37,975 bases of DNA, taken from the IMG/VR virus record IMGVR_UViG_2534681604_000008, positions 1 to 37,975 of that record. One strand, 5' to 3'. This DNA is from a virus (taxonomy: Duplodnaviria; Heunggongvirae; Uroviricota; Caudoviricetes). Positions 1-37,975 of this stretch are shown here, piece by piece. Under the pieces are notes generated by a model. That model had not been told where the DNA came from, made no database searches, and worked only from the letters and a program-made list of their open reading frames with translations. Numbering within the stretch: the first letter of the stretch is position 1; each line of letters opens with the position of its first letter. The translations under genes were made by a program, and so were the position numbers.

Positions 1-192
1 TCAGGAGCATTTCTGATTAACGCCACCGTTAAGAATCCACCCCTCAACAGCTTCACGAAGGTATGATTTTGGGTGGGTTCTGACTGGCTTCGGAAATCCG
101 TGCCGTTTGGTATAGTTCCAGATTGTCTGTCGTGATGAAACACCGAGCTTGTTCATCACTTCTTTCTCAGGAATCAGGCTGGTATCGGTCAT
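1..192 (-). CDS. xis: Excisionase / AlpA-family DNA-binding protein
   Basis: 63 aa ORF with HTH-like segment (LGVSSRQTIWNYTKRHGFPKP) typical of AlpA/Xis proteins; GGAG RBS upstream; sits at the prophage end where int-xis is expected. Confidence 0.7.
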   Translation of the reverse strand: MTDTSLIPEKEVMNKLGVSSRQTIWNYTKRHGFPKPVRTHPKSYLREAVEGWILNGGVNQKCS

Positions 193-204
193 CTTAATTC
201 TCCA

Positions 205-232
205 GGCAAAAAGAAACCGCCATCAGGCGGCT
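205..232 (-). terminator. Candidate intrinsic terminator
   Basis: On the minus strand GCCGCC-TGAT-GGCGGT stem-loop followed by TTCTTTTT, overlapping the stop of the upstream small ORF. Confidence 0.35.
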
Positions 233-390
233 TGGTGTTCTTTCAGTTCTTCAATTCGAATATTGGTTACGTCTGCATGCGCTATCTGCGCCCACAGCAT
301 CCAGTGGTCATAGCAGTCATTGATGTTCTCTGCTTCGATAACTCTGTTGAATGGTTCTCCATTCCATTCACCTGTGACTCGGAAGTGCAT
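223..390 (-). CDS. Small hypothetical phage protein (about 55 aa, MHFRVTGEWNGEPF...)
   Basis: ORF below the track size cutoff, found by hand; GGAG about 9 nt upstream of ATG; same orientation as the early-left operon. Coordinates approximate. Confidence 0.35.
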   Translation of the reverse strand: MHFRVTGEWNGEPFNRVIEAENINDCYDHWMLWAQIAHADVTNIRIEELKEHQAA

Positions 391-478
391 TTATCATCTC
401 CATAAAACAAAACTCGCCGTAGCGAGTTCAGATAAAAGAAATCCCCGCGAGTGCGAGGATTGTTATGTAATATTTGGT

Positions 479-760
479 TTAATCATCTATATGTTTTGTA
501 CAGAGAGGGCAAGTATCGTTTCCACCGTACTCGTGATAATAATTTTGCACGGTATCAGTCATTTCTCGCACATTGCAGAATGGGGATTTGTCTTCATTAG
601 ACTTATAAACCTTCATTGAATATTTGTATGCCGACTCTATATCTATACCTTCATCTACATAAACACCTTCGTGATGTCTGCATGGAGACAAGACACCGGA
701 TCTGCACAACATTGATAACGCCCAATCTTTTTGCTCAGACTCTAACTCATTGATACTCAT
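479..760 (-). CDS. Hypothetical Cys/His-rich phage protein (possible zinc-ribbon)
   Basis: 93 aa ORF with AAGGAG RBS; contains SPCRHH and CPLC motifs. Confidence 0.5.
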   Translation of the reverse strand: MSINELESEQKDWALSMLCRSGVLSPCRHHEGVYVDEGIDIESAYKYSMKVYKSNEDKSPFCNVREMTDTVQNYYHEYGGNDTCPLCTKHIDD

Positions 761-962
761 TTATAAACTCCTTGCAATGTATGTCGTTTCAGCTAAACGG
801 TATCAGCAATGTTTATGTAAAGAAACAGTAAGATAATACTCAACCCGATGTTTGAGTACGGTCATCATCTGACACTACAGACTCTGGCATCGCTGTGAAG
901 ACGACGCGAAATTCAGCATTTTCACAAGCGTTATCTTTTACAAACCCGTATTCCTGCTCATC

Positions 963-1859
963 TCACTCTCCTTTGATGCGAATGCCAGCAAGCCAGTTTC
1001 TTATGCCGATATATTCAGCGTTCCTGAAACCGCTTTTTACATATATAAATGGCAAGCGAAGATTGTGACCATTGGCTGCCAGGTAGTCTTTACAACCCTG
1101 TTCGGTGAAACAGCAGGTAACGAATTCATCAATATCTTTCACAGCAACGCGCCGCCATTTTTCTGGTGGCTCTCGAAAGTTTTCGTGAAGTAGTTCGAGA
1201 CGACGACTTTGGCGTTTATTGGCTTCATTGCCATCTTCATCAACCCAGACAATCCGGTCATAGTCATAATCAGCATCAACAACGATTTCGCGCTTTTGAT
1301 ACACACAAAACATAGGGTCTGACGTTATTCGATTATCCTGTGTTCGAATATTTTCACCGATGATGCCAAACGAATCTGGTGCAGATTTTGTCTGCAACTC
1401 TTCGATACGTTCAGCCATCGCAGCACACTCTTCAAAGTTGCTTAATGCTTTTCGCTCCCATTCGGCGCATTGTTTTCCAAGCTCTGCAATCAGCTTGTCT
1501 TTGCCTTCCAGTTCAACACGCAGCTTCCCTACCGTTAGCGCAATATCCTTGTTCTCCTGGTCACGGCGTTTGATGTATTGCTGGTTTCTTTCCCGTTCAT
1601 CCAGTAATGCCAGCACAGTAGCCGGATTGGCTGCGGCGATGAATTCAGCATTGGCCTGCTGTTCCATTTGGAAATCTTCATCGAAACCGCTTTCTGGATG
1701 CGCTCCTTCAATTCTGCAAATGGGAAGATATCCAACAACTTCACGATGAATTAGTGCATCACCAGCATCAAATCTCTCCTCTCCATATTCGAGCGACCAC
1801 ACACCACACGTTGCTTTTTCTGCCGCTTCACGCAGTGCCTGATAGTTAATTTTGGTCAT
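963..1859 (-). CDS. Ead/Ea22-like prophage protein
   Basis: 298 aa; N-terminus MTKINYQALREAAEKAT... resembles the Ead/Ea22 family of lambdoid phages (recalled); central coiled-coil-like region. Confidence 0.55.
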   Translation of the reverse strand: MTKINYQALREAAEKATCGVWSLEYGEERFDAGDALIHREVVGYLPICRIEGAHPESGFDEDFQMEQQANAEFIAAANPATVLALLDERERNQQYIKRRDQENKDIALTVGKLRVELEGKDKLIAELGKQCAEWERKALSNFEECAAMAERIEELQTKSAPDSFGIIGENIRTQDNRITSDPMFCVYQKREIVVDADYDYDRIVWVDEDGNEANKRQSRRLELLHENFREPPEKWRRVAVKDIDEFVTCCFTEQGCKDYLAANGHNLRLPFIYVKSGFRNAEYIGIRNWLAGIRIKGE

Positions 1860-1860
1860 A

Positions 1861-2160
1861 TCACATCACCCTGAATCCGTTGCATTTACGTAAGAAATCG
1901 CAGATATAGCCCTTCATTTTTTCATGCCAATCTCGATCATTCCCATTGCACCAACCATCAGGTGGAGTCCAGTTTTCTATCAGAGCAGCAATTTTCTTTG
2001 CTTTCGCCGGAGTAGCTGTTGCGGTATCGCAGTAATGACGAGTGTCAACCAACGTATCCATACCATCGATATCAAGTACGCAAAACCATGTGTGATTCGG
2101 CATTTCAACAGATGGTATTTGTTGCCCACGTCGACGTTTATCAATAAGACATACACTCAC
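1861..2160 (-). CDS. Hypothetical phage protein (Cys/Trp-rich, GTG start)
   Basis: 99 aa ORF preceded by GGAGG; tightly packed in the leftward operon. Confidence 0.45.
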
Positions 2161-2162
2161 TG

Positions 2163-2324
2163 CTTGCCTCCTTTACGCCACATCGCATTCAGATATTTGT
2201 TTTGATTCACTGATGGAAAAGAATTTCTCTTAAGTAATTCCTCTCTCGATGGCATTGGCTTTACGCGTTGGCGAATAATCATTTCTGCCGGAAGAATGCC
2301 GGGATTGTAAGCAAGTCCTCTCAT
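2163..2324 (-). CDS. Small hypothetical protein (about 53 aa)
   Basis: Hand-found ORF filling the gap between neighbours; ATGA start/stop overlap with the upstream gene. Coordinates approximate. Confidence 0.3.
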
Positions 2325-2602
2325 GATTTACTCTCCACGAACTGGTCAATAGCCATGCTAAGTGACACACCTAAAGTCTCGATATGCTGCTGAATATCCT
2401 GTAGCGTCTGCGCCTGAGATAACAGGATTTCACGGTTGCATAACTCTTTAACCAGATGCTCAAACTTGCTGTAATAACCGATACGACTGAGCGTTTCTTT
2501 CCCTGCATTCTCGCCTTCTTTGATAATTCCTCTTTCGCTAAGAATCAGGTCGTGTTTGGTTCCGGTAATAACGTATTTTCCGAGGTCGATGTTTAGCTTC
2601 AT
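2321..2602 (-). CDS. Hypothetical phage protein
   Basis: 93 aa ORF in operon context; no family recognised. Confidence 0.45.
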
Positions 2603-2618
2603 TGTTAATTACTCCATG

Positions 2619-2933
2619 TTAATTTATTCGTATGCCTGCTCTTTCTTCATCGAGTTTTTTTAGCTTGTATCGCATAGCTCTTACTGAATAAATTGAGCGG
2701 CAGGTTGCAATTGCTATTTCTTCTGCGGAGAACTTACCGAAAAGTGATACTTCGGCTCTTGTCCATCGTCTTCCACGAAGTCGGCTAACAATGTCAGCGC
2801 CAATCCTTGTTGCTTTCGCCATTACTGCTTTTTCAGTCCTTTCCAGTTTTTCAGCGATAACTTCAACTGGCATTGTCGCCGCCACTTCGCGCAAGAAATC
2901 GACTTCCCATTTCTCCCATGGAGTCTTTTTCAT
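2619..2933 (-). CDS. Hypothetical phage protein, possible tandem HTH-like DNA-binding protein
   Basis: 104 aa; two similar segments (MPVEVIAEKLERTEKAVMAKATRIG and FSAEEIAIATCRSIYSVRAMRYKL) suggest a duplicated DNA-binding motif. Confidence 0.45.
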   Translation of the reverse strand: MKKTPWEKWEVDFLREVAATMPVEVIAEKLERTEKAVMAKATRIGADIVSRLRGRRWTRAEVSLFGKFSAEEIAIATCRSIYSVRAMRYKLKKLDEERAGIRIN

Positions 2934-2944
2934 AGGCGATACCG

Positions 2945-3433
2945 TTATTTGATAAGAAGTGATGGTTTCCCAACTTTGAGTTGAGCGCCGGGGATATTTA
3001 TTCCTGCTTTTAGTTGGTGTTTGATTGCCAGTTTGTCGGCTTTAATTGTCGTTTCAAACTCAACGTATTCAGGAGGAAGGGCGCTTGAGTCGATGATTTC
3101 TACAGTTTCTGACGGTTTGCGGATTGTTACCTGGTGAATACCTGCTCGAATCTTTTTCTTGCCAACCATTTCAAGCGATGACGCTATATATGATTTGATG
3201 CTGTCAATCTTATTTTGAATTACTTCGGCTCGCTCATTTAGTGACTTTGCCTCTTCCTTGAGGCGCTCAGCATAACCAGATTCATTTTTGATGACGGAAA
3301 GAAGTTGCTCTATTTTATCGGTAAATTCTCCTTCCATGCCTTCTATTGTGTCAGCAATCATCTCTGGCTCTAAATCTGAATCCATCAATCTTGCGTATTC
3401 ATTGGCAATTTCATATAGTTTGCTCACTGGCAA
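2945..3433 (-). CDS. Gp157-family protein (RecT-associated, sometimes annotated as Gam-like host-nuclease inhibitor)
   Basis: 162 aa, immediately downstream of recT with a 23-nt overlap; recalled resemblance to Siphovirus Gp157 family. Confidence 0.5.
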   Translation of the reverse strand: MPVSKLYEIANEYARLMDSDLEPEMIADTIEGMEGEFTDKIEQLLSVIKNESGYAERLKEEAKSLNERAEVIQNKIDSIKSYIASSLEMVGKKKIRAGIHQVTIRKPSETVEIIDSSALPPEYVEFETTIKADKLAIKHQLKAGINIPGAQLKVGKPSLLIK

Positions 3434-4322
3434 CCTCCAGTTTTGCTTTGCATTCTGCGTAAATGGCTTGTACGTTCTGCTGCAATTTCATTCCAGATGT
3501 CAGGCGATATGCTTCTGCAAAATATCGCTTCAAATCATCCATGTTTTCTGCCTGAGCCATTTCATCACAAAGAAGTTGTGCTTTTTCCATTATTTCCTGC
3601 TGGCGTTTCCGTTCATCTTCGCGGATATCTTCCTCTGATTTGTGCGGCATAACTGGTTCAGTCCACACACCTTCTTCTTCGTTTAGTACGTGAATAGCAC
3701 TATCAAGACGTGATGCCTTAGGCCAATACTTGCTTGCACGCTTTACGACCGTCTTTCGCGCCATCTCATTCCAGTGATTTACCCATGGTCCTTTATCGCT
3801 GAATGCTGCCTTGCTTGTTTTCCTTACAGCCTCAATTTCAGCCAGACTCATCTCTTCCGTTAGATAATCACCTGCTGGCGTCTTAACTGTGCAGTAAACG
3901 CCAACGATATCACCACGATCACCGAAGGCGTTGTATTTATGGGTTGGTGCTTTATCAAGCCCGTTTGACTCATAGGTATCGTTAGCATGAACAAGTTTTG
4001 CCTGACCCCATGAGATAACACCAGACTCCATTGCAATATGGAGCAATCCCATATAACTGATATCAAGGCAAACCATGCCGTCGCGCGGAACCAGATAAGC
4101 CAGTTTGCTGGCCGGGTTTAAGGTGATGCCGATTGCCGCAACATTGATGATGGCGTTCTGTGCGCTGGTTGGATTTGCCAGTGCCGTTTTAGCCAGGTAA
4201 TCGTTTTTCTGGAAATACTGAATTGCAAACTGGCTTTCCTTAGCCCATGTCACCGTCTGTTCAGTCAATGCTCCGCAGAATAACTGCTCCTGCTGTTTAA
4301 CGAATTCAACGATATTGCTCAT
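3411..4322 (-). CDS. recT: RecT-family single-strand annealing recombinase
   Basis: 303 aa; segments NAIINVAAIGITLNPASKLAYLVPRDG and the acidic C-terminus are characteristic of RecT/Bet-type annealing proteins. Confidence 0.8.
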   Translation of the reverse strand: MSNIVEFVKQQEQLFCGALTEQTVTWAKESQFAIQYFQKNDYLAKTALANPTSAQNAIINVAAIGITLNPASKLAYLVPRDGMVCLDISYMGLLHIAMESGVISWGQAKLVHANDTYESNGLDKAPTHKYNAFGDRGDIVGVYCTVKTPAGDYLTEEMSLAEIEAVRKTSKAAFSDKGPWVNHWNEMARKTVVKRASKYWPKASRLDSAIHVLNEEEGVWTEPVMPHKSEEDIREDERKRQQEIMEKAQLLCDEMAQAENMDDLKRYFAEAYRLTSGMKLQQNVQAIYAECKAKLEVASEQTI

Positions 4323-4630
4323 GCAGCTTCTCCAAAAATGTGTCTGCGTTTGAATATTGCGAAGGCATATTCAGCCTTAACTCTTTCGGTTATTGCATCC
4401 CAGAACCATTCAGCGGCTTTTTCCTGATAGTTACAGTCATCATCTTCCAGCCAGTCGATAGCGTCCTTAGTGTGTTCATCTGGTTTATATGAGCGAAGCA
4501 TTTCGCTTATTGGGTCGCAACGTTTGCAGAGGCGATCAACTTCACTGTTGATTCGTTCGTAATCATCATCGGTAAAACTTGCGATGATTTGCGATATTTC
4601 ACGCTTATCATTCAGAGTCAGAATCATCAT
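4319..4630 (-). CDS. Hypothetical acidic phage protein
   Basis: 103 aa ORF; ATGA overlap with recT start implies translational coupling. Confidence 0.45.
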   Translation of the reverse strand: MMILTLNDKREISQIIASFTDDDYERINSEVDRLCKRCDPISEMLRSYKPDEHTKDAIDWLEDDDCNYQEKAAEWFWDAITERVKAEYAFAIFKRRHIFGEAA

Positions 4631-4711
4631 CTTTCTCCTGTTCTTTGTGCTGATTGAGCATTTTGTTCATCTGACGAATGAATTCTTCGTCTGACCAGTT
4701 ATCTGTAAAAC

Positions 4712-4834
4712 TCATTTCCTGCGATACCACGGAAGGTTGATAGCTGATTTCATCGCTTTATTTGCTTCAAGCCACATTTTGGAATCACCAATAAATCTGG
4801 CTATTACTGCTTTGTTCTGTGCAGCACGAAGCAT
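4712..4834 (-). CDS. Kil-like small protein (tentative)
   Basis: About 40 aa hand-found ORF (MLRAAQNKAVIARFIGDSKMWLEANKAMKS...) at the lambda kil position next to cIII; similarity to lambda Kil is recalled, not verified. Confidence 0.3.
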   Translation of the reverse strand: MLRAAQNKAVIARFIGDSKMWLEANKAMKSAINLPWYRRK

Positions 4835-4848
4835 CTGGTGATTGATGG

Positions 4849-4983
4849 CTATTTCATTGCGCATAACGCCTCCAGTTGTTTCTTTGCTGCTCTGATTAAT
4901 TGTTTAACTCGGCGTGATAATTCAGATTCGTGCGGGTAGAAAGCGGACATGACGCCGCTACCCGCGAGCTGAAAGTGCATCAT
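4849..4983 (-). CDS. cIII: CIII-like regulator (FtsH inhibitor that stabilises CII)
   Basis: Internal ATG with GGAG RBS gives a 44 aa product, MMHFQLAGSGVMSAFYPHESELSRRVKQLIRAAKKQLE, resembling lambda CIII. The longer track ORF (to 5088) would run through an upstream terminator hairpin. Confidence 0.55.
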   Translation of the reverse strand: MMHFQLAGSGVMSAFYPHESELSRRVKQLIRAAKKQLEALCAMK

Positions 4984-5055
4984 GGGTAACTCCTTATATT
5001 TGATTGCATAACGAAAACGCCTCAAGTGAAGCGTTATTGGTATGCATATAAAAAA

Positions 5056-5080
5056 GCCCTCACACTGGAGGGCAAAGAAG
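5056..5080 (-). terminator. Intrinsic terminator in the pL operon between ral and cIII (tL-like, presumably N-suppressible)
   Basis: Minus strand GCCCTC-CAGTGT-GAGGGC stem-loop followed by TTTTTTAT. Confidence 0.45.
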
Positions 5081-5209
5081 ATTTCCAATAATCAGAACAA
5101 GTCGGCTCCTGTTTAGTTACGAGCGACATTGCTCCGTGTATTCACTCGTTGGAATGAATACACAGTGCAGTGTTTATTCTGTTGTTTATGCCAAAAACAA
5201 AGGCCACTA

Positions 5210-5410
5210 TCAGGCAGCTTTGTTGTTCTGTTTACCAAGTTCTCTGGCAATCATTGCCGTCGTTCGTATTGCCCATTTATCGACATATTTCCCATCCTCC
5301 ATTACAGGAAACATTTCTTCAGGCTTAACCATGCATTCCGATTGCAGCTTGCATCCATTGCATCGCTTGAATTGTCCACACCATTGATTTTTATCAATAG
5401 TCGTAGTCAT
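5210..5410 (-). CDS. ral: Ral-like restriction-alleviation protein
   Basis: 66 aa; position just downstream of N in the pL operon and the size match lambda Ral; sequence identity is from recall. Confidence 0.55.
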   Translation of the reverse strand: MTTTIDKNQWCGQFKRCNGCKLQSECMVKPEEMFPVMEDGKYVDKWAIRTTAMIARELGKQNNKAA

Positions 5411-5488
5411 ACGGATAGTCCTGGTATTGTTCCATCACATCCTGAGGATGCTCTTCGAACTCTTCAAAATCTTCTTCCATATCTCACC

Positions 5489-5815
5489 TCAAATAAGTGG
5501 TTTGCTGCCTAATTTCATTTTCTGGCGACCAACACAAGTCACACCCATTTCACTGCGTGGCTTGCTGTACCATGTGCGCTGATTCTTGCGCTCAATACGT
5601 TGCAGGTTGCTTTCAATCTGTTCGTGGTATTCAGCCAGCACTGTAAGGTCTATCGGATTCAGTGCGCTTTCTACTCGTGATTTCGGTTTGCGATTCAGCG
5701 AGAGAATGGGGCGGTTAACTGGTTTTGCGCTTACCCCAACCAACAGGGGATTTGCTGCTTTCCATTCAGCCTGTTTCTCTGCGCGACGTTCGCGGCGGCG
5801 TGTTTGTGCATCCAT
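5489..5815 (-). CDS. N: Antitermination protein N (lambda-type)
   Basis: Internal start gives MDAQTRRRERRAEKQAEWKAANPLLVGVSAKPVNRPILSLNRKPKSRVESALNPIDLTVLAEYHEQIESNLQRIERKNQRTWYSKP..., essentially lambda N with its arginine-rich motif; AGGAG RBS; nutL upstream. Confidence 0.9.
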   Translation of the reverse strand: MDAQTRRRERRAEKQAEWKAANPLLVGVSAKPVNRPILSLNRKPKSRVESALNPIDLTVLAEYHEQIESNLQRIERKNQRTWYSKPRSEMGVTCVGRQKMKLGSKPLI

Positions 5816-5925
5816 CTGGATTCTCCTGTCAGTTAGCTTTGAGTAACGCGCCGTGATGCTTATCTCCACGGTTGCTGTCTTGCTGCTGCATTTCGCGCTA
5901 CTCAAAGCTTTCTGCTTTGAATGCT

Positions 5926-5956
5926 GCCCTTCTTCAGGGCTTAATTTTTAAGAGCG
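5926..5956 (-). promoter_or_regulatory. nutL site (boxA CGCTCTTAA, boxB hairpin GCCCTGAAGAAGGGC)
   Basis: Reverse complement of 5926-5956 reads CGCTCTTAAAAATTAA GCCCTGAAGAAGGGC, matching the lambda nutL boxA/boxB consensus. Confidence 0.8.
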
Positions 5957-5996
5957 TCACCTTCATGGTGGTCAGTGCGTCCTGCTGATGGCTTAA

Positions 5997-6037
5997 AATA
6001 TACCTACAGGTAAAACCCATGTCTATACCTGTAGGTA
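5997..6037 (-). promoter_or_regulatory. pL promoter with overlapping OL operator palindromes
   Basis: Minus strand TAGACA-17 nt-TATATT upstream of nutL and N; 12-bp palindromes TACCTACAGGTA (6001-6012) and TACCTGTAGGTA (6026-6037) overlap it, and the same motif recurs at OR. Confidence 0.5.
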
Positions 6038-6100
6038 AATAAAATTGATGTGAGAGTTTACCTGCTTGAATTTTCAGGTAATTAATTTTTTGGATTGATA

Positions 6101-6125
6101 TAAAAAAGCCCGCTTTGCGGGCTGA
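6101..6125 (-). terminator. Intrinsic terminator ending the cI-operon transcript
   Basis: Minus strand AGCCCGC-AAA-GCGGGCT followed by TTTTTTAT, directly after the stop of the 6135..6431 gene. Confidence 0.5.
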
Positions 6126-6134
6126 AAGGAGATG

Positions 6135-6431
6135 TCAGAAGCTATTTGGATTGCTTGGCCATTGCGGCAATTTTGATTCTACTGGGGTGTGTTTGGGTTT
6201 GAGTCCGTTTAAGTAGTCAAGGCGCTCAATGGCGCATTTATACATAGCAATCTGCTCTGATGACATGTCGTCGTATGACATGCCTTTGAACTTTTTAATT
6301 ATCGATTCTGCCTCATGTATAAGATTCTTCTTCCTCATGAGTTCAGCTGTATGCTTAGAGCTTACAGGAGATAACTTTGCCCATATGAAGCAGATGATTA
6401 CAACAGCGACTACTATGCCGGGTATAAACAT
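6135..6431 (-). CDS. Small membrane protein co-transcribed with cI at the rexAB/sieB position (candidate exclusion or abortive-infection factor)
   Basis: 98 aa from the internal ATG (MFIPGIVVAVVIICFIWAKL...), with one N-terminal hydrophobic helix and a charged soluble tail; GAGGA RBS 15 nt after the cI stop; terminator follows. Confidence 0.55.
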   Translation of the reverse strand: MFIPGIVVAVVIICFIWAKLSPVSSKHTAELMRKKNLIHEAESIIKKFKGMSYDDMSSEQIAMYKCAIERLDYLNGLKPKHTPVESKLPQWPSNPNSF

Positions 6432-6445
6432 TTGCTGCTTTATCC

Positions 6446-7132
6446 TCAAACTTTTGGCAGATCGTCCTGGTCTACGTACCTGGTGTGTTTCACAATAGCT
6501 GAAACAAAATGCATTTTATCAACTTCTTCAACAGGAAGAGTGATTGGGCGGTGATCACTGTTTATGCTACTAAACTGATAATCACCGTCTCTTGTTTTGT
6601 TCATGATCTTTATCATGTTGTGACCGTCTTTGGTCCTTACAAAGACTTCATCACCTGGATGTACTGGCGTATTTGGTTCAATAACAACATATTCTCCTGA
6701 CTGAATCCTTGGCCACATGCTGTCACCCTTAACCTTCAGACCGTAAGCATCTTTATCGCCGCTGTAGATGCTTAACCAACCGGATCTGAATTCAATCATA
6801 TCCACTGAGCCATCAACTCCCAAAACGGCTTCACCAATTACCGGAACAAAACCCGCACGAACGTTACCCGCAAACTCAAGATGGTCCGTAGCTCCAGCTT
6901 TACCATCTGCAAGCATGTCCATCCATCCGCGTGGGAGATTAAAAGATTTTTCAATTAGTTCCATCATATCGTCAGCAATGCGTTTTTTTCCGCTTTTTCC
7001 TTCCGGATACAGCATTCTGGAAACGTATGATGGTTCCCTTTCTATTCGACGAGCCAACTCTGAGGCCTTTCCATTACAGAATCGGTCTCTTATCTCTATC
7101 AGCCTTAGTCGTCTTTGTTCGTATTTATCCAT
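6446..7132 (-). CDS. cI: CI-type prophage repressor (HTH plus LexA/S24 autopeptidase domain)
   Basis: 228 aa; N-terminal HTH (ASELARRIEREPSYVSRML), Ala-Gly cleavage site (FAGNV), GDSMWP serine motif and a downstream Lys, consistent with RecA-stimulated autocleavage; divergent from cro across operators. Confidence 0.85.
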   Translation of the reverse strand: MDKYEQRRLRLIEIRDRFCNGKASELARRIEREPSYVSRMLYPEGKSGKKRIADDMMELIEKSFNLPRGWMDMLADGKAGATDHLEFAGNVRAGFVPVIGEAVLGVDGSVDMIEFRSGWLSIYSGDKDAYGLKVKGDSMWPRIQSGEYVVIEPNTPVHPGDEVFVRTKDGHNMIKIMNKTRDGDYQFSSINSDHRPITLPVEEVDKMHFVSAIVKHTRYVDQDDLPKV

Positions 7133-7151
7133 GATTTAATTCTATCTTTGA

Positions 7152-7208
7152 TTACCTGCCGGTAAATAACCTATGGGTATTGATTTGCTTTTTACCTACA
7201 GGTAAACT
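7152..7208 (+). promoter_or_regulatory. OR operators and pR promoter
   Basis: TTGATT (7180-7185), 17 nt, TAAACT (7203-7208) upstream of cro; operator palindromes TACCTGCCGGTA (7153-7164) and TACCTACAGGTA (7193-7204). Confidence 0.5.
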
Positions 7209-7240
7209 CATCTTATTCAACAACGGGAAGGAGATAGCAA

Positions 7241-7471
7241 ATGGAAGAACTCCGCTTGTATCTGAACTCCCTTTCACTGGAAGAGCAGAGAGAATTTGCC
7301 ACCAAGTGCGGAACTTCTATCGGCTATTTGAGGAAAGCACTTAGCCGTAATCATGAATTGGGCGCAGCACTTTGTGTTCTGATTGAGAGGTTCAGCAATG
7401 GTGAAGTGACTCGCAAAGACCTTCATCCGGTTGATTGGGAAAGCATCTGGCCTGAATTAATGGCCGCTTAA
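7241..7471 (+). CDS. cro: Cro-like HTH regulator (first gene of the pR operon)
   Basis: 76 aa with HTH-like CGTSIGYLRKALS; GGAG RBS; positioned opposite cI. Confidence 0.55.
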   Translation: MEELRLYLNSLSLEEQREFATKCGTSIGYLRKALSRNHELGAALCVLIERFSNGEVTRKDLHPVDWESIWPELMAA

Positions 7472-7479
7472 GTTATTAA

Positions 7480-7511
7480 CGCTCTTACACATCCCCGCCC
7501 TGAAAAAGGGC
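7480..7511 (+). promoter_or_regulatory. nutR site (boxA CGCTCTTACACA, boxB GCCCTGAAAAAGGGC)
   Basis: Direct match to the lambda nutR boxA/boxB pattern between cro and cII. Confidence 0.8.
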
Positions 7512-7587
7512 ATTACCAGAAACAAATCTCTATGGTTTTGCGTTTCTTTGCGAAGCCAACTCTATCTAATCATTAAGGAAATTATCT

Positions 7588-7869
7588 ATGGGTACTATTG
7601 CAACTAAAAGCAAGAAAGCGGCTCGCATCGAGTCAGCCTTGCTGAACAAACTGGCACTGATGGGGCAGAAGACATTCGCTCGAGCAATGGGGGTTCCTGA
7701 ATATCAGGTAAGCCGATGGAAGAATGGTTTCTTCTCGCAGGTAAGCATGATGCTGGCTGTTCTGGAATACGGAATCGAAGACGATGAAATGGCTGAGCTG
7801 ACTAAGCGGCTTGCCAATTACCTGACAAAAGAAAAAGCCCCGAAGAACGGCGAATTCTTCGAGGCCTGA
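7588..7869 (+). CDS. cII: CII transcriptional activator
   Basis: 93 aa; ...[58 protein letters not shown]... aligns closely with lambda CII (recalled). Confidence 0.85.
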
Positions 7870-7903
7870 TGTAGAAAGACTGGATCAATCCACAGGAGTC
7901 ATT

Positions 7904-8050
7904 ATGACAAAACAACTCAGTCCTTACCAGGACAAAATTCACAAACACATACTACGTGATCGCTTCCTGTCCAGCTTCAAGCAGCCTGGTCGATTCCGGG
8001 CTGAGTTGGAAAAAGTGAAGCTGATGCAGAAGGAGAAAGGTCATGAGTAA
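7904..8050 (+). CDS. Small hypothetical protein between cII and O (about 48 aa)
   Basis: Hand-found ORF with AGGAG RBS; overlaps the start of O. Coordinates approximate. Confidence 0.35.
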
Positions 8051-8903
8051 TCTTGCAACCGTAACACATTTAAGGCCTTCACAACGGCCTGTGGAGCGTC
8101 GTGTGGCAGAAGTTGAAGATGGTTATACCCGTCTTGCAAATGCCCTGTATGAAGAGCTTATCGGCGCAGATTTAACGAAAAATCAGAGCAAGGTTGCCCA
8201 CGCCATATGCCGTAAAACATACGGCTACGGTAAAAAGATGGATCGCATCTCTGATAGTCAGTTAGCTCAAATTACCAGGCTGCCAAGACAGAAGGTAAAC
8301 AAGGCCAAGAATGAGCTTATCGCGATGAAGGTTATCCTTCGCGAAGGCCAGCAAATCGGGCCTAACAAGAACATCGAGGAATGGCAAATCGAAGGGTGTC
8401 ACTACTCTGGTGATAATGTCACTGCATTGGTGACAAAAAGTGTCACCAAAACGGTGACAGCGCTGTCACCAAAACAGGGACACACAAAAGAAACTATTAC
8501 AAAAGAAAAAAGAAATAATAAAAACACTATGTCCGAAAGTGTTCGGACGGAGTGTGAAAAATCACCTGACCGTCACGAAGAAACCGACAAGGCATTCGAG
8601 GAAATATTCTGGTGTGCAGGCATGCGGAAGGCCGGGAAGAAAAACGCAGCTTCGGCATTCAGAACACAGTTCAGGGAATGGCGTAAAACTACCAGGGGTA
8701 CGGCAAGCGAGTTTGCCACGATGCTGGCAGAAGACATCGCATGCAGGAATGGTAAGCAGTTCGGATTCGACAGGTTGTTACCATCGAGCTACCTGAACGG
8801 TCAGCGCTGGAACGACGAGAAGCCAGAAACTATTCAACCACAATCCAAACCATCATCCGCAATCACCGTATCGAAAACTGGCTACGTGTTTTTCGACAGG
8901 TGA
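8043..8903 (+). CDS. O: Replication initiator O-like protein (contains the origin iterons)
   Basis: 286 aa in the lambda O position downstream of cII; the gene encloses inverted-repeat iterons and an AT-rich stretch, as ori-lambda does within O. Confidence 0.7.
8409..8530. repeat. Origin-like iterons (GGTGA(T/C)A...TGTCAC(C/T) inverted repeats) followed by an AT-rich segment
   Basis: GGTGATAATGTCACT, GGTGACAAAAAGTGTCACC and GGTGACAGCGCTGTCACC in tandem, then an A-rich run at 8485-8530. Confidence 0.6.
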
Positions 8904-9010
8904 ACCATGAAATCAAAAATCAAATCGCTACTGGTCGCTGGTTATAACCACGGCTGGTTAAGTATTTCGTTTGTCGATTTCTGGTTTAAAAATCTCAATC
9001 TGAGGGAATC

Positions 9011-10891
9011 ATGACGCCAAGTGAACTCAGTGACCTGCTTTGGGCGCAGGTTGACAGGGTGGCTCCGCACCTGTTGCCAAACGGCAAGAAAGAGGGGCAT
9101 GAGTGGGTTGCCGGTAACGTCAACGGTGACAAGGGAAACAGCCTTAAGGTCAACCTTAGCGGCAAGAAAAAATGGGCTGATTTCGCTGAGGGAGACGGCG
9201 GTGACATGCTTGATTTGTGGATGGCATGTCGTGGAATTAACCTGCATCAGGCTATGCAGGAAGCGAAAGCCTTTCTCGGAATCAAGGATGACGATCACCA
9301 TTTCGATGCCAAACGTGAGAAGAAATTCTCCAGACCTGACCGCAAGAAAATCGCCCGCTACGTTACCAGAACAGAATCCCATCTTGAGTACCTGCAATCG
9401 CGTGGCATATCGCCAGAAATCGTAAAGCGCTACGAGGTTGTCAGCGGCAAGGTGTGGAATGGAGAGCGAGAACTGGATGCTCTGGTGATTCCGTACAAAC
9501 GCGATGGTGAGTTGTTGCAGGTAAAGCGAATCAGCACTGAGCGCCCGGACGGGAAGAAAGTCATTATGGCAGAAGGTGATTGCGAACCTTGTCTGTTCGG
9601 ATGGCAGGCTCTGGACGCTGGCGTGAGGGCGGTTGTACTTTGCGAAGGCGAAATTGATTGTATGAGCTATGCGCAATACGGCATCTCGGCGTTATCCGTG
9701 CCGTTTGGTGGCGGGAAAGGCGCTAAGCAACAGTGGATTGAGTTTGAGTATCACAACCTCGACAGGTTTGAGGAAATATTCATCTCGATGGATGTTGATG
9801 ATGTTGGTCGTGAAGCCGCAAGGGAAATCGCAAGCCGACTCGGTGAACATCGTTGCCGTCTTGTTACTCTGCCGTACAAAGACATCAACGAATGCCTGAT
9901 GAACGGTGTTACCGAGGATGAAATCTGGCAGTACATCGGCACGGCATCCTACTTCGATCCTGAAGAACTCTACAGCGCGCGAGAGTTTTACCAGGACACT
10001 ATCAACGCTTTCTACGGCAAGCAGCAGTATCTGTTTAATCCACCGTGGGAATCTCTGGCAGATAAATTCCAGTTCCGTGAGGCAGAGTTGACGCTGGTCA
10101 ATGGTGTGAACGGTCACGGAAAAACGGAGGTTGTCGGGCATATGGCACTTGAGGCAATGCGTCAGGGTGTGAAGACGTGCATCGCGTCACTTGAGCTGAA
10201 GCCTGGTATTCTCCTTAAGCGCCTTACCCGTCAGGCGACGTGCTGCAAGATGCCGCCAGTGCTGGAAATTGACTCTGCATTTAAATTTTATGACGAAAGA
10301 CTTTGGGTGTTTGGCCTGACCGGAACGGCGAAAGCCGACAGGCTGATCGAAATATTCGACTACGCTCGCCGCCGATACGGGATCCAGTTATTCATCATCG
10401 ACAGCCTGATGAAATGTGGCATAGGCGACGATGACTATAACGGGCAGAAGGCGTTTGTTGACTCGATTTGCGACTTCAAAAACAAAACAAACTCCCACGT
10501 CATTCTCGTTACTCACTCGCGAAAAGGAGACAGCGAAGAAAAACCAACCGGGAAAATGGACGTAAAAGGCTCTGGAGCGATAACAGACCTGACAGACAAC
10601 CTTTTCATCATCTGGCGTAACAAGGCTCGCGAGAGAGCGTTACAGAGAGTTCAGAGTGGTGAAAAGATGTCAGAGAAGGACGAACAGCTACTGGCATCTC
10701 CGGCATCTGTTTTGATGCTTGAAAAACAACGTAACGGCGAAGGTTGGGAAGGTGGTGTCCCGTTGTTCCTTGACGAGCAATCGCACCAGTTCCTGCAACT
10801 TGAATCAGGGTCGCCATATAGCTACATCGCTAATATGCCGAAATCGGAATATGACGAGGCGTGGCGACAGGAAAACGTGACGGAGTATTAA
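9011..10891 (+). CDS. Fused DNA primase (Toprim) and DnaB-like/P4-alpha-like replicative helicase
   Basis: 626 aa; Toprim-like acidic motifs (VVLCEGEIDCMS, ISMDVDDVGREAA); Walker A GVNGHGKT and Walker B-like LFIIDS in the C-terminal half; occupies the lambda P position. Confidence 0.8.
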   Translation: MTPSELSDLLWAQVDRVAPHLLPNGKKEGHEWVAGNVNGDKGNSLKVNLSGKKKWADFAEGDGGDMLDLWMACRGINLHQAMQEAKAFLGIKDDDHHFDAKREKKFSRPDRKKIARYVTRTESHLEYLQSRGISPEIVKRYEVVSGKVWNGERELDALVIPYKRDGELLQVKRISTERPDGKKVIMAEGDCEPCLFGWQALDAGVRAVVLCEGEIDCMSYAQYGISALSVPFGGGKGAKQQWIEFEYHNLDRFEEIFISMDVDDVGREAAREIASRLGEHRCRLVTLPYKDINECLMNGVTEDEIWQYIGTASYFDPEELYSAREFYQDTINAFYGKQQYLFNPPWESLADKFQFREAELTLVNGVNGHGKTEVVGHMALEAMRQGVKTCIASLELKPGILLKRLTRQATCCKMPPVLEIDSAFKFYDERLWVFGLTGTAKADRLIEIFDYARRRYGIQLFIIDSLMKCGIGDDDYNGQKAFVDSICDFKNKTNSHVILVTHSRKGDSEEKPTGKMDVKGSGAITDLTDNLFIIWRNKARERALQRVQSGEKMSEKDEQLLASPASVLMLEKQRNGEGWEGGVPLFLDEQSHQFLQLESGSPYSYIANMPKSEYDEAWRQENVTEY

Positions 10892-10918
10892 ATGACCATC
10901 TACATCACTGAGCTTGTA

Positions 10919-10953
10919 ACAGGCCTGCTGGTAATCGCAGGCCTTTTTATTTG
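10919..10953 (+). terminator. Intrinsic terminator after the replication module (tR2-like)
   Basis: AGGCCTGC-TGGTAATC-GCAGGCCT stem-loop followed by TTTTTATTT. Confidence 0.5.
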
Positions 10954-10967
10954 GGGGAGAGTAAATC

Positions 10968-11174
10968 GTGGCTGAGTTTATGCTCGTCGCACTCAAATGC
11001 GTTGGCGTTGGATGGATTCTTCTGACGTTTTTTATTGTTCTGCATGGCTACATTCGTCTTGTGAATGACGGTAAAGACCCATGGTATACGTTGTTTGGCG
11101 CTACATTTGTCTGGGTGATTATCGGTGTTATGCCTGTCGCTATAGCAAAAATGGCGTGGCGTTTTGTGAGTTGA
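10968..11174 (+). CDS. Small two-helix membrane protein (GTG start)
   Basis: 68 aa, two hydrophobic segments (WILLTFFIVLHGYI and FVWVIIGVMPVAIA); GGGGAGAG RBS; first gene after the tR2-like terminator. Confidence 0.45.
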   Translation: MAEFMLVALKCVGVGWILLTFFIVLHGYIRLVNDGKDPWYTLFGATFVWVIIGVMPVAIAKMAWRFVS

Positions 11175-11191
11175 ACTGAGGGTAAGTATCG

Positions 11192-11518
11192 ATGGACGAA
11201 TCAAGAAAGCAGTTTGAAGAATGGTTTGAAAATTACACCGGATGTGATCCTAAAAATAAAATATACGCCAATATGGTTGAGATGTATTGGCAAGCGTGGC
11301 AGGCATCGCGAGCAGCTATTGAACTGGATATCGACTGGCCCGAATCGAATGACGACTTTTGGAAAGATGGTGAAGAAGGTGCTTATGCGATGGGGCATGA
11401 GGATGGGAAGGACAAAACGGTAATTGCAGTGATGAAAGCTATCAGAGCCGCTGGAATTAAAGAGAAGAATTTCGATGAAGCAAATATACATACTTCGCAA
11501 CGAAGCAATCAGAAATAA
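11192..11518 (+). CDS. Hypothetical acidic phage protein (ren position)
   Basis: 108 aa ORF; its 3' end overlaps the ninB start by 44 nt, so the true C-terminus is uncertain. Confidence 0.4.
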   Translation: MDESRKQFEEWFENYTGCDPKNKIYANMVEMYWQAWQASRAAIELDIDWPESNDDFWKDGEEGAYAMGHEDGKDKTVIAVMKAIRAAGIKEKNFDEANIHTSQRSNQK

Positions 11519-11921
11519 CGCCATAGACGCCATTCTCTCACTACCCATCGACGACAAGTCACCCCACGAAGTCCACGTTAGAGAACCCAAACGCAGCAAA
11601 GCGCAGAATGACCGTATGTGGCCGATGCTGAACGATGTTTCGCGTCAGGTGCTATGGCATGGTCAACGGCTGACGCCGGAAGACTGGAAAGACCTGTTCA
11701 CTGCCTTGTGGCTTAAGACCAAAAAAATGGAGCAAAGAAGTGCGCCTGGTATCGACGGTGGCGTTGTTATGCTTGGCGTTCGTACCAGCAAAATGCGAAA
11801 GGCCAGCATGACTGAGCTTATCGAAATCATGTTCTGGTTCGGCTCAGAGCGCAACGTGCGGTGGAGTGATGACTCCCGGCGAGAGTATGAATGGTCACAA
11901 CGAAAAGGGAAGGCTGCATGA
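11475..11921 (+). CDS. ninB: NinB (Orf-family recombination mediator)
   Basis: 148 aa; alignable with lambda NinB in size and motifs (...DVSRQVLWHGQRLTPEDWKDLFTA..., ...RWSDDSRREYEW...), from recall. Confidence 0.8.
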   Translation: MKQIYILRNEAIRNNAIDAILSLPIDDKSPHEVHVREPKRSKAQNDRMWPMLNDVSRQVLWHGQRLTPEDWKDLFTALWLKTKKMEQRSAPGIDGGVVMLGVRTSKMRKASMTELIEIMFWFGSERNVRWSDDSRREYEWSQRKGKAA

Positions 11922-12445
11922 CTATCAAATCAAATACGCCAGCACACGACAAGGACTGCTGGCAAACGCCGCTTTGGCTTTTTGATGCACTGGATATTGA
12001 GTTTGGATTCTGGCTGGATTCGGCAGCGAGCGACAAAAATGCTCTGTGCGCTCACTGGCTAACTGAGGCCGACGACGCGCTCAATTCTGAGTGGGTAAGC
12101 CACGGTGCAATCTGGAATAACCCACCGTACAGCAATATCAGGCCGTGGGTGGAAAAAGCCGCTGAGCAGTGTATACAACAGCGACAGACGGTAGTGATGC
12201 TTGTGCCAGAGGATATGTCTGTCGGATGGTTCAGCAAGGCTCTGGAGAGTGTTGACGAAGTTCGTATTATCACTGATGGACGGATTAATTTTATCGAACC
12301 ATCGACAGGGCTGGAGAAGAAGGGAAACAGCAAAGGCTCCATGCTGCTGATTTGGCGACCGTTCATCAGTCCTCGACGGATGTTTACTACCGTATCCAAA
12401 GCGGCATTGATGGCGATCGGGCAGGGCGTCAGGAGGGCGGCATGA
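11918..12445 (+). CDS. Phage DNA N6-adenine methyltransferase (Dam-like), in the ninC position
   Basis: NPPY catalytic motif ([10 protein letters not shown]); ATGA overlap with the ninB stop; roughly 175 aa from the coupled start. Confidence 0.8.
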
Positions 12446-12618
12446 GGAGACAGCGACGAAGTATCACCGACATAATCTGCGAAAACTGCAAATACCTTCC
12501 AACGAAACGCTCCAGAAATAAACGCAAGCCAATCCCAAAAGAATCTGACGTAAAAACCTTCAACTACACGGCTCACCTGTGGGATATCCGGTGGCTAAGA
12601 CATCGTGCGAGGAAATGA
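12442..12618 (+). CDS. ninE: NinE
   Basis: 58 aa [52 protein letters not shown]... matches recalled lambda NinE; ATGA coupling. Confidence 0.75.
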
Positions 12619-13004
12619 CAATGGATTATTCACAGTTAAGTGATTTTGAAATTAACGTGGCGGTATTCGAAGCCATTCATAACGGATCACCGGATTACAA
12701 AGAAGGTGAGAATGGCGCGATGGTGTTTATCTCATTTGAGGGAGACATTGTAAACGGAGACGCAGTTGAAGTAGAGGTTGAGCGCGGATCCTTTAACCCA
12801 TGCGCAAACCCAGCAGACGCATGGCCGATTATCACTGAAAACAACATCAGCATAATTTTAGACAATCCCTCAATGCCGTGCGCTACAGACAACGCAAGGG
12901 AATTGTTTGATGATGCCGGACCGAATGTTGGTGTCGCATATGACAATCCACTCCGTGCCGCCATGATTGTCTTCCTCATGATGCAGGACGTCAATAATGC
13001 TTAG
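12615..13004 (+). CDS. Nin-region protein (NinX/DUF2591-like, tentative)
   Basis: About 129 aa from the coupled ATG, inserted between ninE and ninF relative to lambda. Confidence 0.5.
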
Positions 13005-13173
13005 CCCATCCCAATCCCTTCAATACCAGAAAGAAAGCGTCGAGCGGGCTTTAACGTGCGCTAACTGCGGTCAGAAGCTGCATGTGCTGGAAGTTCATGT
13101 GTGCTCCGATTGCTGCGCAGAACTGATGAGCGATCCGAATAGCTCAATGTACGAGGAAGAAGACGATGGCTAA
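12997..13173 (+). CDS. ninF: NinF
   Basis: Hand-found 58 aa [39 protein letters not shown]... with a Cys cluster, consistent with lambda NinF; overlaps neighbours at both ends. Confidence 0.7.
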
Positions 13174-13777
13174 ACCAGCGCGAAGACGATGTAAAAACGA
13201 AGAATGTCGGGAATGGTTTCACCCTACATTCGCTAATCAGTGGTGGTGCTCTCCAGAGTGTGGAGCCAAGATAGCACTCGAACGACGAAGTAAAGAACGC
13301 GAAAAAGCGGAAAAAGCAGCAGAGAAGAAACGACGACGAGAGGAGCAGAAACAGAAAGATAAACTTAAGATTCGAAAACTCGCCTTAAAGCCCCGCAGTT
13401 ACTGGATTAAACAAGCCCAACAAGCCGTAAACGCCTTCATCAGAGAAAGAGACCGCGACTTACCATGTATCTCGTGCGGAACGCTCACGTCTGCTCAGTG
13501 GGATGCTGGACATTACCGGACAACTGCTGCGGCACCTCAACTCCGATTTGATGAACGCAATATTCACAAGCAATGCGTGGTGTGCAACCAGCATAAAAGC
13601 GGAAATCTCGTTCCGTATCGCGTCGAACTGATTAACCGAATCGGGCAGGAAGCAGTAGACGAAATCGAATCAAACCATAACCGCCATCGCTGGACTGTCG
13701 AAGAGTGCAAGGCGATCAAGGCAGAGTACCAACAGAAACTCAAAGACCTGCGAAATAGCAGAAGTGAGGCCGCATGA
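13166..13777 (+). CDS. ninG: NinG / Rap (Holliday-junction and D-loop endonuclease)
   Basis: 203 aa with Cys clusters and a basic coiled region; matches the lambda NinG pattern. Confidence 0.85.
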
Positions 13778-13980
13778 CGTTCTCAGTAAAAACCATTCCA
13801 GACATGCTCGTTGAAGCATACGGAAACCAGACAGAAGTGGCACGCAGACTGAAATGTAGTCGCGGCACGGTAAGAAAATACGTTGATGATAAAGACGGGA
13901 AAATGCACGCCATCGTCAACGACGTTCTTATGGTTCATCGCGGATGGAGTGAAAGAGATGCGCTATTACGAAAGAATTGA
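13774..13980 (+). CDS. ninH: NinH
   Basis: 68 aa [39 protein letters not shown]... (lambda NinH, HTH Fis-like). Confidence 0.8.
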
Positions 13981-14623
13981 TGGCAGCAAATACCGAAATA
14001 TTTGGGTAGTTGGCGATCTGCACGGATGCTACACGAACCTGATGAAAAAACTGGAGACGATAGGATTCGACACCAAAAAAGACCTGCTTATCTCGGTTGG
14101 CGATTTGGTCGATCGCGGTACAGAGAACGTCGAATGTCTGGAATTAATCACATTCCCCTGGTTCCGAGCTGTACGTGGAAACCATGAGCAAATGATGATT
14201 GATGGCTTATCAGAGCGTGGAAACGTCAATCACTGGCTGTTTAATGGCGGTGGCTGGTTCTTTAATCTCGATTACGACAAAGAAATTCTGGCTAAAGCTC
14301 TTGCCCATAAAGCAGATGAACTTCCGTTAATCATCGAGCTGGTGAGCAAAGATAAAAAATATGTCATTTGCCACGCCGATTATCCTTGTAACGAATACGA
14401 GTTTGGAAAGTCAGTTGATCATCAGCAGGTAATCTGGAACCGCGAACGAATCAGCAACTCACAAGACGGGATCGTGAAAGAAATCAAAGGAGCGGACACG
14501 TTCATCTTTGGTCATACGCCAGCAGTGAAACCACTCAAGTTTGCCAACCAGATGTATATCGATACCGGCGCAGTGTTCTGCGGAAACCTCACATTGATTC
14601 AGGTACAGGGAGAAGGCGCATGA
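13958..14623 (+). CDS. ninI: NinI Ser/Thr protein phosphatase (lambda PPase family, calcineurin-like)
   Basis: 221 aa from the internal ATG; metallophosphatase motifs GDLHG, GDLVDRG, GNHE. Confidence 0.85.
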
Positions 14624-15243
14624 GACTCGAAAGCGTGGCTAAATTTCATTCGCCAAAAAGCCCGATGATGAGTGACTCACCACGGGCTACGGCTTCTGAC
14701 TCTCTTTCCGGTACTGATGTGATGGCTGCTATGGGGATGGCGCAATCACAAGCCGGATTCGGAATGGCTGCATTCTGCGGTAAGCATGAACTCAGCCAGA
14801 ACGACAAACAAAAGGCTATCAACTATCTGATGCAATTTGCACACAAGGTATCGGGGAAATACCGTGGTGTGGCAAAGCTCGAAGGAAATACTAAGGCAAA
14901 GGTACTGCAAGTGCTCGCAACATTCGCTTATGCGGATTATTGCCGTAGTGCCGCGACGCCGGGCGCAAGATGCAGAGATTGCCACGGTACAGGCCGTTCG
15001 GTTGATATATCAAAAACAGAGCTGTGGGGGAGAGTTGTTGAGAAAGAATGCGGAAGATGCAAAGGTGTCGGCTATTCAAGAATGCCAGCAAGCGCCGCAT
15101 ATCGCGCTGTAACGATGCTAATCCCAAACCTTACTCAACCCACCTGGTCACGCACTGTTAAGCCGCTGTATGACGCTCTGGTGGTGCAATGCCACAAAGA
15201 AGAGTCAATCGCAGACAACATTTTGAATGCGGTCACACGTTAG
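14620..15243 (+). CDS. Q: Late-gene antiterminator Q (lambda-type)
   Basis: 207 aa, near-identical to recalled lambda Q, including the zinc-finger cysteines CRDCHGTG...CGRCKG. Confidence 0.9.
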
Positions 15244-15285
15244 CAGCATGATTGCCACGGATGGCAACATATTAATGGCATGATA

Positions 15286-15313
15286 TTGACTTTTTGAATA
15301 AAGTTGGGTAAAT
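15286..15313 (+). promoter_or_regulatory. Late promoter pR' (with qut region)
   Basis: TTGACT, 16 nt, TAAATT in the context TTGACTTTTTGAATAAAGTTGGGTAAATTTGAC, matching lambda pR'. Confidence 0.7.
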
Positions 15314-15349
15314 TTGACCCAACGATGGATAAATGCACTCGTTAAATAA

Positions 15350-15377
15350 AGCCCTGAGTTAATATCTCGGGGCTTTT
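15350..15377 (+). terminator. tR'-like intrinsic terminator (end of a short 6S-type leader transcript)
   Basis: GCCCTGAG-(loop)-CTCGGGGC stem with one G-U pair, followed by TTTTT. Confidence 0.5.
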
Positions 15378-15799
15378 TGCGTTACAATCACAAAAGGAAG
15401 AGCGTTAGGTGAATCGGCGATACTGCCCCACAAGCCCGTTAATCGATAGAGGTAGACTAGCGCTCTTCCTTTTGTGCTGAATTAATCGAATGCCGGAAGC
15501 AGAACCGGATCACCAAATGCGTACAGGCGTCATCGCCGCCCAGCAACAGCACAACCCAAACTGAGCCGTAGCCACTGGCTATCCTGAATTCATCAGTGAT
15601 AGTTACGCTGCGGCCTTCTACACATGATCTTCGTGAAAGCGGGTGGCAAGAGGCTGCGCTAACAACCCCCTGCCGTTTTGCCCGTGCATATCGGTCACGA
15701 ACAAATCTGATTACTAAACACAGTAGCCTGGATTTGTTCTATCAGTAATCGACCTTATTCCTAATTAAATAGAGCAAATCCCCTTATTGGGGGTAAGAC

Positions 15800-16123
15800 A
15801 TGAAGATGCCAGAAAAACATGACCTGTTAGCCGCCATTCTCGCGGCAAAGGAACAAGGCATCGGGGCAATCCTTGCGTTTGCAATGGCGTACCTTCGCGG
15901 CAGGTATAATGGCGGTGCGTTTACAAAAACAGTAATCGACGCAACGATGTGCGCCATTATCGCCTGGTTCATTCGTGACCTTCTCGACTTCGCCGGACTA
16001 AGTAGCAACCTCGCTTATATAACGAGCGTGTTCATCGGCTACATCGGTACTGACTCGATTGGTTCGCTTATCAAACGCTTCGCTGCTAAAAAAGCCGGAG
16101 TAGAAGATGGTGGAAATCAATAA
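15800..16123 (+). CDS. S: Holin S (class I, dual-start motif MKMPEK)
   Basis: 107 aa [34 protein letters not shown]...; lambda S. Confidence 0.9.
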
Positions 16124-16583
16124 TCAACGTAAGGCGTTCCTCGATATGCTGGCGTGGTCGGAGGGAACTGATAACGGACGGCAGAAAACCAGAAATCATG
16201 GTTATGACGTCATTGTAGGCGGAGAGCTATTCACTGATTACTCCGATCACCCTCGCAAACTTGTCACGCTAAACCCCAAACTCAAATCAACAGCCGCCGG
16301 ACGCTACCAGCTTCTTTCCCGTTGGTGGGATGCCTACCGCAAGCAGCTTGGCCTGAAAGACTTCTCTCCGAAAAGTCAGGACGCTGTGGCATTGCAGCAG
16401 ATTAAGGAGCGTGGCGCTTTGCCGATGATTGATCGCGGTGATATTCGTCAGGCAATCGACCGTTGCAGCAATATCTGGGCTTCACTGCCGGGCGCTGGTT
16501 ATGGTCAGTTCGAGCATAAGGCTGACAACCTGATTGCAAAATTCAAAGAAGCAGGCGGAACGGTCAGAGAGATTGAGGTATGA
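16107..16583 (+). CDS. R: Endolysin R (lytic transglycosylase)
   Basis: 158 aa [24 protein letters not shown]... with the catalytic Glu in the lambda R context. Confidence 0.9.
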
Positions 16584-17017
16584 GCAGAGTCACCGCGATT
16601 ATCTCCGCTCTGGTTATCTGCATCATCGTCTGCCTGTCATGGGCTGTTAATCATTACCGTGATAACGCCATCGCCTACAAAGAGCAGCGCGATAAAGCCA
16701 CATCCACAATCGCTGACATGCAGAAGCGTCAACGTGATGTAGCAGAACTTGACGCCAGATACACAAAGGAGCTTGCTGATGCTAACGCGACTATCGAAAG
16801 TCTCCGTGCTGATGTTTCTGCTGGTCGTAAGCGCCTGCAAGTCGCCGCCACCTGTGCAAAGTCAACGACCGGAGCCAGCGGCATGGGCGATGGAGAAAGC
16901 CCAGGACTTACAGCAGATGCTGAACTCAATTATTACCGTCTCCGAAGTGGAATCGACAAGATAACCGCGCAGGTTAACTACCTGCAGGAATACATCAGGA
17001 CGCAATGCTTAAAATAA
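16580..17017 (+). CDS. Rz: Rz i-spanin
   Basis: 145 aa; N-terminal TM ([18 protein letters not shown]) and coiled-coil periplasmic domain; N-terminus matches lambda Rz, C-terminal half divergent. Confidence 0.8.
16779..16964 (+). CDS. Rz1: Rz1 o-spanin lipoprotein, embedded in the +1 frame of Rz
   Basis: AGGAG RBS 8 nt upstream of ATG; signal peptide with lipobox (LLVVSAC) and a proline-rich mature part. Confidence 0.7.
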
Positions 17018-17059
17018 TTTTAATTGCACTGAAATTTAACAAGTGACTTTCAGGAAAAT

Positions 17060-17084
17060 GCCTCGCAGAAGCGGGGCTTTTTTA
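17060..17084 (+). terminator. Intrinsic terminator downstream of the lysis cassette
   Basis: GCCTCGC-AGAA-GCGGGGC stem (one G-U pair) followed by TTTTTTAT. Confidence 0.5.
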
Positions 17085-17226
17085 TGTCCGCAGTAAACGC
17101 GCATCTCACGCGCATATTAACGAGAGCCTTTCAGTAAGCGGGCCTGAGAATTGCCGTTATAGGTGGCGACCTCTCTCGGGCGGCTTTTCTGTGAGACAGG
17201 CTCACTTTCTAAAAGGTAAAGACGCT

Positions 17227-27935: not shown

Positions 27936-28581
27936 CGAAAGCTTCAAGAATAAATTGCTTCCCATGAATGGGTATATGAAAGGCGGCAGCGACTCCGGAT
28001 CTAAAGCCCAGGCACGCGCAACTGAAAAGGGCATCGAACTGCAGCGTGAAATGTGGCAAACGAACATGCAGAACCTTGCACCGTTCACGCCACTCGCTAA
28101 GCAGTACGTATCACAGTTGCAGAATCTTTCCTCTCTTCAGGGGCAAGGTCAGGCGCTTAACCAGTATTACAACTCTCAGCAGTATAAAGACCTTGCAGGG
28201 CAGGCACGCTATCAGAGTCTGGCAGCAGCAGAGGCAACGGGTGGATTAGGCTCTACAGCAACAGGAAACCAGTTAGCAGCAATCGCACCTACACTCGGTC
28301 AAAACTGGCTGTCAGGTCAGATGAACAACTACAACAATCTGGCAAACATTGGCCTTGGTGCTCTTACAGGTCAGGCAAACGCTGGGCAGAACTACGCTAA
28401 CAACGTCAGCCAATTGTATCAACAGCAGGCGGCAGCATCTGCGGCTAATGCGAATAAACCATCAGGATTTCAGAGTGCCTTGGGTGGAGCGGCGGCAGGT
28501 GCAGCTGCAGGTACTGCAATCATGCCTGGTTGGGGGACAGCAATTGGTGCTGGCGTCGGTCTTCTTGGTTCACTTTTTTAA
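27922..28581 (+). CDS. Ejection protein (P22 gp7-like)
   Basis: 219 aa, Gln/Asn/Ala-rich with a C-terminal Gly/Ala hydrophobic tail; gene order. Confidence 0.6.
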   Translation: MLVLSESFKNKLLPMNGYMKGGSDSGSKAQARATEKGIELQREMWQTNMQNLAPFTPLAKQYVSQLQNLSSLQGQGQALNQYYNSQQYKDLAGQARYQSLAAAEATGGLGSTATGNQLAAIAPTLGQNWLSGQMNNYNNLANIGLGALTGQANAGQNYANNVSQLYQQQAAASAANANKPSGFQSALGGAAAGAAAGTAIMPGWGTAIGAGVGLLGSLF

Positions 28582-28593
28582 TGGAGGTGTCTC

Positions 28594-30006
28594 TTGGCTA
28601 CATGGCAACAGGCTGGTAATTCAGGCGCGCTTCTTGCCGGGTTAGGCGGCATGAACTCCAACGCTCCAAGAGCAAGTGATGCAGACGCCACGCTTGCATA
28701 CATTCGACAGAATAATGAGATGGAGCGTTCAGGACGTAATAACGTTGGCTTGCAGGCTTTGCAGGGTATTTCATCTGTCATGGATATGTATAAGCAGATG
28801 GATCAGCAGAAGCGGCAGCAAGAGTTTCAGCAGGCTTATGCTGATGCATATACATCTGGTGACCGCGATGCCATGCGAAAACTGGCATCACAGTATCCTG
28901 AGCAGTTTGACGCTGTAAGAAACGGCATGAAATTTGTCGATGAAGACCAGCGTTCCACTGTCGGTACACTGGCAGCAAGTGCCAGACTCGCAGCTTCATC
29001 TCCAGAAGCCATGATGTCATGGTTGCAGAACAACTCATCTGAGCTTACTCGTGCCGGAGTAGACCCTCTGGATGTGGCGAAAATGTATCAGCAAAATCCA
29101 CAAGGTTTCACAGAGTTTGTTGATCACCTTGGAATGGCTGCACTTGGTCCAGAACAATATTTTCAGGCACAAGACAGAATCGTTGGTCGTGAGATTGACC
29201 GCGGAAAACTTGCAGAGACAATCCGCAGCAATCAGGCTGGAGAAGCACTTCAGGCGAGAGGGCAAAACCTTTCCTATCAGTCAGCAATGACTGGGCACAA
29301 TATCGCAGCACAACGCTTGGCTCTGGATCAGCAAGAGTTCGGGTTTAAGATGCAGCAAGCACAGGAAAAGGCTCAGCAGTTGATTGGCGAAGCACCTAAG
29401 CTGTCAGTAAACATGGAAAAAGGCATTGAGACGGCTGTAAACAATGCCACAGCATCATCAAACTCAGCCAATTCTATGAGTGCGCTTGCTCAACAGTTCA
29501 GAGCAGAAAAACCAACGACAGGTTTGTTCGGTAACGCACAGAACATGTTCGCAAAACTTACCGGAAGCGATACGACATTGCGTGATTTGCGCATTCGCCA
29601 AAATGCCCTTGTTAACAGTCAGGTTCTTAAATTCCTACCTCCCGGCCCCGCAACGGATAAAGACGTTGAGATCGTTCGTCAGGGTGCACCAACTGACATG
29701 GATAACCCTGAGACGGTCGCAAGATGGCTTGATGCTATGGCAAACCTTGAGCGACGAAACGCGCAGTTTAATGAGTTTAAAGCCGAGTGGATGAGCGCGA
29801 ATGGCAACCCTGGACAATCGCGTAATGGCGGTCAGATATTGGGGTTGGATGTTAAAAAAGGTGAATCATTGGGAAGTGCTGTTAAACGGTATATGTCAAT
29901 GAATACTGACGCAGCGCCAGCACAAGATTCGACACCTTCAGGAGAACCACGGAATCAGGTTGGATCATATACCTCAAAATCAGGCATTCAATTTACGGTG
30001 GAATGA
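28594..30006 (+). CDS. Ejection protein (P22 gp20-like)
   Basis: 470 aa; size and position match P22 gp20. Confidence 0.6.
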
Positions 30007-31850
30007 TGAAAGTAACTGCAAACGGTAAGACATTTACCTTTCCTGATGGTATGAGCACCGAAGATATTGGCACCGCCATTGATGAGTATTTTGCTGGTCA
30101 GGCTGTTCAGCAACAAACAGTTAATCAGGCCAATAATGCACCAACACGGGAAGAACCATCATTGATGCAACAAGCCGGCGATTGGCTCACTGGTGGTCAA
30201 AGTGCAGGGAAAATTGCAGAACAGGCTGGTCGTGGTCTGGTAAACATACCATTTGACGTATTGCAGGGCGGCGCAAGTCTGATTAATGCAATCAGTCAGG
30301 GGCTTGGTGGACCCAAGGTTTTGGATGATGTTTATCGTCCAGTAGACAGACCGACAGACCCATACGCACAAGCCGGTGAAACAATTGGTGGGTATTTAGT
30401 TCCAGGAGTTGGAACGGCAGGAAGCATGGCTATTGGATCGCTGGCAGAGGCTGCAAATCAGAAAGGCGATTTCGCACAAAATGCAGCTAAAAATGCCGGA
30501 GTTAACCTTGCCGCTCAGGGTGTTCTTTCCGCAGCAGCAAAGGGAATAGGGCGTGGAATAACGGCTATAAAAGGTGATATTGCGCCAGAAGTGGCGAAGA
30601 AAATTGCCACATCAGAATCGATGGGCGTGACACCAATGACATCTGATGTTATCCCGCCGAAAAATGCTTTCACTCGCGGCCTTACTCAGGATGCCGAGGG
30701 GGCTTTGCTCGGGACGGGCTCAAAGCGAGCAGAGCAATATGCAACGCGTAGTAAGCTGGTAAGCAATTATTTTGACCGTTTTGGTGAGTACAACCCTGAT
30801 GATGTGGTGAAATCTCTGACCACCACGTTAAGGGGGCGGAAGGATGCTGCTGGCGCTGTTATCAATGACGTCACCAATAAAATGGGTAATGCCGCAGTTG
30901 ATACTACAAATACCATGAATGCTCTGAATACAGCGATCGCAAGACAGGAACGGCTTGGGACTTCAGCCAATCAAAGCCTGCTTACATCCTTGCGTAACCT
31001 GCGTGAAGAATTAGCAAACCCTGCAACTGATTTGGATGTTACGTTTGATCTCTTGCGTCAGCACAGAACAGCATTTAGATCTAATGTTCAGGGAGATGCT
31101 ATGGTCTTCCCCAACCAGGCAAAAGCAGCTACCAATATGGTAGAGAATGCAATGTCAAAAGACCTTCGTAACGCAGTTGCAAAAAACCTCGGTGCGTCAG
31201 ACGCAGCAAAATACCTTAAAGCAAATTCCGATTATGCAAACGTTTATAATAAGGTGCTTAATAAAAACATTGCTAACAAGCTCAACAAGGCAAGCAGTGA
31301 AGCCAGTCCTGAACTTATAAATACTGTTGTATTAAGCAGAAAACCATCTGACGTGAAACGAATCTGGAGCGCATTGGATGATAAAGGGAAAGATGCTATG
31401 CGTGCAGCTTACGTCAGCAAAATAGCGGAAAAGGCCGGTGACTCTCCAGCCAAGTTCATCACTGAAGTTAATAAGCTGAAATCTCAGTCAGGTGGTGAAA
31501 TTTACAACACTATTTTTTCTGGAAAGCACATGAAAGAGCTTGATTCTCTTCATGAAGTTCTACAGAAAACAGCAAGGTCAGACACCGCAAATGTAGTAAC
31601 TCAGACGGGGCAATCGCAAGCCAACAGGATAAGGACGATTGGCGCAACTGCGACCCTTGGCGTATCAATGGGGCTTGAGGCTGGTTTTGGTGCAATGATG
31701 CGCTTGTATGAGTCCAAAGCAGCAAGGAATGCTCTCTTACGTCTGGCAAACACTAAAACTGGAACGCCAGCTTATGAAAGAGCGCTAAATAATGCTGCAA
31801 ATGCGATACGCCCTATACTTTCAAGTCAAATTACAGCAGAACAGCAATAA
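30003..31850 (+). CDS. Ejection protein (P22 gp16-like)
   Basis: 615 aa; size and position match P22 gp16. Confidence 0.6.
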
Positions 31851-31864
31851 AAGATAAGATATAA

Positions 31865-32350
31865 CTACCTGATATTACTGCTACTGTTGCATGTTACCGT
31901 GTTTCCAAATCCTGAATTGCAGTTTGTATATGTGTCAACGCGTGTTGGGTAAGGTTGAGTTATAACAGGCTGGCGCGCTTTTTGCTCGATCGCTTGCATT
32001 GTGTTTACAGCCTGATAATTCAATAAAGCCTGCTGGAATGCTTGGCTTTGTGCTATTTGTTGGGCTTGTTCTTGGCTTTGTAATTGAACATAAAGATTCT
32101 GAAGCTCAAGTCTTGCCTGTGCGTCACTTATCTTGCCTTCATCGACACCTTGCCCGAGCATCTTTGCAGCAAGGACATACAGCTTAGGTGTTGGTGCTGA
32201 TGCCATTCGTGAGTCGTTCTTCACACTGGCATCAAGGCAATTAGCCATATCGCTAAGCTTTTGATAGCGTTGTTCGCAACTTGCTTGATAGTCACTTACT
32301 TTTGCGCATCCAACCAGCAGAAGCGGGATAATTAACAGTGATTTTTTCAT
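31865..32350 (-). CDS. Lipoprotein at the sieA/immI position (candidate superinfection-exclusion factor)
   Basis: 161 aa from the internal ATG with AAGGAG RBS; signal peptide and lipobox MKKSLLIIPLLLVGC; Gln-rich coiled-coil middle; Cys-rich C-terminus; convergent with the late operon. Confidence 0.55.
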   Translation of the reverse strand: MKKSLLIIPLLLVGCAKVSDYQASCEQRYQKLSDMANCLDASVKNDSRMASAPTPKLYVLAAKMLGQGVDEGKISDAQARLELQNLYVQLQSQEQAQQIAQSQAFQQALLNYQAVNTMQAIEQKARQPVITQPYPTRVDTYTNCNSGFGNTVTCNSSSNIR

Positions 32351-32420
32351 ATGGTTAACTCTCCTTAGTTTTTCACAGGATATCATGAAGGCAATGCCAT
32401 TTTAGCCGGAAACTAGATTT

Positions 32421-32720
32421 CTATGTTTCCTTTTTATTATTGCTATACATGGTCTTAAGCGTATCAAAGACAATTTTCTTAACCATCTCAGATTGTTGTT
32501 CTGCCATACGCTCTGCATCGTCAATGTAAACTGATGCAGAGCTTTGTTTAGCCAATGATTCTTCAATCGCTGCAATTATCTCTGAGTTCAGCGACCTGTT
32601 ATTCATCTTCGCGCGCTGTTTAATTTTCGCGTGGAGTTCATGCGGAAGTCTCAAGTGAAACTGCGCCTCGTCGTATTTGCTGTACATCCTTGATGCCTCA
32701 CCAGTTGGGTGGAATGGCAT
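32421..32720 (-). CDS. mnt: Mnt/Arc-family ribbon-helix-helix repressor
   Basis: ...FHLRLPHELHAKIKQRAKMNNRSLNSEIIAAIEESL... and the C-terminus AERMAEQQSEMVKKIVFDTLK closely resemble P22 Mnt (recalled); start may be the internal Met at about 32687. Confidence 0.7.
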   Translation of the reverse strand: MPFHPTGEASRMYSKYDEAQFHLRLPHELHAKIKQRAKMNNRSLNSEIIAAIEESLAKQSSASVYIDDAERMAEQQSEMVKKIVFDTLKTMYSNNKKET

Positions 32721-32808
32721 CGTAACCTACTGGATAAATACTCAATAGTACCATTTCGGTATGCAATCACATCATGGTTGCATCATATCATTCGTCTGGA
32801 GCAATGAA

Positions 32809-35013
32809 ATGTCAGATATCACCGCAAATGTTGTGGTAAGCATGCCTTCGCAACTCTTCACTATGGCGCGTTCTTTTAAAGCCGTAGCCAATGGCAAAAT
32901 TTATATCGGGAAAATTGACACTGATCCGGTAAATCCTGAAAACCGGATTCAGGTTTATGTAGAGAACGAAGACGGCTCTCGCGTTCCTGTTTCGCAACCA
33001 ATCATCATTAACGCCGCTGGTTACCCTGTATATAACGGACAGATTGCCAAGTTCGTAACTGTGCAAGGCCATTCTATGGCTGTGTACGATGCGTATGGTT
33101 CTCAGCAGTTCTATTTTCCTAATGTGCTGAAGTATGACCCGGATCAGTTTCGCCAGCTTGTTGAAGGTAGCAATGGTGCTTATTATATTGGATATAATAA
33201 TACAAACGTTGGCGTATATCTAAATTCTTACGGAGTGGTAGTTACTCCTGGAGATGACCTGAAGGCCGCTCTGGAAAGTGCCAACAATGGTGATACGGTT
33301 ATCGTTTCGGGGGATGTGACACTAACTCAGCCTGTTGTCATTAGCAAAGCGGTTAACATTAAAAGAGTAAACGCCGGCCGTATACTATGGTCTGGAACAG
33401 GCGCGGCAATCAGATATATTCTTGCAGTTAAAAATACTATTACCACCCCAACACAATTCTTACGTAGTCAAAATACAGCAACATTACCAGAGGGTCACGG
33501 TGTGGTCGTGGGGGATATGCTGGAACTCCATTCTACACAAGTCAGATACGCCGACGTCGATGGAGATTACACTTTCGGACAGTTTATTTACGTCGAAAAA
33601 GTGGATGGCAACACGATCACATTCCAGCCAAGTATGACTACCGGATTTACAACCTCAGAGATTATTGTATCGAACTCGTTAGAAGGCATGCAATTCGATG
33701 TAGAGATTATCAATATCAAACCGGCAACAGGCTCTGCTAACGGCATCCTTCTTGATATTCATGGCGCTCGCAATCTTACAGGGAAATTTCGCATTATTGG
33801 GAATGGTGATGAAAACTATGGCTTGGCCTTACAAGGCTATCACTGCAAACTTGATGTTGATGTGTGGAACATCAAATCTGGAAATTTCTCAGTTCCTGGT
33901 TACGGATTTAACTGTGTAGGCGATAGTATATATGTCAATCTGTCAGGTGGTAATTGCCGTCATGTGGGTGAGATTCCCGCAAGGAATGTGGTAAGTAATG
34001 ATATTCATTTCCACTGTAATATCACTAAGACGTTGGGCACTCCGTTATATATTTATAACGTAGGCTGGCACTCAAATGTAATTTATGCAAAGTTAACTGG
34101 TACTATTTCCGGTTCTGGCATGCTTGTTGCTGTGCGCTCTGGCTCCGGGGAAGTTAGTATGGAGTTCAACGGCGCTGACGACGGTTATGACTATGCCGAT
34201 ATCGTTGTAGGAGATATCTACCCAACATCTTTAAAGATCACCAAATGCAACTCTGGTGGCGTGAACGCACGTCGCTCTTTCATCCAGTGGAACGTCAAGG
34301 GACAGGGATCAAACTCAGGTGGATTGATTTTAGATAATAACACCTTCGTCGGGCCAAAGCGCATGATGCGCTTGTACGATGACTCTGGGGCAACGAGCAA
34401 GGCATTCCGAGTATACGCTTCCAATAACAAGGGTTCAGTAGTGGCTATCCACAACCGCGACCTTCTCAACGCCAACGTATACATCGAGCTGTCTAACAAC
34501 ACGTTGACATCATATGGCCTGGCTACATTCGCTGATTACATGGCCGGTGTTGATACAAACGGATGTAAAACATATGAAGTAAGGTCTACTAACAATAACA
34601 TTGACGATTCGGTAACAGCGGGTGTCTTTTCCTTCGATGGTTATATGGATGCGATAGTATTTAGTAGCCATGGAGACAAGAATTCAAACAGACCATTCAT
34701 AAAGCTTACGCCTACATATCTCGGCCGAGTTGATAGGTTTGATATTAACGGGCTTAATACTAATGGACGAATGACACTTACACCAACGGCGGCAACTGTG
34801 TATAACGATATAGGGCAGATTAGATTTTGTCGTATCGGCTTTGACTCTAATCAACCAATAGTAGTCGGCTTGTCTTGGCCTATCGTCTACACTGGAAATT
34901 CTTTCAAAACTACACTTGATGCCACACTTGTTAGTACAAAGCGACCTCAAGCTGGTAATGTCAACCTTTCAGGGAAAGCATTAAACTGGAATGGTACAAA
35001 TATTGCCATTTGA
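32809..35013 (+). CDS. Tailspike: P22-type N-terminal head-binding domain fused to a divergent receptor-binding domain
   Basis: N-terminus [56 protein letters not shown]... matches the P22 gp9 head-binding domain (recalled); the remaining ~600 aa are Gly/Asn/Thr/Val-rich, beta-helix-like, and unlike P22. GGAG RBS. 734 aa. Confidence 0.85.
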
Positions 35014-35017
35014 ATAT

Positions 35018-35045
35018 TTAGGCGGCCTTTGCCGCCTTTTTTTAT
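35018..35045 (+). terminator. Intrinsic terminator between convergent tailspike and gtrC
   Basis: AGGCGGC-CTTT-GCCGCCT stem-loop followed by TTTTTTTATTT. Confidence 0.55.
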
Positions 35046-36700
35046 TTATAATGGGAGTATAATTCTTGATAGAATACTTCTTTTGCGATTTTATGGTTGT
35101 TTTCTGTTTTATCACCTGTAACAGATAATGCGTAATAATCACCAACCTTTTCAATCATGTATTTATTCGAGATGTTCTTGATAGCATGATCTAAAGTCCA
35201 TTTATCTTTGAATAAATACAAAGTTGAAGTATCATAAGCACCATTGTATAAATTAAAGAAGATGGATTTTTGTTGTTGTATCTTTGCATTCAAGCTGAAT
35301 CTTGCCATATAACCAAAATTCATTGATGCTTTATTTTTTGAAGCTATATAACCTATGTTTGACCAATCAAAATAAAAATCAATAGGCATCACAACCTGTA
35401 TTTTATCTTTGTTAGACATCAACGCATTAATATTGGTGTTATCCAAGCCCTTTGATATGTCTGTTATTTCTGAATATCTTTCATGTACTTTTGTAATCAT
35501 TCCATGAATATCATAAAGTTGCACGGCACAAGAAATTGCAACTATGGACAAGCAAAGCGCACGATTAAGATAGTGTCTAATGTAAATAATAAAAAAAGCC
35601 AAAGAAGCATAAATAAAGACCCAAATAAATCTACCTGAAGATCTAAAGATATTTACTGCTTTAGATACAACGCTCGGTAAATTAATGCTGAGAACATTAT
35701 TCCCATTAAAAGAGATGTTGTTTGAAATAGCGAATAGCAAAATCAAGAGACACATAACAAATCCTGGTATGCACCCCTTTCCAAAGCCTCTGTATATTGA
35801 AAAGCAGGCCACACCAACTAATAATACAATGACAACACCTGTGCCGAGATACGCAAAACCCTCATAGTCCAGTTTTTGGTGTGGCAAAGGATTTGTAAAG
35901 TTTGACACCCATGAATACATGGGGTTTATGAAAGCATTAAGATCCATGTGATACAATCCGAAACCACTACCATCAGCTCCATCGGCAATCACAAAATATC
36001 CAAGCGCATACATTGTTCCAGCCAGTGCAAGCATGGCAACAATAAATAATGAGGCCGCGCTGGCTATTGTTTTTTCTTTTTTTATTATCGACGTAGCAAG
36101 ATAAGCAACAAAAACAGAAAGTATCATTCCTGTGATGTAGAAGTGAATGGCAGAACTTATCGCTATCAGTAGCACCCACCTTTTATTGGAATTCTTCATA
36201 CTATAAAGAATGAAAGAGGCAATAATAAGAAAGTGTGCCGACAAAGCAAAGTGGCCCATCATTCTGAAAAGCATAATGGGAGCCAAGCAGAACAGCGCGG
36301 AGGCCACTAAAGAGTAAGGCTTATCATGCGTATTTCTATTTATTAGGTCATATGAAAATACGCCTTGCAGAATACAGCACAGTAATATCCATATACCTGT
36401 GTATTGGAATGTATCTGGAAGAGCGAAAGATACAAATTTGAAAATAATTGCCAGTAAGGGTATGGAGTCAGTAAATACTATTGAGCTACTAACCTCCATT
36501 CCATATGGTTCATTTAAACCAAGCGGCCACTGCAGTATCGGAGTGTTTCTAAAAAAATTCCATCCAAGCCAATGTTGCGCAGCATCTCCACTGCCAAACC
36601 ACTGAATGTTTGTTACATTCAAAATATTCATGCCGCCGCAAGCTATGAATATAAGAAAACCAATCAGTCCAGCTGCGATACGGTAATAGTTATTTTTCAT
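35042..36700 (-). CDS. gtrC: Serotype-specific O-antigen glucosyltransferase (GtrC-type polytopic membrane protein)
   Basis: 552 aa with many hydrophobic helices, visibly AT-rich, third gene of a gtrA-gtrB-gtr(type) operon. Confidence 0.7.
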
Positions 36701-37616
36701 TTTTGTTACCCTTTAACAGGTAGCGAGGCCGACCTTTGCTTTCGATGTAAATCCTTCCGATATACTCACCGAGCACACCAATACCGATAAGTTGCACGCC
36801 TCCAAGGAAGAGGATGGATACAATTAAAGAAGGATATCCTCGAACAGCGTTACCAAACGCCAGCGTGTCTACAATCATCCATGCTCCGTAGATGAATGCG
36901 AGGCCTGCAACAACAAGCCCGATATAGGTCCACATGCGCAGCGGTAAGGTAGAGAAGCTGGTGATACCCTCAAGAGCAAGGTTCCATAACTTCCAACCAT
37001 TAAATTTTGTACTGCCTGCAACGCGTTCAGCGCGGGCATATTCAACAACATCCGTGCGACCACCAACCCAACTCAGAACCCCCTTCATGAAGAGGTTTCT
37101 CTCTGGCATGAGCTTAATGTTTTCCACCACCTCGCGAGACATCAAACGGAAGTCGCCAACGTTTTCCTCGATCTGCGGGTTGCTGATTTTGTTGTGCAGC
37201 TTATAGAACCACTCTGCAGTCTTACGCTTCAGCCTTCCATCGGTGGAGCGGTCAGAGCGCTTGGCCAGTACCATATCAGCACCTGCCTGCCACTTTTCAA
37301 TAAGATGAGGAATAACCTCAATCGGGTCTTGCAGGTCAACATCAATTGGGATTATCGCATCCCCGGTTGCATGGTCTAACCCTGCAAACAATGCGGGTTC
37401 TTTACCAAAGTTTCGTGTAAATGACAGCGGAACCACTAGAGGATCTGAAACAGCCAGAGCATTAATAATTGACTCCGTAGCGTCTTTGCTACCGTCATTT
37501 ATGAAAACAATTTCCACTTCATATGGCTTCAACTCTTCGAATTCTCGTACCGTTTTATAAAAAATTGGTATCGCTTCTTCTTCATTGAAGACAGGAACTA
37601 CAAGAGATATCTTCAT
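36690..37616 (-). CDS. gtrB: Bactoprenol glucosyltransferase GtrB (GT2 family)
   Basis: 308 aa; GT2 motifs ([23 protein letters not shown]) and two C-terminal TM helices. Confidence 0.9.
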
Positions 37617-37975
37617 TTCGCATCCCTAAAGACAATGAACTTTGAATAGACGAAACCGCACACCAGGCTGATGGCGGAGAAGATGACAAGAGTGACAATT
37701 GGAGGAAGTGAACATCTATCAGCAGCCCATCCAACAGTTGCACTCAGTGTTCCCATGAACCCGACATATAACATGTAGCGCATCGTTGTAGTTGATGCTT
37801 TGAATGTGAATTTTGCATTCGCGAAGAAGCTAAAACTCACAGCCACAACAAAACCTGCGAAGTTTGCCAGAGCCTGATTGGTATGCGCGGCATAGATACA
37901 AACACCAAAAACCACCCAGTGTATAAGGGTGTTCAGCACACCAATAGAGGTGTACTTTGCAAATAGCTTTAACAT
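37613..37975 (-). CDS. gtrA: GtrA flippase subunit
   Basis: 120 aa, four hydrophobic helices, GtrA-like; start codon at the window edge. Confidence 0.8.

Follow-up and report, generated by a model that had tools for sequence, protein, structure and literature searches.

Four translationally coupled genes at the early-left recombination boundary of a P22/Sf6-like phage are likely separate cassettes

Introduction

The early-left region of phages lambda and P22 holds Ral, Abc, Kil, and similar functions. The closest described relatives of the locus studied here lie in several phages. In Sf6, genes 24-23-22 follow an Erf/SSB/Abc2 module, overlap each other by 4 nt, and are followed by an Ead/Ea22-like gene, with gp45-gp44 of ES18 as their counterparts. 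In P22, Orf56 is located just behind the recombination module. In HK140, gp40-gp39-gp38-gp37 are found in a RecT/Gp157(MuGam) context that is also present in mEpX1, Gally, and Kapi1, and the genes of these four phages carry either the label hypothetical or names taken over from PHROG. The HK140 module has been described as a type 4 strand-annealing protein with MuGam, lacking nuclease and SSB (PMC12315714).

The window analyzed here is a 37,975-nucleotide stretch of DNA from a member of the Caudoviricetes (IMG/VR record IMGVR_UViG_2534681604_000008). Its positions 1861 to 2933 contain four small genes, which we call A, B, C, and D from upstream to downstream. Genes B, C, and D have the same order and the same 4-nt overlaps as the Sf6 trio, and the Sf6/ES18 proteins are 93 to 97% identical to those of the window; however, the Sf6 trio stands behind Erf/SSB/Abc2, while that of the window stands behind RecT/Gp157/A. 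The RecT/Gp157/A/B/C arrangement is shared with HK140 and its relatives, except that HK140 carries an HK97 gp37-like gene after C in place of D and that Gally lacks B. Gene C occupies the place of P22 Orf56. The position of gene A is analogous to that of P22 abc1/abc2, but no similarity of A or B to Abc1 or Abc2 could be detected at the sequence level, and P22 Abc1, Abc2, and EaE were rejected as relatives of A, B, and D for lack of similarity. All four genes are already on public record, as DUF or hypothetical proteins of the well-studied phages Sf6, HK140, P22, and P2, and they do not constitute a new system.

A literature search covering the DUF names, P2 orf83, Gp157/RecT, the early-left genes of P22-like phages, ORFan toxicity, and the hka genes of HK620 found no functional study, in line with an earlier sequence-only reading of this DNA, which had given the four genes no experimentally known function. 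A filamentation screen naming the neighboring hkaH/hkaJ genes was set aside, its effect being explained by the linked kil gene.

Results

The sequence-only reading had described four tightly packed early-left ORFs between recombination genes and an Ea22-like gene, and this layout was borne out. All of them lie on the minus strand. Gene A (2619..2933, 104 aa), gene B (2321..2602, 93 aa), and gene C (2157..2324) start with ATG, and gene D (1861..2160, 99 aa) starts with GTG; three of the four sizes first given were exact, the third product being 55 aa instead of about 53 aa. On the same strand, the upstream flank is formed by a gene for a RecT-family single-strand annealing protein (3411..4322; Pfam RecT, 3.7e-32; phrog_148, 2.3e-92), which is the core of the recombination module, and by a Sipho_Gp157/Mu-Gam-like gene (2945..3433; Pfam PF05565, 1.4e-38; phrog_253, "Mu Gam-like end protection"). 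An Ead/Ea22-like gene (963..1859, minus strand; Pfam PF13935, 2.3e-30) forms the downstream flank. As read from the sequence, 11 nt separate the Gp157 stop from the start of A, and 16 nt, including a GGAG Shine-Dalgarno site, separate the stop of A from the start of B. The B/C junction is an ATGA overlap of 4 nt with GGAG upstream, the C/D junction is a GTGA overlap of 4 nt with AGGAGG upstream, and a single nucleotide lies between the stop of D and the start of the Ea22-like gene. Neither a sigma-70-like promoter match nor an intrinsic-terminator match was found on the minus strand of 1861-2933, and the interval contained no Rfam match and no meaningful repeats.

We then compared the four genes with related loci, taking the 80 best-scoring loci of each search, a sample biased toward close enterobacterial relatives. 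Genes A, B, C, and D are all under purifying selection: codon variants were far more often synonymous than non-synonymous in all four (29 synonymous versus 4 non-synonymous in gene A), and the crude (n/N)/(s/S) ratios among related loci were 0.04 for A, 0.17 for B, 0.14 for C, and 0.22 for D. Together with the ORF coordinates, the Shine-Dalgarno sites, the ATGA/GTGA overlaps, and the lack of an internal promoter or terminator match, this indicates that A to D are four genuine protein-coding genes that are co-transcribed and translationally coupled.

Each of the four ORFs also matched a profile family of Pfam or PHROG, which is more than would be expected by chance. The earlier statement that none was recognizable therefore has to be withdrawn, since three belong to Pfam DUF families with near-identical members known from Sf6, P22, HK97-type phages, and P2 and the fourth to phrog_11492, together with HK140 gp39. 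NCBIfam gave no meaningful match for the four proteins, and no PADLOC-DB family was matched by A, B, C, or D at an E value of ≤0.1, in a library that covers defence and not anti-defence proteins.

Gene A encodes a basic protein (pI 10.0) that is 99 to 100% identical to HK140 gp39, to its mEpX1 counterpart, and to Gally gp26. It matched phrog_11492 (E = 4.6e-23) and phrog_323 (2.8e-20). The match to phrog_11492 covers profile positions 4 to 93 of 154, corresponding to the first two of three helix-turn-helix repeats, and the three-repeat member P0030 covers positions 4 to 153 (8.5e-69); this makes gene A a two-repeat variant within the family. By sequence comparison, its product is a predicted tandem of two helix-turn-helix repeats of the sigma-70 region 4/Myb-like kind. 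The internal duplication of DNA-binding helices previously proposed for the 104-aa protein was confirmed in this form. Indeed, although BLASTP of the two halves against each other returned nothing, hhalign detected the duplication weakly within the protein (repeat 1 versus repeat 2, E = 6.5e-4) and clearly in relatives with a third copy (repeat 2 versus repeat 3, E = 3.7e-11).

Sigma70_r4_2 was matched by 11 of 15 members of the gene A family (best E value, 1.4e-7), the family profile gave a weak match to the NarL helix-turn-helix in the PDB (E = 0.0045), and distant multi-repeat relatives matched the Myb_DNA-binding, Sigma70_r4_2, and GcrA models, the latter at 2.3e-12. Gene A itself did not reach any Pfam helix-turn-helix gathering threshold (HTH_12, 20.7 bits versus a cut-off of 21.4). 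Formal membership in the sigma-70 region 4 or LuxR-type families (PF08281 and PF00196) was hence rejected as below the Pfam threshold, and so was membership in GcrA (PF07750), which none of the 15 family members matched at an E value of ≤1. The repeat of A shares the pattern W..E..L ... EIA ... RS..SV.. with sigma-70 region 4, LuxR (NarL), Myb-SANT, and GcrA modules. Unlike the proteins that carry those modules, A consists of the paired repeats by themselves, without sigma, receiver, or effector domain.

The surroundings of gene A were constant on its upstream side. It was preceded by RecT and then Gp157 in all of the 80 best-scoring loci and started 11 nt after Gp157 in 73 of 73 assessable ones. 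Furthermore, divergent relatives were found directly behind recombination modules of other kinds (Gam/YqaJ, DUF3799, and ERF). We infer that the RecT/Gp157 recombination module ends with gene A. The two helix-turn-helix repeats of A would most likely bind double-stranded DNA, and the protein may serve the DNA-transaction genes with which it travels as a small accessory factor for DNA targeting or regulation.

The three-repeat relatives of A were followed directly by a DNA methyltransferase, to which they are translationally coupled, in 56 of 67 loci, and in one further locus, DndB was the neighbor. These methyltransferases were of at least four unrelated kinds, namely Dam, MT-A70, N6_N4, and C5, with C5 present on its own or as a fusion to an N6-adenine methylase. 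Dam itself is encoded in the nin region of both the window phage and HK140. It was absent from the examined regions of mEpX1 and SEN22, and among the 1830 phage records in which it occurred, the top-ranked matches (Stx phages) fell outside the 16 records carrying A. An obligate link between Dam and the two-repeat gene A was rejected on the evidence of mEpX1, SEN22, and the Stx phages.

Gene B belongs to DUF5405 (Pfam PF17399; 25.6 bits, cut-off 21.6), the family of Sf6 gp24, ES18 gp45, and P2 Orf83, and encodes a mildly acidic protein (pI 5.9). An hhalign comparison identified P2 Orf83 as a full-length homologue (probability 99.4%, E = 1.3e-21, 34% identity over 88 aligned columns); B is not homologous to Orf81. 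P2 Orf83 is likewise a small early gene that overlaps its neighbors, but it differs in what these neighbors are, with the TraR-like Orf82 on one side and the replication initiator gene of P2 (also named A) on the other, and in having no DUF2737 partner. In P2-like phages, the DUF5405 homologue occupies the same place, between Orf82/TraR and the replication gene, and the homologue in Morganella phage MP1 adjoins an SbcC-like gene. Gene C was not seen next to the B homologues of P2-like, N4-like, or T4-like phages. For the PHROG label "replication initiation protein" attached to DUF5405, we found no experimental basis.

The AlphaFold model of B (pLDDT 89.6) predicts a four-stranded beta-meander followed by a long helical hairpin. 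It had no full-length match in the PDB, and PDB sequence searches with the single sequence and with the family profile returned nothing. A comparison with BFVD gave 18 matches at an E value of ≤1e-3, all of them to uncharacterised proteins; TM-scores among the best reached 0.86. Given this fold, seen across many phages, and the location beside replication and recombination genes, B would probably dimerise through the predicted helical hairpin and bind a replication or recombination protein.

Gene B was present in 32 of the 73 A-anchored loci, with identical junctions, and the gap between A and the next gene was 16 nt with or without it. Among the 80 best-scoring B-anchored loci, 69 had Abc2 and 10 had A as the upstream gene. 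Gene C followed directly in 78, with an overlap of 4 nt in 77 and of 3 nt in 1, and the gene downstream of C was variable. Gene B is a clean optional cassette between the last gene of the recombination module and gene C.

Gene C is a member of DUF2737 (Pfam PF10930; 109.2 bits, cut-off 25), which includes P22 Orf56, Sf6 gp23, and HK97 gp38. Its product, 77% identical to P22 Orf56, is very basic (pI 11.0). The gene was found in all 73 assessable loci carrying A, and tblastn matched it in 702 phage records; among these are virulent Jersey-like phages, which retain the C-terminal core alone. The conserved core, P..REE.L...SFP....NK.L, was invariant in six diverse members. Gene C is thus a small, almost universally present gene, located where the recombination module meets the variable "ea" genes. 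We propose that it acts as a small basic peptide and that B and C may form a linker pair behind whichever gene closes the recombination module, be it Abc2 or A.

Gene D matched DUF7739 (Pfam PF24881; 75.4 bits, cut-off 27, residues 2 to 93), the family of Sf6 gp22, as well as phrog_1239 (4.3e-55). The 99-aa protein had been noted as rich in cysteine and tryptophan. This is true of the present copy (6 Cys and 4 Trp) but does not extend to the family, in which C93 is the only invariant cysteine among 18 members and the remaining positions vary. The cysteine content therefore gives no indication of a metal site, and a zinc-binding reading was rejected.

The AlphaFold model of D (pLDDT 91.9) predicts a compact alpha/beta fold that may resemble that of small immunity or inhibitor proteins. 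The proteins compared, CdiI of B. pseudomallei E479, Neisseria DMP12, and E. coli YfbM, share 7 to 10% sequence identity with D, and PDB sequence searches with the single sequence and with the family profile found nothing. D is near-neutral (pI 7.6), unlike acidic DNA mimics, and a DMP12- or Ocr-like role as a DNA mimic was rejected on this charge. Additionally, no cognate toxin or target is encoded beside D in the window. Such a compact, immunity-protein-like predicted fold suggests that D may bind or inhibit another protein stoichiometrically; its target could be a host protein or part of a defence system.

Gene D was found in 13 of the 73 assessable A-anchored loci and in only 21 phage records. 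True homologues are also carried by a Yersinia phage of 92 kb and by a BcepMu-like phage, in which the gene is flanked by those for the tail tube and the tail chaperone. We infer that D is a moron-type optional single-gene cassette, which is also inserted singly in unrelated phages.

Taken over the 73 A-anchored loci, the gene combinations were AC in 36, ABC in 24, ABCD in 8, and ACD in 5. The exact contiguous arrangement of the window was present in 21 of 5426 E. coli genomes and parts of it in 1617.

Discussion

Our data are best explained if the early-left (pL) operon of this temperate, P22/Sf6-like phage contains a mosaic junction, at which A, B, C, and D are evolutionarily independent and separately shuffled cassettes rather than one system; we consider this explanation as a whole likely. 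The independence of the cassettes follows from the presence/absence patterns in about 230 related loci, which speak against the single unit implied by the heading of the sequence-only reading. The conserved position beside the recombination genes could reflect shared recombination breakpoints rather than shared function. Every mechanistic statement made here on A to D draws on fold, charge, and neighborhood. Neither known non-defence roles of the four genes nor a lack of conservation was found.

The tight translational coupling, a location known for Ral, Abc, Kil, and the like, and the inhibitor-like fold predicted for D would also suit a single early-left operon for anti-defence or host takeover, for instance with A as a regulator and B, C, and D as effectors against restriction or abortive infection. 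Such an operon is very unlikely given that the genes assort independently, B being missing from 41 and D from 60 of the 73 loci that carry A, that B stands mostly behind Abc2 and not behind A, and that unrelated phages carry D by itself within tail-gene clusters; PADLOC models, which represent defence rather than anti-defence proteins, matched none of the four. The sole positive hints of host takeover or anti-defence are the predicted immunity-protein-like fold of D and its moron-like distribution. That B and C alone form an addiction pair resembling a toxin-antitoxin system, with a mildly acidic 93-aa and a very basic 55-aa partner, we find hardly credible. Their sharp contrast in charge (pI 5.9 versus 11.0), the conserved 4-nt overlap, and the B-then-C order in 78 of the 80 best-scoring loci fit such a pair, but C occurs without B in 41 of 73 loci and in hundreds of phages, the homologues of B in P2-like, N4-like, and T4-like phages were seen without C as a neighbor, and no toxin or antitoxin family was matched. 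A type II toxin-antitoxin identity was rejected because co-occurrence is not obligate and such family matches are missing. Finally, the annotation of Sf6 includes conserved boundary sequences for this region, and gene C encodes merely 55 aa, so one might ask whether all the small ORFs, or some among them, lack coding function or are artefacts of annotation, with the DNA alone conserved as mosaic "boundary sequence." This is effectively refuted by the excess of synonymous change in four of four genes, by protein-level conservation reaching homologues of 35 to 50% identity in distant phages, by the strong Shine-Dalgarno sites of B, C, and D, and by the confident structure models of B and D.

Two further readings concern mainly gene A. 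Its invariable linkage to RecT/Gp157, the presence of its relatives behind three other types of recombination module, and a relative position equal to that of P22 abc1, with a similar size, would be compatible with a functional equivalent of Abc1, that is, an accessory anti-RecBCD or recombination-stimulating factor and not a regulator; the Gally record indeed labels A "Anti-RecBCD protein 1." By analogy only, such an equivalence is conceivable but rather doubtful. BLASTP gave no alignment of A with P22 Abc1 at E values of ≤100, on which ground homology was rejected, and the three-repeat relatives are linked to methyltransferases and not to any one recombinase. Moreover, the molecular function of Abc1 is itself unknown (PMC12315714). 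The phrog_11492 family of small helix-turn-helix-repeat proteins, including A, might be tied functionally to phage DNA modification. Gene A would then be a derivative that has lost its third repeat as well as the methylase and would now serve as a methylation-linked DNA-binding factor for recombination or early-left genes, with B and D as unrecognized inhibitors of host replication/repair or defence proteins. We regard this combination as improbable; the methyltransferase link holds for the three-repeat relatives of A only.

Under the mosaic junction with independent cassettes, which we favor, the locus illustrates that very common phage genes are functionally blank: DUF2737 is present in about 700 deposited phage genomes, and the DUF5405 fold is common to phages of Gram-negative and Gram-positive hosts. 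Two misleading labels are meanwhile being propagated, with A called "Anti-RecBCD protein 1" and B called "replication initiation protein." Overall, our analysis offers sharper hypotheses for these families, in which A would be a DNA-binding tail gene of recombination modules, B and C a linker pair, and D an inhibitor-like moron.

Organization of the region and coding evidence

The interval 1861-2933 contains four small, co-oriented early-left genes on the minus strand, which we refer to in reading order as genes A (2619..2933, 104 aa), B (2321..2602, 93 aa), C (2157..2324, 55 aa), and D (1861..2160, 99 aa). Gene D starts with GTG and the other three with ATG. Eleven nucleotides separate the stop of the upstream Gp157 gene from the start of gene A, and 16 nt separate A from B, which is preceded by a GGAG Shine-Dalgarno sequence. 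The B/C junction is an ATGA overlap with GGAG 5' of the C start, the C/D junction is a GTGA overlap with AGGAGG 5' of the D start, and the next gene begins 1 nt after the D stop. No sigma-70-like promoter or intrinsic-terminator pattern was found on the minus strand inside 1861-2933, nor did this interval contain an Rfam family or meaningful repeats. Its plus-strand ORFs are antisense shadows.

All four ORFs are genes, since each matches a profile family, synonymous codon variants far outnumber non-synonymous ones in related loci, and distant phages carry homologues at 35-50% protein identity. The crude (n/N)/(s/S) ratio was 0.04 for A (29 synonymous versus 4 non-synonymous), 0.17 for B, 0.14 for C, and 0.22 for D; the flanking Gp157 gene gave 0.19.

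Family matches also confirmed the flanks proposed by the sequence-only reading, namely a RecT-family annealing protein (3411..4322, minus strand) and a Sipho_Gp157 or "Mu Gam-like" protein (2945..3433, minus strand) upstream, and an Ead/Ea22-like gene (963..1859) downstream, beyond which lies an ea8.5-like gene (479..760). The recombination module (2945..4630, minus strand) consists of RecT, the Gp157/Mu-Gam-like protein, and a 103-aa acidic protein (4319..4630, minus strand; phrog_3486), whose gene shares 4 nt with the start of RecT and is found in nearly all related loci; no exonuclease or SSB was recognisable in this module. Just 3' of the ea8.5-like gene, two successive terminator-like hairpins with T-tails (410..461, minus strand) precede a small gene (223..390) and a xis-like gene; the early-left transcript plausibly ends or is attenuated at these hairpins. 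The best overall matches of the window are Sf6, HK620, and vB_EcoP-683R2, and the whole window represents a phage or prophage of the P22-like, Lederbergvirus type.

Families of genes B, C, and D

None of the four products had been thought recognisable, but B belongs to DUF5405, C to DUF2737, and D to DUF7739, and A matches phrog_11492. We found no functional study of any of them in the literature searched. Gene C gave a Pfam score of 109 bits, shares 77% identity with P22 Orf56, has counterparts in Sf6 (gp23) and HK97 (gp38), and was detected by tblastn in 702 phage records, Stx phages included; virulent Jersey-like phages keep its C-terminal core only.

Gene B scores slightly over the Pfam threshold, has counterparts in Sf6 (gp24) and ES18 (gp45), and occurs in 160 phage records, N4-like phages and one T4-like phage among them. 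It is homologous to P2 Orf83 (hhalign, 99.4%), the gene for which sits, in P2-like phages, between TraR-like Orf82 and the P2 replication gene A. DUF5405 proteins commonly carry the label "replication initiation protein" via PHROG 154 (Sf6, HK140, ES18, and P2 RefSeq). No experimental basis for this label was found, and it may stem from the adjacency to the replication gene in P2-like phages. In the structural model of B (pLDDT 89.6), a beta-meander of four strands leads into a long helical hairpin. Searching the viral structure library BFVD gave 18 matches at E<=1e-3, with top TM-scores up to 0.86, from phages of Salmonella, Morganella, Providencia, Bacillus, Lactobacillus, and Cellulophaga. 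All are uncharacterised, and those of the Bacillus, Lactobacillus, Cellulophaga, and Providencia phages are about 85-108 aa long. Their occurrence in such diverse phages indicates that the DUF5405 structural family, as judged from predicted models, reaches far beyond the Pfam family, which is enterobacterial.

Gene D (75 bits) has a counterpart in Sf6 (gp22) and is rare, with 21 phage records. Its predicted fold (pLDDT 91.9) resembles, with modest scores, small single-domain proteins, among which DMP12 and CdiI act by binding another macromolecule. A DNA mimic was ruled out because the protein is near-neutral (pI 7.6), and a metal-binding Cys cluster because a single Cys is invariant in the family.

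Gene A carries two helix-turn-helix repeats

Gene A matched no Pfam family above threshold and missed every Pfam helix-turn-helix (HTH) threshold, while matching two PHROG families, phrog_11492 (4.6e-23) and phrog_323, the latter labelled "transcriptional regulator, D5-like." Near-perfect counterparts, at 99-100% identity, are HK140 gp39 and genes in mEpX1, Gally, Kapi1, and elsewhere. In a recent survey of lambdoid recombination modules (PMC12315714), the HK140 module comprises a type-4 strand-annealing protein and MuGam, and the gene behind it is left undiscussed. In Gally (locus L001, OV696608, 4850-5164), the identical protein is named "Anti-RecBCD protein 1, similar to P22 Abc1." With P22 Abc1 as the subject, BLASTP gave no match; homology was therefore rejected, and the name seems to have been transferred on the basis of position.

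The internal duplication noticed in the 104-aa protein is faint within the protein itself: its two halves gave no BLASTP match to each other, and hhalign aligned repeat 1 with repeat 2 at E 6.5e-4, in register across the HTH core. It becomes plain through relatives of 151-153 aa, which have a third copy homologous to repeat 2 (E 3.7e-11). Sigma70_r4_2 was matched by 11 of 15 family members (best 1.4e-7), and the family profile matched the NarL DNA-binding domain in the PDB (E 0.0045). An exhaustive profile search retrieved 2563 proteins at E<=1e-3, many with 3 to 10 copies, and the multi-copy relatives scanned match Myb_DNA-binding, Sigma70_r4_2, and GcrA models as well as phrog_323. By these profile matches, the repeat of gene A is an HTH unit. 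Together with the basic character of the protein (pI 10.0), this points to a DNA-binding role, and gene A probably contacts DNA through its two HTH units.

Three-repeat relatives are coupled to methyltransferases

Because an adenine methyltransferase gene came next in all of the first four three-repeat relatives looked at, 79 such IMG/VR loci were fetched, and the 67 with a full-length three-repeat gene (about 150 aa) were counted. A Pfam-confirmed DNA methyltransferase lay immediately downstream in 56/67 loci, usually with a 4-nt overlap. The next gene was Dam in 31 loci, a C5 methylase fused to an N6-adenine methylase (D12 or Dam type) in 13, MT-A70 in 7, N6_N4 in 4, and C5 in 1; elsewhere it was TraR (3), DUF5405 (2), DndB (1), or unassigned (5). 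The methylases are of several unrelated kinds, and the upstream recombination module also varies. Five loci (L107, L112, L114, L131, and L134) have no methylase directly after the three-repeat gene and carry a DUF5405 or TraR/DksA-type zinc-finger gene 80-100 nt downstream; both families are also neighbours in the P2-like early operon. No methylase directly followed the two-repeat gene A in any of 73 loci. Set against the three-repeat proteins, gene A aligns as though only their third repeat were missing, the C-terminal tail being kept. We found no description of the three-repeat/methyltransferase association in the literature searched; a functional tie or a common slot for insertion could account for it.

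The nin region of the window encodes, with NinB and NinX on either side, a Dam-family N6-adenine methyltransferase (11891..12445, plus strand; PF05869, E 7.6e-65). Its identity to the Dam genes that accompany three-repeat relatives is about 50%. HK140 also has Dam in its nin region. No Dam was found in the regions examined of mEpX1 and SEN22, and an obligate link between gene A and a phage Dam is therefore not supported.

The four genes assort independently

Among the 80 best-scoring IMG/VR loci anchored on gene A, the order RecT, Gp157, A was invariant. In the 73 with enough downstream sequence to score, the gap from Gp157 to A was always 11 nt and C was always present, with B in 32 and D in 13. 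When B is present, it lies 16 nt after A and overlaps C by 4 nt; when it is absent, the A-C gap is also 16 nt, which marks gene B as a cassette that is cleanly inserted or deleted. Gene D directly abuts C in only 4/13 loci. The combinations were AC (36), ABC (24), ABCD (8), and ACD (5). Of 80 loci anchored on B, 69 had Abc2 and 10 had A as the 5' neighbour; C was the 3' neighbour in 78, and the gene after C was HK97 gp37-like in 34, D in 7, and others in the remainder. Of 5426 complete E. coli genomes, 1617 have parts of the region and only 21 the contiguous arrangement. Divergent relatives of A directly follow recombination modules of a different make-up, with Gam/YqaJ, with DUF3799 and a 189-aa protein, or with ERF and a 93-aa protein, and homologues of D elsewhere are lone insertions in unrelated settings. 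In the BcepMu-like phage PhiKM, a homologue (L101, 2501-2782) separates tail tube from tail chaperone genes; another, in the 92-kb Yersinia phage fHe-Yen8-01 (L102, 2501-2809), is annotated as particle-associated and is only a few genes away from an ADP-ribosyltransferase toxin that is also particle-associated.

The description of the genes as tightly coupled thus stands for their translation and fails for the four as one unit. Gene A is the terminal gene of the recombination module, (B)-C is a linker behind whichever gene ends that module, and past it comes a variable set of "ea" morons, in the window D and Ea22. A single four-gene anti-defence system is unlikely given this independent assortment, and the same co-occurrence data make a toxin-antitoxin pair formed by B and C improbable.

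Gene A would act as a targeting or regulatory accessory to the DNA-transaction genes with which it travels, in either recombination or transcription; an Abc1-like role is possible as a functional analogy only. Going by its neighbours only, gene B might tentatively be pictured as dimerising via its hairpin and binding a replication or recombination protein. Gene C is a small basic peptide with a presumed partner. From its modelled fold and moron behaviour, gene D might tentatively be taken to bind another protein stoichiometrically or to inhibit it, the target perhaps belonging to a defence system.

Overall, the observation that drew attention to the region was correct, and the four are ordinary uncharacterised phage accessory genes. 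They and their families are already catalogued, near-identical copies exist in well-known phages, and the A-B-C-D arrangement is one of many mosaic combinations. Their modest interest rests on the commonness of DUF2737 and of the DUF5405 fold, the inhibitor-like predicted fold of D, and the methyltransferase coupling of the relatives of A.

Follow-up and report, generated by a model that had tools for sequence, protein, structure and literature searches.

The 28-codon open reading frame (ORF) that lies between N and ral in the DNA analyzed here is, by its near-identity and position, the λ gene orf28 (lambdap47, NP_040623.1), already annotated; and, as judged from its pattern of codon substitution, it is a genuine protein-coding gene under purifying selection. 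The explanation which best accounts for the data as a whole, and which we consider very probable, is that orf28 is a translated early gene of pL, whose product is a selected, extremely acidic and aromatic-rich micro-protein of 22–30 amino acids (aa). Annotation of the ORF in λ dates back to the original sequence, and it is listed as non-essential and hypothetical; added here is the evidence that protein-level constraint extends over at least nine genera of the Enterobacterales and persists after the loss of ral. The first-pass annotation of this DNA had left open whether the ORF encoded a real peptide or was spurious, and the comparative data resolve this in favor of a real, selected coding sequence.

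orf28 within the window and within λ

The window, i.e., the whole 37,975 nt stretch that was analyzed (IMG/VR virus record IMGVR_UViG_2534681604_000008), is a lambdoid phage or prophage of E. coli with an immunity region resembling those of mEp043 and Sf101. The orf28 gene (5394..5480, minus strand; ATG at 5480..5478, TGA at 5396..5394) encodes MEEDFEEFEEHPQDVMEQYQDYPYDYDY, a peptide of 28 aa and 3.68 kDa with 12 acidic, 7 aromatic and 0 basic residues and a computed charge of -12.4; tryptic proteomics would miss it because it has no Lys or Arg. It follows the N antitermination gene (5489..5815, minus; 108 aa; Pfam N36, E=1.5e-25), whose TGA stop (5491..5489) sits within the orf28 Shine-Dalgarno (SD) sequence GAGGTGAG (5483..5490, minus), a near-perfect match with GAGG placed 6 nt before the ATG; the gap from the N stop to the orf28 ATG is 8 nt. 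An ATG with a ribosome-binding site right after the N stop had been described in the first-pass annotation, and the translation given there for the ORF (minus strand, 5480..5394) matched exactly. The same annotation had the ORF overlapping the ral start out of frame, as we also find: the overlap with ral (restriction alleviation; 5210..5410, minus; 66 aa; Pfam Ral PF11058, E=1.6e-48; phrog_1055) is 17 nt (5394..5410), comprising orf28 codons 24–28 and the stop, with ral in the +1 frame. The ral ATG is within orf28 codons 24/25, and the orf28 stop comes 14 nt into ral, an arrangement which would permit termination-reinitiation coupling. The likely ral SD, AGGA (5419..5422, minus), is positioned in orf28 codons Q20–D21, 8 nt before the ral ATG, and the Q20 codon was CAG in 37 of 38 distinct core sequences.

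A terminator-like hairpin with a T-run (5193..5218, minus), identified by consensus scan only, overlaps the ral stop, and the hairpin itself (5218..5203) is the first terminator-like site after N in the window. Two more terminator-like hairpins are present at 5016-5073 (minus), between ral and a cIII-like ORF, one of which is strong (GCCCTCCAGTGTGAGGGC followed by TTTTTT); the window is without an ea10 homologue between ral and cIII. A 104 aa ORF (6135..6449, minus) with a hydrophobic N-terminal segment, belonging to phrog_10450 (unknown function), is located between the repressor gene (6446..7132) and pL, where λ has rexAB, and is a candidate for a prophage-expressed exclusion or defense gene.

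The window peptide was identical to NP_040623.1 at 27 of 28 residues, the sole difference being E4D (GAA to GAT), and in λ (NC_001416) orf28 (complement 34271..34357) overlaps ral (34087..34287) with the same 17 nt geometry; the first-pass annotation did not identify the ORF as this annotated gene. The peptide aligned with PHROG 16060 (unknown function) over residues 1–28 and profile positions 1–28 of 28 (E=4.6e-18), and the Providencia homologue matched the same profile (E=5.8e-11); each of the features assessed for membership in the λ family, i.e., a full-length profile match, the position relative to N and ral, and near-identity, was found. The region was present by megablast in 371 phage records, and gp43 of SfI is annotated as 'similar to lambdap47'. 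No match to the peptide was obtained in Pfam, NCBIfam or PDB, even at E<=10. In the original λ record (J02459.1) the orf28 CDS at 34271..34357 (AAA96576.1) is mislabelled 'ral(restriction alleviation;66)', duplicating the name of its neighbor.

N and orf28 are separated in λ and P22 by a sieB cassette that is annotated on the other strand, whereas the window has the compact N–orf28–ral order that is common to HK544, BTP1 and many prophages. The sequence before orf28 in λ/P22 (TCCACTATTTAAGGTGA) resembles the N 3′ end that precedes orf28 in the window (CCACTTATTTGAGGTGA), the resemblance being located at 5481-5500 of the window, about 2505-2529 of L001 and about 1090-1112 of L083; thus, two copies of the N 3′ end seemingly flank the inserted sieB cassette, and the insertion site is likely a recombination 'boundary' for mosaic exchange.

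Our search of the literature found λ orf28 as a deletion marker and as a non-essential gene, and found no functional study. It appears in PMC2327257 only as part of a deletion (marker), and in a CRISPRi screen (PMC10695390) its knock-down gave no plaque defect on BW25113 and it was scored non-essential. The orf28 spacer used in that screen maps correctly (λ 34314..34341). The spacer shown for lambdap46 (ral) in the oligo table is identical to the lambdap49 (N) spacer and maps inside N (λ 35387..35414); one supplementary sheet gives 'ral' an EOP of ~2e-4 with small plaques, and the main table gives 1.1. The ral knock-down results of PMC10695390 may need re-reading, unless this represents a table error.

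Codon-level conservation of the orf28 frame

A 28-codon ORF is unremarkable by itself, because 41 ORFs of at least 20 aa occur in 2 kb here; it is the conservation that goes beyond chance. Relatives were gathered independently of the peptide as the DNA upstream of Ral homologues in phage records, species-representative genomes and contigs with diverged Ral; more diversity was obtained by taking Ral homologues individually and by using degenerate DNA patterns. The Ral search of viral contigs gave only 100%-identical copies, and the matches from the scan of species-representative genomes with Ral were mostly λ contamination. Peptide tblastn was run without the low-complexity filter, which masks this peptide. 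The open frame with its core motif preceded and overlapped ral in λ, P22, BTP1, ST64T and UPF_BP1, and did so equally in Cronobacter, Providencia, Yokenella, Pantoea, Erwinia and two uncultured lineages (L267, L268), as well as in Proteus (ATG or GTG start) and Kluyvera (GTG start); counting E. coli and Salmonella, the frame was kept in prophages of nine genera. The DNA upstream of the SD was unrelated among the homologue groups; of the 42 distinct upstream contexts, 39 had an SD-like tetramer at -15..-7. The first-pass annotation had held that its ORF would be discredited by a frame that was not conserved in related phages; the frame, the start, the SD and the amino acids were all kept across genera.

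Variation was concentrated at third codon positions. The 221 intact 28-codon copies represented 41 distinct 87-nt alleles, in which the variable sites at codon positions 1, 2 and 3 numbered 6, 5 and 20 for the 22 codons that are not shared with ral. Pairwise Nei-Gojobori dN/dS in the orf28 frame was 0.08–0.23 where computable, individual values being noisy with only about 9 synonymous sites to count; for the two remaining sense frames dN/dS was mostly >1, with many pairs not computable. Synonymous sites were saturated between genera, and the lineages in the codon comparison are not independent. When the six frames were compared for seven diverged sequences, the pooled pN/pS in the orf28 frame was 0.14 with 0 stops, and this was the only one of the six frames both open and constrained. 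The wobble-aligned antisense frame contained 14 stops in the 7 sequences, i.e., two per sequence, and the remaining frames had pN/pS of 1.8–3.8; antisense coding was rejected on these values and stop counts.

Residues E7, F8, H11, P12, D14, M16, Y19 and Q20 were invariant in an alignment of 22 sequences, and four more were nearly invariant. The seven of these that are not Met were each encoded by 2 to 4 codons, with all four Pro codons being used for P12. Part of the alignment sample was fetched by motif-based DNA patterns, and invariance at the pattern positions is thus partly built in; the ral-anchored subset independently gave the same invariance. The conserved pattern consists of an acidic N-terminus with F5/F8, then His-Pro, then D-x-M-x-x-Y-Q-(D/E)-Y, in which the hydrophobic residues are spaced i, i+3 and i+6. 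Part of the conservation at the 3′ end (YQDYPY) may serve the ral SD and start.

Natural disruptions of orf28, which are expected of an accessory gene, were also seen. Viral contig L185 has a premature TAG at orf28 codon 20 with ral intact, and L149 and L151 share a 6-nt in-frame deletion in orf28. P0001 and P0005, which cluster 76 and 5 SRA-assembly sequences, respectively, are 89 aa fusions of orf28 codons 1–20 with full-length Ral, brought about by the loss of 1 nt from CAGGAC (the ral SD); and in P0011 an in-frame deletion has fused the whole of orf28 to Ral from W10. The three fusions may be real variants, or they could represent a laboratory construct or assembly errors.

Occurrence of orf28 and ral without one another

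The overlap with the ral start was kept in all ral-linked homologues, at 11–17 nt, and each gene was also found without the other. Citrobacter-type prophages have ral without orf28; in its place after N is an unrelated 66 aa ORF (MAKITFGFCSAEKAHAVQKGIRAEGFRT...; L240/L241 1804-2004, L266 1304-1504) that had no PHROG match and that overlaps ral by ATGA. Kluyvera georgiana (L264/L265, about 1480-1503) has cleanly lost the orf28 coding sequence, and its ral starts with GTG exactly at the SD/start that is used by orf28 in Kluyvera genomosp. 1 (L231). Phage As1 likewise has ral without orf28, and there sieB truncates the ral 5′ end. In L277, a metagenomic Ral copy, the first of four conserved cysteines is replaced (WCS to WSS) and orf28 is intact.

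The converse arrangement, orf28 without ral, was found in L242/L248/L250/L262/L276 and in L259, L261, L272 and L279. In the first five, the gene next to N encodes MEEDFDEFDEHPDDDMS(R/L)YQDYED, and immediately beyond it come the hairpin and T-run normally found after ral; this hairpin (GGCTGCC..GGCGGCC TTTTTT) is directly 3′ of orf28 in L242, L259, L272, L276 and L279. A common junction, ...ACTGA joined to GGCTGCCTA, is shared by L259, L272 and L279, and L272 retains a ral remnant of 6 codons (MTTEAA and a stop). L261, which lacks the ral ATG, encodes the same 28 aa peptide as the ral-linked L233, with 4 synonymous differences in the last six codons; L272 and L261 differ by 10 synonymous changes and 1 non-synonymous change. 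For the ral-less copies the orf28 frame had a pN/pS of 0.01–0.19, against values of ~1 or higher in the other frames, and some of the divergence among them may predate the loss of ral. A gene kept under constraint without ral is not merely a ral leader, and the constraint in these copies argues that the peptide, its C-terminal tail included, is selected in its own right.

Possible roles of the peptide and its distribution

N, orf28 and ral would be made from the earliest pL transcript. Ribosomes ending N would expose or occupy the SD that holds the N stop, and would then translate orf28; a small predicted hairpin near the orf28 SD (CACUU/AGGUG) could mask it until a ribosome arrives at the N stop. 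The orf28 ribosomes would in turn terminate 14 nt inside ral, so that the three genes would constitute a translationally coupled cassette within the initial part of the pL transcript, which is probably N-independent. The selected product would be the peptide itself, with coupling into ral as a possible second role. Invariance at F, HP, M and YQ suggests that the peptide carries a specific binding motif, as opposed to bulk charge, and the invariant core EF-x2-HP-x-D-x-M-x2-YQ-(D/E)-Y probably forms a short amphipathic helix after the His-Pro, with acidic flanks. Its partner could be a host (or phage) protein with a basic or nucleic-acid-binding surface, on which the peptide would serve as a competitive inhibitor or modulator; we infer that it is most likely a small competitive ligand for a surface of this kind. 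It plausibly belongs to the same immediate-early counter-defense or host-takeover program as Ral. That orf28 is a Ral-independent immediate-early effector which neutralizes a host nucleic-acid-binding protein, e.g., a component of restriction or defense, is put forward tentatively, with the chances somewhat below even. Should a target be found, a micro-protein effector would be added to the λ early program; and should the effector role prove true, the best-studied of all phage genomes would have concealed a second counter-defense factor for 40 years, one carried by roughly one in six complete E. coli genomes.

The first-pass annotation had suggested that the peptide could be a DNA mimic or regulator, a possibility which the data neither strengthen nor eliminate. 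Its acidity was borne out (net charge about -12), and a match in Pfam, NCBIfam or PDB and a mimic-like size were not. The type I anti-restriction proteins Ocr (T7) and ArdA (plasmids) are likewise strongly acidic and early; they fold as dimers, exceed 100 residues and mimic an extended B-DNA segment. The size of a 28 aa peptide argues against extended DNA mimicry of this style, no membership in the Ocr or ArdA families was detected by sequence or profile (Pfam, NCBIfam, PDB, E<=10), and, unlike them, orf28 conserves specific F/H/P/M/Y/Q residues and not a charge pattern alone. Mimicry of the SSB C-terminal tail, which is acidic with an aromatic residue at its end, was considered and set aside: the orf28 C-terminus varies (..DYDY, ..YEY, ..YDH, ..YED, ..YEN) and the conserved part is internal. 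Kil (47 aa, acting on FtsZ/ZipA) and CIII (54 aa, an FtsH inhibitor) are small, non-essential pL peptides that bind host proteins. The orf28 peptide resembles them in being small, non-essential and encoded in the pL operon, a resemblance limited to the status of a small pL-operon effector; it is smaller, has no basic residues and is unrelated in sequence. Another phage peptide of <30 aa that is made early is T4 Stp, with 26 aa, whose action is on a type I enzyme (PMC12707154). Stp inhibits the type IC enzyme EcoprrI, thereby triggering PrrC, and its tie to type I restriction parallels the location of orf28 beside an anti-type-I gene; however, Stp is basic, whereas orf28 has a net charge of about -12. 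Homology with Stp was rejected (hhalign probability 0.54%, with the Stp sequence verified against T4-like genomes), and orf28 would work, at most, 'like' Stp.

The peptide could instead be an obligate partner of Ral, i.e., a subunit, chaperone or specificity factor in the alleviation of type IA restriction such as EcoKI. Almost invariably orf28 and ral adjoin and overlap each other, as is typical of stoichiometric partners; natural in-frame orf28-Ral fusions exist; Ral is mildly basic and Cys-rich and the peptide strongly acidic; and ral cloned alone had little or no effect in one study (PMC9410887). We nonetheless consider an obligate partnership to be unlikely, as each gene occurs without the other in several lineages and orf28 is still selected without ral. 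An AlphaFold2 model of the natural fusion P0005, aligned with Ral homologues, showed no confident packing (mean pLDDT 61.7, with 50–60 over the peptide part; pTM 0.40). A weak effect of Ral when cloned is also its classical behavior.

Alternatively, the peptide could modulate N, as a polyanion that binds the N arginine-rich motif and buffers, stabilizes or inhibits the antiterminator. The N stop falls within the orf28 SD in the window, BTP1, Cronobacter, Erwinia, L242, L259, L260 and others, and the ral-less phages have N and orf28 as the only genes before the terminator hairpin. But the sieB cassette separates N from orf28 in λ and P22, spacers or another ORF do so in Providencia, Proteus and Pantoea, and a position after N is expected of any first pL gene, making a role in modulating N improbable. 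Both this role and the obligate partnership with Ral are weakened by the separability of orf28 and ral and the spacer variation.

We regard as quite improbable that orf28 acts only as a coupling leader, bringing ribosomes to the ral start or unmasking it, with the peptide being irrelevant. Like coupling upstream ORFs, orf28 has its stop a few nt past the ral start and contains the ral SD; every ral-linked homologue keeps the 11–17 nt overlap, the replacement 66 aa ORF in Citrobacter-type prophages also overlaps ral (by ATGA), and the K. georgiana ral is placed directly on the orf28 SD and start. In addition, a predicted long-range helix, AUAUGGA (5482..5476):UCCGUAU (5415..5409), spanning 5409..5482 (minus), joins the orf28 and ral start-codon regions. 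The helix was present in the consensus with 0 compensatory pairs and a covariation term of 0.03, i.e., without covariation support. A peptide needed for coupling alone would be unconstrained, and would be dispensable once ral is lost; in contrast, the pooled pN/pS was 0.14 with eight invariant residues encoded by varied codons, and the gene remains intact and constrained (pN/pS 0.01–0.19) in lineages without ral. Coupling may well be a second role of orf28, and it cannot be its only role.

Finally, that the ORF is spurious and lies within a conserved non-coding element (RNA structure, terminator or ral regulation) or an opposite-strand gene has very little probability and appears largely refuted: the ORF is short and passed over by PGAP, the folding energy of the region is mildly below that of shuffles (z = -2.16), and there is a 127 aa antisense ORF (5129..5512, plus strand), but variation in the orf28 frame has a three-nucleotide periodicity, the antisense frames are interrupted or unconstrained, the start codon and SD persist even where the DNA before them is unrelated, and explanations by an RNA element were rejected with no Rfam match in the orf28 region and no compensatory changes in the start-to-start helix.

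As to the distribution of orf28, its region was found in 878 of 5426 complete E. coli genomes, where it has no PGAP annotation; as a caution for annotation, orf28 is below common gene-caller length limits and is skipped in hundreds of E. coli prophages. A search of plasmids gave only λ-like records. Copies of λ ral/orf28 at 100% identity were seen on short, low-coverage contigs of unrelated bacteria (L209-L224, L227, L229-L232), including Pseudoxanthomonas, Nocardioides, Shewanella, Paenibacillus, Bradyrhizobium and others; they were also seen in 48.5-kb 'plasmids' of Stenotrophomonas and Paenibacillus (H119-H121) and in the 48.4-kb 'Campylobacter phage CJLB-4' (MW057783.1). These 100%-identical copies in unrelated bacteria look like λ contamination or mislabelled public records.

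Follow-up and report, generated by a model that had tools for sequence, protein, structure and literature searches.

Which genes lie between the replication genes and ninB of this lambdoid phage, are they genuine genes, and what might they do? The question concerns a window of 37,975 nt, the whole stretch of DNA analysed here, in which an earlier note had described two open reading frames (ORFs) after a terminator: a GTG-started 68-aa protein with two hydrophobic helices, and an acidic 108-aa protein overlapping ninB by 44 nt. Both descriptions hold. The first agrees with hydropathy, with an AlphaFold2 (AF2) model and with a DeepTMHMM note on the homologue from Kapi1, and the second is confirmed by the coordinates and by the match to NinB. 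The analysis shows that two accessory cassettes of the lambdoid nin gene pool occupy the interval between tR2 and ninB. Both proteins belong to already catalogued families of hypothetical proteins, and lambda tR2, which forms the junction, is likewise known; the significance of the locus goes little beyond annotation and corrections.

Genomic Setting

The window comes from a lambdoid, P22/HK620-like genome with classical gene order. It encodes an N-like antiterminator (5489-5905, minus strand), a cI-type repressor (6446-7132, minus strand), cII (7588-7869), O (8043-8903) and a primase/helicase with Toprim and DnaB-like domains (9011-10891, plus strand; Pfam Toprim_2 with E 3e-12, AAA_25 and DnaB_C). 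The ninB gene, coding for the Orf recombination mediator, occupies 11475-11921 on the plus strand and is followed by the further nin genes dam, ninX and ninG. Q (14620-15243), a holin of the lambda S type (15800-16123, E 2e-30) and Rz (16580-17017) lie downstream. The order of cI, cII, O, Q, holin S and Rz is that of lambda. The dam ORF as listed (11891-12445) begins at an ATG at 11891, within ninB; a later ATG, at 11918, is probably the true start. It overlaps the ninB stop as ATGA, and mEp213 is annotated in this way.

A simple scan of both strands of 10500-12000 revealed no promoter-like site, although weak or non-sigma-70 promoters could escape such a scan. An Rfam search of 10400-12000 returned two chance-level matches, far under the gathering scores.

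The tR2 Terminator and the ninA Mini-ORF

The helicase gene is followed by an intrinsic terminator at 10921-10952 on the plus strand, which was recognized both by a terminator scan and in an alignment of five sequences. Its hairpin (10921-10944) is predicted to have an 8-bp stem with 6 G-C pairs and an 8-nt loop; the arms of the stem are AGGCCTGC and GCAGGCCT, and TTTTTATTT then runs to 10952. A Shine-Dalgarno-like element, GGGGGAGAG, follows at 10953-10961 (plus strand). Window positions 10880-10985 were aligned with the lambda ren-ninB spacer, the P22 gene 12-ninA-ninB segment, the 933W ren-L0091 segment and HK022. The hairpin, the T-run and GGGGGAGAG turned out to be invariant in all five sequences (alignment columns 42-82), and window 10892-10961 is nearly identical to the segments of lambda, P22 and 933W. 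The element is named tR2 in the HK620 record and 'terminator' in the P22 and Emek records. By sequence and predicted structure, then, the terminator after the helicase gene is lambda tR2. The fold of the 71-nt terminator region is unremarkable (z-score -0.43), and the assignment is made because of the terminator pattern and the identity with lambda tR2, not because of the fold score.

The whole terminator is enclosed in a 27-aa mini-ORF, putative ninA (10892-10975, plus strand), whose product is MTIYITELVTGLLVIAGLFIWGRVNRG. This ORF matches phrog_5907 with an E-value of 1.1e-18 and bears the name ninA in HK620, SPN9CC, HK630 and P22, where it stands in the same arrangement at the stop of the last replication gene. 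The TAA of the helicase gene (10889-10891) abuts the ninA ATG (TAA/ATG), and the ninA stop overlaps the GTG of the 68-aa ORF (GTGGCTGA). The description of a tR2-like terminator was thus sound, and even cautious since the element appears to be tR2 itself, but the enclosing ninA ORF had been missed.

The 84-nt ninA segment is nearly invariant in its nucleotides across 40 distinct upstream contexts and is free of synonymous variation. Its flanks vary, with at least six different left neighbours and with right-neighbour alleles that share 51-100% identity. In HK022 and Stx2a-F578 the hairpin half alone is retained from the segment, and for this reason the conserved unit is evidently the terminator with the ribosome-binding site (RBS). 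Some Salmonella alleles (P0012, P0019) have ninA and the 68-aa ORF fused in a single frame. Ribosomes translating ninA could hinder formation of the tR2 hairpin, which would make tR2 translation-sensitive. A GGAG lies 8 nt upstream of the GTG at 10968, and the GGGGGAGAG element also precedes ninB in lambda and P22. The tR2/RBS segment may be regarded as a universal left junction for the swapping of nin cassettes.

Position Relative to ren

The earlier note had placed both ORFs in the slot of lambda ren. Lambda carries ren at 40280-40570, before the tR2 segment, and its ninB begins at 40644. P22 has ninB directly after ninA. H-19B, 933W and JLK-2012 possess ren, and the ORFs of interest are found downstream of it, past tR2. 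Since ren is upstream of tR2 in lambda, H-19B, 933W and JLK-2012, the place occupied in the window is not the ren slot. The insertion slot is, as far as these alignments tell, the interval from tR2 to ninB, which is empty in lambda and P22. In those two phages the RBS after tR2 serves ninB, whereas in the window it serves the 68-aa gene, and ninB begins 507 nt further on; the 68-aa cassette has evidently taken over the RBS that serves ninB in lambda and P22.

Membership of either ORF in the Ren family was considered and rejected. Searches of Pfam and PHROG gave no Ren family match for either ORF and no sequence relationship, and the ORFs stand on the wrong side of tR2. The likeness to lambda Ren is confined to non-essential status and to a place between the replication genes and ninB. 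Unlike the ORFs in question, Ren is encoded upstream of tR2, and it coexists with them in H-19B, 933W and JLK-2012.

Coding Status and Conservation of the 68-aa Gene

The 68-aa ORF lies at 10968-11174 on the plus strand and starts with GTG. The 3.5 kb scanned contain 40 ORFs of at least 30 aa, and both ORFs of interest, taken alone, are within chance expectation; they are called genes because they are conserved, not because they are open. A tblastn search recovered the 68-aa ORF in 107 phage records, at full length and down to 51% identity. Conservation in related phages, on which the earlier note had staked its own reading, is therefore established. Among 92 fetched loci, representing 51 unique nucleotide sequences, the ORF always comprises 68 codons, with GTG as start codon in 89 loci and ATG in three.

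An alternative reading holds that the ORF is untranslated and is a by-product of the conserved tR2/RBS linker. It may appeal to the abundance of chance short ORFs here, to RefSeq HK620, where the 68-aa gene is unannotated, and to the antisense frame, which is open too (45 of 51 unique sequences). We nevertheless consider it very unlikely, as the frame is kept at 68 codons down to 51% identity, a good Shine-Dalgarno element is placed at 8-nt spacing and the AF2 model is confident. The sense frame, open in 50 of the 51 unique sequences, reveals the lowest pN/pS of all six frames (0.53, uncorrected), and differences by codon position number 609, 374 and 772, an excess at the third position. Among three clades dN/dS is 0.2-0.4 (Nei-Gojobori) with dS of about 1-2. 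Relatives of 60-66 aa, at 27-43% identity, still keep the motif W16, the turn N-x-G-x-D-P, W49, G53, P56 and W64. The comparative data and the structural model together indicate that the 68-aa ORF is a genuine gene.

The antisense frame holds an 85-aa ORF over the 68-aa gene (10947-11204, minus strand). Its pN/pS of 0.70 is above that of the sense frame, so the antisense ORF looks like a by-product of sense codon usage.

The upstream start deserves attention in annotation. Versions of 52-54 aa are listed for HK630, Huey and mEpX1; they begin at an internal ATG and lack most of helix 1. The N-terminus of clade 2 (MVELIFSAL...) has no internal Met nearby, and the upstream start must therefore be real. 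The short or missing calls in HK620 (L004), HK630 (L006), Huey (L089) and mEpX1 (L091) are annotation shortfalls, and the gene should be called at full length from the GTG in all four.

In the H-19B/Stx1-type allele, codon 15 has changed from GGA to an in-frame TGA, as seen in eight loci: H-19B itself (L002, 2577-2780), L075, L078-L081, L083 and L084. The 68-aa gene of this lineage is consequently lost, or else dependent on read-through. Because this allele carries a nonsense codon, the gene is taken to be dispensable. Under laboratory conditions nin genes in general can be dispensed with (PMC5630979), and a lysogen with a P22 ninA-ninH deletion is an entry in a strain table (PMC11016777). The 68-aa and 108-aa genes are both shown to be real and non-essential. 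With purifying selection that is moderate (omega about 0.3) and with one lineage that has lost the gene, any benefit of the 68-aa protein should be conditional.

The 108-aa Protein and Its Family

The second gene (11192-11518, plus strand) encodes an acidic protein of 108 aa with a pI of 4.7 and 22 D/E against 14 K/R residues. It matches phrog_343 with an E-value of 5e-31. An identical protein, P0034, is found on 149 contigs, and the precomputed annotation assigns PF26207 to P0034 and to all 120 homologues listed. The Pfam search carried out here gave no report of PF26207, presumably because the model was absent from it, and membership is taken from the precomputed annotation of P0034. PF26207 is named Phage_phiTE_015, and PGAP calls neighbouring alleles 'phiTE_015 family protein'.

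Proteins of this family consist of an N-terminus M-x-ESRKQFE, a hypervariable segment with indels, an invariant pivot WQASRAAIE and a C-domain ending in ...AIRAAGIKVKGE. In 198 fetched loci with PF26207 genes, the variable cassettes comprise about six unrelated kinds in 21 sequence variants of 22-42 aa. The first 45 residues of the C-domain exist in 36 variants of about five unrelated types, and cassettes and C-domains occur in assorted combinations. This modularity around WQASRAAIE suggests that cassettes are exchanged within the gene or that a recognition surface is diversifying. The protein of the window is itself, to judge from the alignments, a chimera joined at WQASRAAIE: the N-cassette is that of very common E. 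coli proteins of 87-88 aa, and the C-domain is a different one. With 933W L0091, mEp213 XSB40830 and ST64T orf-86 it has in common the N-terminus MDESRKQFE, the WQASRAAIE pivot and a C-domain ...AIRAAGIK.

The AF2 model of the 108-aa protein is mostly helical (H3-16, H23-42 and H72-86) and free of any beta-sheet module, with a pLDDT of only 68. A few NCBI records carry a name of the VOC/glyoxalase type. This candidate was rejected, as the 17.3 bits of Glyoxalase_4 fall short of the gathering cut-off of 27 and the beta-alpha-beta-beta-beta modules are absent from that low-confidence model. The PF26207 profile found nothing at E <= 1 among PDB sequences, and a Foldseek comparison of the model with viral structures returned uncharacterised phage proteins only, the best with an E-value of 3e-3. 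The protein is predicted to be soluble and helical with a swappable N-terminal cassette, which would fit target recognition in phage-host conflict.

The Overlap with ninB

The 108-aa protein can be divided into a core, residues 1-92 (11192-11467, plus strand), which corresponds to PF26207/phrog_343 in the alignments, and a read-on tail of 16 aa (NFDEANIHTSQRSNQK) with its stop (11468-11518, plus strand), delimited by family alignment and junction comparison. The tail and the 5' end of ninB share 11475-11518, an overlap of 44 nt in two different reading frames. Position 11475 is considered the true start of ninB because residues 1-131 of its product match positions 1-131 of 131 in Pfam NinB with an E-value of 1e-48.

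It had been suspected that so long an overlap hides a sequencing or frameshift problem, and most PF26207 members do stop about 16 residues earlier, at ...AAGIKVKGE. The canonical junction reads ...AAG GAG TAA CG ATG, in which the stop stands 2 nt before the ninB ATG and AAGGAG is the RBS of ninB. The junction of the window reads ...GAG AAG AAT TTC G ATG. Here the canonical stop is lost, and the first out-of-frame stop inside ninB is used; in place of an end at ...KVKGE, the allele has a tail of 16 aa over ninB. Four classes can be told apart: canonical alleles end at +2 nt, stop-less alleles end at -44 nt with the window type of ninB (12 loci including the window) and at -29 nt with the HK620 type, and an HK620-type ninB with one extra T gives -4 nt. 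The end point of a stop-less allele is thus set by the downstream ninB allele only.

An assembly or frameshift error is hardly credible as an explanation. The identical protein on 149 contigs speaks against it, the junction recurs in 10 further IMG/VR loci and in mEp213, whose annotation likewise shows an overlap of 44 nt, and the other ninB allele gives the ends at -29 and -4 exactly as its sequence predicts. Recurrence in independent assemblies refutes this reading. The same tail also occurs in five further clusters with other N-terminal cassettes. This comparison identifies the overlap as the result of a stop loss that has been inherited, with the tail of 16 residues as its by-product. Such stop loss regularly leads, in an allele-specific manner, to long overlaps with ninB in another frame, and these should not be 'repaired' in annotation.

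Independence of the Two Genes

Do the 68-aa gene and its PF26207 neighbour constitute an obligate two-gene module? Of the 92 loci with the 68-aa gene, 60 have the two side by side, a relative of the 68-aa protein at 43% identity has a PF26207 gene next to it with a 4-nt overlap, and PF26207 is nearby in three further distant contexts. The association was assessed in 160 loci of IMG/VR, with two ninB alleles as anchors and neither of the genes in question. Of 59 loci with the 68-aa gene, 45 had PF26207, versus 73 of 101 loci without it, in a rough comparison of phylogenetically non-independent loci, some of which are cut short upstream. The 68-aa gene stands without PF26207 in HK620, HK630, Kapi1, Huey and mEpX1, while PF26207 stands without the 68-aa gene in 933W and JLK-2012. 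The co-occurrence is explained by how common PF26207 is in nin regions generally and not by a functional link. The obligate module is quite unlikely, and the 2x2 count largely refutes a functional gene pair. By this rough test the two genes move independently, with no statistical link.

Structure and Family of the 68-aa Protein

The 68-aa product is basic (pI 9.0) and very hydrophobic (GRAVY 1.19). Its Kyte-Doolittle profile with a 19-residue frame has maxima of 2.35 (residues 6-25) and 2.26 (residues 42-60), and the polar turn RLVNDGKDPWY parts the two hydrophobic stretches. AF2, run with an 18-sequence alignment, predicts a helical hairpin of helices 2-33 and 38-67 with a mean pLDDT of 92.7. 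The DeepTMHMM note on the Kapi1 homologue in GenBank gives transmembrane helices 11-25 and 46-59. G53 and P56 are invariant and W16, W49 and W64 nearly so.

The protein matches phrog_1165 over residues 1-68 on profile positions 1-68 of 68 (E 1.9e-38). Members of this family, such as Kapi1_027, Emek gp63 ('orf68'), HK022_58 and SPN9CC_0027, share its length, its position after tR2 and the two transmembrane helices, and the allele of the window shows nothing notably different from them. The nearest database cluster shares 94% identity with it, and residues 3-68 recur at 100% identity on two IMG/VR contigs. Neither NCBIfam nor PADLOC (E <= 0.1) gave a match for the 68-aa or the 108-aa protein. 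Pfam gave sub-threshold matches only for the two proteins, namely T4SS_pilin (E 0.036) and Glyoxalase_4 (E 0.006), which were set aside as compositional or chance matches. A Foldseek search of the hairpin against the PDB returned generic helical hairpins only, e.g., ATP synthase c subunits, all with E > 1. In the literature on NinA, on both protein families and on membrane proteins of the nin region, no functional study of phrog_1165 or PF26207/phiTE_015 was found.

Class II holins are typically of this size and have two transmembrane helices. The 68-aa protein, with the same size and helix number, might accordingly be thought of as a lysis modulator, i.e., a class II holin, a pinholin or an antiholin-like protein, and the earlier note had entertained a holin-like function. 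This possibility is decidedly unlikely. No holin family is matched in Pfam at E <= 0.1, and the PHROG family is not annotated as lysis. The C-terminus past helix 2 (...AKMAWRFVS) amounts to only about 4-7 residues, without the charged tail of a holin. The gene belongs to a delayed-early operon. The phage has a lambda-S holin of its own about 4.6 kb further downstream, the lysis cassette with S and Rz being located at 15800-17017, and the H-19B-type allele of the 68-aa gene has a premature stop.

The small size, the high hydrophobicity and the basic character would also suit a membrane toxin or an abortive-infection effector, a reading that we consider unlikely. PADLOC has no match, neither an antisense promoter nor one of its own is predicted, and the gene is part of the phage's own lytic operon, where early killing of the host would hurt the phage. 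The invariant G53/P56, the near-invariant W16/W49/W64 and the fixed turn suggest a defined structure instead. Sequence-specific conservation in the family is concentrated in helix 2 and the turn, so that a defined interaction is likelier than generic membrane damage. A pore, a holin or a toxin is in each case an unlikely identity for this protein; our best guess, drawn by analogy, is a small inner-membrane regulator or exclusion factor that would act in lytic growth only.

Proposed Expression and Role

Following the lambda paradigm, the 68-aa and 108-aa genes would be delayed-early genes, expressed from N-modified pR transcripts in lytic growth only and not in the lysogen. Expression restricted to lytic growth is proposed because there is no promoter-like site nearby, the genes lie downstream of tR2 and the phage has an N-like antiterminator. 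Ribosomes may be relayed from the helicase gene to ninA and on to the 68-aa ORF through the stop-start overlaps TAA/ATG and GTGGCTGA.

The 68-aa protein would then insert into the membrane with both termini inside (N-in/C-in), K61 and R65 being cytoplasmic and the turn net-neutral. This orientation follows the positive-inside rule only and is, with the step that comes next, the weakest part of the scheme. By analogy with small membrane proteins that act as ligands, the hairpin may bind a larger inner-membrane protein. A plausible role, again by analogy, would be to block the entry of DNA from a superinfecting phage or to blunt a membrane-acting host defence during the lytic cycle. T4 Imm and similar proteins are small inner-membrane superinfection-exclusion proteins of roughly two helices that are made early in lytic infection. 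The likeness of the 68-aa protein to exclusion proteins of the Imm type is functional only, and no sequence or profile similarity was detected in Pfam.

The account that best explains the locus as a whole combines accessory nin cassettes, an overlap produced by stop loss, lytic-only expression and a 68-aa membrane protein that serves as a ligand or in exclusion; we regard it as moderately probable. A more specific version would have the phrog_1165 hairpin bind an inner-membrane protein and thereby act, in the lytic phase, as a membrane factor against superinfecting DNA entry or membrane-acting host defence. The ribosome relay would couple production of the hairpin to read-through of tR2, and termination would be sensitive both to translation and to N. 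This version we consider doubtful.

Distribution of the 68-aa Family

A profile search of 1.84 billion representative proteins yielded only 29 clusters of the 68-aa family. Where the context of distant relatives could be read, they are found among early genes on contigs that resemble temperate phages, three of them just downstream of replication or nin-type genes. The family is considered narrowly distributed because a scan of species-representative genomes found one locus only. If the exclusion or anti-defence role is true, phrog_1165 would add a small, narrowly distributed family to such factors. The one locus of that scan (L261, JAEZIN010000021.1) has 52% identity and lies on a 10-kb contig of a metagenome-assembled genome (MAG) labelled Bacillota, possibly a mis-binned contig of an enterobacterial phage.

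Follow-up and report, generated by a model that had tools for sequence, protein, structure and literature searches.

The window analysed here is a stretch of 37,975 nucleotides from an Sf6/HK620-like, P22-type temperate phage of E. coli or Shigella whose early region is lambda-like. On its plus strand, at positions 11918-12445 (ATG at 11918, TGA at 12443-12445), lies a gene for a 175-aa orphan N6-adenine DNA methyltransferase of the PF05869/TIGR01712 family, which we refer to as dam. The gene is tightly packed between ninB and ninE. Its ATG overlaps the stop codon of ninB (11919-11921) and its TGA overlaps the start of ninE (12442), and both junctions have the form ATGA. A ribosome-binding stretch, AAGGGAAGG, is found upstream of the ATG at 11918. 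An alternative start at ATG 11891, which would give a product of 184 aa, was rejected on the grounds that the homologues start at the M of MT(I/L)KSNTP. The longer form is also disfavoured by the database annotation, which has the 175-aa form, and by the fact that it is the ATG at 11918 that gives the ATGA overlap with ninB.

The dam ORF is a real, intact gene under purifying selection. When it was compared with the dam gene of the Stx2 phage VT2-Sakai, all nucleotide differences (7/7) were at third codon positions and all were synonymous, and in a comparison with a Pectobacterium homologue 97 of the 147 differences were at third codon positions of the dam frame. The third-position substitution bias was strong down to 70% nucleotide identity. 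An antisense ORF of 174 aa is present on the minus strand at 12052-12576, within dam and ninE, and along its entire length it matches phrog_37455 (E 2e-118), a PHROG of unknown function. We rejected this ORF as a gene, as 3-4 stops break it in the homologues from Pectobacterium and Yersinia and the substitutions track the dam frame. It has neither Pfam-independent support nor a selection signature of its own, and was therefore treated as an annotation artefact; the phrog_37455 family probably consists of mis-annotated antisense ORFs.

Profile searches assigned the Dam protein to its family over practically its whole length. The match to Pfam PF05869 'Dam' (E 6.4e-65, 218.4 bits, cut-off 28.1) extends over profile positions 1-167 of 169, and that to the NCBIfam equivalog TIGR01712 phage_N6A_met (265.9 bits, cut-off 97.05) over positions 1-165 of 165. 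PHROGs assigns the protein as a DNA methyltransferase, and its best PADLOC matches are to orphan methyltransferase. A previous interpretation of this DNA, made from the letters alone and referred to below as the sequence-only reading, had proposed an adenine methyltransferase with an NPPY motif at 11918-12445, and these results bear it out: the coordinates are exact, the gene is intact and both family models are matched in full. Three motifs are recognizable in the protein, WQTP at aa 15-18, FWLDSAA at aa 31-37 and NPPYS at aa 68-72 (NPPY at 68-71). In an alignment of 24 sequences, with homologues at about 60-100% identity, NPPYS (N68-P69-P70-Y71-S72, motif IV with the consensus (D/N)PP(Y/F/W)) is invariant, so that the catalytic motif is intact on alignment, as the sequence-only reading had supposed. 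F31, L33, D34 and A36 of the F-x-L-D-x-A(-A) stretch are likewise invariant in this alignment, and so are T17 and P18. A sequence search of the Protein Data Bank with Dam returned nothing significant (best E 0.24), and the structure was predicted instead. The protein thus combines a conserved N-terminal motif of the AdoMet-binding type with, according to the predicted structure, a class I methyltransferase fold. Neither the alignment nor the predicted structure revealed an obvious separate DNA target-recognition domain within the 175 aa. The genes flanking dam are ninB and ninE and no nuclease gene adjoins it, an arrangement that is not that of a type II restriction-modification system. Taken together, the data directly support assigning Dam as an AdoMet-dependent N6-adenine methyltransferase whose active site is intact, and as an orphan without a partner nuclease.

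Several other enzymes that share the name or the activity can be told apart from this protein. Among them are HP1 Dam and T1 Dam (M.T1), which are older members of the same PF05869/TIGR01712 family, small single-domain proteins with an NPPY motif, and which methylate GATC. The Dams of T1-like phages are nevertheless distant, with roughly 32-37% identity by tblastn, and the genome contexts in HP1 and T1 differ from that described here. E. coli Dam and T4 Dam, of the alpha class (PF02086), are proteins of about 260-280 aa, as against 175 aa here, and have a separate DNA-recognition domain. The Pfam search gave no PF02086 (MethyltransfD12) match for the phage protein, which consequently does not belong to the canonical EcoDam/T4Dam class, and identity to these enzymes in structural alignment was 5-12%. 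The GATC specificity common to phage Dam and to the host and T4 enzymes is convergent, and the phage protein is a 'Dam' by function only. It also lies outside the MT-A70 prophage methyltransferases, since no MT-A70 Pfam match was obtained and its motif is NPPY rather than DPPW. M.EcoGV and M.EcoPA8orf6770P, which are prophage 'Dam homologues' of E. coli as well, differ from it in family, motif and position (near int). M.EcoPA8orf6770P, an MT-A70 enzyme, depends on a partner subunit, and its substrate is claimed to be rRNA (PMC10810198). We considered whether Dam could be the prophage 'rRNA methyltransferase' of that study and rejected this, as the protein in question is the MT-A70 enzyme with DPPW. 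In a paper on the non-specific adenine methyltransferases Hia5 and Hin1523, VT2, HP1 and T1 are absent and no relatedness is claimed.

The target site, which the sequence-only reading had left blank, can be proposed from the identity of the protein. Dam is identical in 175 of 175 residues to the dam product of VT2-Sakai (BAA94133.1), an enzyme named M.EcoVT2Dam in REBASE. The gene has the same ninB-dam-ninE position in VT2-Sakai (VT2-Sa), and only the phage backbone differs, being here that of an Sf6/HK620-like P22-type podovirus with gtrABC and without stx. M.EcoVT2Dam is reported as 'known to target 5'-GATC-3'' in PMC6602927, where Radlinska & Bujnicki 2001 (pmid 11720311) is cited for this. 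Judging from the 100% identity and the published target of M.EcoVT2Dam, the enzyme encoded here would methylate the adenine of GATC. The specificity of M.EcoVT2Dam, as we have it, comes from a secondary citation and was probably established by over-expression from a plasmid, under which specificity can be exaggerated or distorted; a caution on over-expression and methyltransferase specificity was raised in PMC10810198.

Close relatives of the gene are abundant. The M.EcoVT2Dam protein also occurs in Phi24B, Min27 and Stx2 phage II, and at 99% identity in HK97 and 933W-type phages, in agreement with a report of the same protein at 99-100% in Phi24B, Min27, HK97, 933W-type and other phages (PMC3342100). 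By tblastn, 201 phage records had at least 99% identity to Dam and 1908 phage records contained a member of the family, and of the 5426 complete E. coli genomes compared by megablast, 1566 (~29%) carried dam, with up to 5 copies per genome. Among the matches listed, including those in Nissle 1917 and the type strain ATCC 11775, dam was located between ninB and ninE. The phage dam gene, its site beside ninB and its GATC specificity have been known since about 2000 from VT2-Sakai, 933W, HK97 and relatives, and the gene is very common. The practical value of the present assignment is a correct annotation, for which NCBI already has an equivalog model. Inactive copies occur too. The allele in Stx2a_F349 carries a pseudogene annotation, and truncated or fused variants are numerous among E. 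coli proteins. In Shigella phage Sf6 (NC_005344) we observed a dam gene, 98.9% identical, at 31912-32436, in the 520 bp without annotation that separate ninB (gene 50) from ninE (gene 52). The Sf6 copy has an in-frame stop at codon 50 and is a pseudogene, which accounts for the lack of a RefSeq CDS there. As dam has been inactivated in both Sf6 and Stx2a_F349, any benefit that it confers is conditional.

We then considered the genomic context of dam. It is preceded by ninB (11475-11921, +), which encodes the Orf recombination mediator, and followed on the same strand by ninE (12442-12618), ninX (12615-13004), ninF (12997-13173), ninG (13166-13777), ninH (13774-13980), the phosphatase gene ninI (13958-14623) and the antiterminator gene Q (14620-15243). 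In lambda the order is ninB-ninC-ninD-ninE-ninF-ninG-ninH-ninI-Q; here ninC and ninD are absent, while dam and ninX, a P22-type gene (PF10765) that stands between ninE and ninF and is absent from lambda, have been added. In gene order and content the region is thus a mosaic variant of that of lambda. The NinE, NinF, NinG, NinH, NinI and Q proteins share 85-100% identity with those of lambda, whereas ninB is an HK97/933W-type allele, with 42% identity between its product and lambda NinB. From 12447, within ninE, the DNA is again homologous to lambda at the nucleotide level (98%), and this position marks the right mosaic boundary of a ninB-dam module. Since ninB is divergent from lambda, ninE to Q are lambda-like and Stx phages share the ninB-dam-ninE block at 97% identity, ninB and dam can be regarded as one mosaic module. 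The lambda-like ninB, E, F, G, H and I listed in the sequence-only reading are all present, but that list took ninB as lambda-like in spite of its 42% identity, overlooked ninX, and did not register that ninD is missing as well as ninC; the start of ninI is at 13958.

The same reading had described the methyltransferase gene as a replacement of ninC. It does occupy the slot between ninB and ninE, but in lambda this slot holds two genes, ninC (PAPS-reductase-like) and ninD, whose products are unrelated to Dam, and the occupants are not mutually exclusive. In Salmonella phage vB_SosS_Oslo the order is ninB-dam-ninC-ninD-ninE-ninX, with dam, ninC and ninD in tandem, and dam is therefore an independent cassette rather than an allele of ninC. 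More distant enterobacterial prophages have the gene elsewhere in the early region: the Pectobacterium copy precedes ninF/ninG/Q, that of Edwardsiella precedes rusA, and the Yersinia copy lies at the end of the exo-xis side. These arrangements fit a mobile, dispensable mosaic cassette that travels with the HK97/933W-type ninB.

Upstream of this region, at 10921-10954 (+), is a strong intrinsic terminator that is base-for-base the same as lambda 40596-40629, in the ren-ninB gap, and as the tR2 annotated in Sf6. Two small ORFs lie between tR2 and ninB. The window also encodes an N antiterminator of the lambda type (5489-5815, -), which transcription requires in order to pass tR2 and enter the nin region. 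Being located downstream of a tR2 identical to that of lambda, dam is, by established lambda biology, an N-dependent delayed-early lytic gene. When the region was scanned for a promoter private to dam, 12 promoter-like sites were obtained against 12.3 expected, which is the chance level. Data from the literature on the identical gene of Phi24B agree with lytic expression: its expression follows the lytic cycle and changed significantly on induction (PMC3342100). In the same study, four of the five tested genes that had been identified with antibodies were linked to the lytic cycle, the named exception being lom (PMC3342100). We suggest that dam would be transcribed with the rightward nin operon and made only after N antitermination, during infection or induction, and that its translation would be coupled to that of ninB and ninE through the ATGA overlaps.

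Two other parts of the window bear on what the enzyme may do. In the leftward operon, between N and cIII, lies ral (5210-5410, -), which encodes a restriction-alleviation protein (PF11058). Its product matches the Pfam Ral model (E 1.6e-48) over positions 1-66 of 66 and is identical to lambda Ral in 66 of 66 residues, so that the Ral-like gene of the pL operon noted in the sequence-only reading is lambda Ral itself. Alleviation of type I restriction is the established function of Ral. The N-ral-cIII segment (4849-5905, -) is compact, with 78 bp from N to ral and 121 bp from ral to cIII, and is without the lambda genes sieB, orf28 and ea10. At the right end of the window, a serotype-conversion operon at 35042-37975 (-), whose promoter lies just outside the window, comprises genes for GtrA (37613-37975, -), the glycosyltransferase GtrB (36690-37616, -) and, at the position of GtrC, a DUF6311 protein of 552 aa (35042-36700, -). 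The gtr operon of P22 is phase-variable through Dam and OxyR (PMC8022706). A gtr operon and a GATC methylase of the phage's own make a curious combination in one genome.

We consider it likely, with a probability of about 0.85, that the gene encodes a lambdoid-phage Dam of the HP1/T1/VT2 family, that is, an orphan GATC methyltransferase carried on a mosaic cassette, expressed lytically behind tR2, and having a top-up role. Dam would methylate the GATC adenine with S-adenosylmethionine and by means of its NPPY catalytic loop, and its most likely role would be to top up GATC methylation on fast-replicating phage DNA at times when host Dam is limiting. This proposal was motivated by two published observations, namely that the virions of P22, lambda and phage L contain DNA undermethylated at Dam sites (PMC8022706) and that endogenous Dam is rate-limiting for high-copy DNA (bioRxiv 10.1101/2020.06.22.160242). 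Lambda has no homologue of dam. With the additional activity, progeny genomes, which have 72 GATC sites in the window, would become fully methylated; protection from methylation-sensitive nucleases whose sites overlap GATC, or from MutH/SeqA action, would be a consequence of full methylation. What phage GATC methylases do in hosts that are themselves Dam-positive is a long-recognised question, and the function of phage Dam enzymes has been described as 'still not well understood' (PMC7556043). The 72 GATC sites compare with 179 expected (observed/expected 0.40), and the corresponding ratios are 0.55 in lambda, which is without dam, and 0.49 in Sf6, in which dam is broken; a compositional GATC signature of dam carriage is not visible in these three genomes, a sample that is too small for the purpose. 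Depletion of palindromic tetramers in the window is seen for CTAG as well (4 sites vs 34 expected, 0.12).

Alternatively, the benefit of full methylation may lie in anti-restriction, with Dam pre-modifying GATC against methylation-sensitive endonucleases (MboI/DpnII-like enzymes, or type IIG enzymes with sites containing GATC) and thereby complementing Ral. Such a role is possible and compatible with the top-up role rather than exclusive of it, but we regard it as a minority prospect, perhaps one chance in a few. It is consistent with the orphan status of the enzyme, which has no cognate nuclease, and with the presence of an intact Ral. Phage Dam enzymes have been described as anti-restriction genes acting against type II systems (bioRxiv 10.1101/2020.06.22.160242), and since host Dam alone leaves virion DNA incompletely methylated (PMC8022706), extra activity could matter. 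However, E. coli and Shigella hosts are Dam-positive, so that methylation-sensitive systems cleaving GATC should be rare in them, and no restriction system is known from the present data to be blocked by Dam. GATC methylation also gives no protection from the type I systems targeted by Ral, and it would sensitise DNA to methyl-dependent enzymes of the DpnI type. The statement in PMC7556043 quoted above applies here as well. Of the two anti-restriction functions that the sequence-only reading had attributed to the phage, Ral is therefore genuine, while the part assigned to Dam is unproven, its GATC specificity duplicating that of host Dam.

It could also be argued that dam is a nearly neutral passenger that is carried along with the ninB module and makes no measurable contribution, which we think improbable. 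The nin-region genes are non-essential, and the nonsense allele in Sf6, the pseudogene in Stx2a_F349 and the many truncated or fused variants in E. coli would all be accounted for. On the other hand, a passenger would not be expected to show the strong third-position bias that persists to 70% nucleotide identity, nor catalytic motifs that are invariant across enterobacterial prophages of many genera in which the gene sits in differing contexts.

A more speculative idea is that Dam acts in phage-host conflict, either through a burst of activity at induction that overrides protected GATC sites, for instance at a gtr promoter controlled by Dam and OxyR, or by triggering abortive-infection systems such as retron-Sen2. 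We consider this very unlikely, and nothing in our data supports it for the Dam family; were it true, the action of Dam as a trigger of defence by retron-Sen2 would explain the repeated loss of dam, as in Sf6 and Stx2a_F349.

Slightly less probable still is a role as an epigenetic regulator in the lysogen, where low expression from the prophage would alter protected GATC sites, such as those of the phage's own phase-variable gtr operon. Two observations could be taken in its favour: Phi24B Dam was found in lysogen cultures by antibody screening (PMC3342100), and the window has a gtrABC-like operon, the corresponding operon of P22 being under the control of Dam and OxyR (PMC8022706). The expression data given above speak against it, as dam is behind tR2 in a rightward operon that is repressed in the lysogen, promoter-like sites are at the chance level (12 vs 12.3) and expression of the Phi24B gene is linked to the lytic cycle (PMC3342100). 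More directly, the STEC strain 95NR1 has two copies of M.EcoVT2Dam and its sibling 95JB1 has none, and in both strains 99.9% of GATC sites were methylated, with 28 unmethylated sites each (PMC6602927). The only additional motif in that comparison was CRARCAG, attributed to a type IIG enzyme (PMC6602927). The comparison of 95NR1 and 95JB1, which in effect amounts to the methylome experiment suggested in the sequence-only reading, argues against an effect of Dam on the lysogen epigenome. The possibility raised in the sequence-only reading, that the methylase could affect host gene regulation in the lysogen, is thus not supported, in view of operon position, lytic expression in Phi24B and the equal numbers of unmethylated GATC sites in the two strains, and its expectation of a methylation motif beyond the host background fares no better, as none was attributable to M.EcoVT2Dam between them (PMC6602927). 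With GATC as the target, it follows that comparing the methylomes of a lysogen and a cured strain would show nothing new.

Equally improbable is a natural substrate or specificity other than GATC DNA, such as relaxed adenine methylation or RNA. In its favour, the 175-aa protein is without an obvious separate target-recognition domain. M.EcoPA8orf6770P, despite its annotation as a DNA adenine methylase, has a preference for 16S rRNA in the complex with its partner, and GATC methylation by the related M.EcoGV is seen only on over-production (PMC10810198). Against it, M.EcoPA8orf6770P is the MT-A70 protein with DPPW whereas Dam is a PF05869 protein with NPPY and no MT-A70 match, the annotation of VT2-Sakai dam names HP1 Orf13 and T1 M.T1 as relatives, the phages from which Dam genes have been cloned include HP1 (PMC7556043), and no additional motif attributable to the enzyme appeared in the strain with two copies (PMC6602927).

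Some further features of the phage backbone were noted in the course of this analysis. The tailspike gene (32761-35013, +) encodes a protein of 750 aa of which Pfam recognises only the N-terminal P22-type head-binding domain, the receptor-binding part giving no Pfam family match. Directly after the lysis cassette, at 17191-17715 (+), there is a gene for a 174-aa protein with T5orf172/MUG113 (GIY-YIG-like) domains, which has a weak PADLOC match to the candidate system PDC-S57 (E 8e-6). In the replication module, an O-like initiator (8043-8903) is followed, in the place where lambda has P, by a 626-aa fusion of a Toprim primase and a DnaB-like helicase (9011-10891, +), a type of protein that is also found in phages Oslo and epsilon34.

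Follow-up and report, generated by a model that had tools for sequence, protein, structure and literature searches.

The late promoter pR' of phage lambda contains a Q-binding element between its -35 and -10 elements as well as a pause element, and the roles of both belong to established lambda biology. RNA initiated at this promoter and terminated at tR', known as 6S RNA, has a length of 194 nt (lambda positions 44587 to about 44780). Short terminated pR' RNAs have been described for phages 21, phi80, 82, P22, and lambda, and the small RNA StxS of Shiga-toxin phages is also derived from a pR' transcript terminated at tR' (PMC7547250). RNase III processing sites, located somewhere in lambda late RNA, were reported by Daniels et al. 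(1988), as cited in PMC7547250.

In a number of lambdoid phages, namely mEp506, HK446, Kapi1, Sf6, and L, the slot between tR' and the lysis genes is occupied by tRNA cassettes (PMC8022706). The way in which these tRNAs leave late transcripts is listed as unknown in the genome paper of phage L, and the Q proteins of lambda and P22 are reported there to be interchangeable (PMC8022706). For the tRNA-Thr(UGU) found in the late-leader slot of HK446, counteraction of the OLD tRNase has been reported (preprint 10.64898/2026.07.10.737580).

Late Regulatory Region and Its Short Leader

Positions 15244-15799 of the window, herein the whole 37,975-nt stretch of phage DNA analyzed, can be assigned by homology to the late regulatory region of a lambdoid prophage or phage, assembled from known modules. 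This assignment is based on the presence of a lambda-type Q gene upstream and of S, R, and Rz downstream. The following features were found on both sides of the hairpin described in the next section:

14620-15243, + strand: Q antiterminator gene, lambda type, 207 aa (open reading frame; Pfam Antiterm, PF03589, E = 2.4e-57)
15286-15343, + strand: late promoter pR' with qut (consensus scan; homology to HK97, Emek, and lambda)
15321-15378, + strand: predicted terminated leader RNA of ~58 nt, counterpart of lambda 6S RNA (fold and homology)
15348-15378, + strand: predicted intrinsic terminator tR' (inverted repeat, fold, and homology)
15477-15799, + strand: untranslated lysis-gene leader, lambda type (96.3% identity to lambda over 323 nt)
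15800-16123, + strand: holin gene S, 107 aa (open reading frame; Pfam Phage_holin_3_1, E = 2.4e-30)

The C-terminal 99 aa of the Q protein have 98% identity with lambda Q, and the stop codon of the gene, at 15243, is located 42 nt upstream of the pR' -35 element. Downstream of S, the endolysin gene R is followed by Rz. Immediately before the S start, at 15780-15792, there is a small CCCC/GGGG stem-loop, which we take to be the lambda sdi structure.

The promoter comprises a -35 element TTGACT (15286-15291), a 17-nt spacer, and a -10 element TAAATT (15309-15314). The consensus scan yielded 2 sites against 2.2 expected in shuffled sequences, so a single match is not significant alone; positions 15286-15346 were called pR' because of their homology to the late promoters of HK97 and Emek (98.4% identity) and of lambda (87.9% identity for the promoter block up to 15343). 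In Emek, the homologous stretch is annotated as the qut site. The -10-like motif AACGAT, with which lambda 6S RNA starts (lambda 44587), recurs at 15321-15326, and by homology to that lambda position the transcript is predicted to start at 15321, the motif covering +1 to +6. A lambda-type Q gene upstream, a sigma-70 promoter, a conserved spacer, and AACGAT are features that the locus shares with lambda-type Q-dependent late promoters.

The predicted terminator tR' begins ~30 nt into the predicted transcript and consists of an 11-bp GC-rich stem (15348-15358 / 15366-15376), the 7-nt loop TTAATAT, and a T-run at 15374-15378. It was not listed by a simple consensus terminator scanner, probably because three of the T's are absorbed into the stem. 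The surrounding region (15344-15391) has 91.7% identity to HK97 and Emek, and the homologous hairpin of Emek is annotated, beside its qut site, as a rho-independent terminator. For a 59-nt RNA spanning 15321-15379, the predicted fold comprises two hairpins (-21.7 kcal/mol, z = -4.94).

The distances given in the initial annotation for this region agree with these positions. Thus, pR' and the terminator, described as about 60 nt apart, are separated by ~58 nt when measured from the predicted start to the end of the T-run; the leader RNA is far shorter than lambda 6S RNA (~58 vs. 194 nt); and the stretch of about 420 bp before the holin gene measures 421 nt from the end of the T-run (15378) to the S start codon (15800). 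In lambda, the spacing between tR' and S is likewise ~400 nt, with the T-run ending at 44779 and S starting at 45186. The promoter, the Q-binding region, and the first ~23 transcribed nucleotides are homologous in lambda and the window, and the Q type is the same, but no homology to lambda was found from +24 to the terminator. Homology to 6S RNA therefore ends at +23 (15343) instead of continuing through a transcript of ~194 nt, and the predicted ~58-nt RNA is best classified, from these alignments, as an HK97/P22-type counterpart and not as a 6S RNA homologue. Like StxS, it would be a short, constitutive pR' RNA produced in the lysogen by termination at tR', but it has no sequence relationship to StxS and is not known to bind Hfq or to have a target.

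The arrangement was singled out in the initial annotation; alignment with late regions showed it to be not unusual but a common and already characterized variant. Positions 15244-15379, including pR', qut, and the short terminator, have 97.8% identity to HK97 and to the P22-like Salmonella phage Emek; HK022 has the same form, and all of these phages have the same lambda/P22 type of Q. Matches to the terminator segment were obtained in 95 phage records, HK97, HK022, HK140, mEp235, and many Salmonella phages among them, and the block of promoter and terminator was found at ≥80% coverage in 332 of 5,426 complete E. coli genomes. By this comparison, the short leader is the ordinary, previously known form of HK97, HK022, and P22-type phages. 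It has no significance of its own; the interest of the locus may lie in the hairpin.

As the initial annotation had proposed, the region contains a module junction and returns to lambda-like sequence upstream of S. The lambda homology of the promoter side stops at 15343, the HK97/P22-type sequence extends to ~15385, and lambda-like sequence resumes at 15477, the right arm of the intervening hairpin itself being already homologous to lambda. Past the terminator, the sequences of HK97 and Emek are unrelated to the window and contain no CACAAC hairpin; similarity to the window returns only at 15629, and the final ~170 nt preceding S are common to lambda, HK97, and Emek (96-98% identity to the latter two). 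The window is a mosaic, in which HK97-type pR', qut, and tR' are followed by a hairpin whose arms are of the lambda type and whose interior is foreign, and then by a lambda-type S leader. This exact combination was absent, at 80% coverage, from the sequenced isolates of the phage collection. The whole arrangement occurs in 16 of the complete E. coli genomes and in about 10 contigs of IMG/VR.

In the absence of Q, RNA polymerase would release the ~58-nt RNA in place of the 194-nt 6S RNA, and in its presence would read through the 421-nt structured leader into S-R-Rz. The fold of the entire 490-nt leader has z = -6.2 and retains the hairpin at 15389-15476.

The CACAAC...GTTGTG Hairpin and Its Relatives

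Ten nucleotides past tR', the window contains an 88-nt hairpin (15389-15476) with the following parts:

15389-15408, + strand: 5' arm of the outer stem P1, CACAAAAGGAAGAGCGTTAG (inverted repeat and fold; homologous to the lambda arm at 44787)
15409-15456, + strand: hairpin interior of 48 nt, herein referred to as cargo A (homologues under four closing stems, covariation of the inner helix P2, and a covariance model)
15457-15476, + strand: 3' arm of P1, CTAGCGCTCTTCCTTTTGTG (inverted repeat; homologous to the lambda arm ending at 44862)

The 20-nt arms of P1 are 95% complementary, forming 19 Watson-Crick pairs and one G.U pair, and are separated by 48 nt. An inverted repeat had been noticed here earlier as a 13-bp one at about 15393-15474; the repeat is real, but its stem is 20 bp long. 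A 96-nt RNA with the hairpin has a folding energy of -38.7 kcal/mol (z = -5.35), and none of 200 shuffled sequences folded as well. An intrinsic terminator was considered for this hairpin and rejected, given an apical region of 48 nt and a stem followed by CTGAATTAAT with no U-run.

A homologous stem was found in lambda at 44787-44862 (arms CACAACAGGTAAGAGCATTG / CCAGTGCTCTTTCCGTTGTG), 7 nt after lambda tR'; the homologous 20-bp arms are thus placed 7-10 nt after tR' in both. The two stems differ by compensatory changes (A-T to G-C and C-G to A-T) and share a U.G wobble at the same position. A bulged A and a U.U mismatch are found in the lambda stem only, and the interior of the lambda hairpin is unrelated to that of the window over most of its length. 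Together with this interior, the lambda hairpin is 90-97% conserved in unrelated phages. By these comparisons, the inverted repeat is a conserved RNA hairpin, which lambda also carries, and not the scar of a junction. In the reference records of lambda, the hairpin is unannotated. A search of the late region of the DLP12 prophage of E. coli K-12 found no such hairpin there.

For analysis of related stems, IMG/VR was scanned first with the arm sequence and then with a pattern of long stems whose ends are CACAA[AC]...[GT]TTGTG. In total, 127 sites were found in phage loci. Among 34 distinct arm pairs, each taken in the orientation picked by its G.U count, 97.1% of the cells are paired, 13 of 19 positions have two or more types of Watson-Crick pair, and the outer 5-6 pairs are invariant. 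These pairs were counted by a script, a MAFFT alignment having put bulged and unbulged stems out of register. The independent check is the tRNA-strand test alone: in 53 of 54 cases, the strand on which stem mismatches read G.U, not A.C, is also that of the nearest tRNA gene. This agreement argues for selection on RNA transcribed in the direction of the tRNAs and the late genes. As a negative control, ~0.9 Mb of unrelated bacterial DNA was used, in which the hairpin finder gave at most one borderline site. The control loci came from an over-loose scan of genome contigs with GNCCGTNAATCGANAGAG, which produced chance matches in unrelated bacteria; among the matches listed, 138 had the pattern without the rest of the motif.

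The arms behave as a cassette. Among 73 distinct elements, at least 23 unrelated interiors, ranging from 27 to ~117 nt, are found between the same arms, and some of these interiors carry hairpins with tRNA T-loop-like sequences. The elements often start 1-2 nt after the 3' ends of tRNA genes (Asn, Thr, Arg). In E. coli phage-plasmids of ~110 kb, the order is tRNA-Asn, tRNA-Tyr, tRNA-Thr, a hairpin with cargo A, a hairpin with a lambda-like interior, and tRNA-Ser. In lambdoid contigs, the hairpin comes just after the leader terminator, often with a tRNA downstream of it. Stems having these conserved ends recur in late leaders and immediately downstream of tRNA genes of enterobacterial phages and phage-plasmids. 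In phages C1 and DS8, the hairpin is antisense to the flanking tail genes, and the C1 hairpin is preceded by a promoter-like site scoring 10/12.

No Rfam matches other than tRNAs were found at ten related loci, and the Rfam tRNA models did not match the sister elements. A literature search with the motif sequences returned only unrelated primer matches. The hairpin family appears to be undescribed in Rfam and in the searchable literature.

The Hairpin Interior

Cargo A consists of a joiner GTGAATCGGCGATA (15409-15422), a 5-bp helix P2 formed by CTGCC (15423-15427) and GGTAG (15451-15455), and a 23-nt loop (15428-15450). Homologues were found under four closing stems: arms of the window type, arms of the lambda type, a 7-bp stem in Klebsiella phage-plasmids, where 8 nt separate cargo A from the tRNA-Asn gene downstream, and, in contig L036, an unrelated stem of 12 bp. 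The P2 helix covaries among these homologues (CTGCC/GGTAG, CAGCC/GGCTG, CTGAC/GTCAG, and ATGAC/GTCAT), and the 23-nt loop is almost invariant. In an alignment of 19 homologues, pairing is found in 90.5% of the cells, and both partners vary in 9 of 16 pairs. For these homologues, which represent about six independent lineages, the covariation score is 0.551, as compared with 0.19 in shuffles (0 of 500 reaching 0.551) and at most 0.10 with slid partners.

A covariance model built for the motif (R1) gave 50 full-length matches and did not match lambda, HK97, Emek, or mEp506. Its weak matches L187, L048, and L065 look like chance ones and were rejected, L187 lying in GC-rich sequence without a hairpin. 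Cargo A was found in 101 complete E. coli genomes, at 16 chromosomal places and 86 on plasmids. A metagenome scan with a stricter pattern returned the same contexts and chance matches in coding DNA, with no new lineages. Comparison with Rfam 15 gave 0 matches at the gathering threshold in the window and, at 15280-15800, only chance-level matches below it (E ≥ 0.8).

The alignments indicate that cargo A is an independently conserved, covarying structured motif, and it probably functions as an RNA in its own right. Two other identities were considered and rejected. For a small peptide, the substitutions between E. coli and Klebsiella are not coding-like and the stop codon is not conserved; for hammerhead, twister, and pistol ribozymes, the cores are absent, and there is no Rfam match.

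A GTN-AATC stretch of cargo A resembles the anticodon loops of Asn, Tyr, and His tRNAs; this resemblance is weak and may be due to chance.

Candidate Roles of the Hairpin

The reading we favor, with a probability of roughly 0.55, is that of a late region made of known modules, in which a small structured RNA is set free by an RNase III-type processing stem. The 20-bp stem would act as a double-stranded signal for processing, with host RNase III as the most plausible enzyme; actual cleavage of this long stem by the host enzyme is predicted more tentatively, at a little under an even chance. Cutting at this site would separate the late mRNA from the qut/tR' leader and free the tip of the hairpin as a small RNA. 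Stem cleavage would also help to trim neighboring tRNAs, the same type of stem punctuating the tRNA arrays of phage-plasmids, and the conserved arms would supply homology for the swapping of tips between phages.

RNase III needs a stem of about 20 bp, i.e., about two helical turns of nearly uninterrupted duplex, and the window stem has 20 contiguous pairs. The processing role is favored because of this length, the position of the stems beside RNAs to be released, and the 1988 report on lambda late RNA. By analogy, RNase III duplexes are formed by the flanks of the RNA to be released in 16S and 23S rRNA precursors or punctuate polycistronic transcripts, as in T7 early mRNA. In those systems, sequence is not conserved between unrelated cargoes, whereas the terminal 6 bp of the present family are invariant across at least 23 of them. 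RNase III is not sequence-specific, and its action therefore leaves unexplained the invariant CACAAC/GTTGTG ends, the kept bulged A, the U.U mismatch, and the U.G wobble, which may point to a specific protein partner. The 7-bp stem closing cargo A in Klebsiella phage-plasmids is shorter than RNase III requires. A processing function of the stem, if real, would account for the excision of tRNAs and small RNAs from lambdoid late transcripts and would mark a new slot in which temperate phages carry accessory RNA genes.

In a broader form of this reading, which we regard as rather improbable, the CACAAC...GTTGTG stem would serve temperate enterobacterial phages and phage-plasmids as a generic cassette for RNA excision, allowing any small structured RNA to be produced from a late leader or a tRNA array and to be exchanged through recombination. 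The cargoes, including the motif of the window and the types with T-loop hairpins, would then be small RNAs acting with neighboring phage tRNAs, e.g., by countering tRNA-attacking host nucleases as decoys or helpers. A link between cargo A and the counter-defense tRNAs in the same slot of HK446 and mEp506 would be a guess.

The hairpin could instead be a mere structural or stability element of the late mRNA, protecting its 5' side or serving as punctuation, with a neutral passenger as its interior. Such a role would fit the tolerance of at least 23 unrelated interiors, 27 to ~117 nt long, under the same arms, but we consider it unlikely in view of the conservation of particular interiors. Cargo A is near-invariant over ~50 nt in E. 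coli lambdoid prophages, in E. coli and Klebsiella phage-plasmids, and in an unrelated contig; it occurs under four closing stems with compensatory changes in the inner helix; and the lambda interior is kept at 90-97% in unrelated phages.

An element acting at the DNA level, either the ends of a miniature transposon or a hairpin/cruciform recombination site, has a slim chance of accounting for the inverted repeat. Integron attC sites have a ~20-bp stem with a variable tip, a geometry which the present stem resembles, and the CACAAC/GTTGTG ends are conserved around variable content in many genomic contexts. On the other hand, the placement of G.U mismatches on the strand co-oriented with tRNAs (53/54) is expected for RNA and not for DNA. 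The properties of miniature inverted-repeat transposable elements, target-site duplication and a homologous body, were not found: the arms have no flanking duplication in the window or lambda, arms and interiors assort independently, and the bodies of different copies are unrelated. Nor is a transposase or integron integrase associated with the element among the loci examined.

A slightly slimmer chance is left for a decayed tRNA gene, a remnant of the tRNA cassettes of this slot. Phages mEp506, HK446, and Kapi1 have tRNA-Asn and tRNA-Thr at the same position, some sister elements have hairpins resembling the tRNA T-arm, and CCGTTAATC of cargo A is close to the tRNA-Asn anticodon loop CTGTTAATC, but the 7-mer shared by the latter two is within chance. 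In contrast to those cassettes, the window has no tRNA (0 tRNA genes by ARAGORN in the window, and no Rfam tRNA match at E up to 10 within 15280-15800), and mEp506 has tRNAs without the hairpin. Furthermore, two helices with a 23-nt loop do not form a cloverleaf, and compensatory changes are not expected of a pseudogene.

Finally, the effect on Q-dependent antitermination that the initial annotation had suggested for the short pR'-tR' spacing and the module junction is scarcely credible, even though the terminator starts only ~13 nt past the counterpart of the lambda +16/+17 pause and the initially transcribed sequence departs from lambda after +8: there is no reason to expect altered antitermination here, since Q is of the lambda type, the Q proteins of lambda and P22 are reported to be interchangeable (PMC8022706), and the short leader is standard in viable HK97, HK022, and P22-like phages, which share the sequence (97.8%), as do the 332 E. 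coli genomes, and the recombination joint is located downstream of both qut and tR'.

Lysis-gene leader and the downstream gene slot

The final ~170 nt before the holin start (window 15629-15799) show 96-98% identity in lambda, HK97, and the P22-like Salmonella phage Emek. The holin of Emek carries a different annotation (holin family protein, 67 aa). A repeat search in the leader of the holin gene S found two alternative inverted repeats:

15699-15707/15731-15739, alternative inverted repeat in the S leader
15730-15742/15769-15781, alternative inverted repeat in the S leader

For the entire 490-nt leader, the fold z-score is -6.2. The 15629-15799 segment appears to be a structured and conserved 5' leader for the lysis genes. 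One record in the phage collection, MW057783.1 ("Campylobacter phage CJLB-4", 48,361 bp), has a late-region match identical to that of lambda itself and is probably a lambda contaminant under another name.

At the other end of the lysis cassette, the window encodes a 174-aa ORF after Rz (17191-17715) with a T5orf172/MUG113 (GIY-YIG-like) domain, whereas Escherichia coli E10, which has a late leader in common with the window, carries a KilA-N gene at this place. The position 3' of the lysis cassette is an accessory-gene slot.

Hairpins and tRNA genes at other loci

In mEp506 (locus L003, 575-730), as well as in HK446 and Kapi1, the late-leader slot of the hairpin holds genes for tRNA-Asn and tRNA-Thr. 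Compared with the window, these tRNAs replace the hairpin together with ~80 nt after it. The tRNA-Thr(UGU) of HK446 is reported to counter the OLD tRNase defence (2026 preprint, 10.64898/2026.07.10.737580).

Three hairpins with CACAAC...GTTGTG ends, all with different interiors, were found in the ~114-kb E. coli phage-plasmid NZ_CP010153.1 (locus L205), within and just upstream of a single tRNA array, Asn-Tyr-Thr-Ser:

L205 1865-1986, hairpin with CACAAC...GTTGTG ends
L205 2501-2589, hairpin with CACAAC...GTTGTG ends
L205 2641-2719, hairpin with CACAAC...GTTGTG ends

The arms of one of these hairpins, GTTGAGGCCA and TGGCCTCAAC, are wholly different in sequence yet complementary.

The lambda hairpin, including its interior, was also found in Escherichia phage C1 (L369, 1296-1795) and Shigella phage DS8 (L370), in an intergenic gap among the tail genes and on the strand opposite to them. 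In C1, it is preceded by a strong promoter-like TTGACA-17-TAGATT and followed, ~190 nt downstream, by another hairpin with a T-rich run. This locus resembles a self-contained unit for a non-coding RNA.

Hairpin loop and upstream flank

The loop of cargo A, the interior of the window hairpin, is almost invariant. Its most variable base in the window and homologues is the N of GTNAATCG (window 15440-15446), being T in lambdoid copies and A or G in phage-plasmids. The stretch containing this base resembles an anticodon (Asn, Tyr, or His) and, after it, the AATC found in a tRNA-Asn anticodon arm, a sequence likeness that may be due to chance. The string GT(G/T)AATCG recurs in the 5' joiner of cargo A and in the lambda-like interior, which may also be chance.

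The flank GCGTTACAAT accompanies window-type hairpins, even where the terminator differs (L012 and L016, two of the compared loci). A promoter-like TTAATA-18-TACAAT (9/12) at 15359-15388 overlaps tR' and is directed into the hairpin. This site is not significant alone, as the consensus scan gives a chance expectation of 2.2 such sites across the scanned region.

Follow-up and report, generated by a model that had tools for sequence, protein, structure and literature searches.

The window analysed here, i.e., the whole stretch of 37,975 nucleotides, is 100% identical to sequence of Escherichia fergusonii B253, and the backbone of the prophage has 97% identity to Sf6 and HK620. Positions 32809-37975 are the ordinary right-hand end of this P22/Sf6-like E. 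fergusonii prophage (a temperate podovirus) and contain a tailspike gene and three gtr genes, all four ORFs being intact and of full length (Table 1). As the first-pass annotation had proposed, gtrA, gtrB, and gtrC form an operon convergent to the tailspike gene; they are read from the minus strand, the tailspike from the plus strand, and their reading frames overlap at the start and stop codons. The stop codons of the tailspike and gtrC are 28 nt apart, and the putative terminator hairpin between them has a 7-bp stem with six GC pairs and is flanked by T7 on the plus strand and by A7 on its other side. The start codon of gtrA is the final triplet of the window. Systems of this kind are already known and the layout is ordinary; judged by sequence comparison, it is the receptor-binding domain (RBD) of the tailspike and GtrC that are untyped members.

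Table 1. Features of the tailspike-gtr region (positions in the window)
Feature	Position	Strand	Evidence or remark
Tailspike ORF, 734 aa	32809-35013	+	GGAG ribosome-binding site 9 nt 5' of start
Head-binding (particle-attachment) domain, aa 1-113	32809-33147	+	Pfam PF09008 Head_binding, E 4e-66
Neck/linker, aa ~114-146	33148-33246	+	Exchange zone between attachment domain and RBD; weak similarity to E. kobei spikes
RBD, aa 147-734, right-handed beta-helix, putative polysaccharide depolymerase	33247-35013	+	Fold similarity
Putative bidirectional terminator hairpin, shared	35020-35037	.	AGGCGGC-CTTT-GCCGCCT between the convergent stops
gtrC, 552 aa, DUF6311 polytopic membrane protein, putative serotype-specific transferase	35042-36700	-	35.6% GC, GT-C fold model
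gtrB, 308 aa, GT2 bactoprenol (Und-P) glucosyltransferase	36690-37616	-	PF00535, phrog_34335/841
gtrA, 120 aa, small membrane protein, putative Und-P-glucose flippase	37613-37975	-	PF04138, phrog_2224

Two structural features expected of a P22-like tailspike, an N-terminal PF09008 domain and a C-terminal right-handed parallel beta-helix domain for receptor binding or depolymerisation, are both present, the former within an Sf6-like virion gene set. Residues 1-121 align with the N-termini of Sf6 gp14 and of the P22 tailspike (E 1e-63 to 1e-44, with 1e-63 for Sf6 gp14), in agreement with the P22-type head-binding N-terminus claimed in the first-pass annotation. The head-binding domain is 94-95% identical to that of other Escherichia P22-like tailspikes and is followed by a conserved YDPDQF junction, which is included in the near identity to Sf6 gp14 over residues 1-115. 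Domains of this family dock on the gp4/gp10 tail hub. Beyond residue ~121, however, the protein has no sequence similarity to Sf6 gp14, P22 gp9, or the HK620 tailspike, and no solved tailspike was matched there in a PDB sequence search, which bears out the further claim that an unrelated, beta-helix-like C-terminal domain had been swapped in. Within the RBD, the C-terminal ~60 aa are strongly conserved and a variable patch lies at approximately aa 440-600.

Apart from the head-binding domain and GtrA/GtrB, searches of NCBIfam, PHROGs, and PDB sequences were empty for both the RBD and GtrC, and neither had a tblastn match in 50,697 INPHARED phage records, a collection that includes Hf4s. Among 5,426 complete E. 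coli genomes (megablast and distant blastn), the RBD gave a single partial match of 72% and gtrC was absent, an outcome explained by E. fergusonii being the source. A study of tailspike modularity (PMC10408124) is silent on both gtr genes and this spike. As far as sequence comparison goes, the RBD is uncharacterised, and it is swapped relative to P22, Sf6, and HK620.

The first two genes of the operon conform to the GtrABC scheme. GtrA, encoded first, is a small membrane protein of the GtrA/DPMS family with 91% aa identity to SfV GtrA, and GtrB is a predicted GT2 Und-P-glucose synthase with 90% aa identity to SfV GtrB and an E value of 5e-89 to 5EKP, the structure of a GtrB from Synechocystis. 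Given identities of 90-91% to the SfV proteins, Und-P-glucose is the probable sugar donor. GtrC is a member of Pfam DUF6311 (PF19830; 215 bits against a gathering cutoff of 27), and PF25853 (DUF6311_C), a C-terminal alpha/beta domain, is listed for the representative of its cluster. The fold of its model is of the GT-C glycosyltransferase type, as would be expected of the polytopic transferase encoded by the third gene of such an operon, with arabinofuranosyl- and mannosyl-transferases as the closest solved folds. [quoted passage not shown] The multi-helix membrane core and the periplasmic loop after TM1 with an invariant Asp are shared with AftA, ArnT, PglB/STT3, PMTs, ALG9/12, and GT136 ORF12 of Citrobacter youngae; however, the identity of these transferases to GtrC is only 7-13%, and PF25853 is a C-terminal domain of GtrC's own.

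Comparison with typed GtrC families revealed no detectable sequence or profile similarity. The profile comparison covered the SfV, P22-type, and Hf4s-type phage proteins, and hhalign probabilities were 0.1-0.8% against SfV GtrV, the P22-type GtrC of SPN9CC, and Hf4s GtrC. The Pfam assignments also differ: P22-type GtrC is PF14264 (Glucos_trans_II), Hf4s GtrC (410 aa, epsilon34-related) is DUF6056, and there is no assignment for SfV GtrV. No PHROG matched GtrC, a Foldseek search of its model against the viral structures of BFVD gave nothing convincing (best E 2.6e-3, TM 0.37), and none of the papers searched names DUF6311; DUF6311 is a GT-C family without a characterised representative. The first-pass annotation would have been refuted by identity to an already typed pair. 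No such identity was seen, either for the two proteins by tblastn in the phage records above or for GtrC by hhalign (below 1%). Its view of GtrC as the variable, specificity-determining component is supported, and the pair may define the new conversion and receptor specificity that it suggested.

The family assignment could also be read in another way, namely that the DUF6311 transferase acts on other substrates, either transferring a non-glucose sugar or modifying ECA, capsule, or the LPS core, so that the receptor of the tailspike would be left unmodified. DUF6311 is common outside phages (Paraburkholderia, Cupriavidus, Pantoea, and Serratia), its nearest solved folds are the arabinofuranosyl- and mannosyl-transferases just mentioned, and it lacks similarity to typed GtrCs. 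On the other hand, GtrB and GtrA are close relatives of the glucose-specific SfV proteins, gtrB overlaps gtrC in one operon, the DUF6311 gene lies exactly where P22-like and Shigella phages have gtrC, and it is consistently paired with one family of tailspike RBDs. We therefore regard this alternative as unlikely. In favour of the glucosylation reading, GtrA-DUF6311 fusion proteins also exist (P0098 and P0128).

The same gene order with overlapping ORFs is known from the gtrABC cassettes of the Shigella phages SfI, SfII, SfIV, SfV, and SfX and of the Salmonella phage P22, in which the third gene is likewise AT-rich and variable and the cassette likewise lies at the prophage end beside a tail fibre or tailspike gene. 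An AT-rich gtrABC cassette of separate horizontal origin had been suggested for the present prophage. The description proved right for gtrC, which at 35.6% GC is lower than any other stretch of 1659 nt in the window, about 5 SD under the phage mean of 47.4 ± 2.4%, but not for gtrB (46.2%) and gtrA (44.4%), which are ordinary for this phage. Typed gtrC genes are also low in GC (33% in SfV, 32% in P22-type, and 38% in Hf4s cassettes). Low GC as a sign of separate origin for the whole operon was therefore rejected, because it is limited to gtrC and generic in typed cassettes.

Separate import of the gtr operon and the tailspike was likewise contradicted by the homology with Enterobacter prophages. 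The RBD and gtrCBA (33247-37975) match loci L006, L008, and L009 of Enterobacter kobei in one contiguous stretch at 86% nucleotide identity, the protein identities being 93% for the RBD, 88% for GtrC, and 96% for GtrB. In the alignment, high identity to the E. kobei spikes begins at PGDDLK (aa 147), after a weakly similar neck. Those E. kobei prophages are long-tailed, with genes for J-like central tail fibres and spikes whose N-termini are PF18668. From these alignments, the RBD and gtrCBA have a common rather than a separate history; as they form a single homology block of 4.7 kb, the receptor-binding and receptor-modifying halves seem to be passed on and exchanged as a unit, crossing over in the neck of the tailspike near codon 147.

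In all gtr-bearing loci examined (L001/L002, L003/L004, L006-L008, L010-L012, L017, L018, and L020), the neighbour of a DUF6311 gtrC is an RBD relative of at least 60% identity. For two further proteins, P0002 and P0034, the reported contigs are equal in length (10,490 nt). Assemblies with this RBD family are E. fergusonii B253, E. coli GCA_047444365.1 and GCA_044046205.1, an E. coli O79:H40 record, and E. kobei GCA_002494045.1, GCA_027267755.1, and GCA_024895335.1. The linkage is not absolute: in L013 a 50%-identical RBD adjoins an acyltransferase-3 gene instead of gtrC, and in L015 a 66%-identical RBD lies in a P2-like baseplate with gtr genes absent from view. Moreover, RBD and GtrC identities do not run in parallel in some loci (RBD 85% and GtrC 51% in L003; RBD 60% and GtrC 95% in L010), a pattern of recombination within the pair as well. 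A tentative, though quite plausible, proposal is that the RBD and the DUF6311 GtrC constitute a co-transferred cassette of ~4.7 kb for reading and rewriting the receptor, which would move by neck crossover between tail types (P22-like podovirus and long-tailed J-fibre phages) and genera (Escherichia and Enterobacter), and that DUF6311 would be a new class of serotype-converting GT-C enzymes installing an undescribed O-antigen modification.

The linkage also bears on the receptor. Because the best structural matches of the RBD are capsule depolymerases and lyases, the target could be a capsule or another exopolysaccharide, in which case the adjacency to gtrABC would merely reflect the fixed gene order of P22-like phages, in all of which the tailspike is followed by gtr genes whatever the specificity. 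However, beta-helix similarity at 13-14% identity to solved enzymes cannot discriminate between substrates and is too low for placing catalytic residues. Gene order would also not predict that this RBD family and a DUF6311 gtrC are neighbours at several chromosomal sites and in an Enterobacter prophage that is long-tailed and not of the P22 type. The characterised tailspikes of P22-like phages (P22, Sf6, HK620, and Hf4s) use the O-antigen as receptor, and a capsule target is accordingly considered improbable.

Very probably, then, the locus is a standard prophage end for receptor recognition and receptor modification, in which the tailspike would read a surface polysaccharide that gtrABC alters in the lysogen. 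The conserved head-binding domain would fix the tailspike to an Sf6-type tail, and the beta-helix would bind, and probably cleave, a polysaccharide of the host surface, most likely the O-antigen. In the lysogen, GtrB would convert UDP-glucose to Und-P-glucose, which GtrA would flip into the periplasm, and GtrC would then move the glucose onto a defined position of the O-unit. With its receptor so altered, the lysogen would be closed to superinfection by this and other phages of the same specificity. The general mechanism is established (PMC7685785, PMC11194591). A close parallel is the Lederbergvirus Hf4s, which has the same genus-level backbone, a head-binding N-terminus on a foreign RBD, and a convergent gtrC-gtrB-gtrA operon, but a GtrC of a different family; in the Hf4s paper, lysogens lose phage adsorption and O-seroconversion is reported.

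A third possibility is that the cassette is an inactive remnant of a decaying prophage without present function. In B253, the integrase gene adjoining gtrA is cut down to its final 26 codons, so that the prophage may not be inducible, though without effect on gtr expression; in addition, the related loci L010-L012 are reduced to prophage remnants of mnt, tailspike, and gtr genes alone. Nevertheless, an inactive cassette is very improbable: all four ORFs are intact, the tailspike as well as a GtrC that clusters with this one at 90% identity recur in several E. fergusonii assemblies, and the gtrCBA genes of an independent E. coli prophage have a nucleotide identity of ~100%. Where remnants keep their gtr genes, e.g., yfdGHI in CPS-53 of E. 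coli K-12, this is usually taken as selection for the conversion function.

Tailspike/gtr pairs of prophages determine the range of strains open to a phage and the O-serotype shown by the lysogen. No established concept is changed by the present locus, as RBD swaps at the head-binding junction, GtrC diversity, and low-GC gtrC genes are all well documented. However, a DUF6311 protein in the gtrC slot, as a predicted GT-C transferase, suggests a testable function for a domain of unknown function with hundreds of members in Enterobacterales and Burkholderiales. The block shared with E. kobei is a clean case of recognition and modification modules that appear to travel together across tail types and genera, which bears on host-range prediction and on genome-based serotype prediction. 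As to phase-variation signals (Dam/OxyR), only three scattered GATC sites are present upstream of gtrA, beyond the window.

The end of this Escherichia fergusonii prophage joins a tailspike with an untyped receptor-binding domain (RBD) to a GtrC of an uncharacterised GT-C family (DUF6311), and these two parts, with the evidence for their joint transfer, are what is new here. The first-pass annotation, a swapped RBD beside an AT-rich gtrABC cassette, was a real observation and its reading was right in outline; the layout it described is how P22-like prophages are canonically organised. Four genes (tailspike, gtrC, gtrB and gtrA) are present, all of them intact. An alternative tailspike start, the ATG at 32761, would add 16 residues that are absent from all homologues. 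The overlaps between the gtr ORFs (11 and 4 nt) fit the expectation for a single translationally coupled operon. The stop codons of tailspike and gtrC are separated by 28 nt, and the T and A runs flanking the hairpin between them suggest that it is probably a terminator shared by both genes.

Features at the prophage end (positions in the window)
Feature	Position	Strand	Product or extent	GC (%)	Remark
Lipoprotein-type ORF	31865-32386	-	173 aa (or 161 aa)		Lipoprotein-type signal
Mnt/Arc-type repressor gene	32421-32720	-			Upstream of tailspike
Tailspike ORF	32809-35013	+	734 aa		GGAG 9 nt ahead of ATG
RBD	33247-35013	+	aa 147-734	43.4	
Variable beta-helix body stretch	34200-34650		about 450 nt, about aa 440-600		
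GC-rich hairpin	35020-35037		7 bp		Between tailspike and gtrC stops; T7 run on one side, A7 on the other
gtrC	35042-36700	-	552 aa	35.6	
gtrB	36690-37616	-	308 aa	46.2	
gtrA	37613-37975	-	120 aa	44.4	

Residues 1-113 of the tailspike matched the Pfam Head_binding family (E 4e-66), and the N-terminus could be aligned position by position to Sf6 gp14 and P22 gp9 as far as the YDPDQF motif. Past residue ~121, no solved tailspike, Pfam family or phage record (n=50,697) was matched. Together these results bear out the description of a P22-type head-binding N-terminus carrying an unrelated beta-helix C-terminus. The RBD was most variable at residues ~440-600 in all comparisons, and its C-terminal ~60 residues were almost invariant.

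Comparison with related loci was the most informative part of the analysis, providing evidence that this RBD and the DUF6311 GtrC move as a pair between phages of different tail types and between genera. The window from 33247 to 37975 gave a single contiguous blastn match, at 86% identity, in E. kobei prophages at two different chromosomal sites (loci L006/L008 and L009). The block runs from tailspike codon 147 through the RBD, terminator, gtrC, gtrB and gtrA, with 96% identity between the GtrB proteins. The E. kobei prophages bearing it are not P22-like: they encode minor tail proteins together with a J-like central tail fibre, and their spikes have a PF18668 N-terminus where the window has the head-binding domain. 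Between the two kinds of spike, similarity is weak throughout the linker (aa 114-146) and identity jumps at PGDDLK; the crossover position is the tailspike neck. This non-P22 Enterobacter context counts against the alternative that the spike targets capsule and that the tailspike-gtr adjacency is merely a fixed gene order, which is considered unlikely.

Relatives of the window RBD and GtrC (identities to the window proteins)
Locus	Context	RBD	GtrC
L001	E. coli P22-like prophage, yfdC/int site	92%	100%
L006, L008	E. kobei long-tailed prophage	93%	88%
L003	E. kobei long-tailed prophage	85%	51%
L010-L012	E. coli P22-like remnant	60%	95%
L013	E. coli P22-like prophage	50%	none; acyltransferase-3 gene in place
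L015	P2-like baseplate	66%	none; no gtr genes in view

The RBD family was thus paired with a DUF6311 GtrC in every gtr-bearing locus read. The pairing is neither obligatory nor without internal recombination. The tailspike body of L001 (E. coli GCA_047444365.1) is a mosaic relative to the window, at 67-100% identity per 150 nt. Its variable body stretch shows 67-77% nucleotide identity, surrounded by a near-identical prophage end (gtrCBA and tailspike 3' end ~100%); this stretch is an intragenic mosaic patch, and in comparisons to the Enterobacter spikes, too, no other segment varies as much. The L015 copy (Logan ERR7162889 contig) lies within a 791-aa protein of a contractile-tail phage, directly following the P2-type baseplate genes gpV, W, J and I, which indicates that the RBD family serves podo-, sipho- and myovirus-type tails. 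The L010-L012 remnants, near a ybhC-like pectinesterase and a lambda-type int, retain only mnt, the head-binding tailspike and DUF6311 gtrCBA (gtrA being absent from L011 and L012), with an IS605/TnpB element nearby. In L013/L014 (7255-8297; E. coli P22-like prophages, RBD 50%), the acyltransferase-3 (Oac-like) gene in the gtr slot is split in the gene calls into ORFs of 221 and 132 aa and is therefore possibly frameshifted.

The AT-richness attributed to the whole cassette held for gtrC but not for gtrB and gtrA. gtrC is the lowest-GC 1659-nt stretch in the entire window, ~5 SD below the mean of the remaining phage (47.4 +/- 2.4% in 1659-nt windows). A low-GC gtrC also adjoins normal gtrA/gtrB in SfV (33.3%), a P22-type cassette (32.0%), Hf4s (38.0%) and the Enterobacter and E. 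coli relatives (34.6-37.4%). Low GC is a generic trait of the variable third gtr gene and not specific to this locus.

GtrC belongs to Pfam DUF6311 (215 bits) and carries the DUF6311_C domain as well. Sequence searches of PHROG, NCBIfam and PDB gave no match, nor did tblastn of the phage collection (50,697 records), and no mention of DUF6311 was found in the literature searched. Profile comparison gave probabilities <1% against SfV GtrV, P22-type GtrC (PF14264) and Hf4s/epsilon34-type GtrC (DUF6056); at profile level it is unlike these typed GtrCs. A structure model built from 64 sequences was confident (pLDDT 92.8, pTM 0.91). Residues invariant in 64 homologues (identity down to 27%) include D39, D78-S79, K88, R353 and R357, of which D39 and D78-S79 lie between TM1 and the following long membrane helix; the catalytic base proposed for several solved GT-C structures is an Asp that follows TM1 (PMC11127046). 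Two distant DUF6311 proteins (P0098, P0128) are fused to a GtrA domain, independently supporting a functional link between DUF6311 and GtrA. The GtrA domain (PF04138) is N-terminal in such natural GtrA-GtrC fusions, e.g., in Arvimicrobium flavum.

GtrA (PF04138) shares 91% and GtrB (GT2) 90% identity with its SfV counterpart, and GtrB matched the solved Synechocystis GtrB (E 5e-89). This homology makes Und-P-glucose, whose pathway is established (PMC7685785, PMC11194591), the most likely sugar donor. That GtrC works with a different sugar or acceptor glycan is also unlikely, if slightly less so than the capsule alternative, and a dead remnant is very improbable, the ORFs being intact and conserved. 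The classical reading, a spike reading O-antigen and a lysogen altering that receptor, has the best support and is considered quite probable: the tailspike would dock on an Sf6-type tail and bind, and probably cleave, host O-antigen, and in the lysogen GtrB, GtrA and GtrC would attach a glucose branch to it. Receptor alteration in the lysogen has been reported for Hf4s, whose architecture is identical to this tailspike-gtr end.

Among 5,426 complete E. coli genomes, gtrC was not found and the RBD gave one partial 72% hit only. The flanks (head-binding segment, gtrB/gtrA) were matched in >1,600 of them, which have many other sequences in between, bearing annotations as DUF6056, glucosyltransferase domain or YfdI; conserved ends around a highly variable RBD-gtrC core are a known pattern. 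Members of the 90%-identity cluster of this GtrC are present in E. fergusonii, E. kobei, E. mori and a small number of E. coli, among them a record labelled O79:H40.

The final 15,167 nt of the window matched scaffold GL870856.1 of E. fergusonii B253 (GCA_000190495.1) with 0 mismatches (tailspike EGC08083.1, GtrC EGC08084.1), and along its backbone the prophage shares 97% identity with Sf6, HK620 and their Lederbergvirus relatives. In L001 a P4-type integrase, unmatched anywhere within the window, adjoins gtrA; B253 keeps only its final 26 codons (L017 15297-15378, just past window position 37975). Homology to L001 ends at this remnant, with the host gene sbmC ~600 nt further. The B253 prophage may be incapable of excision.

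The lipoprotein-type ORF (MKKSLLIIPLLLVGC) occupies the interval from the gp16 homologue to mnt, the location of sieA in P22. Its sole match was phrog_6067, a PHROG of unknown function, and it is possibly a superinfection-exclusion or moron lipoprotein.
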